Under the pieces are notes generated by a model. It saw only the letters and a list, made by a program, of their open reading frames with translations, ran no database searches and was not told where the DNA came from. From assembly GCA_951406725.2 (NCBI GenBank), contig OX597815.1, positions 36,084,001-36,148,000 of the forward strand: a stretch of 64,000 nucleotides of DNA. Direction: 5' to 3'. Below, piece after piece: positions 1-64,000 of this stretch; within the stretch, counting starts at the first letter, position 1; every line of letters begins with the position of its first letter. Made by a program: the position numbers and the translations under genes. The DNA is from Octopus vulgaris (lineage: Eukaryota).

Positions 1-1650
1 GCCATCAATTTTTTTTCCTTCTTCACAAATAATCTTTTCCAAAAATCCTACTACTATTGAGAGTTATAATTGTCTTGGAAGCATCAGAAGATGTAATTTT
101 ACTATTTCGTATATGTTTATTTATAAGCATAAATGAAATAATTTGAGCAAGCCTGTTGTTAACTAATCACCTATAAAGTAGAAGTGGAAACTCTAGTCAT
201 TTAGGTAAGCTGAAGTAAGCTGACTTACATTGAAATGCAAGTCAGTGACTAAATTATTTTGACTGGGGGTACAACATACGGTCAATTGTTGAGCAATTTA
301 ACTGTATAGCCATTATACAATAATTGACAATTGATCCAAAGTAATCACCGAACTGTAATTAATAGTTGAACTAAAATAACTTGAGCTAAATCTTTTGACT
401 TTTCTTTATCTTCATCTTAAAAGATGTGGTTAGTTAGAAAAACACGTAGGTTCTAGATTGCTAAAATTTGAAAGAAAATGTGAAGCGAAAGGTTTTCAAT
501 CCCAACTTGCAGTAATGGTGGTGGGTGGGTGTACCAGAATATTGATACTAGAAAAGTTAAAAGTTAGAATGAGAACACATGGGGAAAATATTCCAAAGGA
601 GTTCCTTATAATAAAATATTGTAAACCAATATGGAATCCTCTACATTAGGCATGGGCAACCTTTTTCAAGAAGCAGGCTGCATGAGAAATGGCTTATCAC
701 CAGGCAAACCACACTACTAAATAAATCCATGGTAATTTTTCATTAGATCTGGCATTCAGAAAGTCCTGTTGGCTGCACTTTACTTATGACTACTCTACAT
801 AGCTAATTGACCCACTAGAAATAGTAGCTGAATCTCCATCAGATAACACTGCTCTTTTAAAAAAAAAAAAAAGGAAGGGCATATTGAATAATGTAGGGTG
901 AAATAAAAAAAATTTTTTTTTGAAGGATGGTCATGGCTAAAAGCCTTTGATCATACATCAGCTCAATCAGAGCTGATCAGGGGCTAAACAACAATAAAAA
1001 GATAGCATATAATGCCTGGTATGGTATCTTTCGAATACAAGACATCAAAAGTAAAGAATTTGGTATAGTATATACATTCTACTATATGTAAGGATACTGC
1101 TTACAGATTCTAGAAAAGATGAAAGAAAAATATGAAATATTTCAAATTCATCATCATTTGTCACTGGTTGTGGGCTGTATCATCTAGCACACAGAACAGA
1201 AAAAAAAACAGTCCAACTTTGTTGATGTATCTGTCTTACAGAATGAACAGTATTTCACTGTACCAGTAACACTAGTAAGGTTCTCCCATGCATGAGAACT
1301 TAAGAGGCTTATTCAAAGTTGTATGCCTTAGCAAGTAGTGATATGTGAACTCTGCACCATGCAGAGTCCACATTTCACTTACATGTTCCATTTTTGTCAA
1401 TAGTATGTTTAAGAATTACATGTTTTTCTTTTAATAGCAAACTGCCAGAATTCTTGAGAAATAATTTTCTCTAAAATGTTAAACATGAAAATTTTACAAA
1501 AATTTGTGATACAGTCTACCATTTCCTGGTGTCGATATAAAGCAAGTATTGAATGGTAATTTAAATAAATATTCATCAATTTAATGTTAATTCCAAGGAT
1601 AGATTATTATATACACACATTTACAAACACATATGTTCTTTTTAACTCAC

Positions 1651-1725
1651 CTCAAGATTTTTTGACACCACATTTTTGACAACAGCTGGGAACAAATCTG
1701 AAGCATCTTTTCCTTTGGCAACCAT
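1651..1725 (-). CDS. AP3B1: AP-3 complex subunit beta, coding exon 3 ([25 protein letters not shown]); gene continues beyond position 1
   Basis: tttcAG acceptor, GTGAGT donor, 75 nt, phase 0; LFPAVVKNV motif diagnostic of beta-3 adaptin. Confidence 0.95.
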
Positions 1726-2960
1726 CTGAAATAAAATGGATTTACCTCAATACAACAATCAACAGTGTAATATATATCCTGAGATATGGTATGAGCAGGT
1801 AAAGTAAGAGTGTGAGAATACTGATTTTATACTAAGTATTGACAATACAGCTGATCATCTGGGTCGACATAAAACTTCCATCAGTCATGACTAGGTTTTT
1901 GTTTTCTTTCTCCAACTAAGAGGCAAATTAACTTATTCCATTGTTTAACCTTTTAAGAGCAAAAAAAAAAAAAGAAAATAGCTACACTTTATTGGCTGTA
2001 ACTCACTTCTACAAAAATTAACCTTAAGCAGAGAAAATGAAACTAATATTAAAGCAACAACAATAGCACATGTAATGTAATGTAGAAATATTTTTCATAT
2101 CTACAGAATTACAACCAAAGATTGCTATTTATTCTTAGCACTATTGCAAAACTGACCACTGGGTCTTTGGATTCCAATGTACCACATCTCTAATATCTGA
2201 TATGCATTAATTCCACTTCAACCCTCAGTTCTAATTATAGATAAGTCTTGCAGGGTGGGAAAAAAACCTACTTTTTATGCCAGAAAATAAAGAAGTTATG
2301 CAAATGAGAGTTATTATCAAATGCCTAAACTGACCAAATCAAAGATTTCACAAATATAATTATTTCCAAACTTCTCTTAGCCTTTATTCTCTCACATTGC
2401 ATTACATTAAATAAATAAACTAGGTCAAACAATGCCAGTATGGGGAAGTAATTTTTCTTTTTAAAAAACAAATGAAGTAAAGATTAAATCAATGACACAG
2501 CTATAGATAAAATAAATAACTGCAACTCTTATCTATGAAGACTTCTCATTTTACAAGAAAGTACATAGATTTAATGATAAGAATAAACTAGTTATCCCAT
2601 AATATCCTCACTAACATGGTCTTGAGAGTTTGATATGACCTTCTCACTTTATGATTGAATTAATCTCAGGCAGATCATATGTAAGCATTATTCTGAAGCA
2701 GAATAAGTAAATTATGGAGGAAGCATAAAACACTGTGCAGTATTTAGTAGATTCTTTATATTCTGAATTCAAATCTTATTGGAGCCAACTTTGCCTTTTG
2801 CTCCTAATGATAAGATATGTACAATCACTAACATACAGTCAATTTAATCAACACTCTTGCAGAAATTTGTGGCTTTGTTCCTTTGTAAGAAATACTTATT
2901 CTGAAGTGGAATCCTGCATGTTTATTGATACTGATAGGTAACCAAGGTTTCTAAATATTA

Positions 2961-3336
2961 CTCTTTTACTTGTTTCAGTTACTTGACTGCAACCATGCTG
3001 GAGCACCACCTTTAGTTGAACAAATTAACCCCAGGACTTATTCTTTGTAAGCCCAGTACTTATTCAATCAGTCTCTTTTGCCAAACTGCTAAGTTACAGG
3101 GACATAAACATACCAACATCAGTTGTCAGGAGATGATGGAGAGGGGGACAAACACAGACACACAAACATATATATACACCACAGGCTTCTTACAGTTTCC
3201 GTCAACCAAATCCACTCACAAGGCTTTGGTCGGCCCGAGGATATAGTAGAAGATACTTGACCAAGGTGCCACATAGTGAAACTGAACCTGGAACTATGTG
3301 GTTGGGAAGTAAGCTACTTACCACACAGCCACTCCT
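2961..3336 (-). mobile_element. SINE family A, followed by a partial copy at 3371-3582
   Basis: Reverse complement aligns with 33262-33663. Confidence 0.88.
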
Positions 3337-4193
3337 AGTTGATTTTTAGTTTTATTTTCCTAAACTTTATCTTTTACTTGTTTCACTCATTAGACTGCAG
3401 CCAAGCTGGGGCACCGCCATGAAGGGTTTTAGTCAAACAAATCAACCCCAGGACTAACTTATAAAGCCTGGTACTTATTCTACTGGTCTCTTTTGCTGAA
3501 CCACTAAGTTACAGGAATATAAACACACCAACACTAGTTGTCAAGTGGTAATGGGGGGTAAACACAAACACACACACATATATATCTAATTAACACATTA
3601 AAGTAGTGAAAGATGTCAATAAATTTCTGTTACAATAGGGCAATAATAACAGATCCTACAAAAATGTGGCCACAACATGTAATATTGTAATAAGTAATCA
3701 AAATGTGAAATTTACTGAAAAAAAAAAAAAGAAAAGCAACAGAAAGTAAGAAATATATATACAGTTCTTTTTTTCCCTGCAACTCATATTTATCATGTAG
3801 AATGAGTTTTTGACTTTTGATTCTAAATTCAGTTAATTTATTGTCTTGAAAGTATTGTACTAAAATAAATATTTACTATTTGATGGTAACAGATTTTTCA
3901 AAAGCAATGGCTAGCTGAGATATGAAGGTTCTTTTCCAAAGGCAATAATAATATATTGTGTATATTCCTAGCAAGCATTTCAAACTAAATATAATGGTGA
4001 ACAAAGAGACAGAAAGCCAATTAATTTTGAATCACTGTTAAACACAAAATAGCTTGGTCACTTGAACACTTGTATTACTTAGCCAACCAATCCTAATCAG
4101 TTTTTTTTTTAAATGAATGATATAGAAAGAAAGATATGACAGGTAAAATTACAGTTCTGATAAGTTTAAAGGCAAAAAAATCTTTCATCATAC

Positions 4194-4269
4194 CCCTATA
4201 ATACGCTTCATTGCCTCCAACTTCAGGTTATCTTTGTTGCCATCCAGCATAGCTTTGAGATCTTCATGT
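4194..4269 (-). CDS. AP3B1: AP-3 complex subunit beta, coding exon 2 ([25 protein letters not shown])
   Basis: ttccAG acceptor, GTATGA donor, 76 nt; conserved [10 protein letters not shown] motif. Confidence 0.95.
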
Positions 4270-5215
4270 CTGGAATAAGAGAGTTGAAAGCAATATGTTT
4301 TCAAATCAGTGAATTAAGAATGCATTTCTTTCATAAATGAGTAGTTGTGTACATAAACACACATGCATGCTGTATATACACACACATACAAATATATAAG
4401 AGATAATCCTCAAAATGAAATAGGGATACTACAGATTAGAAAATTAGGCTCCATAAAGAAAATGACAAGGTAATAAAACAAGGTTGATCTGCACAAGTTG
4501 GTATATATTTATTATGAGTTAATGTTGCTTTGCCACAGGTCAGCCCTGACAAAGCAGACCTATGATCAAATGCATTCAAGAAGTGACCATTTGTTTTTCT
4601 TATATTTCTAAGACTACATTGTCTAATGTGGTTTTAGATGTAAGTTCTGTTGATAAGTGTGGCCTTTGTTCTGTAGGCATTTTTTTTTTAAGTAGTAACA
4701 TGAAAGTAATGTTGTATCAATGACACTGATGGTGTGGGTCAGAAACGTAGCTACCAAAAGACACTAAGGGTGTGATTTAAGGGTTGGCTAGCAGGTCGAT
4801 GCTCCTTTATTGGTTTATAACCATGAATTGCAAATTGTGGGTTAGAAATTACTTTATTCAGTTGATTGAACTGATCTAAGTATATACTGGTATTGGCTTT
4901 ATTAATTTTAGTTGAATAAGAGATAGGATAGTCAAACCTGGTTACATCTGAATTGTGTATTCTAAAACACAGAACTGCCACTAGAATATCTAGCTCTTCC
5001 ACTATTATTTGTGACAATTTCACCTCTTTGGAAGATTATATAAAGTCAAGAAATAATGATTCCCTTTGATTATAAACTTAACTCTCCTAGCTTCCTGCTA
5101 CTTCTACCCAGGTCCATCTATTTCATCACATACTTTTTTGCCATCTACATTTCACACTGATCATTATCCCAAAATCTTTGCTTCCTAAATGTCAATCCTC
5201 AGGACTTCCCTCCTT

Positions 5216-5513
5216 TTCCTTCTCGAGCCACGCCTGGCTCGTAAGGGCCGGTTTCCAGTTTCCTTGGCGTATAGGTTCCCCACCTGGATGGGACACTGGT
5301 CCGTCGCAGGTGAGCTGCAAGATGCAGGAGGAAAGAGTGAGAGAAAGTTGTGGCAAAAGAGTCAGCAGAAGTTTGCCATTACCTTCTGCCAGAGCTGCAT
5401 GGGGCTTACGTGTTTCGCTCATAAGCACACACATCGCCCGGTCTGAGATTCAAACCCATGATCCCTCGACTGCGAGTCCGCTGCGCTAACCACTAGGCCA
5501 CGTACCTCCACAT
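5216..5513 (-). mobile_element. tRNA-derived SINE, family C, in an AP3B intron
   Basis: Minus-strand head gtggcctagtggttagcgcagcgg...gggtttgaatctc (A/B boxes); TSD ttccctcctt at 5206-5215 and 5514-5523. Confidence 0.8.
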
Positions 5514-5884
5514 TTCCCTCCTTGCATATGCTTTATCTACAGACGTCACTTTACAGATGTTCAAACTGAGTACTGAACATATCAATCTCACCAGCTCCTG
5601 GGGAACTGCAATGGTCACAGACACTGCTCTTTTCAACTGATTTAACAATAACAAAAGAAAAAAAAAAAACGAACTGATTACAGAAAAAGAGACTGTAGGT
5701 TAAATTGATTACAAGACATTATTGTGTGCCTTTAGCAGACTTCACTCTGCTGCAATTACTCAGATCAGTTTCCTGGAAGGGTATTATTGTAACTTCATGA
5801 CACACCAAAACCATCTACAATTCTCAAGTAGCCTAAAACTAAGATTAACCCTCCTCATACATTTTTTTATATCAAAAATATCTG

Positions 5885-6185
5885 TCTTACTTCACTATTC
5901 TCTGTAGTGGTCATTCTTGGTGACATTAATACTCACAATTCCTTGTGGCTCTCACACTTTTCTCATACTGATGCTACCTGTGCAGAAACTGGATCTTTTA
6001 TAATCTTCAAATCTCTACATCAACTAGTTTCATCACCTACTTGCATCTATAGTCAACACACAGAAACTCCAAACAGCCTTGATCTCTTTCTCACCTCCAA
6101 ACCCAACCTCTACCAAACCATCACTATCTTTGCACTTATCAGGTCACCCAACTTATTATCAAGACTACTCAACACACATGTATAA
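5885..6185 (+). pseudogene. LINE APE endonuclease remnant (a more 5' piece may lie inverted at 4750-5030)
   Basis: VILGDINTHNSLWL, QLVSSPT and LDLFLTS motifs. Confidence 0.6.
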
Positions 6186-6606
6186 AGCACCTTGCTACAT
6201 CTCAGACACTATAATACTTCAAGTCAGTTGACTGTTTAGAACTTTGCTAGTTCTATGCTAACTACCCTGGCAGCACCTAAGACCCATCAGAAACAGCCAG
6301 CTAGAAGACTGAAACCATCCTTTTAGTCATGAATTATTCACAGTCCCAACTTCCTCATATTGTCCACTAATAACTGCATTGCAATACTTCAAGCAAAAAC
6401 ACAACCTAGAACACTTGGAAGAAAATCTACTGTCAACTGAAAGGCCTTTACTCAGCATTGCAACCTGTGCAAGCCCATCAACTGAACCATGAAGGATGCC
6501 ATTGCACATAGCACAGCTGACAACATATCCCTTCCCATAGTGCAGTGAACCCTTTTCATCCATCACAAATCTCTACCCACTTTGCAGAATCCTCATTTCC
6601 ACCATA

Positions 6607-7882
6607 TAAGAGTTGGCTGAAAAGTTCATGGGCTGACCAAGATACTCCCATGGAATGTGACCAAATGAGATGAATTTTTCAACATAATCCCCCTTGCAGA
6701 CCACACACTTCTTCCAATGGTGTTGCACTGCTTGGATTCCATTGGTGAAGAAGCTTTCATCCCGTTTGTTAAAAAAAGTTATCCAGAGCAGATATGATGT
6801 CATCATCACTGCAATACTGGTTCACAATCAGGTGTATTCTTTTTTTTGATATTGGGGAATAGATAATAATTAGATGGGACCAAATCAGAAGATTAGGAAG
6901 GGTGATCAACCAGTTCAAACCTACAGTCACACACTGCAGCCATTGAAGCTAAGGACTTGTGTGCTGGTACACTGTCCTGATGAAACAAGGCCCTTTTTGT
7001 CAGTTTTCCTAAGCATCTGGTCCTGATAGTCCTTCGTAACTACCTCAGCAAGTTGGTACAGTACTCTCAATTGATGGCGTGACCCTTTTGAAGATGGTCA
7101 ATAAACACTATTCTTTTTGCATCCCAAAAGCTAAGGTCATCACCTTCCCTGCAGATGAAACAACCTTGGCCTTCTTTGGAGTAGGTGTGGATTGTCTCTT
7201 TGTCTCTGACTCAAAGTAATGAAGCCAACACTCAACCTGAGTTAGGGAAAAGTTTAAGGAAACCAACTGAATATAGATGAAATAATGTCAGATTTTCCCA
7301 TGATGTGATAACCCTGGTGTGCTTTTGATCAGGTGTTAGAAGACATGGCACCCACCAAACACAAACCTTCATCATGCCAAGTTTGTCGTGCAGAATATTC
7401 TCAACTCTCCCACAGGACATGCTAATAGCATTGGCTATTTGATTTATAGTCAATCACCTGTCATCCATTACCATGTGATGAACACAATGTTTTCCTCGGT
7501 AGTGGTAGTTGCAGGAGTCCAGACCTTGTGTCATCTTCAAGACTCTCCTTTCATTTCCTAAATTCAGTTGTCCACTTTTGCACTGTTTATAAATCTGGTG
7601 CATCATCCCCTAATGTAGCAACCATGTTAGCATGAATGCCTTTGTGGGCTAAACCCTATTTCTGCAGGTACCTTGATAACATCACGATGCCAAATTTTGT
7701 CCATTTTCCAGAGAAGTTGCTACTAGTTACTTTAGAAGTTTTCTTTGAAGAGTCAAATGTCAGTTTATCTGGAGAGAAATAATGCAGTTTTTCATAAAAG
7801 TTAAAATTAATGCACACACGATTTCACAGCTCTAGCATCACTCCTTCATAATCGGCCTGTTAACTTTTCAGCCCAGCCTCAT
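6607..7882 (-). mobile_element. Mariner-family transposon, decayed
   Basis: Degenerate TIRs (ggctgaaaagttcatgggctgac / tcggcctgttaacttttcagcc); WVPCLLTPDQK fragment. Confidence 0.88.
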
Positions 7883-9560
7883 ATCTCAACCAAAACAATT
7901 TTGTAAGCAGCATCTCTACAGTGCAGTTTCAATCCCCAGGTCAATCTTCATTTCATTTACACACAATTTTCTTTCCCATTGCTGAAATTTAGATCTCCAC
8001 TACCTCATCAAAAGGAGTATATCACACAGTTTATTATTTCCTTTGTGGACACTGGATTATAAATATAAGAGAAACATTTGAACCTAAGTGCAAATTATGT
8101 CTGCAGGGTAAGAGTACATCTATTCAATAAATGATAAACAAACGTAAGTTGTAACGTTATTAGGATTCGCCAGTCCTAATAGAGAAAGTGATGAAAAGCA
8201 TACAAGCTGTGACCATCTTTTGTTTTCATATATATCTACAGCTACATTATCCAGTCTGTACTTATTGGGAAGGAGGTTAATAGTTTCTTACATAAAAAAA
8301 AAGGGGCCAAGATTTTGTGTGACAGTCAAGGTTACCCCAATATTAACTATGTAAGAGATATCAACCAGAAATCAAAATCTGGCAACAAACTTGGACTGTC
8401 AGCAAATTACCACTACTCCACTGGTGCTAGGTATTAGTTTTTATACAAGAACACGGTGTCAGATTCATCGCTTGAAGGAAATGGGAGCAATCTTTGAAGG
8501 GCGTTAGGAGGCATAACTAGTTTCAACCCAGAATCGAAACTGAATCGGTTCGGGGGGGGGGGGGTACAGATTACAAACAAATGGAAGGGATAGTTAAAAC
8601 GTGAAATAGAAAGAAGGCGGAGTAAAAGAGTTGAGGAGGAAGAGATATGGGACGATGTAAGAGCTACTTAGACAGGATTCAGTCATAGCTGTTTATGTGA
8701 TGTATATGTTGAGAATTAGATCTGTATGTGTACAACAACATATGCACACATAAATCGCATTATTGTTGTTGTAGTTTACGCATCAATTAAATATTTCATT
8801 TCTTTTATAATAACTCAAGCAGATGTAGGAATAGAGGCAGTGTTAGGTGATCGCAAAGTATTGCCAGGAAATTAATAACATATATACAGTTAATACACTG
8901 ATAACAGCTGATACCCATTTAATTCGACCCTAGTCGAGAAAAAGCATTGCCAATCAAATCGATTTCTATTGATTGAACGAATACTGTTGGTTATAATGCC
9001 ACAATATGTTTCCCCACTTTAAGAAATAAACCGGATTAATATTAATTCAACAAAGTTTTTTTTTCTCTTTTTTTTTATAGTCATTCCAAAGAACCAATTT
9101 CAATACATATGGCTATTAGGAAAACTAGTGGAATGCAAAGCCTTTAAGCTGAGGACAATTTGGTTTCGATTCCCAACTGTAGCCATTTCACTTCCATCCT
9201 TAATGACTTTGAAAAAGGTATAGGCGTCACATTCCCATTTCTTTCCAATCTGATATCATGTTCCTGTATAGGAAATCAATGAAGTCACAATTCATGATAT
9301 TTAGTGACATCAATAGTTTAGATTTGGAGAGAGACATACGGTTACAGCTTGGAACATTTAAACATTATTTTTCTTTTTTTTTTCTTCGGTTCATTTGAAA
9401 CTGGAGATGTCAGTTTTATAGGTTTGGTTGCTAAAATCAATTTTATGACACAAAAATACTGTGGAATTATGTTTTGTGAACTCAAAGAAGAAAAAGGTTC
9501 TCTCTAAAAAATGTTTTTAAATTATGAGGGGGAAAATATGGATATGCACACGGAAAAATG

Positions 9561-9650
9561 TTGACAGTGACTTCGAAGGCTTTAGCTCAGTTACCTTCGT
9601 TAGACTGACGAAAAGTCGAAACTTGAAAGTCACTGAGAACCTTTTCCCTG
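9561..9650. ncRNA. Two back-to-back degenerate hammerhead motifs of the same Penelope-type family
   Basis: Plus: CTGACGA-aaagtc-GAAA-cttgaaa-GTC-actg (9605-9635). Minus: cagt-CTAACGA-aggtaactgagct-aaagc-cttcgaa-GTC-actgtcaac. Confidence 0.55.
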
Positions 9651-10148
9651 TGAAAATAAATCTGTAATCCTTTAATTAATGTTTTAATTTTTTTATATAT
9701 AACTATACATAAAAAAGAAACACCCATCCTATATATATATATATAATATTAAATTAATATTTATTATTATATATATACACACACAAACACTAAGTAATAT
9801 TGAAATTCATTGTTTACAGTTTAGCAGACTTCTAAAGCCATCAGGTGGCAAAAAGGATACAGAACAGGCTTTAGGGGGACAATAACTTCATAACTTCCAT
9901 ATCTACTTCGGGTAGCACTACATCGAAAGCTAACCCAAACATCGTTCATGCGATTCCCGTAACAAAATTTATTTCCTTGGTCCAACTGATTTAATTAAGC
10001 TTACAGCCATAAGAACAAGAAACATCAGTTCTGGCCGACCCTCCCATTTTTTCCCTTGTCACCACGACAAAACATGGCACCTTATAATCAAGTAAAATGT
10101 AAAACAATCATATCAAATTATAGCATATAATACTTTAAAAAAACTTAC

Positions 10149-10273
10149 TTTTTAAAATCGTTCGTAAAGAATCCACTACTGGCAGGATCATTAGCTATGT
10201 CAGCTTCGCCACTGCCGGTCGAGGATGGAGGTTTATCATTTCCATATGACATGTGTAGTCCGTTGCCAGCCAT
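10149..10273 (-). CDS. AP3B1: AP-3 complex subunit beta, coding exon 1 (MAGNGLHMSYGNDKPPSSTGSGEADIANDPASSGFFTNDFK...)
   Basis: ATG at 10273-10271, 125 nt, GTAAGT donor, phase 2. Joins exon 2 in frame to give [17 protein letters not shown], matching the beta-3 adaptin N-terminus. AP3B1 vs AP3B2 cannot be resolved. Confidence 0.9.
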
Positions 10274-10467
10274 ATTCTGTCTCCTTTTAAGAAAATACTT
10301 TCACCCCGTGTAAAGAGAATACGTTCACTTGTGCAGCTTTCTTCGATAGATGAAGTCTCACCTCATTTCTCAAACGTATCTTCTAATGCTTCTCTTTTAC
10401 GCTCAAATATCCAAGCTGCTACTTCTATTTTGCTTCGAGCGACTCTCCTATTATTTTCCTAACCGAG

Positions 10468-10489
10468 AAGATGGCAGATACCGGAAGTT
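10468..10489. promoter_or_regulatory. AP3B promoter region: YY1-like AAGATGGC plus ETS site ACCGGAAGT
   Basis: aagatggcagataccggaagtt lies about 200 nt upstream of the ATG in a locally CpG-richer segment. Motif match only. Confidence 0.45.
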
Positions 10490-10949
10490 ATCGGCCACAT
10501 TTCTTGTTTTCTCTTCAACACTTTCCGACATCTGTTCAGTGTTCAGCAAGTCTTATCATTATACAACGTTTGTTTGTTGCTTCTCCTTCTCATCTCAGAA
10601 CTAGAAGGAAGAAATTTAAAATACAATGTAATTAGCCAAACATTAACTCAGTCGCTTTCAGACAAACAGCGATTTTTCGAAGTGGTTGTGACGTATTGAA
10701 GTGACAGTGGTAGAGAGGATATTGGCACGACATGCCAACGTATATGAGATATAATGAGAAAAACGTTATCCCACCGTCATCGTGTTGTTAAACTACAGTC
10801 AATGCAAAGAGTAAGAAGGGAGAGATGCAAGGAATTGACAGTCCAAAATTAAAAAGCTAAAGACAGTTTATCATAGATGATAGTTATTTATTATTCGCTG
10901 ACGAATTTATAATTTTCTGTCGAGAGTATATAGAGACCTATCTCCCTCC

Positions 10950-10971
10950 GTATAAATATGCATACACACAT

Positions 10972-11028
<57 letters not shown>

Positions 11029-11029
11029 C

Positions 11030-11076
<47 letters not shown>

Positions 11077-11426
11077 CATACACACACATACATATATGAA
11101 TATATATATATATGTGTGTGTGTGTATCTATGTAGTATATGAGTATATATATGTGTGTGTGTGTGTATTTATATATATATATGTATGTATATTTGTATAT
11201 ATATATATGTATGTATATATTTATATATATATGAATATTTATATATATGTATATATATGCATATTTATATATATGTATATATATATATATAAAACTATAC
11301 ATACATATATATACTCATACATAGATACACACACATACATATATGAATATATATGTATGTGTGTGTTATGTAGTTTATATATATTTATTTTATATATATA
11401 TGTATGTATATTTATATATATATTGT

Positions 11427-11462
<36 letters not shown>

Positions 11463-11544
11463 TATGTAGTATATGAGTATATATATATATATAGTATATT
11501 TATATATATATATATGTATGTATATTTATATATATATATGTGTA

Positions 11545-11582
<38 letters not shown>

Positions 11583-11772
11583 TATTTATCATCATCATCA
11601 TCATCATCATTTAACGTCCGCTTTCCATGCTAGCATGGGTTGGACGGTTCAACTGGGGTCTGAGGAGCCCGGTTGAACCGTATATATATATATATAACCA
11701 TATGTATATATATATAAATATACATATATATATATAAATATATATACTCATATACATACACACATACATATA
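10950..11772. repeat. Compound (TA)n/(TG)n/(CA)n microsatellite array with an RTE tail fragment at 11588-11680
   Basis: Direct inspection. Confidence 0.95.
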
Positions 11773-11777
11773 TGGGT

Positions 11778-12114
11778 AAAGACCCCCCTCGGTCATGAAT
11801 GACCATGGGATTGCACCTAGAAAGTTACCCTCCTAGACACAAGTCCGGGCAAGGTTGTTTATGGAAGACCAGCAGTCGCCCATGCATACCGGCCTCCCCT
11901 CTCCACGCCACCAGTGTTATCCAAGGGAAAGACAAAGGTCGACACAGCTTGGCGCCAGTGACGTCGCAACTCATTTCTACAGCTGAGTGAACTGGAGCAA
12001 CGTGAAATAAAGTGCCTTGCTCAAGAACACAACACCCAGCCCGTTCCGGGATTCGAGCTCACAACCTCACGATCGTAAGCTCGACGCTCTAACCACTGAG
12101 CCATGCGCCTTCAC
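11778..12114 (-). mobile_element. tRNA-derived SINE, family D
   Basis: Minus-strand head tggctcagtggttagagcgtcgagcttacgatcgtgaggttgtgagctcgaatcc; body ttcttgagcaaggcacttt. Confidence 0.8.
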
Positions 12115-12332
12115 TTTTGATATATATATATATAAAGTTAATCCAAACATGAAAACACCAAGAGAAAACACAACAACGAGAGGACGTGGAACAAATATAG
12201 TATTATTGGATGTTCAGGAAGGAAGGGAAGAAATATATATATATATAACCATCTAAGAATCCTTAAGCCAAGAAAAGTATGCTAGGAAAAACATATATAT
12301 GTATTTGTACTTATATTCATATATACTTATAT

Positions 12333-15300
12333 ACATCATCCTTTAATGGCCATTTTCCATGCTGGCATGGGTTGGACGGTTTGACACAACTAGCCACCTG
12401 GGGAGCTTCCCAGGTTCCATTTGTCTATTTCAGCATGGCTGATTGCCCTTTCTAACGCCAACCACTTTACAAAGTGTACTGAATGCTTTTTACATGGCAC
12501 CAGCATGGGCTCTTTTATATGGCCCCAGCATGGACGTATAAACAACCGTGCAAGGTGAGGTGACAAGAATAGCTCCTTTAGTACATCGCACAGTACATAC
12601 AATAAATACAAAAAGAATAAATGCATATAAGTGCCAGAAGGAAAAGAGAGACACAACCAGATAGAATGTTTAAGAGAAGATTATATTTATATGTTAACAT
12701 GTGTGTATGCATCATATATACATAATAATAGACAGGCCGTCATGTATACAAAGTGTATGTGTGTGCATTAAGTACAGAACATTGAAAGAGTCTATAATAG
12801 GATGTTAGAAGAATCTTCAGACACAAGGATGATAAATACCAGTTCGTAGTCAAGGTACACAATAGTTGAAGTGCTGTAACAAGAAGTTGTGGCAGTAATG
12901 CAGAGCTGGTTGAGGCACATGTTATATAAGAAGTTGTGGCTACAATGCTACTGCTGGGGTCACTTGGTACAGGAGGCTCTCGCAGGTTGTATTTGCTGTT
13001 AACCAAGGGGAAGTAATTCACGAACAGTGTTGAGATAGGACCTGTGCGAGTGTTGCTGGTTGCTATGTACGTAGAGAGACAATGTTGACAACGTTAAGAA
13101 GATGAAGGCGATGAAGAAAGAGATTGCCGTATGCTGTTGGAAGAGTGTTGATAAGTCTCCATGTGGCTGCTATTGTGTTGTTGCTGGAACTAGCTGTGTC
13201 CTGTGTGGTCAGTGGCTAGACCTCAAAAGGTCTGGAACTGAAAGACTTCGAGATTGTGTGAAGCTAGTGTTTTATACTGTGCTGTCGGCTCACCAGAAGT
13301 TTGGAAGAGACTGTTTCACATGACCTTGTCAGAAGGCTGTGATTGATTGGGTTGGATATTGGTGCGCAATAGAGCAAGAGACAAACTGCGCCAATACCAG
13401 CCAATCAGAGTAGTGGATACAACAGGGTCCAAAAGGGTGGCCTATGGCTAGCTGCTATCTACTACGTCCGTATTTGTGTATATATAACAGAGAGAGAGGA
13501 ATTTCCCTCAAGTCGTATGCTACAGACGTTTCTATATGACACTGGCAGAGGCGCATTTACTTTGCACTGGAATGGGAGGCTTTTATGTGACACCAGCACA
13601 AGTGCTTTCTGTGTGACACCAGTCCTCACAAGCCCTCAAGGGAAGGACCTCTTGGCTGAGAGAGGAACATAGAGGGCATACTTGTACATATGGACAGCTA
13701 CAGTTTTACTTAGCTTGATGTATCTTCTCAAGCACAGCAAACTACCAGGAGTTGCATTTCCTTGTCATCTCCTCTGTGAGGCCCAACATCTGAAAACCTT
13801 TTCTTACTACTTCATTCCACATCTTCCCCCTCCAGAGGGTCCCTCCACAATTAGAGATTGGCACTTCTTTATGCAGCTATCCTCATCCATAAACATCACA
13901 TGGCCATACCAGCATAGTCTTCTCTCTTGAACACTACAACTGATATTTCTTATACTCAATTTTTCTCTTAATTCCAGTGTGCATGTAATGCACACTGACA
14001 TTACCCATCCAGTGGAACATACTGGCTTAATTTCTTTCAAGCCTTCACATATCCTCTGTAGTCATAGCCCATATTTCATTGCCATGTAGCTAGGCTGTAC
14101 ATACATAGGCATCATACAATCTGCCTTTCACTCTTAGGGAGAGGCCCTTTGCCACCAACAAAAGTAGTAATTCTCTAAAGTTTGTGCAGCCTGTACTTAA
14201 TCTATCAACTACTCTTTCAGAACTTCCTCCACCACTGCTGACTTGATTACTTAGGTAATGGAAGCTATCTACTACTTCTAAGAATCCCACTTGTAGTGGC
14301 TTCATGCAGGCATAGCGTGGATTTGATCTTCAATTGCCAAATTTCAATTAATAGTTCAACAGTAATTTTCTCACAGTAAAACAATAGTTTTTCTGTAAGT
14401 GACAGCAGTTACATTTGCCAGATGCCTTCGCTAAGCAGAATAATGTCTTTGCCACTTGACCCTTCTAACCTCTTCTAGGCCACTAAAAGCTAGAATAGAG
14501 ATAACAGACTGCCAACAAAATCTATTGTTCTCAACAATATGTCCATCTTTCTAACTAGTTTTGGATAGTTATAAATACTAGTAATTGGCAAGGCAAAATT
14601 AGTTAGAGTCATAGTCACAAGAAGGAGCCACTAATTACAAACAGCCAGAGGGAGAAAGGAGATTTCAACCAGCTAACTATGAGACACAACTTCCCTCAAC
14701 TCAATAACTTTCACTAACTCACTTTCTTTTCTCTGTAACATTACCATATCTCTCTATATATATTACTATGAGATCATATACACACATGCCAGCCAAAATG
14801 AACTCTTTTTACCTCGCATACTTTTCCATTTACAAGTTATACATACCAACCCAACGTGGTTTTGGATATATACAAAGTAACAGTAAATAAATATCTTTTT
14901 ACAACTTCAATCACTGAGCTTCCTCCACCTTGCATACTGGCAACCAACCAACACCTTAACAACCATTACAAATTGGTGACCCTCAACTGCAATGAAGAAC
15001 TAACTATTACAATTGGTAACCCTCAACCACAACTAAAAACATTACATTTACACACTAGATATTTGAGGAAGTCTGTTCTCAGTGCATTCTTAGTGTTTAT
15101 TGTAACATCTGCCACACACAAACACTACTTTTTGTTTACCTTCCCTTGATACCACTGCACCTCATGTGTCCATAACTTGCACTGGGTATACCGTATGGCA
15201 TTTCTACCAAAATCTTTCCTGCATATCAAACAGAGTCATCTCCCTGAAGGGGTTTGAGATTCGTCCATTTTCTGACATAATAAGACTTTGGCTTTGGCTA

Positions 15301-15560
15301 AATTAACTCTAATACCCTTAGATTCCAGACCTTCCTTCCACACTTGAAATTTTCTCTCTAGTTCAGGTAGTGATTCAGCTATAAGAACAAGGTCATCAGC
15401 ATAGAGGAGCTCCAAGGGTAACTAGTCTTCAGTTCCTCTTTTATGGTTTGGAGGACTATGATAAACAAGAGGGGGCTGAGAGCTGATCCTTGGTGAACTC
15501 CTACACTAAATTCATTGCTAGAATAATTGCCAACCTTCACTTTACTGATAGCATCCTTGT
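12333..15560 (-). mobile_element. Degenerate RTE-clade LINE 3' half, interrupted by a solo LTR (12537-13524) and another insert (about 14300-15170)
   Basis: GVHQGSALSPLLFIIVL, ELLYADDLVL, VDSFHYL, KGRLYDAYV and RRLCWYGHV motifs; 3' UTR ends ccatgccagcatggaaaa...(gat)n. Confidence 0.85.
12537..13524 (-). mobile_element. Solo LTR (988 bp), diverged relative of 47863-48896
   Basis: Collinear similarity throughout; 4-bp TSD GACG; ends TA(TG-derived)...CTACA. Confidence 0.8.
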
Positions 15561-16162
15561 ACATGCTCTCATCAACCATTCATCTATCCCTAGCTTCTGC
15601 ATTGACTAAGAAGAAAGGTATGCGAGGAGATGGATCATGGCCTGAAAGTTATGCTTTTACTGTTTTTGTCCTCAGCTTTCACTCCACCTCTATGGTGCTC
15701 TTCTGCCTCCAATTCTTTTCTTATCAAGCCACTCACACTCCATTTATTTTCTACTTACTCCCATCTCTAGAATGCTCTCCAGTTGTTTTTTTTCTCTTAC
15801 TGCTCTCACTGCGACCCTCTACATTTTCTCCTTCTCCCTGCAATAACACTCTTCTTCTCCACCTGCTTCTATGGTATCCTCCGGTCACTCTTTCACTCCC
15901 TTCTCTTGCTGCACTCACTCACTTCACCTCCACCCCAAGCCTTTTCTCACCACCTTCTCTCCACAATTCCTCAGCCATATGCTAGGGTTTTTAATATTTT
16001 TTTTATATATTTTATAATATTTTTAATGTTCTTTTATTTTTGTTTTGTTACAGAATAATAAGTGAAAGTAAGAATAAGACATATCTATAATAATACATAA
16101 AATTAACTGTTAACACACACACACACACACATACATATATTACATACGCGTGTGTATACATA

Positions 16163-17390
16163 CAGGGGGTTGGACAAAATAATGGAAACACCTTAAAATT
16201 TCAAACAAATTCATTTTAATATGGGGTAGGACCACCTTTGGCAGTAATTACAGCCTAAATGAGGTATGGACCCGTACAAAGTTTGAATTGTTTCCAAAGG
16301 AATTTTTGTCCATTCTTCAGCTAAAACAATCTCCAGTTCTTGTAGTGATGATGGTGGAGGATATCAACTTGTTTTTCTAAAAAGCACCATAAATGTTCAA
16401 TAATATTGAGATCTGGGGACTGTGGTGGCCAGATAAGATGTTCAACTTAACTAGAATGTTCCTCATGCCAATCAGTAACATCTTTAGCTATGTGAATTGG
16501 TGCATTATCATCCTGGAAGATTGTGTTTCCCTCCAGAAACAGTTCTGCAACAATAGAATGAATTTGATCAGATAAAATGCTTAAATAGTCTTGACTATTA
16601 ATTCTGCCATGAAGAAAAACCATTGGGCCGGCAGATTTCCAAGATATAGCCCCTCCCAGATAATCACAGATCCTCCTCCATGTTTAACAGTTGGAAGAAG
16701 TTAGTCTGAGTCAAATGCTTCTTTTCGCTGTTTCTACACGTATACTCGGCAGGTGGTCGGAAATAAGGTAAAGGATGACTCATCTGAGAAAATAACATTC
16801 TTCCACTGCTCTAGGGACCAATTCTGTAAGATTGTATTCTACTCTAAACACTTTGCAACGTTTGTTTTTGAAAGTAGTGGTTTTCTGATTGCAGCCCTCC
16901 GATTTTGTGCAACTTCCGGCGAACAGTTTTTGTGAAAACTGGGTTCTTGAGGTGGTCATTAAGCTCTGTAGTAATTTTGTGATCCTTTCTAACAATTCGC
17001 GTAAGAGTCTGATGGTCCTTATCTGAAAGTTTTGGTTTTCTTCCAGAGTTTTGTTTCAACAAGGAAGTTTTAACCTCTTTCTCAAAGGCTGTCATTATTT
17101 TCAAGACTGTACTTCTTGATACACCAAACATTTAGACTGTTTTCGTTCTGCTAGTGCCTGCCACACGATCACATACAATTTTTGAAAGTCCAATAGATCT
17201 GTCATTTTAATGGAATTTAATTACCTTTTTCTGATGATATCTGGAAAGAAACAGCAATTTTAGCAAAACATATTAAGAAACACTAATAATAAATTTTAAA
17301 AAAAACATCAAAATAAACAAGCTTTTGATGGTTTTATAGATATTTTAAAATTATGATGCTAGGTGTTTCCATCATTTTGTCCAACCCCTG
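16163..17390 (-). mobile_element. Tc1-family transposon (1.23 kb) with a decayed transposase
   Basis: TIR CAGGGG(G)TTGGACAAAAT(A/G)ATGGAAACACC, TA TSD; minus-strand fragments FGVSRSTV, SGRKPKLS, FQDDNAPIH and WPPQSPDLNIIE. Confidence 0.92.
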
Positions 17391-17596
17391 TACATACATG
17401 CACGAACGCTATATACACATGCATGCACACATACATACATGATTGCCTCATCTTGTCTCTCCTTTAGCCCGATTGTTCTGATATACTTTCATCCTTACAT
17501 GTGGGTGAATGTGACTTTTCACCACACATCAATCGCCACAGAACCTTATAAAATACTAAACGGATGAAGAAATGAAAAGATAGTGAGATATCTGTA

Positions 17597-17633
17597 GGAT
17601 CTTTTCGGTTTGAATGGCAGACCGAATAGATCC
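17597..17633. mobile_element. 37-bp minimal derivative of the GGATC-TIR MITE
   Basis: GGATCTTTTCGGTTTG-aatgg-CAGACCGAATAGATCC flanked by an atctgta direct repeat. Confidence 0.8.
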
Positions 17634-18110
17634 CATCTGTATGTCACTGGATTCAAGTCGAAAAAGCTTGAACAATACTTTTGCCAATCTCTCGGTCGTC
17701 ACAGAAGGTTCCAGGAGCAAGCATTGCAAGAGGGCAGGTGCGATTTTGACTGCAAGTTTTATGTATGTTTCACCTAGAAGAGCTGCCTCTCCGGCGGCTT
17801 TGTCATAAACAATGGGAGCTTCGTCTACCTTCGGAAAATCTACTTAACTTATAGATGAGGTTCTGGCGGCTATTACTCAAGAAATGACCGTAACTAAGGG
17901 GTGACGCCACGCTCCTCACAACTCCAGAACTCTCTAACTGGAATCTTACCACCGAATACAGGTTAATTTTATACCCGGGGTATACACACATCGTTACATA
18001 TATACGCACATATACTTATGTATATTTGTGCACTCGTGTGTGTTGTGTGTGTGTGTATTTGTGAGTGCGAGCGTGCATGCGTTCACGCATCTCTAATGGT
18101 ATCACTTGGT

Positions 18111-18374
18111 AGGGCGGCGAGCTGGCAGAAACGTTAGCACGCCGGGCGAAATGCGTAGCCGTATTTCGTCTGCCGTTACGTTCTGAATTCAAATCCCGCC
18201 GTGGTCGACTTTGCCTTTCATCCTTTCGGTGTCGATAAATTAAGTACCACTTAAATTAAGTATCGGTGTCGATAAATTAAGTACTGGGGGTCGATGTAAT
18301 CGACTTAATCCGTTTGTCTGTCCTTGTTTGTCCCCTCTGTGTTTAGCCCCTTGTGGGTAGTAAAGAAATATATA
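18111..18374 (+). mobile_element. tRNA-derived SINE, family B (Nin/Deu-like core, Tx1-like tail)
   Basis: B-box-like gttctgaattcaaatcc; core tttcatcctttcggtgtcgataaattaagtacc; tail ...gtagtaaagaaata; 17-bp TSD taat(g/t)gtatcacttggt at 18094-18110 and 18375-18391. Confidence 0.88.
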
Positions 18375-18597
18375 TAATTGTATCACTTGGTTTAAAAGCA
18401 CAAAATAAACTGCTAATGAAACGTTAATAAGTGTCTTTCATGTGGTCATTTACGAAAATAAATGGAAAATAAAGGCCACGCTTACACAGCACATTCCCGC
18501 ATATTTAACCACTTACAATTTTTATTTATAGAAAGTAAAATTATACTCTTTCAAATAATGTAAGTTTAAGCTCGAAAATTTGAACTAGCAGTACTTA

Positions 18598-18988
18598 TCT
18601 ATATATATAAAGCTGAAGTTGTCTGTGTATGACAGGTTTGGTAACCTTCAACTAACACTATCTCCTCCGAGACCCTGCGGCACAAGTTGACCAAAATTGA
18701 GAGTATGATAGAAGAAGGCTTGCTCTTCCTTCCGTAGAAGAAAAATTTCAAATCGGACCATGTTAACACAAAAAAATTATTTACACCAAAAAGGCGCTTT
18801 TTTTCTATGAAAATCCCTATTTTTTACGATTTTTTTACTGCTGTGTCACAATTTTTCGGTGTATTTCAACCAGAAAAATGTTCACTTAAAGAGAATAACA
18901 AGCTACATAATGCAAAATTTCTACTTTTCAAAAATTCCAATTCTAAAGGGTCGAAACAAACCCGAGCAACGCCGGGCGATACTGCTAG
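18598..18988 (+). mobile_element. Non-autonomous Helitron (391 bp)
   Basis: Inserted at A|T; 5' TCTATATATATAAAG; subterminal hairpin CCCG(A)GC-AAC-GCCGGG at 18961-18976; 3' CTAG. Confidence 0.85.
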
Positions 18989-19241
18989 TGGATAATAAAA
19001 GACCGCAAATGTGAACCACTCTTATAATTGAAGTTTTTAGAATAAGTTGATTGGTTCGTTTACTTTTTATGTAAGGGAGAGAAGCACGTGGGCATTGTTT
19101 ATGTTTATTACAGAAGACAGAATGCATAAATACATGTCATATACATTCTCATGTACTTAATATTTTATGATCTTTTACTTCTATTTTAGGAAAGCAGACG
19201 GTTAATGACAAATTCATTATATCATCCAATGATCCGTTTTG

Positions 19242-20258
19242 ATGGGTAAACGCAAAAGCTTATCATCAGAAACACGATCGAGAATTGTCCAACTGCATAG
19301 GCTGAAGTGGACTTTTAGAGCCATAGCTGCTGATGTTGGGTGCTCTGTGACTGCTGCTCATCATGCTGTGGACATCTTCAATGAAACTGGTGGCTATTCT
19401 GATCGTCCTCGGCCAGGGCAACCTCGGAAAACCACGGAACGGATGGACCGGTACATTCACCGTTTATCGACAACGGACAAGAAAATGACTGCTGTTGACA
19501 TTTTGAAAAACGTTCGACAGAAATATCAGAAGCAGATTTGTATCACAACCATAAAAAACAGACTAAAGCAGTTTGGACTTGTGGGGCGTGTTGCTCAGAG
19601 AAAAACTTATATTTCCCTGAAAAACCGATGTGCCCGCATTCAGTTCGCCCAGGAACACAAGAACTGGACATCCTCGGACTGGTCAAAGATCTTATGGTCA
19701 GGTGAGTCGAAATTTAATTTGTCCAGCTCTGACGGCCGAGTGTACATCCGACATCGTACAGGGGATGAATCAGAGTGTATGAATCCGACAGCTAAATACG
19801 CAGATGACAGTGTCGTGGTTTGGGGTTGCATGTCAGGAAAAGGAGTCGGTCCCATTCATCAAATCAAGGGCATCATGAACAGTACGGCCTATGTGGAGAT
19901 CTTAGATAAGGCTATGCTTCCATATGCCAAAAGTCATTTAGAACGGTCGTGGATTTTTCAGTATGACAACATACCTAAGCATGCTGTAAGAACAATCAAG
20001 GAATTCACAAAAAGCAAGAAAATGCAGGTGCTACAGTTACCAGCACAATCACCAGATTTAAATCCAATTGAAAATTTATGGAAACGGGTCAATATGAGCA
20101 TTCAACAAAAGCAGTCTTGGACATCGACTGAATTGTATGATTATATAGTAAAAAAATGGCAAGAAATTCCAGATAATGTGATAATTAATCTTATTGATTC
20201 AATGCCTCGTAGATGTGATTCTGTTTTGAGAAATTTTGGATACTTGACCAAATATTAG
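19242..20258 (+). CDS. Tc1-like transposase, intact 338-aa ORF; DD34E triad with first Asp replaced (WSGESKF)
   Basis: N-terminal HTH region, GQPR (GRPR-like), VVVWG, QYDN, SPDLNPIENLW and SMPRR motifs; 34 residues between the second D and the E. Confidence 0.9.
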   Translation: MGKRKSLSSETRSRIVQLHRLKWTFRAIAADVGCSVTAAHHAVDIFNETGGYSDRPRPGQPRKTTERMDRYIHRLSTTDKKMTAVDILKNVRQKYQKQICITTIKNRLKQFGLVGRVAQRKTYISLKNRCARIQFAQEHKNWTSSDWSKILWSGESKFNLSSSDGRVYIRHRTGDESECMNPTAKYADDSVVVWGCMSGKGVGPIHQIKGIMNSTAYVEILDKAMLPYAKSHLERSWIFQYDNIPKHAVRTIKEFTKSKKMQVLQLPAQSPDLNPIENLWKRVNMSIQQKQSWTSTELYDYIVKKWQEIPDNVIINLIDSMPRRCDSVLRNFGYLTKY

Positions 20259-20847
20259 TGTTATATGTTTTTATTCTTCTTTAAAGCACACATTCCATTT
20301 TCATTAAAAAAATTGTTTTAAATGTTCTCACATTAAGTGATACTCATTTGTGTGGCGTTATTAATGCTGTCAGTAATTTGTATTTTGGGGCTTAAACTAT
20401 CATTTAAAGGAGTAAAATATTGTTTCTCTTCATATATGGTAAGTGGTTTAATAGAGATAATGTTTCATCATCAGTATGCCCTTGTCTTTAAATTAAGCGA
20501 TACCACTCATTCTGTGTGAGTGTGCATATATATAAATAAATTTAAATAATGAGGGTGATAAATTGAATATTAATTTAATGAACATCAATTTAAAACCAAT
20601 AACCTAGCATATAGAAAAATCTGAAAATTCAGAAAAAGTGTAATACATGCGTATTATACGCATGTATATACATATAAATCTTTTCATCATACGAGTACCT
20701 TTTTATCATCCCACACTCTACAAATACATACTTTCTTCCTATCCTTTTCACTTTCCTGCCTTTCTACATTTACAACTTCCCCTATCTACCAAAACCTAAT
20801 CATTCACATTACTCCAGTCACCAGCCAAAAAAGAACCAAAGTAAATC

Positions 20848-20890
20848 ACAGTCTGATGAAGGTAAGCAAGCTGAAACTTCAAATCACTGT
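20848..20890 (+). ncRNA. Minimal type I hammerhead ribozyme motif (Penelope-type), stem III mutated
   Basis: acagt-CTGATGA-ag...ct-GAAA-cttcaaa-TC-actgt; stem I acagt/actgt. Confidence 0.65.
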
Positions 20891-21204
20891 CAACATTTTC
20901 CCTGTAAAAGTTAATGAATATGTGTGCCACTAAAATGTATTAAGTAAATCCTTCAGTTTAATTCTAAATTGTTTTTATATATAACTTGACATGAAAGCAA
21001 GTATTAACATATGTGTGTGTGCATGCACTGCTCAAGAGTTGAAAATCTCTATGTTCTAATCTTTATCTAATTCACATATGACTTGACACGCTGATTGTAT
21101 TGACCAAGCAATGATGTTAAGGTTTCTTAAACATGAGAGGAGAAATTGTTTTACAGAAAATGTGGAATTCTTTGTGGTTTTTAAAGGGTAAAATAAGAAA
21201 AATT

Positions 21205-22345
21205 ACTCTCATGGAATGTGAACAAATGAGGTTTATTTTTTAGCATAGACCCCTTGCAGTCCATATACTTCCATCAGTGTTTGGATCCCTTTGGTGAAGC
21301 TTTCATCCTGTTCATCAAAAAAGTCATCATCACTGTGATACTGGTTCCCAGTGCTTTTTCATGTTGGGGAGCAGATAATAAACAAATAGGGCCAAATCTG
21401 GAGAACAGGGAGAAATATTTGCCTCAGTCATGCACTAAGGACTTGTGTGCTAGAGCATTGTTCCGACTAAGGACTTGTGTGCTAGAGGATTGTTCCAACA
21501 AAACAAGACCCCTTTCACCAGTTTTCCTGGATGTTTGATTTTGAGAGCCTTTTGTAACTGCCTCAGCAAGTTGGCATAATACTCTCCATTGATGGTGTGG
21601 CCCTTTTGAATATAGTCAGTAAACGCTATGCCCTTTGATCCCCAAAAAACTGAGGCCATCATCTTCCCTACGGAAGAAACAACCTTGGCCTTCTTTGGAG
21701 CAGGTAAGAAGGGGTGTTTCCACTGCATGGATTGTCTCTCACTCAAAATGATGAAGCCAACACTCAACCTGAATTGGGAAATGTTCAAGGAAACCAACTG
21801 GATCTGCCTCAGTGTCCGATTTTCCCGTGATGTGATCAGCCTAACGTGCTCTGGATCAGGTGTCATAAGATGTGGCACACAACAAGCACAAACCTTTGTC
21901 ATACCAAGTTCATTTTGCAGGATATTCTCAACTCTCTCATGGGATATGCTAATATCATTGACTATTTGGTTTATAGTCAATCACCTGTCATCCATCACCA
22001 TGTGATGTCCAGACCTTGGATCATCTTCAGGACTTTCTTTTCCCTACCTAAATTCAGCTGCCCACTCTTCCACAGTTGATAAAGCTGGAGCATCATCCCC
22101 TAATATAGTAACCATGTCAGCATGAATGTTCTTGTGGGCTAAACTCTTTCTCTGTAGGTAGTTGATACCACAATGCCAAATTTCTTGATAAGTCACTAAT
22201 TACTTCTGAAGTCTTCTTTGAACAGTCAGTAATGGAAAGGAACAATGCAGTTATTAATGAGAGTTGAAATTAATGCATGCAAGATTTCACAGCTCTAGCA
22301 TTACTCCTTTATAGTCAGCCTATGAACTTTACAGCTGCTGTCCAT
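21205..22345 (-). mobile_element. Mariner-family transposon, decayed (same family)
   Basis: MASVFWGSKG and TINGEYYANLL motifs; homologous to 6607-7882. Confidence 0.88.
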
Positions 22346-23497
22346 TTTATTTTTCTGGTAGTACACCCCCAGATTACATAATCCGATAGATTTGCTTTTT
22401 CTTTTTAAATAGATTTTACATGAGATTTTTCTTTTCAAGCCCATTTCTCCTTATGTTAGACCCTACAGATGGTCACATTTGACATGTGAAATGATTAGTG
22501 GAATGTATTTAAAATAGACTGGATGGTCATGTTTGGAATGCATTTAAACAGGATAGACACTACATTTAGAATAACCTTACCAAGGTGCATCTCTGCAAGC
22601 ATTTGTGCACACACAACTGTGTATGTGTGAATCTGTACATGCACAAGACTCAAACTGATTATTTTCAATATTTCAGAACTTGCTTATTCCCATCTCCACA
22701 TTCCATTGCTTTTCCTTTGTCGTCTTGAGGTTGTGTTCTGGTGTCTTGTCACCACTGCATTTACCTCCTTGTGACACCATTCCAACCACTGCCACTCAGT
22801 TACTCTGTATCACTCCATAACATATCTGTCACAACTCTTTCCATCATACTTTAATCTCTCAACACCTTGCTTAAAGTGAGCAATTAATCTTCTATTCGCC
22901 TTCTCAGGTTCTTTAGTCTCATGAGTGACAAGGCACCCTCACAAGTGCTAGTGCCACAAGAAAAAGAATCATTTGAGACTCAGTAAAATGGTTGCTATGA
23001 AAAAGGGCATCCAGCAAAACATTGTCCTCTAGCCCATTGGATCCTAACTGTCCAACCCATATTAACATAGAAAGTGAATGTAAAAATGATGATGAAAGTT
23101 AATATAAAAAATGACACTACTGAAAGGTGCTGACTGATCCTTCAATTCTATATTTAGGTATATACATAAAAGCAAACATTAATATATGTGTATTTAAGCA
23201 AACTTATAATGTCACTATAAAGCTGCTAGAAATAGCAGCCAAATCTCTATTCACACTTGAAAACAAACAATTTAATCATGGGTTCCATACACAAAGAAAA
23301 GATGGGATGCTTATGGTTGGAGCATCTCAGACAATCTTTGTTATTTATATCTAAATACAAATAAACTAGAAATGAAACCATTACTCTTGTTAATTTTTCT
23401 TTATTAATATACTATTCTGTACACTATCAAGAACCCTTTAATATGAAGTTGCCCCAATGACTGAAGCTAGTCCTCTAATGGTGGACATATATATATA

Positions 23498-23687
23498 GGG
23501 AGAGTTTACGAAAAAAAAAACAAAAGACGAAGACAAGTGGTTTACAAAACAAACAGATGTATTAGTATAATGCTCAGGAATAGAAAAAGTCTTTTACGTT
23601 TTGAGCCTATGCTCTTCTACAAAAAGGGACACAGAAAAAACAAGGAGAGAAAAAAAATGTGTAGTGGCTAACGATCTATCATGGCGA
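23498..23687 (-). mobile_element. Probable Penelope-like terminal repeat fragment with a degenerate hammerhead-like motif (related end at 53590-53643)
   Basis: Minus strand gtagaagagcataggctcaaaacgtaaaagac; shared end gggagagtttac.aaaaaaacaaaa next to (TA)n. Confidence 0.4.
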
Positions 23688-24290
23688 CTGACTTCAGACA
23701 GAATGGTTTTAAGCAGTGTCAAGTTTTACAATTCTGTAAATAATAATGGTATTTTTTATAAGCTTAAAGTGATCACTGTGCAAATGACTAAAGAAAATAG
23801 TCTAATAATGGGGCACAGAAGTCCTTGACAGAAAAAGTAAGCTTTCCCATATGCATAGGACTCAATCCAAAGTCCCTTTGTTAACACGACTGTTCCTTTA
23901 GACCAGCCAGAGACTACATCTCCCTAGTACATTGCCTTTAGCATGATTAGATGCTCTTCCTAACATCAACCATACTACCGTCTACTAGTGCATTTGACTA
24001 TTTTACTAGTATTGAGGCTGTCATATCCTTGGCAAAATTGAAGGGCTCTTTCAATTCTATGGTGCCTGTTTCTTATCCAATATATATCTACTTTATAGCA
24101 TAATTTGAAGTTTAAACATACCTTAGATTAACTAGAAATAAATTGAAGCTAACTGCACAAATTTGTTTCATCATTACAACAGAGTAATTAACATTTTACT
24201 CAGCATCAATGAGTACTTTCCTACAAGTTGGACTATATGTATCAAATCTCAATAAACTCGAAAAAAAGTGAACAGTACAAAAGGCATTGT

Positions 24291-24306
24291 TTTATTAAGT
24301 TTTATT
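24291..24306 (-). terminator. Tandem AATAAA polyadenylation signals of eIF3g
   Basis: tttatt at 24291-24296 and 24301-24306, about 130 nt past the stop codon. Confidence 0.6.
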
Positions 24307-24433
24307 AATGTTTCACATGTCAGCTGCAGCTGACTGTTGTGGGTACTATTTAATGCAATAAAATGTTTAGGCAGCATCATCAAGAGAACACCTAAAATGT
24401 GTGGGAGTCATCAACTTCTACAACACACAGCTA

Positions 24434-24452
24434 TCAAGATGTTACAGACGGC
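24434..24452 (-). CDS. EIF3G: eIF3g last coding exon (K-PSVTS-stop); total CDS 873 nt, 290 aa
   Basis: ttgcAG acceptor, then G CCG TCT GTA ACA TCT TGA TAG. The nine exon lengths sum to 291 codons. Confidence 0.9.
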
Positions 24453-24586
24453 CTGCAAAGAAGAAAACATCAAATTTAAAAAGACAAATATTTTTTGTAC
24501 AACATAAACAGAGTATGAATGAAAAGAGAAGAAATTTCCAGAGAGAAAGAGAGAAAGGGACTAGAAAAAGTCATGGTTGAACTTAC

Positions 24587-24693
24587 TTTGCCCATTCAAC
24601 ATTAAGAATCAAGTGGTCATAACCATAGCCAGATACTCCAAGAATAGCCCGAGCAGCATCTTCACGACGATGAAAATTGATGAAAGCAAAACC
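24587..24693 (-). CDS. EIF3G: eIF3g coding exon 8 ([36 protein letters not shown])
   Basis: atcAG acceptor, GTAAGT donor, 107 nt; RNP1 KGFAFINF spans the exon 7/8 junction. Confidence 0.97.
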
Positions 24694-25743
24694 CTGATCA
24701 GAGAAAAGAGAAATTATTAGAAAACCACGAGACAACTGTTAGATAAGTGCAGATGTAATGTTTCCACAAACATCAACACCACATATTTTATATATATATA
24801 CACAAAGTTCTCTATTCCAGGGACCAAAAAAGCAATAAGAAATAGAAGAAAATATAAGCTTAATGTAACACTTTATAATCCTGAGTATACCTGTCAAAAA
24901 ATGTTTTGAAAAGCTTTTCTTGAATATAATTATTCTATATCTCAAGTTCAAATAATTCATGTCGCTTTACAAGTGGTAATTTTCTTTGACTTTTTCATCA
25001 TACAGTAACTTATATTTTTTTTAATTTTTTACTTTTATCATTTCAAACACTGTTACAAAGCGATAAATTCGTAACAAACTGATATTTATTTTATCAAACC
25101 AAAGTGTATGAAAAGCTAAATCAGATGAATATGGCATTTTATTTAGTACGTTAACATTTCTGCGATAGATGTAGTATTGTTGAATGAATCTCAGTTCATC
25201 TCCAACACTTGTTTTAATCAAACCATCAGGAATGAAAGTTAAAGTCAAATCCATCCAGCACTATTTTAACTCAGAATGTAAGATGACAAAAATAAATACA
25301 ATAAAGTATTTAGTTTGGTCTTTTACCATTTCTACAATACTTATACAAGTATTTGTGATATTTTGTGCATCAAATTTTCCACTAGTTGATGTTTAAAAAA
25401 AAAAACATGATTTTTTTTTCATTACTTAGTTTCTGATATAAAATGTGTATGGAAAGTATTAAAGCTACCAAGTTTCAATATCTATGAAATGCACATTGAA
25501 ATATGTACGTCACAATACAACTACTCAATATGGGTTTACTGTGTTACACAGCTGTATATTTATGCCTCCCATGAATAGTTTTAGTAGTAGCACAGTTAAC
25601 TGTTATAATCAAAAAATCATAAATCAATCAATTCTATTAGCTTCTAACATGTTTTAAGGTTTTAACTTGATTTTCAATTTTAATAGACATGCACATAAAA
25701 GTTAGCAGAATTAAAAAGAGAAGAAAAACAAAGAAAATCTCAC

Positions 25744-25877
25744 TTTCGATTGGCATGTGTTTTTATCTTTAGCCAAATATATTCTGTGAATAGTTCCAAA
25801 GGGTCGGAATAGCTCTTGTAAATCAGCTTCACGAGTATCCTCAGAGAGATTCGTCACACGGATTGTTGCAAAGTCAT
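25744..25877 (-). CDS. EIF3G: eIF3g coding exon 7 (RRM: ATIRVTNLSEDTREADLQELFRPFGTIHRIYLAKDKNTCQSK)
   Basis: ttcAG acceptor, GTGAGA donor, 134 nt; RNP2 IRVTNL. Confidence 0.97.
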
Positions 25878-26931
25878 CTGAACAAAGAGATCAATAGTGA
25901 GACAATACAATATATTTACATAAACTACTGATATAAACATTTCTTGCTGACCAATCGATATCCTAATATTTCAAAATTATAGACATATCGATCTCTAATG
26001 TAAACCTGAAGTATTAGGCTAGGAAAAGTAAGTGCTTCACCTAAAGATATATCTTCTGTCAAAGAAGCATTTTACCCTGTGAAATTACAACTACATGATC
26101 TAAAATTATACCTTTATGTGTGAATCAGTATAATTATATGATCATAAATACTGAAGCATTTAATTTTGATGACAAGCTTTATCTAAGCAAACGGTCATCA
26201 TTCTTTAACATCCGCTTTCCATGCTGGCATGGGTTTGACTGAAAAACTGATGAATTGGGGAGCCACACTAGGTTCCAATCTGGTTTGGCATGGTTTCTAC
26301 AGTTGGATGTCTTTCCTAATGCCAACCACCCTAAGAGTGTAGTGGGTGCTATTTACATGCCACATATGTTTGTGTGTGTATAAATGTTTATATTCCCAAC
26401 AAACAATGTCACATGTAGCTCTATACTTTTCAAGCCCAACAGAATAAAAATCCCTTCCTTAAGGAAGGGCATATGGCTACAAAGTACAACCCCATCAATT
26501 AGTATTCATCCAATCCATGCCAGCATGGAAATACAAGACGCACAATGAATATAAGACATTAAGGTTGAGAAATTTGATGCCCAACCACATGGTTTCAGGT
26601 TTACTCTCATTAAACCTGAGCCAACCAAAGCCTTGAGTGGATTTGGTAGACGAAAACTGAAAGAACCCTATCATATGTGTGTGTGAGTAAGTGTGGATGT
26701 ACCTCCTTGTCTTGACATCATTTAGTTGCTGTAAATGAATGTCAGTCACATAAGCAGTGTCATTCAGTTCCAATATTCTGCATAAACACGTTAGCCAATG
26801 GGAGAATATTACCTTGCTAGGAAACAAGTGAGAGTTGGTGCCCAGAAGGGTCTCCACTGATAAAAAATTTGCTTCAATAAACTATCTGACTCATACAATC
26901 ATAGAAAAGTAGACACACACACACACATATA

Positions 26932-26993
<62 letters not shown>

Positions 26994-26998
26994 GAATA

Positions 26999-27392
26999 CG
27001 GCTGTGTGTGGTTAAGAAGCTTGCTTCCTAACCATGTGGTCTTGGGTTCAGTCCTACCATATGGCACCTTGGGCAAGTGTCCACTATAGCTTCGGGCCAA
27101 TCAAAGCCTTGTGAATGGATATGGTAGGCAGAAACTGAAAGAAAACTGCCATGTATGTGTTTGTGTGTATTCTTGTCTCAACATCATGTAACAGTTGGAG
27201 ATGAACATCACCGTCATACAAGAGATGTCTCCAGTCTTCTGTAATCCAACATGTCAGGAGATGGGAAATATTACTTTGCTGGGAAACAAGTGAGGATTGG
27301 CAACAAGAAGGGCATCTGGCTGTAGAAAAATGTGCCTCAACAAATCACATGTGACCCACACAAACATAGAAAAGTGGACAATTAATGATGAT
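26999..27392 (+). mobile_element. SINE with family A head/CORE but an RTE-type tail (older subfamily; related copies near 31620-31995, 42928-43345, 46840-47480, 60800-61210)
   Basis: Head matches family A; the 3' part aagggcatctggctgtagaaaa...atagaaaagtggacaattaatgatgatg matches the RTE 3' end. Confidence 0.75.
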
Positions 27393-28022
27393 GTTTGAGC
27401 CTCACAGGAGATGACGATGGGCTGAGATGTCTGGTGATATGAGGTTCTTGCAAAGACCTGACCACCTCAGCAAAACCAGAGTTCTGGAAGCATTGTGCAT
27501 TATGTGCTCTCCACCCACACATTACACTAACCCCCACCCAATGAACCAATATACTTACACTTGCCCCCAACTCTGGCTTCTGCAACCCAACACTGTTTAT
27601 CATCTCTCTTCTTTCTTCATGTGCCTTCTCTACAACCTTTCGTCACCAGGTACAAAACTATCTCCTTCAATACTACGCCCCCTCTCAGCTGAGAGGCCCT
27701 TTGTCTTGATGACCTCATCAGTACCACATAAAAAGCACTCAGTACATTCTGCAAAGTGGTTGGCATCATGAAAGCTATCTAGCCATAGAAACTATGCCAA
27801 AGCAGACACTAGAGCCTGGCGTAGTCCTCTGGCTTGCCAGCTCCTATCAAATCATCCAACTTATGCCAGCAAAGAAAACAAATGTTAAATCATGATGTTA
27901 TGCATAAAACAGAGGCAGCTATGTACACAATTGAAATGCTATATACAAATGCTCAAGTAAACAACAAACATTCTTTAAAATATTTGAGGTTCACCAGGAA
28001 AATACTAAAACAATATATTTAC

Positions 28023-28305
28023 CTCGTTTGCTATTGTTCATTGATTCTCCTCGTCCTTTGTTGGCACCATCACGCAAACTTGGTGGTACATATTTGCCAG
28101 ATTTTGATGCCAATGAACCAGCAACACTACCAGGAGTTGTTGCATCTTGTTTCTTCTCTCCTTCCTTGAGATTATCTTGTAATGGTTGTAGAGTGTCCTT
28201 ATAAGGACACCTAGTAGTCCAATGGTCTCCTTTACAAATACGACAAGTAACAATTTTCTGAGATTTTATTTTCAGAAGTGGGTCATCGTCTGTTTCAATT
28301 TGGTG
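28023..28305 (-). CDS. EIF3G: eIF3g coding exon 6 (zinc knuckle CRICKGDHWTTRCPYK; GKYVPPSLRDG)
   Basis: ttcAG acceptor, GTAAAT donor, 283 nt open frame with diagnostic eIF3g motifs. Confidence 0.97.
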
Positions 28306-28718
28306 CTGAAAATATTTAGAAAGTACTATTTGTCAAAAAGTTGAGAAAGTCATATACAATTCTGTTATTTCTGTACAAAAAAATTAACACATTGTTTTCA
28401 AAGGAATTTTCATATTAACACTTTACCATTCAGATTACTGCCAAATGCAAAGCTCATTTTATTCACACCGTTCTGAACTGATCATGCATTATCTCATAAA
28501 GATTTCGAAAAGGTCATTGTTTACTTTTAGAATGACATGGTAGAGTGTGAGAGGCTGCGTCTTGCCAGCTCGAACATAAAACAGGCAGAACGTTTGAACT
28601 GGATAGGGCTAGTTTAAAATCTAAAGTCTTAAGAAGGTATTCTCTGACAAGAATATTGAAGAACTAATAAAATGCAATACAATTAGTATATTCTGTAAGT
28701 AGACAATGGGTTACATAC

Positions 28719-28823
28719 CTCTTTACTGTTCAAAAATGACATGAATATGTCTTCAGAAATAATCGTGTTTGCAGGGTTAGGACCTGGTGGATCACTTTCA
28801 GCAGATCCAAACTTCTTCCATTG
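28719..28823 (-). CDS. EIF3G: eIF3g coding exon 5 ([35 protein letters not shown])
   Basis: ttcAG acceptor, GTATGT donor, 105 nt; WKKFG and DPPGPN motifs. Confidence 0.96.
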
Positions 28824-29406
28824 CTGAAGAAAGAACAAATATGGTCATAGTATAGCGAAAAAACAAGACAGTGAAAATAAGAGTTTTACATAAAATTCAT
28901 TAGCTGCATTATTGAACCTTAGCATAGCAAGTCTTCATAGTAAGACAAGTTTATCATCTCTTTATCAACTTCACCCTTTTGTTACCATATTTCTGTTGAT
29001 ATGCTCTGTGTTTCTTTCAATAAATTTTAAAATAACAAAGAATTTAATAAAATAATTTAGTTAGGAACATAAATTGTGACTAAAGTTTGGTGGAAGATTT
29101 TGTGCAAAATCAGTCTTGTATTGCAATCAGTATAAACTGACCAAGTTCTAAAACTAACAGTCAAATCTCCTGCAAACAAACTCTGTCTTATGATTGGATA
29201 GACCCATAGGTAAAGATGTTCAAACCATTTTTGTAATGTATCCAGAATACATAGCACTCTTTTTTGAGGCTGAACAGCAAGTAAAAATACTCTAGAGAGA
29301 ACAAACTAGAAGGTACTCAGCTTAAAAAATTGAGTAATATGAGAGAAAATCTGTTTTGCCTTTGTTGACTATCAACAAACATTGTATAATCTGAGTCTGA
29401 AAGGGA

Positions 29407-30588
29407 TATAAGGCAAGACTGAAAAGTTCATAGGGTGACTATGAAAGAATGATGCTAGAGCCATGAAATCTTGCATGCATTAATTTCAATCTCCTTAATA
29501 ACTGCATTGTTTCAAGGCAACTAACACGACTCTTCAAAGAAAACTTTAAGAGTAACCAGTAGCGACTTCTCTGGAAAATTTGGTATCATGGTGTTATCAA
29601 GTACCTGCTGAAGAAGGATTTTGCCCCCATGGTTGCCACATTATGTTCAAGCTTGATCAACAATGCAAAAGTGAGCAGCTGAATTTAGGAGGGGAAGGGA
29701 ATCTAGAAGATGACTCATGGTCTGGACATTCTACAATAGTCACCACCGAGGAAAACATTTGTGTTCACTACATGGTGATGGGTGACAGACAATTGACTAT
29801 AAACCAAATAGTCAATGCTATTAGCATATGCCACAAGAGAGTTGAAAATATTCTACACAATGAACTTGGCATGATGAAGGTTTCTGCTCAGTGGGCGCCA
29901 CATCATCTGATGCACCAGGCTAATCACATCATGGGAAAATCTGACACTAAGATCCAGCTGGTTTCCTAGAAATTTTCATAACCCAGGAGTGTTAGCTTCA
30001 TCACTTTGAACTAGAGACAAAAAAGGCAATCCATGCAGTGGAAACACTCCTCCTCACCTGAGGCAAAAAAGGTTTGCCTCTGCAGAAAGACGATGGCCTC
30101 AGTTATTTAGGATGCAAAAGGCACTGTTTATTCTTCAAAAGAATCTCACCATCAATGGAAACTATTATGCTAACTTGTTGAGGCAGTCACAAAAGGCTAT
30201 CAAGACTAAATGCCCAAGAAAACTGATGAAAGTGGTCTTGATCTTGTTTCATCAGGACAATGCTTCAGTACACAAATTTTTGGTTTCAATGTGACTATGG
30301 CATTGAATTGGTTGATCACCCTCTCTATTCTCCTGATTTGGCCCCATCTGATTATCATCTATTCCTCAACGTGAAAAAAATCTTGGCTGGGAACCAGTAT
30401 TGCAGTGATGTCATATCTGCTGTTTTGACCAACAGCATGAAAGCTTCTCCACCAATGGGATCCAAGCACTGCAACACTGATGGAAGAAGTGTGAGGACAG
30501 TAACAGGGACTATGTTGAAAAATAAGCCTCATTTGGTCAAATTCCATTAGAGTATCTTGGTCAACTTATGAATTTTTCAGCTGACACT
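29407..30588 (+). mobile_element. Mariner-family transposon, decayed, in eIF3g intron 4
   Basis: FHQDNA and HPLYSPDLAPSDYHLF motifs; TIR remnants at both ends. Confidence 0.9.
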
Positions 30589-31148
30589 AGATGGCATAAA
30601 ATATGAATAGACAAGAGAGGGGATAATATTTCTACTCCCTTTCCTTGCATTTATGTCAAATTTAATTAAATCTGCAGAGCATAACTTTAAAAAAAAACCT
30701 AAGATGAAAGAATAAATCAAATGATTCTCAAAGTGAGAGATAAAAAATTAATAGCAAAATCAATTGAATAGCAAGGTTTTAATAAAAAAAACTATTCATG
30801 AAACATCAGATCAATTTACATTGCTGCTGTAGATAAATGCTGGGTCAAGAGTTAATCTAGATGATGAATTGATAATGTTTATTTAAAATCATCAAGATAT
30901 TCATTTGTATATAATGTTCTTGCAGCTTGATACTAATTGGAACTTATACATTAAAATAGAATAGGAAGAAATGGTTCTCAATCTGATACAATCACATTCA
31001 TGTGTGTAAGCTTATTTAAACACACACCACAAAGGAAATTTTTTTTGATGAAATATCGAATGCGAATGCAGTTTCATAAAATAAAATTAGTGGATGTAAA
31101 TGTAACTGAATTCCTCGTGAAAGAAAAAGAAAATAATAAAAAACAAAC

Positions 31149-31208
31149 CTTTCGCCTGGCAATAGATTTAGTGAGCTTTTTTGTTTCAACTCTGTAAGAT
31201 TTGACAAC
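31149..31208 (-). CDS. EIF3G: eIF3g coding exon 4 (VVKSYRVETKKLTKSIARRK)
   Basis: tatAG acceptor, GTTTGT donor, 60 nt; conserved IARRK. Confidence 0.92.
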
Positions 31209-32293
31209 CTATAAAACAAAATACATGAATAAGCAATATCATCATTTAACATCTGTCTTCCATGATTATGCAGTGTTATATTAAACTCAAGACTATAAAT
31301 AGCTTGGCATTTCAAATCATGTTTGTCGTCTTCAATTTAGTCACAGTAATGATTGCACACTCAAACCAAGAGAAACAATAAAGGTCGAGAGAAAAACAGT
31401 ACGGGTTAAATATATAGGAACCAGTCTTTCAAAAATAGAATTTCTAATATTTCCTAGACTATGAGGTAAAATAATTTGATGAATTAAATTTGCCAAAGCA
31501 GTTAGTTCAAAGATAGAAAATACCCTCATGATTTAATTCAGTAACTGTAAACTCTTTGGAGTTGAACTAAATTGCCAAAATGAACACAAGGAAACTGTCA
31601 TAACTGTGATACTTGTAAATCATCATAATTCTTACGTCCACTTTCTTATGCTTCCATAGGTCAGATGGAATTCATGCAAACAGATTTTCTATGGCAAGAT
31701 GGCCTTCTTGTCATCATTTTTCACCTGTTCCCAAGTTAATATTTACACAGAAGATTGGAAATGACACTGGATTGGAAATGAAGACTGCTTGTGTAACAGT
31801 GCCAGTTGCTTCAAGACAAGAAGATGCAGTCATACACACACATTAATAGGTTTTCAGTTTCTGCCAACCAAATTTACTCAAGGTTTTGGCCAACCTGGTT
31901 GTATAGAAGAAGACACTTGTCCATGAGGTCACACGGTGGGACTAAACCTGAAATCACAGAGTTGGGAAGCAAACTTCTTAACCATGAAGCCATGGCAGAA
32001 CCTAGTATAAATGTGATGTTTTAGCTAAAAATAAACACTGCACTTTATATGCTAAGAGGGCACCATGTTAATTTTGTAGTCAATCAAACAACAAACTTAA
32101 ATATGTCAAACAGCAATACTAATTAAATAGGTGTTAAAATCAATCTTCAAAAGTAAACACAGATGCAATGGTAATTGAGTCATAAATTCATGACTATAGA
32201 TTGCTGTCCAAATGGTTATATTTTTAAATGTTACTAACTTAAGGCACTATTTCACATATGATGGATATAAATAAAATAAAATTCATGTCATAC

Positions 32294-32415
32294 CTTAATG
32301 TGCTTCCCTAAGTCTTCACTCCAATTGACTTCTGTGATTTTCTTCAGTCCATCTTTCTCTTCAATAGATGCTTCACCCGATTCTCCAGGAACTAAAGGTA
32401 TTTCATCTTCATTAT
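32294..32415 (-). CDS. EIF3G: eIF3g coding exon 3 (DNEDEIPLVPGESGEASIEEKDGLKKITEVNWSEDLGKHIK)
   Basis: cctAG acceptor, GTATGA donor, 122 nt, phase-compatible on both sides. Confidence 0.88.
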
Positions 32416-33261
32416 CTAGGTTAAAAAACAAAACAAAAAAAAAGAACCCCACATTTTACACTGTTACAAAGCCAAATATGGATGAAGGGAGAATAGTCAA
32501 CTTTTATTGCTAGTCCCAGAAAACATTGAAATAAAAATTTCATCCACCTAACACTTAAGATTCAATACTTATATTTATTTCTGTAAGGCAAGATAAGTGA
32601 AAAGTAAAATCAATTGTCAGGTTTTGAACTAAGAACACAACTAAATTCTTCTAATGCAATTTGTAGAACCTGCCATTGACTAATAATGATTATTAAGAAA
32701 GGTACAAAGCTACAAAGTGGAGAGTAAAGTAAATTACATTGATTCCATAATTGACCGGCACTTATTTTAATAAGACCACAAATATGAAAAGTTAGCCATA
32801 AGATCTGAACTAAAAACAAAAAGGAATGTAACACTGCAAAACATCTTGTCAGTCAGGTGCTATATCACCTGGTAATAAAATGAGAGGAAAAAATACCCAT
32901 TGGGTAATATGAACACGAAAAAAAAATCATTATTATACCTATGGCAACTTATCTTCTAAACCAAAAAATATGTTGTCAGGAATGGGGTGATCTCCACAAT
33001 ATCAGGAACTTATAGAGGGTGGCCACTGGGGATATGGGCCACTTGATTTTGGTGTGCAGTTGTTTTCCATGGTGATATCAAGTTTGTCTAATGGCATTTT
33101 TTTGGTAATCTAGTTATGCTTGCTTGCCATTTTTTTGGAAGTATATTCTATTCTGTCTGTTTTGTTTGCAGTTACCTGGAATACCCTGTATTTAGGCACT
33201 GGGCTGTTATTTGATAAGTTAGATGAGTTAAATATGCTTAATTATATTTTAGATAAACAAT

Positions 33262-33663
33262 AGGCGCAGGAGTAACTGTGTGGTAAGTAGCTTGCTAACC
33301 AACCACATGGTTCCGGGTTCAGTCCCACTGCGTGGCATCTTGGGCAAGTGTCTTCTGCTATAGTCTCGGGCCGACCAATGCCTTGTGAGTGGATTTGGTA
33401 GACGGAAACTGAAAGAAGCCTGTCGTATATATGTATATATATATATGTATGTGTGTGCGTGTGTTTGTGTGTCTGTTTGTCCCCCTAGCATTGCTTGACA
33501 ACCGATGCTGGTGTGTTTACGTCCCCGTCACTTAGCGGTTCGGCAAAAGAGACCGATAGAATAAGTACTGGGCTTACAAAGAATAAGTCCCGGGGTCGAT
33601 TTGCTCGACTAAAGGCGGTGCTCCAGCATGGCCGCAGTCAAATGACTGAAACAAGTAAAAGAG
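33262..33663 (+). mobile_element. tRNA-derived SINE, family A (about 400 bp, CORE-like domain, internal TA/TG microsatellite), in eIF3g intron 2
   Basis: A/B-box head tgtgtggtaag...ggttcagtccc; ttgggcaagtgtctt; 3' gaaacaagtaaaagag; several near-identical copies in the window. Confidence 0.9.
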
Positions 33664-35781
33664 AATAAAAGATAAGAAACAAGAGAAGCATCTGATCATG
33701 AAAGGTATGATGTGTACAACTGTATTTATATAGAATTTTAATATAAGTATATGGTACTTTGAGAAAACAAGCACAAAATGATTTTGACTGAACACTAATA
33801 GACTTTTGACAATCAGAACAACAAGAATACAAGTTTAAGGTTTGGAAATGTCATTTCACAGACCTGTCAAATGAATGACTACAGGAAAAGGCAGAAACTT
33901 GAGGTTTTAGTGCCGAAATGAAAATTTTTTAAAAATCGTTCTGACGAAATATGATACTTCTAGTAAATCTAACATTACAGTGGGTTTGTATTTAAAAGGC
34001 GAAAGAAAACTTAAACGATAGTTTTTTTTAAAAATATACATGGTTTATTTCAAATATTAAAAAATATATATTGCGTTGAATCCATAAAGATGCGTCTTGC
34101 GGGAAAAAAAAAACCCAGCAACAAAAAACACCACTCGGTTCTAGAAAGACAATGCTGTTTTGAATAAATGAGCAATTATTCATCCAGCCTCTTTAACCAA
34201 CTGCCCTAAAATCGGTCGAAAAATATGAAAAAAACGCTTACCAGATATTGTAAACTACAACTAAGCACTTGCAATTAAAGACGGATGCGTAGTTGAAGAT
34301 GTATCACTGAATTAGTTCATTAAATTCATGGAATGTATAATAGCAACTGCAAGCCTAAATTAAATGAGAATTTACCATAGAATTTCCGTTTCTACTGCGA
34401 CAAAGCTCGAATTACAAATCTGATCTAGTTTTTTGCTGTTCTAATGTCCAACAGAGACTATCTTCTTATATACTAAAAGGACTGAAGCGAAAATCTACAT
34501 GTACTATTTATTATTCATTATATACCGTATAGCTTATCCTAAATATTGATGCGATCGTGTACTTTATACGACAAACAAATATTAAATTTTATATATCAAT
34601 GAGTCAATTCTATCTATACTAACAAGAACAGAACTAATAATAATGGTAAAATTTATTATAGACCAAGTACAATTATGTCCAACTCACACAATCTGCGTCA
34701 TTTTTCTACTCGTGAACAGAAAAGACAAAAACTATCGTGGCGGAATCGTTTGTGTCGGACAAAAGCGCTGTGTGGTATTTAATTACGACACTTTTATGTT
34801 TTCAGTTCAAATCACATCGAAAACAATTTTGATTTTCAGGTTCTTGAGGTTGATAAGATGGCAAATAATTTACTAAGGTTAATTTATATTCCAATAATGC
34901 GACCGAGGTGGAGAAGGGCCCAACAATATATAAGATGTTAAACAAAAGACAACGAAAAATTTTCAGCATAGACTGCAAAGAAATTTAGGCAATCTTTCGT
35001 CTCTAGTAGACCTTTCCGTCGATTTCCGTAAAAAAATTTTTATTTTTACATATGGGCTTGCGGGAACTTTTGAAGGTAATGAGAGCGAAAGAGACTAAGA
35101 GAAAGCGATTGTATGACGAGGGAAGTTCTTTTGAAGTTACCGTGCATGGGAAGCATTGATGTACATGTGTGTGTGTGTGTGTGTTTGATGGGGTGTGGGA
35201 GACAGACAGTATGTTGTGTAAGGATCGCCGAAATTTATCTTTTTTAATTGATCCAATTAGGAGAAATGCAAGATAAAGTTCAAAACTGAGAAAAAGGAAA
35301 AAAGAAAACAAAAAAACCGCATTGAACGGCGCCATTTAGAATCGGAAACACAAGAGAACCGACAGCTGGTTAAAGTGTGGATGTATATATATTTATAAAC
35401 ATGAATATATATGAAATATCGAAGGAGAGGATGGGATCCATCATGAGAAGGTTCTTGTTTTAAAAGTATTTCAAACATTGATAAAAAAGTTAAAATAGTA
35501 TTAATAAATTCTGACAGCTGTAGGAGGAAGAATACCGAAATAGTAAAAGCATGTGGTGAAAGAAAATCTTTACACCGGCTGCTTGATGATATTATGCCTT
35601 TAATAGTAGCTTGACAGATGTATACTATTTTATAAATGTTACTCAAATCATTAACTAAAAACTGTGGGAATAAATTTACAATAGTAAATTTAAATAGAGG
35701 AGATTACAGCTACAAAAGAATATGATAAATAATAGTGGACATTTACACCGAAATATAATTTGTGCGAAATAAGCCACATAC

Positions 35782-35819
35782 CTTCGTGTTCAACCTGTTC
35801 CGCCCAGCTCAGTTTTCCT
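35782..35819 (-). CDS. EIF3G: eIF3g coding exon 2 (GKLSWAEQVEHE)
   Basis: atcAG acceptor, GTATGT donor, 38 nt; SWA(D/E)QVE motif of the eIF3g N-terminus. Confidence 0.9.
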
Positions 35820-35930
35820 CTGATTAAAATAAAGAATCACATATATTAATATACGCAATCAAACGAGAGAATATCTATTTCAACGTGAACGGACATTACA
35901 ATGAATATATATATATAATGAAAGACTTAC

Positions 35931-35935
35931 GCCAT
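35931..35935 (-). CDS. EIF3G: eIF3g coding exon 1 (ATG GC, 5 coding nt)
   Basis: cactATGGC|GTAAGT; its phase-2 end joins exon 2 to give MAGKLSWAEQVE. Confidence 0.8.
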
Positions 35936-36010
35936 AGTGAGAATTTCTTTTCAGAGCCACCACAACCTGCCGATTTTCCCTTATGGCAACCACACTACCA
36001 CAATGCACCA

Positions 36011-36028
36011 CACTTCCGGTATGACGCA
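36011..36028 (-). promoter_or_regulatory. eIF3g proximal promoter: adjacent ATF/CRE half-site and ETS site (TGCGTCATACCGGAAGTG)
   Basis: Motifs lie about 80 nt upstream of the ATG; typical of housekeeping promoters. Confidence 0.55.
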
Positions 36029-37122
36029 GAAGTTCAATTACTATGGGGGAAACAAATTTTAAGTCGAGAACCATTTGTTGTTTAGTCCTGGATCCGCCTT
36101 GATCAAACAGACTAAGACCGAAGGTTTTCTACCCGTCATCATCCTGTCTGGTTGATAGTTCCACTAAGATTACACTTTCCAATGTGTCCGCTTCTAAGAT
36201 AGCAGAGTGCGATTTGACTGCTATTTCTTGCAGGCTGAGACACAATCTCTCCTGTTGATTGGAGATTGTTGCACACAAGAAGCACATTTGCTAACTTTCT
36301 CGTTTTATTACATCTTAAAGCTAATTTATATGAATGCTGTTTATCACTACAACACGTCAACTCTGGTCAAGAAGGCAGTCAAATTGAGCGAAACTAAAGA
36401 ATACGCACACCCGGTAGTTAGGGTTAAGGTTTTTGTTACGCCGAAAACGGGTGGTATTCTTTACCTCCGCCGTCAAAATGGTCAAAGATATCCCAGCCAT
36501 ATCCTCCCTGTCTTATTTCCAGACGGAGTATATGGGTCCTTCCTTTTTCAAGACAGTAAGGGGGTGATCTGAGAAGATTTAGCTGCTGTTTTTTGTAGGT
36601 CGAACGACCAATTAGACACTTCAATGCTAGCTTGTCTTTCTTAAAGTAATTTATTGTTTTAGTTGTTGTTTCACAGGGTAGCCTTGATTAATTAGACTTA
36701 CGGTCAAAAGCTCTTCAATCTTATGAAGAGCTTCTTTCAGGTTCCATTACGAAATCCTCTCACAAGTCTTTAGCCAATCTAGGGCTATAGTAGAACTGGC
36801 TCAGGATTCACATGGTGGGACTGAACCCCAAAGTCACATGGCTGTGAAGAGAGATTCACAACCTATGTCCAGCCATGCGCGCGCACACACACACACACTA
36901 CTGGATTACTATGTTCAAGTCTTCTTTGTTTGACAGATAGTGATTGTATTGACAGGCTGTTCTTGTATTCTTGTTCTTCACTTGTTACCATGACGTACTG
37001 ACCATTGGACTACCCAACTGCTGACTTTTTTCATCATCGTTCGACAGCCAGTGGCTGCAGAAACCTAACAGGTAGGCAGCACTGTACAACTGCCACCCCC
37101 ACCTGTGCGAGGAGCCAAAATA

Positions 37123-38455
37123 ATGGCAAACTCAGAGAGAGAAATAGCAGAATCTGAAATCCGTGAGCCAAAACCATCATCAGACCTGGAGTCGGACACG
37201 GACAAAAGGAAACCAGTAGCAAGAAGGATTATAGCGGCACCAAGCTTCGAGGCAGGTGCCGTGAAAGAAACACTGAACTTCGCAGCAGCGGCTGGAGGGA
37301 AAAGACGGAGATATGCCTAGAAAATTTGGACGCTTTAGAGCTGTACATCACAAGGTCCGGATCAGAGACCAAAATGATACAACCCAGGGAGACACAAGAG
37401 GACGTCGAACGGAGAACAGTAATCTTTAAAACATACAATGTCAAAGAGAGAAAAATTGGGTTCTCCACTGAAAACCAAGTAGAGAAGTGCCTCGGTCCTG
37501 TATGGGACAAAATAAAATTTATTTCCAGAGGGAAAAAATTTGCCACGGTCGAAGTGAGGTTCGGCACAGTGGAAGAAGCTAGACTCCACTCAGTGGAACC
37601 TCTGAAGTCGGATGAGATTTTCCTCCTACCTATATATATGGGCAGAAGGACCACAAAAGTTACAATCACAAGGATCCCTCCCGAAATAGAGCCCGAGAGA
37701 CTGGTGGCGGCCGCAACCTCGGGCCTCAGGGAAAAAATAAACATAATCAGCGCGGTGGTGGAAGAAGCAAAATTCTGGGTCGGCCAGAAAGTAACTATCA
37801 CACTGCAGGCCGAACCAGCCACCTTAGATGAGTTCACCGAGGTGATAGATATCAGTGACAACCGCTTGTCAGTCATGGTGGAAGGTCGCCAACCCAGGTG
37901 TTTCCTATGCGGAAAAAAGGGACACATCAGGAAAAACTGCGAGCCGGCAGGAATAGGCAGAACAGCAAAATGCTCAACCTCTGCCGAAACCTCTGCTACT
38001 CCAGCAACAGTAGAACCAACAACGTCAACACCAGAGGAGAAAGAAGGGGAGGGATGGACAGCCGCTGCCTCAAAAAGAAAGCACAGGAATCCATCCCCGG
38101 AAAAAGGAAAAGCCGAAGGAAAAAATGGGACATCAAAAAGGCAAAAAAGCCGGAGAACAACAACAACGCTTTCGTCACGATCCGGACGGTTGACAGTGAG
38201 GTGATGCGACGTGTAGAAACACAGCACCTACAAGAGATAGAGGTGGAAGACCAGCTAAAGAAGGATCTAATAAAGATCTATAAAATAAATCACAAAGCCT
38301 ATAATGTGCTGGCGAACGATTTCAGGAAGGATGTGGGCCCTCTGCAGATGGAGGTCTCGAACCGCCTGTACGAGGGCCTGATCCAGCCGAACCCACGAGA
38401 CCCGGTCGAAGAGGAGGCGGTTACCCCCCGCCCGGACTCAGTAGGAGCAAGGTGA
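37123..38455 (+). pseudogene. Tx1 ORF1 (gag-like, CCHC knuckle CFLCGKKGHIRKNC), apparently split over three frames
   Basis: ORF pieces 37105-37320, 37326-38204 and 37898-38455; CX2CX4HX4C motif. Confidence 0.8.
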
Positions 38456-38462
38456 GTGATTT

Positions 38463-41400
38463 ATGGCTGTTCAAGTAGGCTGTATAAATGTGCGTGGCCT
38501 GATGACGAACTGGAAACAGGGGCGTTTTCTGAATGACATCAGGTCACACAATTTAGATATTGTTGTAGCTACTGAAACTCGGTTAAAAGGGCCAAGAGAT
38601 CTACTCCCGCTCCTAAATGGCTATGAGAGATATATCTCTCCATGTCGGCAGGGGGGCGGAAGTGGGGTGTTGGTCCTACTTAAAAGGAATAGAGTTTCGG
38701 AGAAAAAGGTGATTTTTGTTGACCCAGAGGGCAGACTGGTCGTTCTGGATCTGACATTCAGTTGTGGTAAGGAGATCAAGCTGGTGGCGGTGTACGCACC
38801 CCAAACACAACAGACTGATTTCTTTCGGGGCCTGGAGAAATTTTTAGGGACGTCAAAATCCATAGTGATGCTAGGGGACTTTAACGCTATCGTCGATGCG
38901 CGTGTCGATAGTGGTGGCTCCAAAAACAATAGGACACCTAACAGTGACTTCCGTGATCTGCTGAGTCGCTTCCAGCTAGTAGATCCATACAGACTGGAAT
39001 TCCCAACGCTCCACTGTGGACGTGGTCAAATAGCGACGGGTCTTCCAAATCTTATATAGATAGGATTCTCATTAGAAAACTAGACAAAGACATAGTTAAG
39101 TGTCCACTGTTCCACTTGGTCAGCTACAGCGACCACAAGATGGTCACGAGTAAGCTTTACTTAGATAACGTATGTAGAAGAGGAACCGGTTACTGGAAAC
39201 TCAATAAGTCCCTTCTGGCGATTGAGGAGTACAGAAACCGGATTAGGTTACTAATCCAGAGGGCGTTAACCGGTTCCATTCTCAACAATAAATGGTGGTT
39301 AGCGCTCAAGAGAGCCATAAAATACGAGTCCATCAGATATAGCATAGGACTAGCAACGAAAAGGCGTAAGAAAGAAGAGGGACTAGCTAAAGCTCTAGAA
39401 GAAGCCATAAGGTCTGGCGATGGGATCCTGGTGAAAGCGAAGAGACTGGAATTGAACCAGCACCTCGAAGCCAAACACATGGGTTGTATCGTCAGGGCTA
39501 GAATCCGCGCAATGGGAAGCGAGGGTACTAAGGCCGCTAGATGGGCACGAGTTGTGGAGGCTCAACACGGAAATGATTCCACAGTCAAGTCTGTGACGAA
39601 CGAGAAGGGTGATGTGGTAAGCGAACCAGAGGAGATGTGTCGGACCTTTCAGGAGCACTTCGCCCACCTTTTCGGGGGCGGGGGTGGACCTCACGGGCCT
39701 CCTCGCCGGGTTGCCACGCCTCTCGGAGTGGGGGGCGGAGAGCTGTGAAGGGTCAATCACACTTGAGGAGATTACGGAGGCCATAGCTGACTGTGGCAGA
39801 GGTAAGGCACCGGGACTCGATGGTTTACCCTACGAATTATATAGAAGTATGCCAGACTTGTTCGGGCCAATATTGGCCAGCGTCTTCGCGAACTGGAATC
39901 AGAATGGGAGGATCCCCAGATCTGTACGCCGAGGAGTGGTGACGCTGATCAGGAAAGACCTGGACAAGGCGGACAGAATAGATAATTTTAGGCCCATCAC
40001 CCTGCTAAACGCAGAGGTGAAGATTTTGGCCAAGGTATTGACGAAAAGGTTGACGCGTGTCGCGAAAGATCTGATCGGGGAGGCACAAACCTGTGCAGTC
40101 CCCAAAATAACTATTCAGGACAATCTTCACCTCATACGTTACACCATAGAAGGGTTTGAGAATAACACTGGCAAGGGTGGGGCATTGGTCCACTTAGACC
40201 AGAGTAAAGCATTCGATAGGGTGAACCATCGTTACCTGGAGTCTGTGCTCGCACAGTTCGAGCTGGGTGCCGGCTCCCTCAGGTGGATCACACAGTTATA
40301 CGACAACATCGACTCGATCGTACGGGTGAATGGTCTGCTTTCTAGGCCATTCCACATCAAACAGTCAGTTCGTCAAGGGTGTCCGCTCTCCCCGCTTTTA
40401 TACGTGATGGCCCTCGAGCCATTACTGCGAAAGCTGAGCGTCATCCCGACGAACCTAGGAGGTGGAGGTTCTGTTACTGCGTATGCGGACGATATCACCA
40501 TCATCGTGACCGAGGTGGAACTCCTACAGAATGTAGGAAACACCATCAAGGAGTACGAGGCGGTGACAGGAGCAAAAATCAACCAGGAAAAGTCAGTCGG
40601 CTTGCAACTCGGCACCTGGGTTGGCAAGCCGATGCCTTCGAACAGCATCGTGGGATGCTGGATGGAGGGCCCGGTTAAATTGCTAGGGGTCTGGTTTGGT
40701 CCAGGCCTCCAGATAGAAAAGAACTGGTCCGAGGTCACGAGCAAGGTGGCTCACGCGGTCAGGACTTGGTCTTGGCGGTGGCTATCCTTGAAAGGAAGGG
40801 CGGAGGTGGCCAATGTTTTCATGGCATCGGTCATCATATACTGCCTAACCGTCGTCCCCTGTCCGGATTCGTGGGTGAACAAGTTGAAAAGGCAAATCTT
40901 TCGCTTTTTGTGGAAAGGTTCCACTCCTCTTGTGAGACGTTCTATCTGTTGTCAAAAACCGTTAAAGGGTGGGTTAGGGATGCCTTGGCTGTTGATGCGC
41001 AGACATGCGCTGAGGTTAAGGCATCTTTGGCTCTACCTGGAAGGTGAACGGGTGTGGTCCCCGCTCGCAAAACGGACGTTCCCCAGCTTTGCCAGTTTTG
41101 GTGGTAGAGTTTCGTCACAGACTAAGATCAAGTATGTGGTATTCGGAGTGCCGGAAGGCTCTCGTACGCTTCCGCAACTCGGGCAATGCCGGTGGCTTTG
41201 GTACAACCGCAGCATTCTATAGCAGGTTGGTAGAGGCCGGAAATGACGATACCCTGGGAAGGACCCTGGGTCTCGATGGTAATCAGTTGGACAGCCTGTT
41301 CCAAAGGACATTCAGACCAGGGACGCTGGATAACTTTCAGAAGTCCCTGGCCTGGCAGTGTTACAGAGGAGCCTTACCCGTTCGAGATAAACTCACAAGG

Positions 41401-41826
41401 CTTGGTCACAGTGGACCTTCGGTCTGTCCAAGATGCGGATAGGATGTGGAAACAGTCCTGCACGCCATTGTTAAATGTCCGGAGATTTCGGAAGTGTGGG
41501 TTTATGCCGAACACCTGTTGTCGGACGAGGGAAGAGTACAGCTGTCGTCTGAGTCAATCTTTAAAATTGACCCGCCTGGTTTCATGACGAACGAAGGTAA
41601 GCATTGCTTTCTCGCGACAGTAGCAGTTGCGAAAGAGGTTATATGGAAGACTAGAGTGAAAGGTTTAATGTCAGACACCATGATCTCTGGCACCGCCCTA
41701 ACGAACTTCTTCAGGTTCCATCTGCAGAGGAAGGTGGAGCTAGAGAAATGGTGTCTGTCAGAGTCTGTATTCAAAAAAAGATGGATGCATGTAGCACGGA
41801 TGCTGGGTGTGAAAGGCCCTGCATGA
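38463..41826 (+). pseudogene. Tx1 ORF2 (APE endonuclease + reverse transcriptase + C-terminal Cys/His motif), frameshifted
   Basis: INVRGL, VYAP, GDFN, SDH, GYWKLN, APGLDGLPYE, FRPITLLN, DQSKAFDRV, RQGCPLSPLLY, AYADD and CPRCG*..ETVLH...C motifs; at least three frameshifts and one stop. Confidence 0.92.
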
Positions 41827-42447
41827 ACACGCCATGATCACCTACCAAAAGTTTCAGCTGAAATGACGGGGCTCGTGGGGTCGGCTACCCTGTTCTTTTA
41901 ACTTCATTTGTCTCCTTTTGTTTGTTTGTTCTTATTTGATTTCATTTTCATTATAACTCTATTGTAAACAACCCATCCGATTTCACTGTAAATAATCCAT
42001 CCGATTTCATTGTAAAAAGTTCCATGTTTTGACCCCAAATCATTGTATTGTCCCCATCTGTGTTAATCCTTATGGATAATAAAGAAATAGTTCAAGTCTA
42101 ATTTGTTACATTCACTTTTTCTGTGTTTTTAGTTGGCATATAAAAATTGATGCTCATATGTAACATTATTTTACTCATTATCATCATCATTTAACGTCTG
42201 TTTTCTATGCTAACATGGGTTGGACACATTGACAGGAACTAGCAAGGCCAGGGGCTGGACCAGGTTCCATAGTTTGTTTTGGTTTAGTTTGTGCAGCTGG
42301 ACACCAACCACTCCACAGTGTACTGGGTGCTTTTTTTTGTAATTGATTAATTTCACCAGAGCCAGAATAATTTATTTACTAGTGGAGAATATATTTTCCT
42401 ATTCTATGATTGTAGTAGAATTAAACCATTTTATCTGTTATTTTCTC

Positions 42448-42885
42448 ATCGAAATTGAACCAATCCTATGACTGGCACCCGGCAGATGCCAGGACTCCTG
42501 GACTGGAGATACGTAAAAAGCACTATCCGAATCGTGGCCGATGCCAGCGCCGCCTCGACTGGCTTCCGTGTCGGTGGCACGTAAAAAGCATCCGAATCGT
42601 GGCCGAAGCCAGTGCCGCCTCGACTGGCTTCCGTGCAGGTGGCACGTAAAATGCACCAATCCGACCGTGGCTGATGCCAGCCTCACCTGGCACCAGTGCA
42701 GGTGGCACGTAAAAAGCACCCACTACACTCACGGAGTGGTTGGCGTTAGGAAGGGCATCCAGCTGTAGAAACATTGCCAGATAAGACCGGAGCCTGGTGC
42801 AGTCTTCTGGCTTCCCAGATCCCCGGTCGAACCGTCCAACCCATGCTAGCATGGAGAACGGACGTTAAACGATGATGATGATGAT
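42448..42885 (+). mobile_element. Non-autonomous RTE-tailed element with an internal 65-69-bp tandem repeat
   Basis: Units start at 42526, 42591 and 42660; RTE tail plus (gat)n; near-identical copy at 62918-63364. Confidence 0.85.
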
Positions 42886-43722
42886 TTTGATTGAAATTTA
42901 TACTCTCTTCCACATATAGGGTCAACCTGGTTGTGCGGTTAAGAAGCTTGCTTCCAACACACACGTTTTTGGGTTCAGTGCAACTGAGTGCACCTCAGGC
43001 AAATGTCTTCTACTAAAACCTTGGGCTGACCAAAGACTTGTGAGTGGATTTAATAGATGGAAACTGAAAGAAGCATCTCGTGTGTATGTATATATAAGTG
43101 TGTGCGTGTGCAATGTGTTTGTGTCTCTGTGTCTTGACATCATATGATAGCTGCAAATGAATGTCACCAACATACAAGCAATGTTATTCATTTTCAACAT
43201 TCTGCAAAAAAATGTCTGGCTATTGGGAAATATCTTGCTTGGAAACAGGTGAGAGTTGGCAACAAGAAAGGCATCTGACCATAGAAAATCTGCCTCTAAT
43301 CTATCCAATCCATGCAAACATGGAAAAATGAATGTTAAAATGATAGTGATACTGCTGCTACAACTACTGCTCCTCTGATGATGATGATATTGTTTAACTT
43401 CCTCTTATTCTCTTCAGTTGACTAAGAGAAGTTAAACTGAGCTGACAAGAATCTGCTGTTATTTCATCTAAACTATAAATTTAGATTTCGTTTTTGGATT
43501 TGGTTTGCAAGATTCTTTATATGAGTTTGTGTGTTGAAGCATATTCTGTTGTGTCTGGGGAGAGTCAAAACTATTGAAAAGTTTGCAAGATGCAACAAAA
43601 ATTTTAAGAAAATAAAAATAAGAAATAAGTGGAAATTTTACCGGTGAGTGTGTTACATTATAAGGCACAAAAAGAAAATGACTCTCCCCAGACACAACAG
43701 AATATACAGAATTACTGGAGCA

Positions 43723-43905
43723 TGCCAGGCGAAATGCATAGTGGTATTTCGTCTTTCTTTATGTTCTGAGTTCAGATTCCACCAAGGTCGACTTTGCCTT
43801 TCATACTTTTGGGGTCGATAAATTAAGTACCAGTTGCGTACTAGGGTCGATCTAATCGATAGGCCCCCTCCCCAAAAATTTTGGGCCTTGTGCCTAGAGT
43901 AGAAA
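43723..43905 (+). mobile_element. SINE family B head/core with an alternative 3' tail
   Basis: Same core as 18111-18374 but the tail reads ...ttgggccttgtgcctagagtagaaa; 15-bp TSD agaattactggagca at 43708-43722 and 43906-43920. Confidence 0.85.
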
Positions 43906-44044
43906 AGAATTACTGGAGCACTTGGTTATGTGACTGTCTGAAGACCAAACTTGAGAAGCTGGATTTCACAAGACTCATACTCAGTCAAGAGACAACAGCT
44001 ACAAGCTATCAAATATGTTAAATATACCTATACATATATGTATT

Positions 44045-44548
44045 TGCACCAGATGTAGTGTGCAAGGGCAAAGACTGTGCTGGTGTGGTCATGTATGAAT
44101 GAAGACAGTTGCATCAAGAAATGCCAAGCTCTAATTGTAGGGGAAGTAGACCCAAGAAGACGTGAGATGAAGAGGTAAGAAAGGATCTTCAGACGGGCCT
44201 CACAGAGAGAATAACAGTGGACTAAAACTTCTGGCAGTTTGCTGTGTTTGAGTAAATATGTAGTTGTCCTTGCATAAAGGCATGTCCCCTGCATCTCTCT
44301 TCAGTTAAGTGTTCCTAATCTTGCAGGTTCATGGGTGCCAGTGCCATGTGAAAAGTACCCATACTGGTGCTGCTTAAAAGCATCCAGTACACTCTGTAAA
44401 GTGGTTGGCATAAGGAATTGCATCTAGCCATAGAAACCATACCAAAACAGACATGGAGCCTGGGCAGCTCTTCAGCTGACCAGCTCCTGTCAAACCATCC
44501 AACTCATGCCAGCAAGGAAAACGGCGTTAAAGGATGATGATGCTGATG
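44045..44548 (+). mobile_element. RTE LINE 3' fragment with (GAT)n tail
   Basis: Homologous to the reverse complement of 13690-13950 and 12335-12500. Confidence 0.75.
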
Positions 44549-44960
44549 TCTATACATTCATGTGTACTATACATGTGTGCTTGTGTACATACATACATAG
44601 ACACATGCATGCATGCATGTATACATACATAAATATATACATGCATACATATACATAAACACATATATACAGATACACATATATGCATGCATACATACCA
44701 TCCAACCCATGTCAAACCGTCCAACCCATGCCAGCAAGGAAAACGGCATTAAAGGATGATGATGATGCTGATGTCTATACATTCATGTGTACCATACATG
44801 TGTGCTTGTGTACATACATAGACACACGCATGCATGCATGTATACATACATATATGCATACACATGCACAAACACGCATGCATGCATGTATACATACATA
44901 AGTACATACATGCATGCATATACACATACATAAACACATATATACAGACATGCACATATA
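44493..44960 (+). repeat. Local tandem duplication (about 220-bp period) of RTE tail plus (CATA/CATG)n
   Basis: catgccagcaaggaaaacggc.ttaaaggatgatgat...gtctatacattcatgtgtac occurs at about 44505 and 44727. Confidence 0.85.
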
Positions 44961-45023
44961 TGCATGCATACATACATATACACATACATAGGCACACATA
45001 CACCTACATGTATACATACATAC

Positions 45024-45643
45024 AAAGAAATAAAAACCCACAATAAGGTAAAAGCCATTGCCACTCATTATAATGTACTAGTGAAGACCTCAATAAAATG
45101 TAAGCACAGCAGACCTGATATAATGATTTGGGGTAGAGAAGAGAAATTGTGCACAGCTGTGGAAATTGGCTGCCCAGCAGATGTTAACATAAACCTGAAG
45201 ATCAGTGAAAAAGAGAACACCTATGCTGAACTATTGAAAAATCTACAGTTACTCTATCTAGATTACAAGTTCAGGTTTATACCTGTAATTATTGGGTCTC
45301 TGGGATATGTAGCACACTGCCTAAATATCAATCTTGAGAAATTAGGCTTCTCAAAACCAGAAAGGAGAAAGCTAATTCGAAGACTACAGATCCAATCCAT
45401 CACTGGAACTGTAAAAATCTGTAAAAATTTGCAGAAGTTTATCATTTAAATATATGAGCATGTCTAGATATGCAACTATATGCATGAGTATGCATACATA
45501 AAACACAAATCAGCACATACATACATACAAACAAACAAAAATACTCTGTTGATGTTGAAATTCCAATGAAGGAGCCTTGGATCTAGGTTAGAAACCAGTT
45601 CTTTCTCTGTTGGCAAGAAATCTTGGAATAAACTGAATAATGA
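45024..45643 (+). mobile_element. 3' fragment of a restriction-like-endonuclease non-LTR element (R4/Dong-like) inside a (TACA)n array
   Basis: ORF ending at 45449 has RPDIMIW...VEIGCP...KENTY...PVIIGSLG (PD-(D/E)xK-type REL domain). Confidence 0.8.
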
Positions 45644-46124
45644 CATCCATCCATCCATACATACATACAGTTCTTCACTGGAGAAGAGTCGATGAAGATA
45701 TATTTGAAACTCACATAAACCTTAGTAAATAACTATGGAAAGTAACTAATATGTTCTTTCGAACAACTCGGTCGGTCATTCATTGAAAACGAAATGAGAA
45801 ATGAAAGTCTCTTAGATTTTATGTATGCATTTTAAAAGCATTTACAAATATTTTTGAATTCGATAGAAACAGGAACCCTTCTATTTGTTGTTAGGTTTGA
45901 ATTAGTTTAATCCAGATTCTCAACTGAACATCAAAGAAAAGGAAAAAAAAAAAAAAGATTTCAATAGCTTTGATAGTTACTTCCCTTGTACCACGTTTCA
46001 AAGTTTCTGTGAATGTATCTGCGTAATGTTTAGAAAGTTGTCAAATCTTGAGGATGCTAGTTTAATTTGGGTGTGTCTGAAAGATAGAGATTCAATCGTC
46101 TCAGTCCCGTGTCATAAAATAAAA

Positions 46125-46370
46125 TAATAATAATTAATTCTTTTATTGGCCACAAAGGGCTGACAAATATGATTGGAAAACATAAAGGGACAAAACAGGA
46201 CGAAAGGTTACAAAAGGTTTTGTCCGTTTGTGAAAAAAAAAAAACGAGTAAAAAGCAGTTTAACAATCAAAAATTTTAACAACGAAAAACTCCCAATAGA
46301 GGAGACGCTTCGAAAAACGAAAAGGTCTCACGTGGAAAAACCCATAAAAGCCACGGGAGCCTGGTCAAAA
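46125..46370 (-). mobile_element. 3' UTR fragment of a second Tx1-like LINE
   Basis: Minus strand ...cctgttttgtccc...agccctttgtggccaataaaagaatt resembles the 42040-42089 tail. Confidence 0.55.
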
Positions 46371-47044
46371 GTGGGGTATAATGAAATTATTGTATACAGT
46401 GCTCAGGTGAACCACAACTTGTCAAAAGTGCGTATAAAGTATATGCAGTAATATGCAGTAATGTCTGGAAAGCGAACAGTGTATGAGTAATTTTATTAGG
46501 TGTTCTCACGGATTTTCCCGATGTTACTGTAGTTTTTCCAACCTATTGCTTGTGTTACACAATATCAAACTTTAAAATAATATTTCCAGAAACAAACCTC
46601 TCGTTCTCAATCTATAACCCATCGTTGTTGAGTAGGCTACCTACACTTGGCATTCCAACTCTTGTCTACTTGTCTCTTTCGAACTAACGAAACGTTGACA
46701 CAAGCGTTACTTTTTGAAATAATAAATTTTTTTTAAAATACTTTGAAACCAAAGAAAAGGTTTCCGTCTTGTAAACTTTTGAGTTTAAAAATCTTCGTGA
46801 CAGTCGACTATAACTTAACACTAGTAATGTTTTGTCGCTTCTTAACCGCATGGACTAACTAAAGCCTTGTGAGTGAAACTGGTAAACAGAAACCGAAAGA
46901 ACCCCGTTGAATGTGTGTGTGTGCGCACGCATTTGTGTTTTCCTATCTTGACGTTGCTTGTGTATTGTGTGATAGTTGTAGTAAACGAGCATCAGTCATA
47001 CAAGCGGTATCCTTCATTTCCAGTCTTCTACAAAAACTTGTTTG

Positions 47045-47464
47045 GGATCTTTTCGGTTTGAACGGCAGTTTTTTCTAGCGGTATCATATTAAATTGTCAC
47101 CCATACTTATGACCCTAGTATCGATCTATTGCATTTCAATCTGTTTTAGGGTTAGGGTTAGGGGTGGGGGGAAGGATATCTTTTTTTTCTTCAGAAATGT
47201 AAATAAACCCAATCTGTTTCTTAAACGAGGAACATATTCATACGGCACAAAATGTTTTCACCTCAATAGACGTCATTGATTAGTTGAAATTGCAGAAATT
47301 GAAGAAAAAAAAACCCAACAAATATCTTACAAACTATAGAATTTTCTCAATAAAGCCAAGAGAAAAAGATGTTTTATAAACACATTCTACCAATATACGA
47401 AGTTTAAAATTTTTTAGTTACCTAGAAATTATGTTAAAAACTGCCGTTCAAACCGAAAAGATCC
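47045..47464. mobile_element. MITE with 29-bp TIR GGATCTTTTCGGTTTGAACGGCAGTTTTT, inserted in a SINE
   Basis: Perfect TIRs; flanking direct repeat ttgtttg; internal ttagggttagggttaggg. Confidence 0.88.
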
Positions 47465-47686
47465 ATTGTTTGGCCATATTATGGGGTGTTTGTGTATATG
47501 TGTATATTTGTGTATATACTTCTGTCTTCCTCTCTCTCTCAATCACTCTATTGGCATCTGTCATATATATACATTCTCTTTCTTTCTCTCTCTCATCAGC
47601 AAACGTAGCTGCTGCCAGTCTCCCCCCCCACTCTCTCTCACTCACTCTCTCTCTCCCCCAATCACTTTATTAGCTTCTGTCATATA

Positions 47687-48959
47687 CAGGGTGGCCCAAA
47701 AGCAGGCTTACAGTTATCACGTGGGCACTTTAAATTTCTTTTAAAACATTTTATTATATTTAAATTTCTATCTTACAAACTGAAAACGGAGGTTGACAAA
47801 ATTAACTAAATTAGCATAGAATAATGGTTTCATATTTTTTTATAATTAAGATCTAAACTGTTTGTAGAATGACCGTGCAAAAAGGAGATGGTGACGAATG
47901 AATGACTCCTTTAAACATCACATGGTCGCCTTACAATAAGAGCCAGTATATGGATAAATGAATTCAAGTGCCAGAAAGAATAAGAAAACGACACAACTGT
48001 AGAATGTAAGAGAAAGGTTTTATTTAGATGTTACCATGTGGATAGCAGAGTGCATATCTGTGAGTGCGACATAAGTACGTACATAATAATAATAATAATA
48101 GACAGGCCGTCAAGCATACAATATGTGTGTACAAATAAAGGTGTATGCATCTGAGATAAAATACAGAGCAATAGAAAGAGACTATAATAGGACACTAGAA
48201 GTTCAGACACAATAAAGAAAGATAATACCAATTTGTGGTAGGATACACAATAGTTGGAATTCTGTACAAGAGGTTGAGGTCACAATGCAGAACCGGTTAC
48301 TGCGCGTGTATAGATTTTGGCTTCTATGCTGTGCTGGGTTACTTGGTACAGAAGGTTCTTGCAGGTAGACTTGCTGTTAACCATGGTGAAATATTCACAA
48401 ACAGCATGAAGTTAAACCTGAGCGAGTTGCTGTGTACGTATTGATGTTAGTGGCATCGATAAGTTGAAGGCGACGGTGGTGGAGGTGACGTTAAGATGAA
48501 GGCATTGGTGGTGAAGGTCTGGAATACTGCTAGTGGTGTTGTCATGACGCTGGAACTGGCTGAATGTCATTGGAACATCGTTGTGTTGCTGGGTACTCTG
48601 TGGTCAGTGGTGAGAACCAAAGACAAAATAGGGTGAATCACTGAAGCTTTTAAAGCAAATAGTAGGCTCCAGAGAAAATTTAGAAGACTGTGTCACGGGA
48701 CCTTATCAGAAGGTTGCGATTGGGTGGGTTGCATATTGGCGCGTAAATAAAGCAAGAGACAAACTGCATCAATACCAATCAATTAGAGTAGTGGACACAA
48801 CTGGGCCTAAGCAGCCGAAGGCTTACTGTTATCTGCTACATCCGTATTTATGTTATATATGTCAGAGAGAGAGGATTTCACTAAGGGTCCACTACATGTT
48901 GATATATGAATGCGAAAGGTATAGTTGAATAACAGTAAACCTACTTTTGGGCCACCCTG
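47687..48959. mobile_element. Tc1/mariner-type MITE (about 235 bp) split by the solo LTR
   Basis: TIR CAGGGTGGCCCAAAAG(C/T)AGG(C/T)TTAC, TA target duplication. Confidence 0.85.
47863..48896 (-). mobile_element. Solo LTR (1034 bp), probably Gypsy-type
   Basis: TGTAG...CTACA ends, 4-bp TSD TGTT; minus-strand TATA-like box near 48855 and AATAAA near 48020. Confidence 0.85.
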
Positions 48960-49002
48960 TACATTCTCCTTCTTTCTCTCTTTCATCAGCAAGCGTAACT
49001 GC

Positions 49003-49066
<64 letters not shown>

Positions 49067-49624
49067 GTGACATAATCTGATACACCTCACTTGTTCTGTT
49101 TCTCTTACCTGGAAATTTGGCTGGAGAATTTTTGAGGCCTAGAGATTATCTCTCCTTCCAATTCAGAGTCAGGTGCAATTGCTGCTAAGCATTTGTTTAC
49201 CCTTCCTCAAAGTGAAAATAATTTCAATGAATCAAAATTTTATTTTTTATGGCCTCTAGTAAATTTTTCTATGCCTTTAGTGTCCATCTTCAAGCACCAG
49301 ACCACTCCTTTAGCGAAAGACAGCTCTGAGTCGAGAACAGTGGAGAAATAATTGATGGCCTATGCTCTATAGGGAACAGAGGTATTCAGTAAGTTTATGT
49401 CTAGCTAGAGTCAAGAGAGGAGGTTTGCTCTGCTGATGAAGCCTATTGACACAGAAACATGTTCACAACTGTTCTCTTGTCCTCAGAAAAAAAGAAAAAA
49501 AAAGCAACAGACTGTCTTTTCTTTTTTGGGCATGGCACATTAATTCTGGAAAATTGTTGATTCCTTGAGATTATATCCATGCTTCTCATTCATATTTTGA
49601 TATAATTGCAACAAGGTATTTGTA

Positions 49625-49930
49625 TATAATAGTAATAACGAAATTATTGTATACAATGCTCGGGTGCACCACAACTTGTCAAAGGTGCGTATAAAGCATA
49701 AGCAGTAATGTACAAATGTCTGGGAAGTAAACAGTGTATGAGTCAGATACATGCTTGCGTGTGTATGGAGGGGAGAAAATCAGGTGTAGTGTTGGCGAAT
49801 CTCAGAAAGCATAGAAGTTTTGAAGGATGCAGTGCTCTGACAACTAACAACTGATACTGGCAGTTTGTTCCATACTTCAGCAACTTTTAGCGTGAAAAAA
49901 TGTTTCCGAAAGTCATGGGAGCTGTGCTGT
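49625..49930 (-). mobile_element. 3' fragment of a related CR1-group LINE (another at 46375-46490)
   Basis: Reverse complement matches 59120-59320, with a longer 3' UTR. Confidence 0.85.
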
Positions 49931-50787
49931 ATATCTTCTCTTGAAGTGGAGATATATTAAGAATTTATCTTGTATGGTATTTAGTATACTTTTCTTCATC
50001 TTTGTTGTTCAAATTCACTAAATCATTTCTCATAGTTCATTTTTGTTTTAATAATATAAATAACCCTTCTCCCTGGTCACTTCATCATTGATATCTCTCT
50101 CTCTCTCCCTCTCTCTTGACTTTACCTTTCTATACTCCTAGCTACCACCCCCCTCTCCCAGATCACTCATTGAGACTGTGATTTAGGAACCACACACACA
50201 CATGTGCACACACACATACACACACACACACACACACACGCATACAACACAACACAACACAACACACATACTTAGGATGGAAGTTTTAGCCTATCTGATG
50301 ATCTGCAGCTTTTATTACAGCTATTGCAAAAATGTCTGTTCTCTTCGGAAACCATGCCTCTGGAACTCCTCCCTTTTTACATCTTTCCTTGCAACACAAC
50401 AGCTTAAATATTGCATTAACAGCATCAATCTCACTGGTCTTAGAAGGCCTACACTGGTTATGGCTACTGCCTCTACCTTCAGATTTATCAAATAAAAAGA
50501 AGTTTTGTAAATACATGGATGATGAGAAGAGGAGAGGCAAATGAGTTAGACGTGCCTGTATGGAGATGGTAAGGGACCAACCAGATCAAAGGAGCAGGGA
50601 CTATTTTAGTAACACATCCTCCCAGACCTAGTAACTAAATATATTTTAAGTGTACGTAACTAGTATTTGAATTGTTAAGGGGCTGACAACAACTGAAATG
50701 AAATCGAGGTTTTATTTTTTAATTTTTTTTTATGTAGAACTCTTGTTTTGATGGAAATCATCTACCAACATTCTTTGTGTTGATATA

Positions 50788-51185
50788 CTCTTTTACTTGT
50801 TTCAGTCATTTGACTGCGGCCATGCTGGAGCACCGCCTTTAGTCGAGCAAATCGACCCCGGGACTTATTCTTTGTAAGCCCAGTACTTATTCTATCGGTC
50901 TCTTTTGCCGAACCGCTAAGTGACGGGGACGTAAACACACCAGCATCGATTGTCAAGCAATGCTAGGGGGACAAACGCAGACACACAAACACACACACAT
51001 ATATATATATATACATATATACGACAGGCTTCTTTCAGTTTCTATCTACCAAATCCACTCACAAGGCATTGGTCGGCCCGGGGCTATAGCAGAAGACACT
51101 TGCCCAAGATGCCATGCAGTGGGACTGAACCCGGAACCATGTGGTTGGTTAGCAAGCTACTTACCACACAGCCACTCCTGCGCCT
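50788..51185 (-). mobile_element. SINE family A, full length
   Basis: Near-identical reverse complement of 33262-33663. Confidence 0.9.
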
Positions 51186-52679
51186 ATGTATGTATTCCAT
51201 AACAAAGGTGTTGTTTATATTTATCCCACGACAGTCTTTTTTGAGGATGGCAACACATACTGTTTTAATAACAACATCATGATGCAGAGAGAGGTAGTAC
51301 CTCAATGATATTTTGAGCAGCTGCTGATTACATGTGTTATGTACTCTACAGAACAGTGATATAATTAACATTTGTGGTTACATCTTGGGCATTCAAGGGC
51401 TTCACTGTCCTGTTTGTTTGTTAAATATTTCATATCTATCTCTTGATCATGAATTAAGATGTGATCTGATATCACAAGTCCAAGAGCTGCTACATTTCAT
51501 TTTATTAATATCATCCTTTTCAAATTTAAGGGAAACATACTCATGCATAATCTTTTCATGGTAATCCAGAGTGTTCCTCTTCCAAGTCTTTGCTGAAGAA
51601 ATGCTAGTCCTGCAATTCAGGGTTCATATGGAAAGTCATCAAGAAGTCAGTATTTCTTAAAGAGTTCACAACTGACCCATGGCCCACACAATGTTATTCA
51701 AGTCACTTTTGTGCACTTGGGTGATGAACAGAATGATATAAATAACACAACACTCACAGGCCGTCTGTACTGGTCTTGTGAACTTTGCTCCACTCTTTGC
51801 AACGGCATTTCATTGCCCTATTCTATATTGTAAATTCTTTATTCTTTCTTTTAATTTTATTACCAACCTGGGTTGCTTAAGATGCCTTGTTTCTTTGTAG
51901 TATGCTTTGCAAATATCTTCCAGGTGTTACTTCAGAGTAACAGCAGCTGAATATTGCCAGGTATTAGTACTCCAGTATGTGTTTTCACAGGATGTGGTGT
52001 GTGTGAGAGAGAGAGGTTGGTGGTGGAGAGGGGTGAGTGGGTATTTATATATATATATATATATGTATATGTAGGTGCAGTATGGTTTAGTGGTTAGGAA
52101 ATCGGTTTGGCAGTCATGAGAGCAAGTGTTATTCTCTATACACTTGGTTTCACTCTTACCTTGTGAATGAAACTGGCTAGACAGAAACTGTATATAGCTA
52201 CATTTGAAGGTACATGATTGTACCTGTAACTCAAACTGCACAGCCTTGTCACTCACTGTTATCATAATTTTCTCAGAGAATTATGTAAAAGGTACATGTG
52301 TCTGTATGTCTCCATGTATGTATCATCATCATCATCATTTAATGTCCGTAGTCCATACTGGCACGAGTTAGACAGCTTGACTGCACCAGACACCAGTCTG
52401 ATTTGGCATGGTTTTCTATAGCTGGATGCCCTTTCTAATGCCAACCACTTCAAGAATGTAATGGATGCTTTTACATGTCACTGGCACAGGTGCCATTTGC
52501 ATGACACTGGAATGCCTTAACATGTCACTGGCGCAGGTGCTGATTTGTGTGACACCGGTATCTGCCATGACTGTGATTCTGTTCGGCTTGAAGGGTCTTC
52601 TCAGCACAACATAATGACAAAGGTCTAAGTCATTGCTTCCAAAGGAAGCAGACAGCAAAAGATCTTGCAATTCAGTACC

Positions 52680-53380
52680 TGCAAAAAATCAGCTATGACA
52701 TCGAAGAAATGACAATGTAGATAGCTGATAATGAACACAAACTGATGGAGGACCAACTGGGTGTTTATAAGACCATTATTTCAAGCATTGAAAATGAAAG
52801 AGGATGCCTTTTCTTTCTGGATGCTCCAGGTGGAACTGGCAAAACATTTGTCATCAACCTTCTTCTGGCTAAACTGCGCCAAATGAAACACATTGCCATA
52901 GCAATAGTGTCAAGTGGAATAGCTGCAACTCTGCTAACTGGTGGCCACACAGCTCATTCTTGTTTCAAACTCCCTTTGGACCTGTCCAAGAAAGAGAAGG
53001 CAAATTGCAACATCAGTCGTGGTTCTATAAAAGGCAAACTTTTGGGTGAATGCAGGTTGATCATCTGGGATGAGGCGACAATGAGCCATAAGGTTTCCTT
53101 TGAAGCTCTTGAATTGGCCCTTCAGGATCTGAGACACAACACTAGGCTTATAGGAGATGCCACAGTCTTGCTTGCAGGAGACTTTAGGCAAACCCTTCCT
53201 GTGGTTCCAATTGTGACAAGAGCTGATGAGGTAAATTCCAGCATTAAGTTGTCCTACCTATGGAGCAGTGTGCAAAAGCTGAGACTCACAACCAACATGA
53301 AACTGCAGACAGAACTTTTTCAAAGCAACTGTTGGACGACGGTAACGGCACTTCAATTGGTGAGAAGGATGGCCGGATAA
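52680..53380 (+). pseudogene. Helitron PIF1-like helicase fragment
   Basis: FFLDAPGGTGKTF (Walker A), SSGIAATLL, IIWDEATM, LAGDFRQTLPVV and LTTNM motifs; truncated on both sides. Confidence 0.88.
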
Positions 53381-53639
53381 AAAAGTGTACGTAGACTGCT
53401 ATATGTATATATAAATTTTTTAAAAATGGAACAAGAATGCAACAGATCACAATAAAACATCCAGATAGATGATACAAAGATGTTCAGGAAAAACAACAAC
53501 AAAATGGACAGGAAAAAACAAGGATGGGTCATTCGCAGCCTCCTCATCCGGATGTTTTATTGTCGTCTCTTGTGTTCTTGTTCTATTCTTTGGATTTATA
53601 CACCACCTGTTTTCGTCCTTTTGTTTTTTTGTAAACTCT

Positions 53640-53693
<54 letters not shown>

Positions 53694-53849
53694 ATATCTT
53701 ATATTTTGTGAAATTTGATTTAGTATTTCTAAATTGAATTTTTCCCTGTATATATAACCAAATTAGCAAGTTAGAAAATCTCTATAAGAGATGAAAGCAG
53801 TAACTATACTGAAATATCACTGATCCAACAAGGAAATTAGCTGGGATGG

Positions 53850-54832
53850 GGATGAGCACAAATACCTCAAAACCATACAGGCTGGTGGCCCTGTCGCTGG
53901 GAGATGGCAGGGGTTTTCTCTCCTGCTTGCAATATATATCAGGTGCAGATTGCATCAAATGACCAGCTAGAAGAGGTATCCTCCTGGGGTTAAAATAGTA
54001 GTAATGTCAGTTCCTACAGGAGAGCTGTGTTGAAGTGATGATAAACATTACTTTTCAGTATAGTTACTGTTTTCATCTCTTATAGTGTTTTTCTAACTAG
54101 CTAATTTGCTTGGTGCAAGATCAATGACTGGTTGTTAATTATTTTCTCAAAATCGAAATCGATCAACATTAATGTAAATTGCAGCTGTGATACCAGTGCC
54201 GGTGGTACGTAAGAGAACCATCCAAACGTGGCCATTGCCAGTGCCGCCCGACTGGCCTCGTGCCGGTGGCACGTAAAAAGCACCATCCGATCATGGCCGT
54301 TGCCAGCCTCACCTGATCCCCGTGCCGGTGGCACGTAAAAAGCACCATCCGATCGTGGCTGTTTTCCAGCATCGTCTGGCACCTGTGCGGGTGGCACGTA
54401 AAAGCACCCACTACACTCACGGAGTGATTGGCGTTAGGAAGGGCATCCAGCCATAGAACATTGCCAGATCAGACTGGGCCTGGTGCAGCCTTCTGGCCTC
54501 CCAGACCCCTGTTGAACCGTCCAACCCATGCTAGCATGGAAAGCGGATGCTAAACGACGACGACAATGATGATGATTGCAAGCTGGAGAGAGTTACTGGT
54601 ATCTCTAGCGGACAAGTGTCCACCACTGAAGATGAGCATAAATAGTTCAAGACCATACAGTCTGGTGGTCCTGTCACTGGAAGATGGTAGGGGTTCGCTC
54701 CCTTGCTTGTAATATATATTGGGTGCAGATTGCATCAAATAACCAGTTAGAGAAGGCATCCTCCTGGGGTTAAAATGGTAGTAACATCAGTTCCTGCAGA
54801 ACAGCCATGTTCAAGTGGTGATAAACATTACT
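53850..54832 (+). repeat. Two diverged direct copies of an unclassified ~205-bp sequence (53850-54052 and 54630-54832)
   Basis: Collinear blocks gatgagca, accatacag.ctggtgg, ggtgcagattgcatcaaat, atcctcctggggttaaaat and tgataaacattactt. Confidence 0.85.
54152..54577 (+). mobile_element. Related subfamily of the RTE-tailed tandem-repeat element
   Basis: Repeated ggtggcacgtaaaaagcacc units plus RTE tail. Confidence 0.8.
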
Positions 54833-54879
54833 TGCATGCATGCATATATGTATGTATATATGTATGTATGTATGTATGT

Positions 54880-55437
54880 AATGTCAGGTTATTTTCGAGT
54901 GCTACTGGTAACATGTAACCCAGTACAACATGTTGCATGGTCGGGTCGTCGGCAACTAAACTGGCAACCCCACCAAGCTTGCTTGGTGAGGAGGGTGTTT
55001 ATTGGACACCATGCAGGATGAAAAACAAAACCCGTCAAAGGGCGGAGGAACCCTTGAGAGTCAACGGCCATCCAATAAATGTCTTAAGGCTGTATCATGC
55101 ACGGGGACATAGAAATAATCGGACTGAATACCCGATTGCGCGGTTAAACCACTGGGAGTGAAGGACTCCTAGCCTTTGTTAGGGCATCCTTCTAGGAGAA
55201 GGTAACTCAGATAACTGGAATAACTCTGACATAGAACCTGCGGCTCAGTGCTTACTGATGATGTTGACTTGTTCTTCTTTTTGGATTATGGCTGCTGTTG
55301 CTTAGTGAGTGGGATTGACTCAGTGCACAGCCTTTCCTCACTTTAAAAAAAAATCTTCTTGCACAGGCATTGCACAATAACAACATTGATTAAGCTTCGT
55401 GCAATGGCCATACTTGATAACGAGGGGGCAGCCACCA
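54880..55437 (+). mobile_element. Probable non-autonomous bipartite RTE-derived element between (TATG)n tracts
   Basis: gggcatccttctaggagaaggtaactc resembles RTE 5' UTR motifs as I recall them; 3' gccatacttgataacgagggggcagccacc followed by (atgt)n; many hairpins. Confidence 0.5.
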
Positions 55438-55449
55438 TGTATGTATCTA

Positions 55450-55531
<82 letters not shown>
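55438..55531. repeat. Long (TG)n microsatellite
   Basis: Direct inspection. Confidence 0.95.
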
Positions 55532-55533
<2 letters not shown>

Positions 55534-55980
55534 AGTGAATGAATGAATGATTTTTGTTAGGCATTGTGCTATAGAAAAATAAATCAACTTCAGAATGATG
55601 CATGTAGAGCTCCTGAGGGATGAAGGGTAAAGTTGACCCAGATATGATTAAACACTGAATGTTGAAGGACAAAATTAAATACTGTATGGATTTCGTCTGA
55701 CACATTTCATTTCTGCCAAATTACGTCATTTGTTTTGGAAAAATATTATCACAAGCATTTATCAATAAAAGAATATATGATGGTATAATATCTCCGTGGA
55801 CCAAGTTCAGGAATCATGTTTTTGTTTCTCAACTAAAACTATCTCTCTTTACTTATATGGCTAATACCCTTGGAAAATGCATGAACCTCTCCACTATCTA
55901 CATCTGTGTAAAATTGTGGTCTTGCACCCAAGTATGCTCTGCTAAAGAACCTGCCTGTACCTGTACCTCTTGTCGCATTT

Positions 55981-56445
55981 AAGACCGCGGATTCTGCCAC
56001 CCATGAAGTCATTGCCATTGGGGTACCAGAAGACATGGCTGATCTTCAGGCTTTTGCTGCCAACTCAGCCAAAGACCTAGGCTGCGTTCCCCCAACGGGT
56101 GCTATCCGCCTTGGACGACCTGGCCCAAAACCTAGGCTCATCAAGTTGTCTTTTACGGACCCCACTGAGGCAACCTCTTACCATCTGGCCTCAGTTAAAG
56201 CTGGGCGGGAAAATCGGACCACCTTCCGAACACGCCCAGGCTTACCGTCCGATGTACGTCCGAAGCTACGTGTAGTGGCTTCCCTGAATAGGAACTCAGC
56301 TCTACAGGAAAGCTTCAGTCTTCAGGAAGATGGACAAATCTGGAGATTTGTCAAGACTGCTGAAACGTGGAAGAGAGATACCAGCTGGTCTGAGTGCTCT
56401 CTACCCACAATAACTAAAAAGACTACAGCAACTCAGGGAAACTAA
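55981..56445 (+). CDS. LINE ORF1 C-terminal part (VIAIGVPE...IRLG...PRLIKLSF...QGN*)
   Basis: The GVPE, RLG and PRLIK motifs are typical of CR1/L2/Jockey-group ORF1; the frame is open from 55912. Confidence 0.7.
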   Translation, partial: KTADSATHEVIAIGVPEDMADLQAFAANSAKDLGCVPPTGAIRLGRPGPKPRLIKLSFTDPTEATSYHLASVKAGRENRTTFRTRPGLPSDVRPKLRVVASLNRNSALQESFSLQEDGQIWRFVKTAETWKRDTSWSECSLPTITKKTTATQGN

Positions 56446-59267
56446 GCCAGAACAACCTGCCATCCTCTACACACCATCATAAACTGCGAGCAGGGTACAA
56501 ATTGTTGTCCTTAAATGCTCGCAGTTTATGCAACAAAATACATTTGTTCAACGCCTACGTCAGAAGTGTTGACCCTGACTTCATCACTGTCACGGAAACA
56601 TGGGCGCATTCCTTACTCTGTGATGGGGTTTTCAACATTACGGGGTACAACCTCTTCCGTAAGGACCGCACTAACCGCCGTGGTAGTGGTGTGATGGTCT
56701 ACGTTCGTTCAAATTTTTTGGTAATTCCTTGTGCCGATTTGAACGAATCACAAGAAGAAGTTTTTTTCTGTGACGTGCGTATGACCATGTCAACACTCCT
56801 GCTTGGCGTTGTTTATCGTCCCCCAAGTTACCATCGGGACACACAGCTTTGCAATGTCCTCCGAGCTGCTGCCAGGAAAACAGCCACTTATGTGTTTATT
56901 GCAGGCGATTTCAATCATCCTGAGATCGATTGGGAGACCTTCCATTGGCCACAGAGTGCAAACGATTTTGTTGAGCTTGTGCTGGACTCAAACTGGTCAC
57001 AAGTAGTCACCTCTCCAACAAGAGGCGACAACACCTTGGACCTGCTCTTCACCACAACTCCTGAAGCGGTTATCAATTGCACTACGGAGGAACCTCTAGG
57101 TGACTCTGATCATGCTATGATCATCGCCAATCTGGCTCTTGCGGGCAACAAAAACCTGAACCATCTCCAATCTGCTTCCTTCGATTGGAAGAGAGCAGAT
57201 TGGAACCTGTACCACACTGAACTACAGCACCCAAACTGGCGTGAATTCTACAACTCTGGAGATGTGAATACTATACTCCAGAGTATCCTGGACTCAATAT
57301 GGGCAGCATGTGCCACATCAGTGCCACGTAAACAAAAAAAGAAGAACCGCCCCAAAAGGGCAATTTGGGAAACTTCAGCGGTCCGACTTGCCAGGAGGGA
57401 ACGTCGGACTGCTGAACGGGAATACAGGTTGCATAAATCAGACACCAACAGGAAGAAGCGGAATAAATCCTCCAACCATCTCAAGCAAGTGACAAAAAAA
57501 GCAGTGCTTGAATTTGAACAGTGCATAGCAGCCAATCCTGACAGCAAGGTTTTCTGGAAATATGTGCACTCAAAGCAGAGACCTCACTCTCCAGTGGGCC
57601 CTCTTCGCAACCCTCACACAAACCAGATCACTGACGACCCCAAGGAATGCGCAGAACTCATTGCCGAGTGCTATGCAAACATATTCACTGTTGAAAGTCA
57701 AAATGTACCATCTTCACCATCACTAACAGCAAACTCCATAACAACTATGGAATTTACACCTGCAATGCTGCGACGTCACCTTCAAAATAAGCGCAACTAT
57801 GCCTCCCCTGGTCTCGATGGAGTTACATACCTGCTTCTCAAACGTGGCAGGCACTTCCTTTTACACCAGCTTTCTATTTTCTTCCAGTACTGTCTCAACA
57901 ATGGTGCTACTCCGGAGCAGTGGAAAACTGCCAGTGTCATTCCTCTGTTCAAAAAGGGCGACCGCACATCACCTGTCAACTATCGCCCAGTCAGTCTCAC
58001 TAGCTGTATTGCAAAACTGATGGAATCGTGTGTCAGAGAAACACTCTGGAACTTCTGGAGCTCTCACAGTCTCATCCGACCCTCACAATATGGATTTGTC
58101 CCTAACTCCAGCTGCAGTGACCAGCTTGTCGAGTTCCTTGAGGACATTACTCAGATTACTGACAGTGGCTCATGGGTGGATGTTGTCTACCTTGACTTTG
58201 CTAAGGCTTTCAACTCTGTGCCACACAAAAGGCTTATGGTGAAACTCTCTGCAATGGGTGTGGGGGATGACCTTTTTAACTGGTTGAAATCCTTCATCCT
58301 CAGCCGAAAGGAGGTAGTCACAGTTCTAGGACAGCACTCTACACCATATGAGATGTCATCGGGTGTACCACAGGGATCTGTCCTTGGTCCCCTCTTGTTT
58401 GTGGCATACATTAACGACATAGATGCCAATTTAAAGAATGCCACAGTATTGAAATATGCAGACGACATCAAGCTGTACCTTGAAATCAAGAGGACAGATC
58501 CTGATGTCTACAACTCTTTCCTGCAATCAGACCTAGACACAATGCAGCAATGGATCACAGACTGGCAACTGAAACTGGCTGTGGACAAGTGTACCACCAT
58601 GCATTTTGGGAGAAAAAACCCTGCGTTCACTTACTCCCTCCACAACACTGATATCAAGAAATCCTCTTGCGAGCGTGACCTAGGCATCACTGTCAGCAGT
58701 GATTTGCGTTGGTCAAAGCATATCTCTAAGATTGTCAGGAAGGCCGAGGGTGTCTTGGCATCACTCAGCAGGTCTTTTGTTAGCCGCTCTCCAGCCATCT
58801 ATTTAAAACTGTATACAGCTATGGTACGACCACACTTGGAATTCGCATCATCAGTTTGGAACCCCTATCTTGCACAGAACATTGACCTCCTGGAATCTGT
58901 CCAGAGACGTGCAACCAAACGCATACCCTCCATCAGACACCTACCATATTCTGAGCGCCTTGTTTCCCTGGGCATGGATTCACTGAAGCTCCGGCGTTTG
59001 GCGACGGACTTGGTAAACACCCACAAAGTTATCAACCACCTCACCAACAACAACACTGAACACCTTTTTGATCTCCATGTGTCTAACACACGTGGACATG
59101 CCTACAAAGTCAGAAAACAATACAGCTCCCATGACTTTCGGAAACATTTTTTCACGCTCAGAGTTGCTGAAGCATGGAATAAACTGCCTGCGTCAGTTGT
59201 TGACTGCCATGACACTGCATCTTTTAAGGCCCTCATGCTTTCCGAAATCCGCCGAAACTACACCTGA
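56418..59267 (+). CDS. LINE ORF2, uninterrupted: APE endonuclease + reverse transcriptase (no AUG before the first endonuclease motif)
   Basis: LNARSL, VTETW, VYRPP, GDFN, SDH, NYRPVSLT, LDFAKAF, GVPQGSVLGPLLF, YADD, RPHLEF and WN motifs; frame open from 56418, after the TAA at 56415-56417. Confidence 0.95.
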   Translation, partial: KDYSNSGKLSQNNLPSSTHHHKLRAGYKLLSLNARSLCNKIHLFNAYVRSVDPDFITVTETWAHSLLCDGVFNITGYNLFRKDRTNRRGSGVMVYVRSNFLVIPCADLNESQEEVFFCDVRMTMSTLLLGVVYRPPSYHRDTQLCNVLRAAARKTATYVFIAGDFNHPEIDWETFHWPQSANDFVELVLDSNWSQVVTSPTRGDNTLDLLFTTTPEAVINCTTEEPLGDSDHAMIIANLALAGNKNLNHLQSASFDWKRADWNLYHTELQHPNWREFYNSGDVNTILQSILDSIWAACATSVPRKQKKKNRPKRAIWETSAVRLARRERRTAEREYRLHKSDTNRKKRNKSSNHLKQVTKKAVLEFEQCIAANPDSKVFWKYVHSKQRPHSPVGPLRNPHTNQITDDPKECAELIAECYANIFTVESQNVPSSPSLTANSITTMEFTPAMLRRHLQNKRNYASPGLDGVTYLLLKRGRHFLLHQLSIFFQYCLNNGATPEQWKTASVIPLFKKGDRTSPVNYRPVSLTSCIAKLMESCVRETLWNFWSSHSLIRPSQYGFVPNSSCSDQLVEFLEDITQITDSGSWVDVVYLDFAKAFNSVPHKRLMVKLSAMGVGDDLFNWLKSFILSRKEVVTVLGQHSTPYEMSSGVPQGSVLGPLLFVAYINDIDANLKNATVLKYADDIKLYLEIKRTDPDVYNSFLQSDLDTMQQWITDWQLKLAVDKCTTMHFGRKNPAFTYSLHNTDIKKSSCERDLGITVSSDLRWSKHISKIVRKAEGVLASLSRSFVSRSPAIYLKLYTAMVRPHLEFASSVWNPYLAQNIDLLESVQRRATKRIPSIRHLPYSERLVSLGMDSLKLRRLATDLVNTHKVINHLTNNNTEHLFDLHVSNTRGHAYKVRKQYSSHDFRKHFFTLRVAEAWNKLPASVVDCHDTASFKALMLSEIRRNYT

Positions 59268-59470
59268 TTATATATACACTTTAGATGAGTTGTAGTGCAC
59301 CTGAGCACTGTACACAATTATTATTATTATTATTATTATTATTAAGTATAAAATGAACAACTGAAAGGAAAGAAAATACAATCATGTTGGCAATGATGTC
59401 GAAGGCAAAGGGTTGTTTTCTGATATCTAGATGTGTGTATGTATGTTGTTTCTCTTTTTTCTTTTCTCTT

Positions 59471-59871
59471 TCTCTTTTACTTGTTTCAGTCATTTGACTG
59501 CAGCCATGCTGGAGCACCGCCTTTACCTGAGCAAATCGACCCCGGGACTTATTCTTTGTAAGCCCAGTACTTATTCTATCGGTCTCTTTTGTCGAACCCC
59601 ACTAAGTGATGGGGACGTAAATACACCAGCATCGGTTGTCAAGCAATGCTAGAGGGACAAACACAGATACACAAACACACACACGCATATATATATATAT
59701 ATATACATATATACGACGGGCTTCTTTCAGTTTCCATCTACCAAATCCACTCACAAGGCATTGGTCGGCCCGGGGTTTAGCAGAAGACACTTGCCCAAGA
59801 TGCCACGCAGTGGGACTGAACCCAGAACCATGTGGTTGGTAGGCAAGCTACTTACCACACAGCCACTCCTG
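59471..59871 (-). mobile_element. SINE family A, full length
   Basis: Near-identical reverse complement of 33262-33663. Confidence 0.9.
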
Positions 59872-60470
59872 TTTGCGTATGTTTACAATAAATGTTACTG
59901 TTTATCCATACTTTTATATCTATTTATAATCTTTATAATCAGACATCTATTTGTGGAAAAAAGACATGTGTCCATAGGTTTCTTCCTTTTCATTTTCTTC
60001 TATTTAACATCACAACTGGAAGTTATTTTTATCAATGTCAGTTGTTTTTTCTGAAAATATCTCAAACATGCTGGCAACAGGAATTACATAGATTACACAT
60101 TATTTTGAGTGATTAGACTTGAGAAAGTTCTTCAGTTGACTCATTCACATAACCAATGAAGAGGGAGCAGAAAGAAGAAGGTAGGTAGTCACTGGGTTCA
60201 CTAGAATTTTAATGGTGCCATAGCCATGAGCCAAAATAATGATTATAATAGACTAAGTGTTATAAATACACAAAAACATAATGTCTATTCATTTCATGTT
60301 TTATGTACTATATATAAAAAACATGGTGTTTTGTCAATTAAACATATGGCTTTTATTGTTTGATTAGATACTGTTTTAGTACCTAGCTACACCATTAGTA
60401 AGGAATCCTCTACAAAGTGGTTTAACTAGCTAGAAATAGCAGCTAAATCTCCTTCATATTGCACCTTACC

Positions 60471-60630
60471 TATTTCTTTACTACCCACAAGGGGCTACAC
60501 ACAGAGGGGACAAACAAGGACAGACAAACGGATTAAGTCGATTATATCGACCTCAGTGCGTAACTGGTACTTATTTAATTGACCCCGAAAGGATGATCGA
60601 CCTCGGCAGAATTTGAACTCAGAACGTAGC
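60471..60630 (-). mobile_element. SINE family B, 5'-truncated
   Basis: Reverse complement matches the 3' part of 18111-18374. Confidence 0.85.
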
Positions 60631-62163
60631 GAAGAAAAAAGAGATGGATGCATTTGCTAATGTAACTCTAGACAAAAAGAGAGGATGGTCATAACTGGAA
60701 TGCTTTTGATTAAGGGTTTGCTCAGAGTTGAACTTGGGATAAAGAACAACAGCACTGCAATTTTTTTTACTGTCAGACACCTTTTTTCTCACCAACCCTC
60801 ACCTGTTTCCAAGCAAGGTAATATTTCCCCATGGTCAGACACATTTTTCACAGAAGACTGGAAATGAACATCAATTTTATGACGATGCTTCATTTACAAT
60901 CATGATGTCAAGACAAGAGTACACATAAACATACACACACACACACACACCTACATGCACACAAAGTAGTTATTCCCTTGGTCAAGGATGTTGTCTACCT
61001 AGGAATGGATACCCTCTCTCTCTTTCGGAGAGGCACTGAGCAGCTATACGCACACATACACACACAGCAGTAACTTCCACCTACCGAATTCAATCACAAA
61101 GCTTCAGTCGGCTCGGGGCTATAGCGGAAGACACCTACCCAAAGTGCCATGCAGTGGGACTGAACCCAAAACCATGTAGTAGGAAAGCAAGCTCCCTAAC
61201 CACACAGCCATTCAAAAAAGTAACAAGGATATCCAGAGGTAATGCAGTACAATTGTTTCGTGTGACTCCAGTTAATTGAACAATGCAAACATTACATCAA
61301 TTTAAAATGTAGAGCAATCTTCAGCTGCATAAAAATATAGAATTTAGTTAAATTCGAAGGATTCATTTATATAATTTTCATTTTATCCAAAACAACCAAG
61401 AGGGCAAGTAGATAAACAAAGAACATGGATACATGTACGTGATGAATTCAGCTCACAATTACAAGCAGGATTAAAATCCAGAGTTGAGCCTGGTTAAGTA
61501 AGACAGGCTTGGTCTGAGGTCAAGTGGCTTCTATAATCATACTGGAGAATTTCAACTTGGCAGTATTGTCAATTTTAATGGTTCTGTTGTTGTTTAGTCC
61601 TAGGTAAGCCCTGAATGATCAAAAACATTCCTGCCATGACTATCTCTGTCTTTCTTTTTTCAAGTATTGTATTCACAGAACTAGATTATCCCATGTCTTT
61701 TGTTTTGTTTTTTTGTTTTTTTAATCAGTAGGGTGTAATTTAAGGGTGTTTTTTTCTTTTTCGAGGAGGTTGAGTAACCACATGTAAGTTTCCTAACTCT
61801 TTGTGCAATGCTAATATGGTGTCAAGTCTATTTGTGCAATTAGGGCTTTTACATTTTATTTTTATCGTATCTAGGGAAGGTCATTATGCCAATAATAAGG
61901 AACACACACACTGGTGTGTTTATTATTATTGGTGTAATGATCTTCCCTATAACAAAATTCATTTCAACACACAAGTTCACATTGAGAATCTTGCAAACCA
62001 AATGCAAAAACAAATTATTTTATTTTTGACTACCATGATTTTAGTATGGTTTTATTAGCCGGACATCCTTCCCAATATCAGTCACTTTACAGCTTAGACT
62101 GGATTCGTTTTATCATGCCATCAGTATTAAGAAGGTTGTCAGAACTGAAGTGTTTCCATTTGA

Positions 62164-62355
62164 CGGGGCGAAATGCTTAGCGGTATTTCGTCTGCTGTTA
62201 CGTTCTGAGTTCAAATTCTGTCGAGATCGACTTTGCCTTTCATCTTTTCGGGGCCGATAAATTAAGTACCAGTTACACACTGGGGTCGATATAATCAACT
62301 TAATCTGTTTGTTTGTCCTCTCTGTGTTTAGCCCCTTGTGGGTAGTAAAGAAATA
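62164..62355 (+). mobile_element. SINE family B, 5'-truncated
   Basis: Matches 18140-18370 including the tail. Confidence 0.85.
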
Positions 62356-62917
62356 GGTATCAAGTCCCCCCCCACCGAATTACAGGTCTTTTATTCGGGT
62401 TGTCTTCAATTATGCTTTCTTTCTCCCAGAAGTAAAACTTTATCTGAAATAACAGAAACGTCACTCCAGCATGACACACAGTCTTAAGTAATTTTACTTA
62501 TATTCACACATACATTCACATACACACAAATGCACACACATACACACATACCAGCAGAGAGAGTAACAAAGATTGGGAAAGTCAGTTCAAGTGGTTTATT
62601 TGAAAGAATAACAATCCAGTGTGCAAGTGTTGTAAACGTTTACTAACAAGCCTGCATAAATCAGCTGTACCTGATCATGAGGAATGTTGAAAAAAGTTAG
62701 AAATAGTGCGTTCTAATTTCAAACAAAGTCAAAGTAGTAAAGTGGAAAAACTTGAAATTAGATATAGTGTATAAATAGTATGTCAATATATCAGTATATC
62801 ACTGAATTAAACCATGAAAATAAAAGCAGTGTACTTGAAAGTGTTAAGTTACATCCAACAAACTACACATGAATCTGATCACAATGTTGTTACTCTGGTT
62901 TTGCTTGAAATATCAGA

Positions 62918-63364
62918 ATCGAAATTGAACCAATCCTATGACTGGCACCTGGCAGATGCCAGGACCCCTGGACTGGAGATACGTAAAAAGCACTATCCGA
63001 ATCGTGGCTGATGCCAGCGCCGCCTCGACTTGCTTCCGTGTCGGTGGCACGTAAAAAGCACCATCCGAATTGTGGCCGAAGCCAGTGCCACCTCGACTGG
63101 CTTCCGTGCCGGTGGCACGTAAAATGCACCAATCCGACCGTGGCCGATGCCAGCCTCGCCTGGCACCAGTGCAGGTGGCACGTAAAAAGCACCCACTACA
63201 CTCACGGAGTGGTTGGCTTTAGGAAGGGCATCCAGCTGTAGAAACATTGCCAGATAAGACCGGAGCCTGGTGCAGCCTTCTGGCTTCCCAGATCCCCGGT
63301 CGAACCGTCCAACCCATGCTAGCATGGAGAACGGACGTTAAATGATGATGATGATGATGATGAT
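62918..63364 (+). mobile_element. Second copy of the RTE-tailed tandem-repeat element
   Basis: Same 5' start atcgaaattgaaccaatcctatgactggcacc and same tail as 42448-42885. Confidence 0.85.
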
Positions 63365-63554
63365 TATTTGACCAGTTAAAAATTCAAAATATTTGTTAAC
63401 TGTCAAATCAATTGATATAATGTGAGGTATTTTTCCCACAAGTATCAAAGAGTACAGCCATTCATTTTAGGAATAATTCCGGTTGCCTCAGTGACTGGTG
63501 AAAGTTTATATATAAAGGAATTGAACAGCAGCAATTGAACAATAGCAATTGAAT

Positions 63555-63931
63555 GCAGGAGTGGCTGTGTGATAAGTAGCTTGCTTATCAACCACATGGT
63601 TCCCGGTTCATTCCCACTGCATGGCACCTTAGGCAAGTGTCTTCTACTATAGCCTCGGGCTGACCATGTGGATTTGGTAGATGGAAACTGAAGGAAGCCC
63701 ATCGTATATATGATGTGTGTGTATATGTTTGTGTGTCTGTGCTTGTCCCCCCCCAACATCGCTTAACAACCGATGCTGGTGTGTTTGCGTCCCCGTAACT
63801 TAGCGGTTCAACAAAAGAGACTGATAGAATAAGTACTAAGCTTACAAAGAATAACTCCTGGGGTTGATTTGCTCGACTAAAAGCGGTGCTTCAGTATGGC
63901 CACAGTCAAATGACTGAAACAAGTAAAAGAG
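63555..63931 (+). mobile_element. SINE family A
   Basis: Aligns with 33262-33663 with a small internal deletion. Confidence 0.88.
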
Positions 63932-64000
63932 TAAAGAGTAACAAATGACATTCATATAAATAATTGTATAAGACTTACATTAAACTAGGGATAAATGAAG

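Follow-up and report, generated by a model that had tools for sequence, protein, structure and literature searches.

An intact, single-copy Tc1 transposase frame beside eIF3g in Octopus vulgaris: evidence for purifying selection and a probable host gene

Within a 64,000-nucleotide stretch of the Octopus vulgaris genome (here called the window), one Tc1 copy carries an open transposase frame between poorly preserved ends. Why is this frame still whole, and does it belong to a transposon or to the host? A preliminary description, made from the sequence alone, had proposed a domesticated host gene that binds DNA. We are highly confident that the locus holds a domesticated protein-coding gene. We further think it probable that purifying selection preserved a single Tc1 copy when the rest of its family had died, and that its product now serves the host as a sequence-specific DNA-binding protein without catalytic activity. 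The single copy, the constraint and the old ends bear out the proposal of domestication; host function and DNA binding are inferred.

The frame and its active-site lesions

The open reading frame (ORF) at 19242..20258 on the plus strand comprises 338 codons. The frame list and its translation contained zero stops and zero frameshifts, and the frame is open throughout, as the preliminary description had stated. A profile search with the 338-aa protein detected the Pfam domains HTH_Tnp_Tc3_2, DDE_3, and HTH_SB, with DDE_3 scoring well over its cut-off. The HTH region covers residues ~1 to 114 and is followed by a linker and an RNase H-like domain containing G154, D242, and E277. D242 and E277 are retained and are separated by 34 residues, which gives the D-(34)-E spacing. 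With its paired-like HTH domains, DDE_3, this spacing and IR/DR ends, the protein is assigned by its sequence to the DD34E lineage of Tc1 transposases, IR/DR type. Among solved sequences it had one match, the catalytic domain of Sleeping Beauty (SB), and its predicted structure (pLDDT 83, pTM 0.59) was nearest to SB and Mos1.

The preliminary description had also noted a dead first Asp, KYADD in place of the usual KHGGG, and a short in-frame deletion. An alignment with 19 homologues reproduced all three. The first catalytic Asp is replaced by Gly154 (codon GGT at 19701), KYADD occupies residues 185 to 189 where the homologues read KHGGG, and a 2-codon in-frame gap lies near codon 175, where sibling copies are longer by 3 to 6 nt. 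Among columns that are conserved across 113 homologues as well as in the consensus of the element's own family (family A, defined below), the ORF protein has lost 1 of 23 in the N-terminal region and 4 of 45 in the catalytic region, the latter being D154G, G187A, G189D, and W266L. These losses are concentrated around the active site (D154G, the glycine strip, and W266L). In SB, the equivalent positions are the catalytic D153 and a glycine strip that adjoins the target site (PMC4820933). The catalytic triad of the ORF protein is incomplete at G154, and an active autonomous Tc1 would have all three residues. Residues 32 to 54 show at most one difference from the family A consensus, and the DNA-reading region of SB falls within this interval (PMC7827188). 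Taken together, the near-invariant reader and the active-site losses suggest that the fold and the DNA reader were kept and that the chemistry was likely lost.

An in-frame TGA at 19230 lies 12 nt before the ATG and the contigs at the locus are unspliced, so we rejected a host-transposase fusion of the SETMAR type. A search of a protein collection returned no close longer protein, which is weak evidence on fusion to a host protein.

Copy number and selection on the frame

A DNA search of the 2.8-Gb genome with the element gave 45 matches including itself, with zero near-identical copies, and the next-best protein match in the genome was 54% identical and carried 5 stops. This count, a check suggested in the preliminary description, establishes that the ORF is single-copy. 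For the comparison with siblings, one duplicate locus was excluded beforehand and 51 loci were aligned; 8 with <240 bases and 2 from another family were dropped. Of the 41 loci used, 32 were old siblings, here called family A, and 9 were copies of a younger relative, family B. The family A consensus was the majority of the 32 siblings, with the ORF copy left out, and was seeded from window-anchored alignments.

Compared with this consensus, the ORF copy differed at 26 of 108 4-fold sites (0.241) and the siblings at 491 of 2067 (0.238; p=0.91). This equal divergence indicates that the ORF copy and its siblings are of the same age. At 0-fold sites, the ORF copy differed at 65 of 654 (0.099) and the siblings at 2857 of 12610 (0.227; Fisher p=1.4e-16). 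The 0-fold/4-fold ratio was 0.41 for the ORF copy and 0.95 for the siblings, or 0.40 and 0.92 with 55 CpG-prone codons masked, and single siblings ranged from 0.56 to 1.37 (30 siblings with enough sites). The NG86 ratio was 0.20 for the ORF copy and 0.40 to 0.95 for the siblings.

Per gene length, the siblings carried 13.0 frameshifts and 13.3 stops, an indel count that alignment noise may inflate, and the ORF copy carried 0. The chance of zero disablements in the ORF copy was 3e-12 by Poisson and 7e-6 for stops alone. Family B copies, which are 8.0% diverged from their consensus, already carry 12.7 disablements per gene, a rate of ~1.6 per 1% neutral divergence. Neutral drift of a few percent would therefore break the frame, and selection on it must have lasted until recently.

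The N-terminal half had a ratio of 0.37 (0.30 with CpG masked) and the catalytic half a ratio of 0.45 (0.56 with CpG masked). For the masked catalytic half, the within-gene test was not significant (p=0.24), and the ratio was far lower than that of the siblings (p=7e-10). Constraint covers the paired-like DNA-binding half as well as the RNase H fold and is moderate, with an average ratio of ~0.4. The preliminary description had set a retained N-terminal HTH region against a dead catalytic Asp; the HTH region is indeed retained, and the catalytic half is not in decay, as the RNase H fold is constrained too.

The ends of the element are as old as those of its siblings. When the consensus was rebuilt with the window left out, the TIR arms of the ORF copy differed from it at 29 of 187 and 37 of 155 positions (15.5% and 24%), inside the range of the sibling arms (n=37; 20.7%, range 11 to 32%). 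The comparison of TIR divergence with ORF survival that the preliminary description had asked for thus sets 0 disablements against ~26 expected. A young family with naturally poor TIRs was rejected, because near-identical copies are absent and the TIR arms are sibling-aged. The corrected 4-fold distance of the ORF copy (0.29) gives a rough date of ~80 million years; a substitution rate of 0.0036 per million years has been quoted for another octopus species (PMC13282606). Together, these data support the conclusion that purifying selection kept the ORF after its family died. Since constraint by codon position needs translation of the frame, this result is independent of the RNA strand question discussed below.

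The locus is present with its flanks in two further organisms, B and C, ~0.5% apart from the ORF copy. Over the 1017 coding bases, their ORF shows a single difference, which is synonymous, and 0 amino-acid changes, and the flanks carry 7 substitutions plus small gaps in 1210 bases. As the differences are common to both, organisms B and C count as one comparison. The difference between coding and flanking sequence gave p=0.078, or p=0.035 without two variants shared with organism A, a weak sign of purifying selection at this short distance; the synonymous difference is also present in organism A runs. Rows of X6 and X8 at 19508-19515 were excluded from the count, as they came from short extra contigs and not from the ORF-spanning long contigs. 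One low-depth X12 contig had a nonsynonymous change at 19306. Run X20 (share 0.07) yielded one uninformative 168-base contig at the gene's end, with 2 differences and a 6-base insert, and was dropped as a candidate distant orthologue because its match consists of that contig only. Three protein searches found no distant orthologue, the best matches being 50% (near-length), 49% (shorter), and at most 45% (longer) identical; the ORF protein itself is missing from the searched collection.

Element ends, neighbourhood, and RNA

By alignment to sibling copies, the whole ancestral element, of IR/DR type, spans 18094..20508 on the plus strand, with approximate ends. Its left TIR (18094..19045, plus strand) has ~200 bp of its own sequence and is split by a SINE (18111..18374) and a Helitron-type insert (18598..18988), both on the plus strand. 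The SINE (family D4, with a target duplication) hits the outer direct repeat and is delimited by read depth and loose ends; within it, at 18226-18284, 22 bp are duplicated at a spacing of 37 bp. The Helitron-type insert has TC...CTAG ends and a 3' hairpin, lies between A and T, and coincides with a pile-up that ends at 18989. Both are high-copy and read pile-ups stop at their borders, which corroborates the two insertions named in the preliminary description. The right TIR (20303..20508, minus strand) lies inside the transcribed stretch. Each TIR has an inner and an outer direct repeat, as seen in the family consensus and in the degenerate arms of the window.

With the inserts removed, the two TIRs, each of ~200 bp, are identical at 138 of 191 aligned bases. 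This 72% is similar to the identity in sibling pairs, some of which are other repeats; a self-comparison of TIR pairs, in which other repeats were mixed, gave none for the window. The low identity and the two inserts fit the earlier impression that the TIRs align only patchily. An active element would show near-identical copies and matched TIRs, and neither is found here. The accompanying claim that every other Tc1/mariner copy in the window is better matched held for three of the four (76%, 96%, and 81%); comparison of these copies found no clear TIR pair for the one at 21200-22330. This old mariner copy lies within the transcribed stretch, judging by the length of the X4 record, and contains a 32-bp tandem duplication at 21434-21497. 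A copy-specific insert of ~95 to 100 bp (19045..19145) was missing from 16 of 16 aligned siblings (13 informative) and had a single match in the genome.

The neighbours proposed earlier, AP3B and eIF3g, are largely borne out. The last exons of eIF3g, with its stop and poly(A) signals (24290..24696, minus strand), were located by exon matches to the right of the ORF, on which they converge, ending near 24290. AP3B exons on the minus strand lie just left of the window (Pfam), and its probable first coding exon (10151..10273, minus strand) is placed from an ATG, a donor, and its position. A CCGGAAGT motif and, near 10810, a donor-like AGA|GTAAGA on the plus strand occur just upstream of the AP3B start, in a segment (10460-10815) that may be a bidirectional promoter. 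The window also contains two LINE-type retrotransposons with long frames (37374-41587 and 56035-59267), the second of which bears an 857-aa endonuclease-RT frame.

Among 24 runs listed, 19 had at least half of the words, and 10 of those, from 3 studies, were guessed to be RNA. Contigs of 8 of the 24 runs were compared with the locus; the contigs are unstranded and the run type 'RNA' is itself a guess. X9 was labelled DNA by the same guess, and its small size suggests RNA. RNA-type contigs cover 19090..21240 in a single unspliced stretch and run on past 21240, to ~21600 (X1) and ~22300 (X4) as estimated from record lengths.

The preliminary description had suggested a spliced leader from a donor at 17962, in a CpG-richer segment, to an acceptor before 19190. 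Both motifs exist (the acceptor AG is at 19188-19189), but contigs of X1, X9, and X4 lend the leader no support: they run unspliced across 19189|19190 and extend 100, 100, and 50 bases, respectively, to its upstream side. The joint 17962->19190 is absent among the 11 joints listed. The donor segment is an old interspersed repeat outside the Tc1 element (17634..17990), with a sharp left border and 377 candidates in a repeat search, 40 of which were scored, at 68 to 79% identity over long matches. Bins 17656-18039 and 18424-18551 had zero cover in 4 runs, which does not prove absence. A leader from a far exon near the AP3B start was rejected, as no extra contig starts at 19190 among the loose ends listed (X1, X9, X12, X18, and X4; flat depth).

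Possible functions and known relatives

The most likely identity of the ORF is a lineage-specific, catalytically dead DNA-binding regulator, ~80 million years old. According to our model, the paired-like domain would still read the 18-bp direct-repeat core of family A, and the retained RNase H fold would serve as a dimer or oligomer scaffold. Sitting at remnant sites, the protein may act on chromatin or on transcription in the vicinity. Insertion of the SINE and the Helitron into the left TIR immobilised the copy. The core has 93 exact matches genome-wide, so any binding network would be modest or degenerate. A reversed-pattern control for the core was uninformative, because one unrelated repeat fills 100 listed of 777 matches. 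The right TIR as a query gave 5 genomic matches including itself, and a large young MITE network of this TIR was rejected.

The core is not confined to family A. The 9 family B copies examined (L008, L015, L018, L020, L023, L026, L039, L043, and L047) are ~67% identical to family A, have TIRs of ~230 bp, and are all broken, and their direct-repeat core is nearly identical to that of family A. A third repeat of ~1 kb, apparently non-coding, 81 to 88% alike and with no coding match to Tc1, has the same 18-bp core in its interior in 7 of 20 loci fetched (L070, L072, L073, L074, L077, L079, and L080) and is possibly a non-autonomous IR/DR element. The shared core allows another reading, which we consider unlikely, in which the dead transposase occupies or poisons complexes at related Tc1 ends and so represses later families. 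In its fuller form, which we likewise regard as doubtful, a full-length dead Tc1 was kept for ~80 million years as a 'transposon immunity' gene that binds the core common to family A, the later family B, and the third repeat. It would, on the same tentative footing, have suppressed their movement in trans, either before it took on the regulation of those sites or as it did so. Lesions that strike catalysis and target capture and spare the fold and the DNA-binding half are consistent with such a guard, and the site network of SETMAR has been discussed as a repressor of transposable element activity (PMC8994322). Conversely, the recognition helices of families A and B differ, and no intact copy of either was found among 119 candidates scored, yet organisms B and C still have the frame intact and without change. 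The threat therefore seems gone while selection continues.

The average ratio of ~0.4 would also suit a once-useful gene that is now relaxed, with the active-site changes as early decay and the RNA as nothing but minus-strand read-through from eIF3g. X1 and X9 contigs, from two studies, both end at 19090, which is a weak hint of a transcript end; X6 and X8 continue past it. The copy-specific insert has on its plus strand a CCAAT box (ATTGG at 19050) and CACGTG at 19085. On the minus strand, AATAAA occurs at 19109-19104, 14 nt before the shared contig end. The end fits either a promoter in the insert or a poly(A) site of eIF3g read-through, and by length the X4 record comes to within ~2 kb of the poly(A) signals of eIF3g. 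A leader starting at 19090 would contain 7 upstream ATGs, a further point in favour of relaxation; as 5 of them lie ahead of the proposed acceptor, a spliced form may occur in some tissue. Sense mRNA and read-through are about equally likely sources of the contigs, and the RNA part of this explanation, taken alone, stands at about even. The explanation as a whole is quite improbable. At ~1.6 disablements per 1% divergence, relaxation could be only very recent, amino-acid differences to organisms B and C are 0, and no poly(A) letters are listed at 19090.

We judge it very unlikely that selection acts on the RNase H fold for a role as a residual nuclease or a DNA-repair scaffold. The fold models well, and 41 of 45 highly conserved catalytic columns are kept, including D242 and E277; but Gly replaces D154, which is among the three ligands of the metal, and acidic residues stand in the glycine strip. 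In SB, the acidic changes K186E and H187D beside this strip abolish transposition (PMC4820933). Moreover, the DNA-binding half is at least equally constrained. A neutral survivor, or a younger cousin from another master copy with an inherited low replacement rate, is extremely improbable: the right TIR seemed younger in the window-anchored comparison (27 of 187 versus 507 of 2191 in siblings), but the rebuilt consensus puts both arms within the sibling range, the two TIRs are no more alike than those of sibling pairs, and near-identical copies are lacking.

The preferred reading, a catalytically dead DNA-binding host protein, has partial precedents. Like the IR/DR DD34E Tc1 transposases such as Sleeping Beauty (PDB 5cr4; PMC7827188, PMC4820933), the ORF encodes ~340 aa with paired-like and RNase H domains and DD34E spacing, and both have TIRs of ~200 bp that each contain an inner and an outer direct repeat (PMC7827188). 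Unlike Sleeping Beauty, the ORF copy is single-copy, lacks the first Asp and the glycine strip, has a left TIR broken by two inserts, and is under host-level constraint long after its family's death. The ORF copy is neither an active element nor a fusion gene.

Drosophila obscura-group LOC26532114 is likewise a near full-length, lineage-restricted, unfused Tc1/mariner gene that kept its HTH and lost catalysis; it has a dN/dS of 0.7 and an undetectable DDE domain, its 5' UTR contains an intron, and its promoter is shared (PMC13548663). In comparison, the ORF shows stronger constraint, DDE_3 well over its cut-off, and no intron seen. SETMAR, a primate Hsmar1 fusion, resembles the ORF in that an impaired transposase domain is kept whole under purifying selection, and its proposed role is dimeric DNA binding to TIR remnants (PMC8994322, PMC13548663). 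It differs as a mariner and SET fusion with a large site network, whereas the ORF is Tc1, has an upstream in-frame stop, and has few exact sites. Set against these two genes, the ORF combines a full-length, unfused DD34E Tc1 frame with constraint on both domains. The pogo-derived CENP-B/TIGD genes, including octopus CENPB-type factors, are also domesticated IS630-Tc1-mariner DNA binders, but of a different family with HTH-Psq/CENPB domains (PMC7325037, PMC10027918). In the text available, PMC10027918 names Tc1 once and leaves Tc1 DD34E genes aside. The TLEWI elements of bivalves form a separate intron-bearing group, which is reported absent from cephalopods (10.1101/656579).

The ORF has lost the features of mobility, is single-copy, and is under purifying selection relative to a sibling consensus, which are among the marks by which domestication is recognised in PMC13548663. 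It is a new instance of a domesticated Tc1/mariner gene; a literature search found no description of it, though the supplementary gene lists of PMC10027918 or PMC13282606 could hold it. The locus brings its own neutral control: the sequence from which the copy started, the rate of decay, and a predicted binding motif can all be read from dozens of dead, dated siblings. How a transposase turns into a DNA-binding protein of the host becomes directly testable in a cephalopod, as does the question of whether hosts retain dead transposases as a defence against related invaders. Domesticated genes from Tc1 proper are rare in comparison with pogo and mariner cases. The genome also contains a separate high-copy Tc1-like family (G000; for example L051, L055, L056, and L058) with frames of ~351 aa that are 32 to 35% identical to the ORF protein; many of its copies are without stops, which marks it as young.
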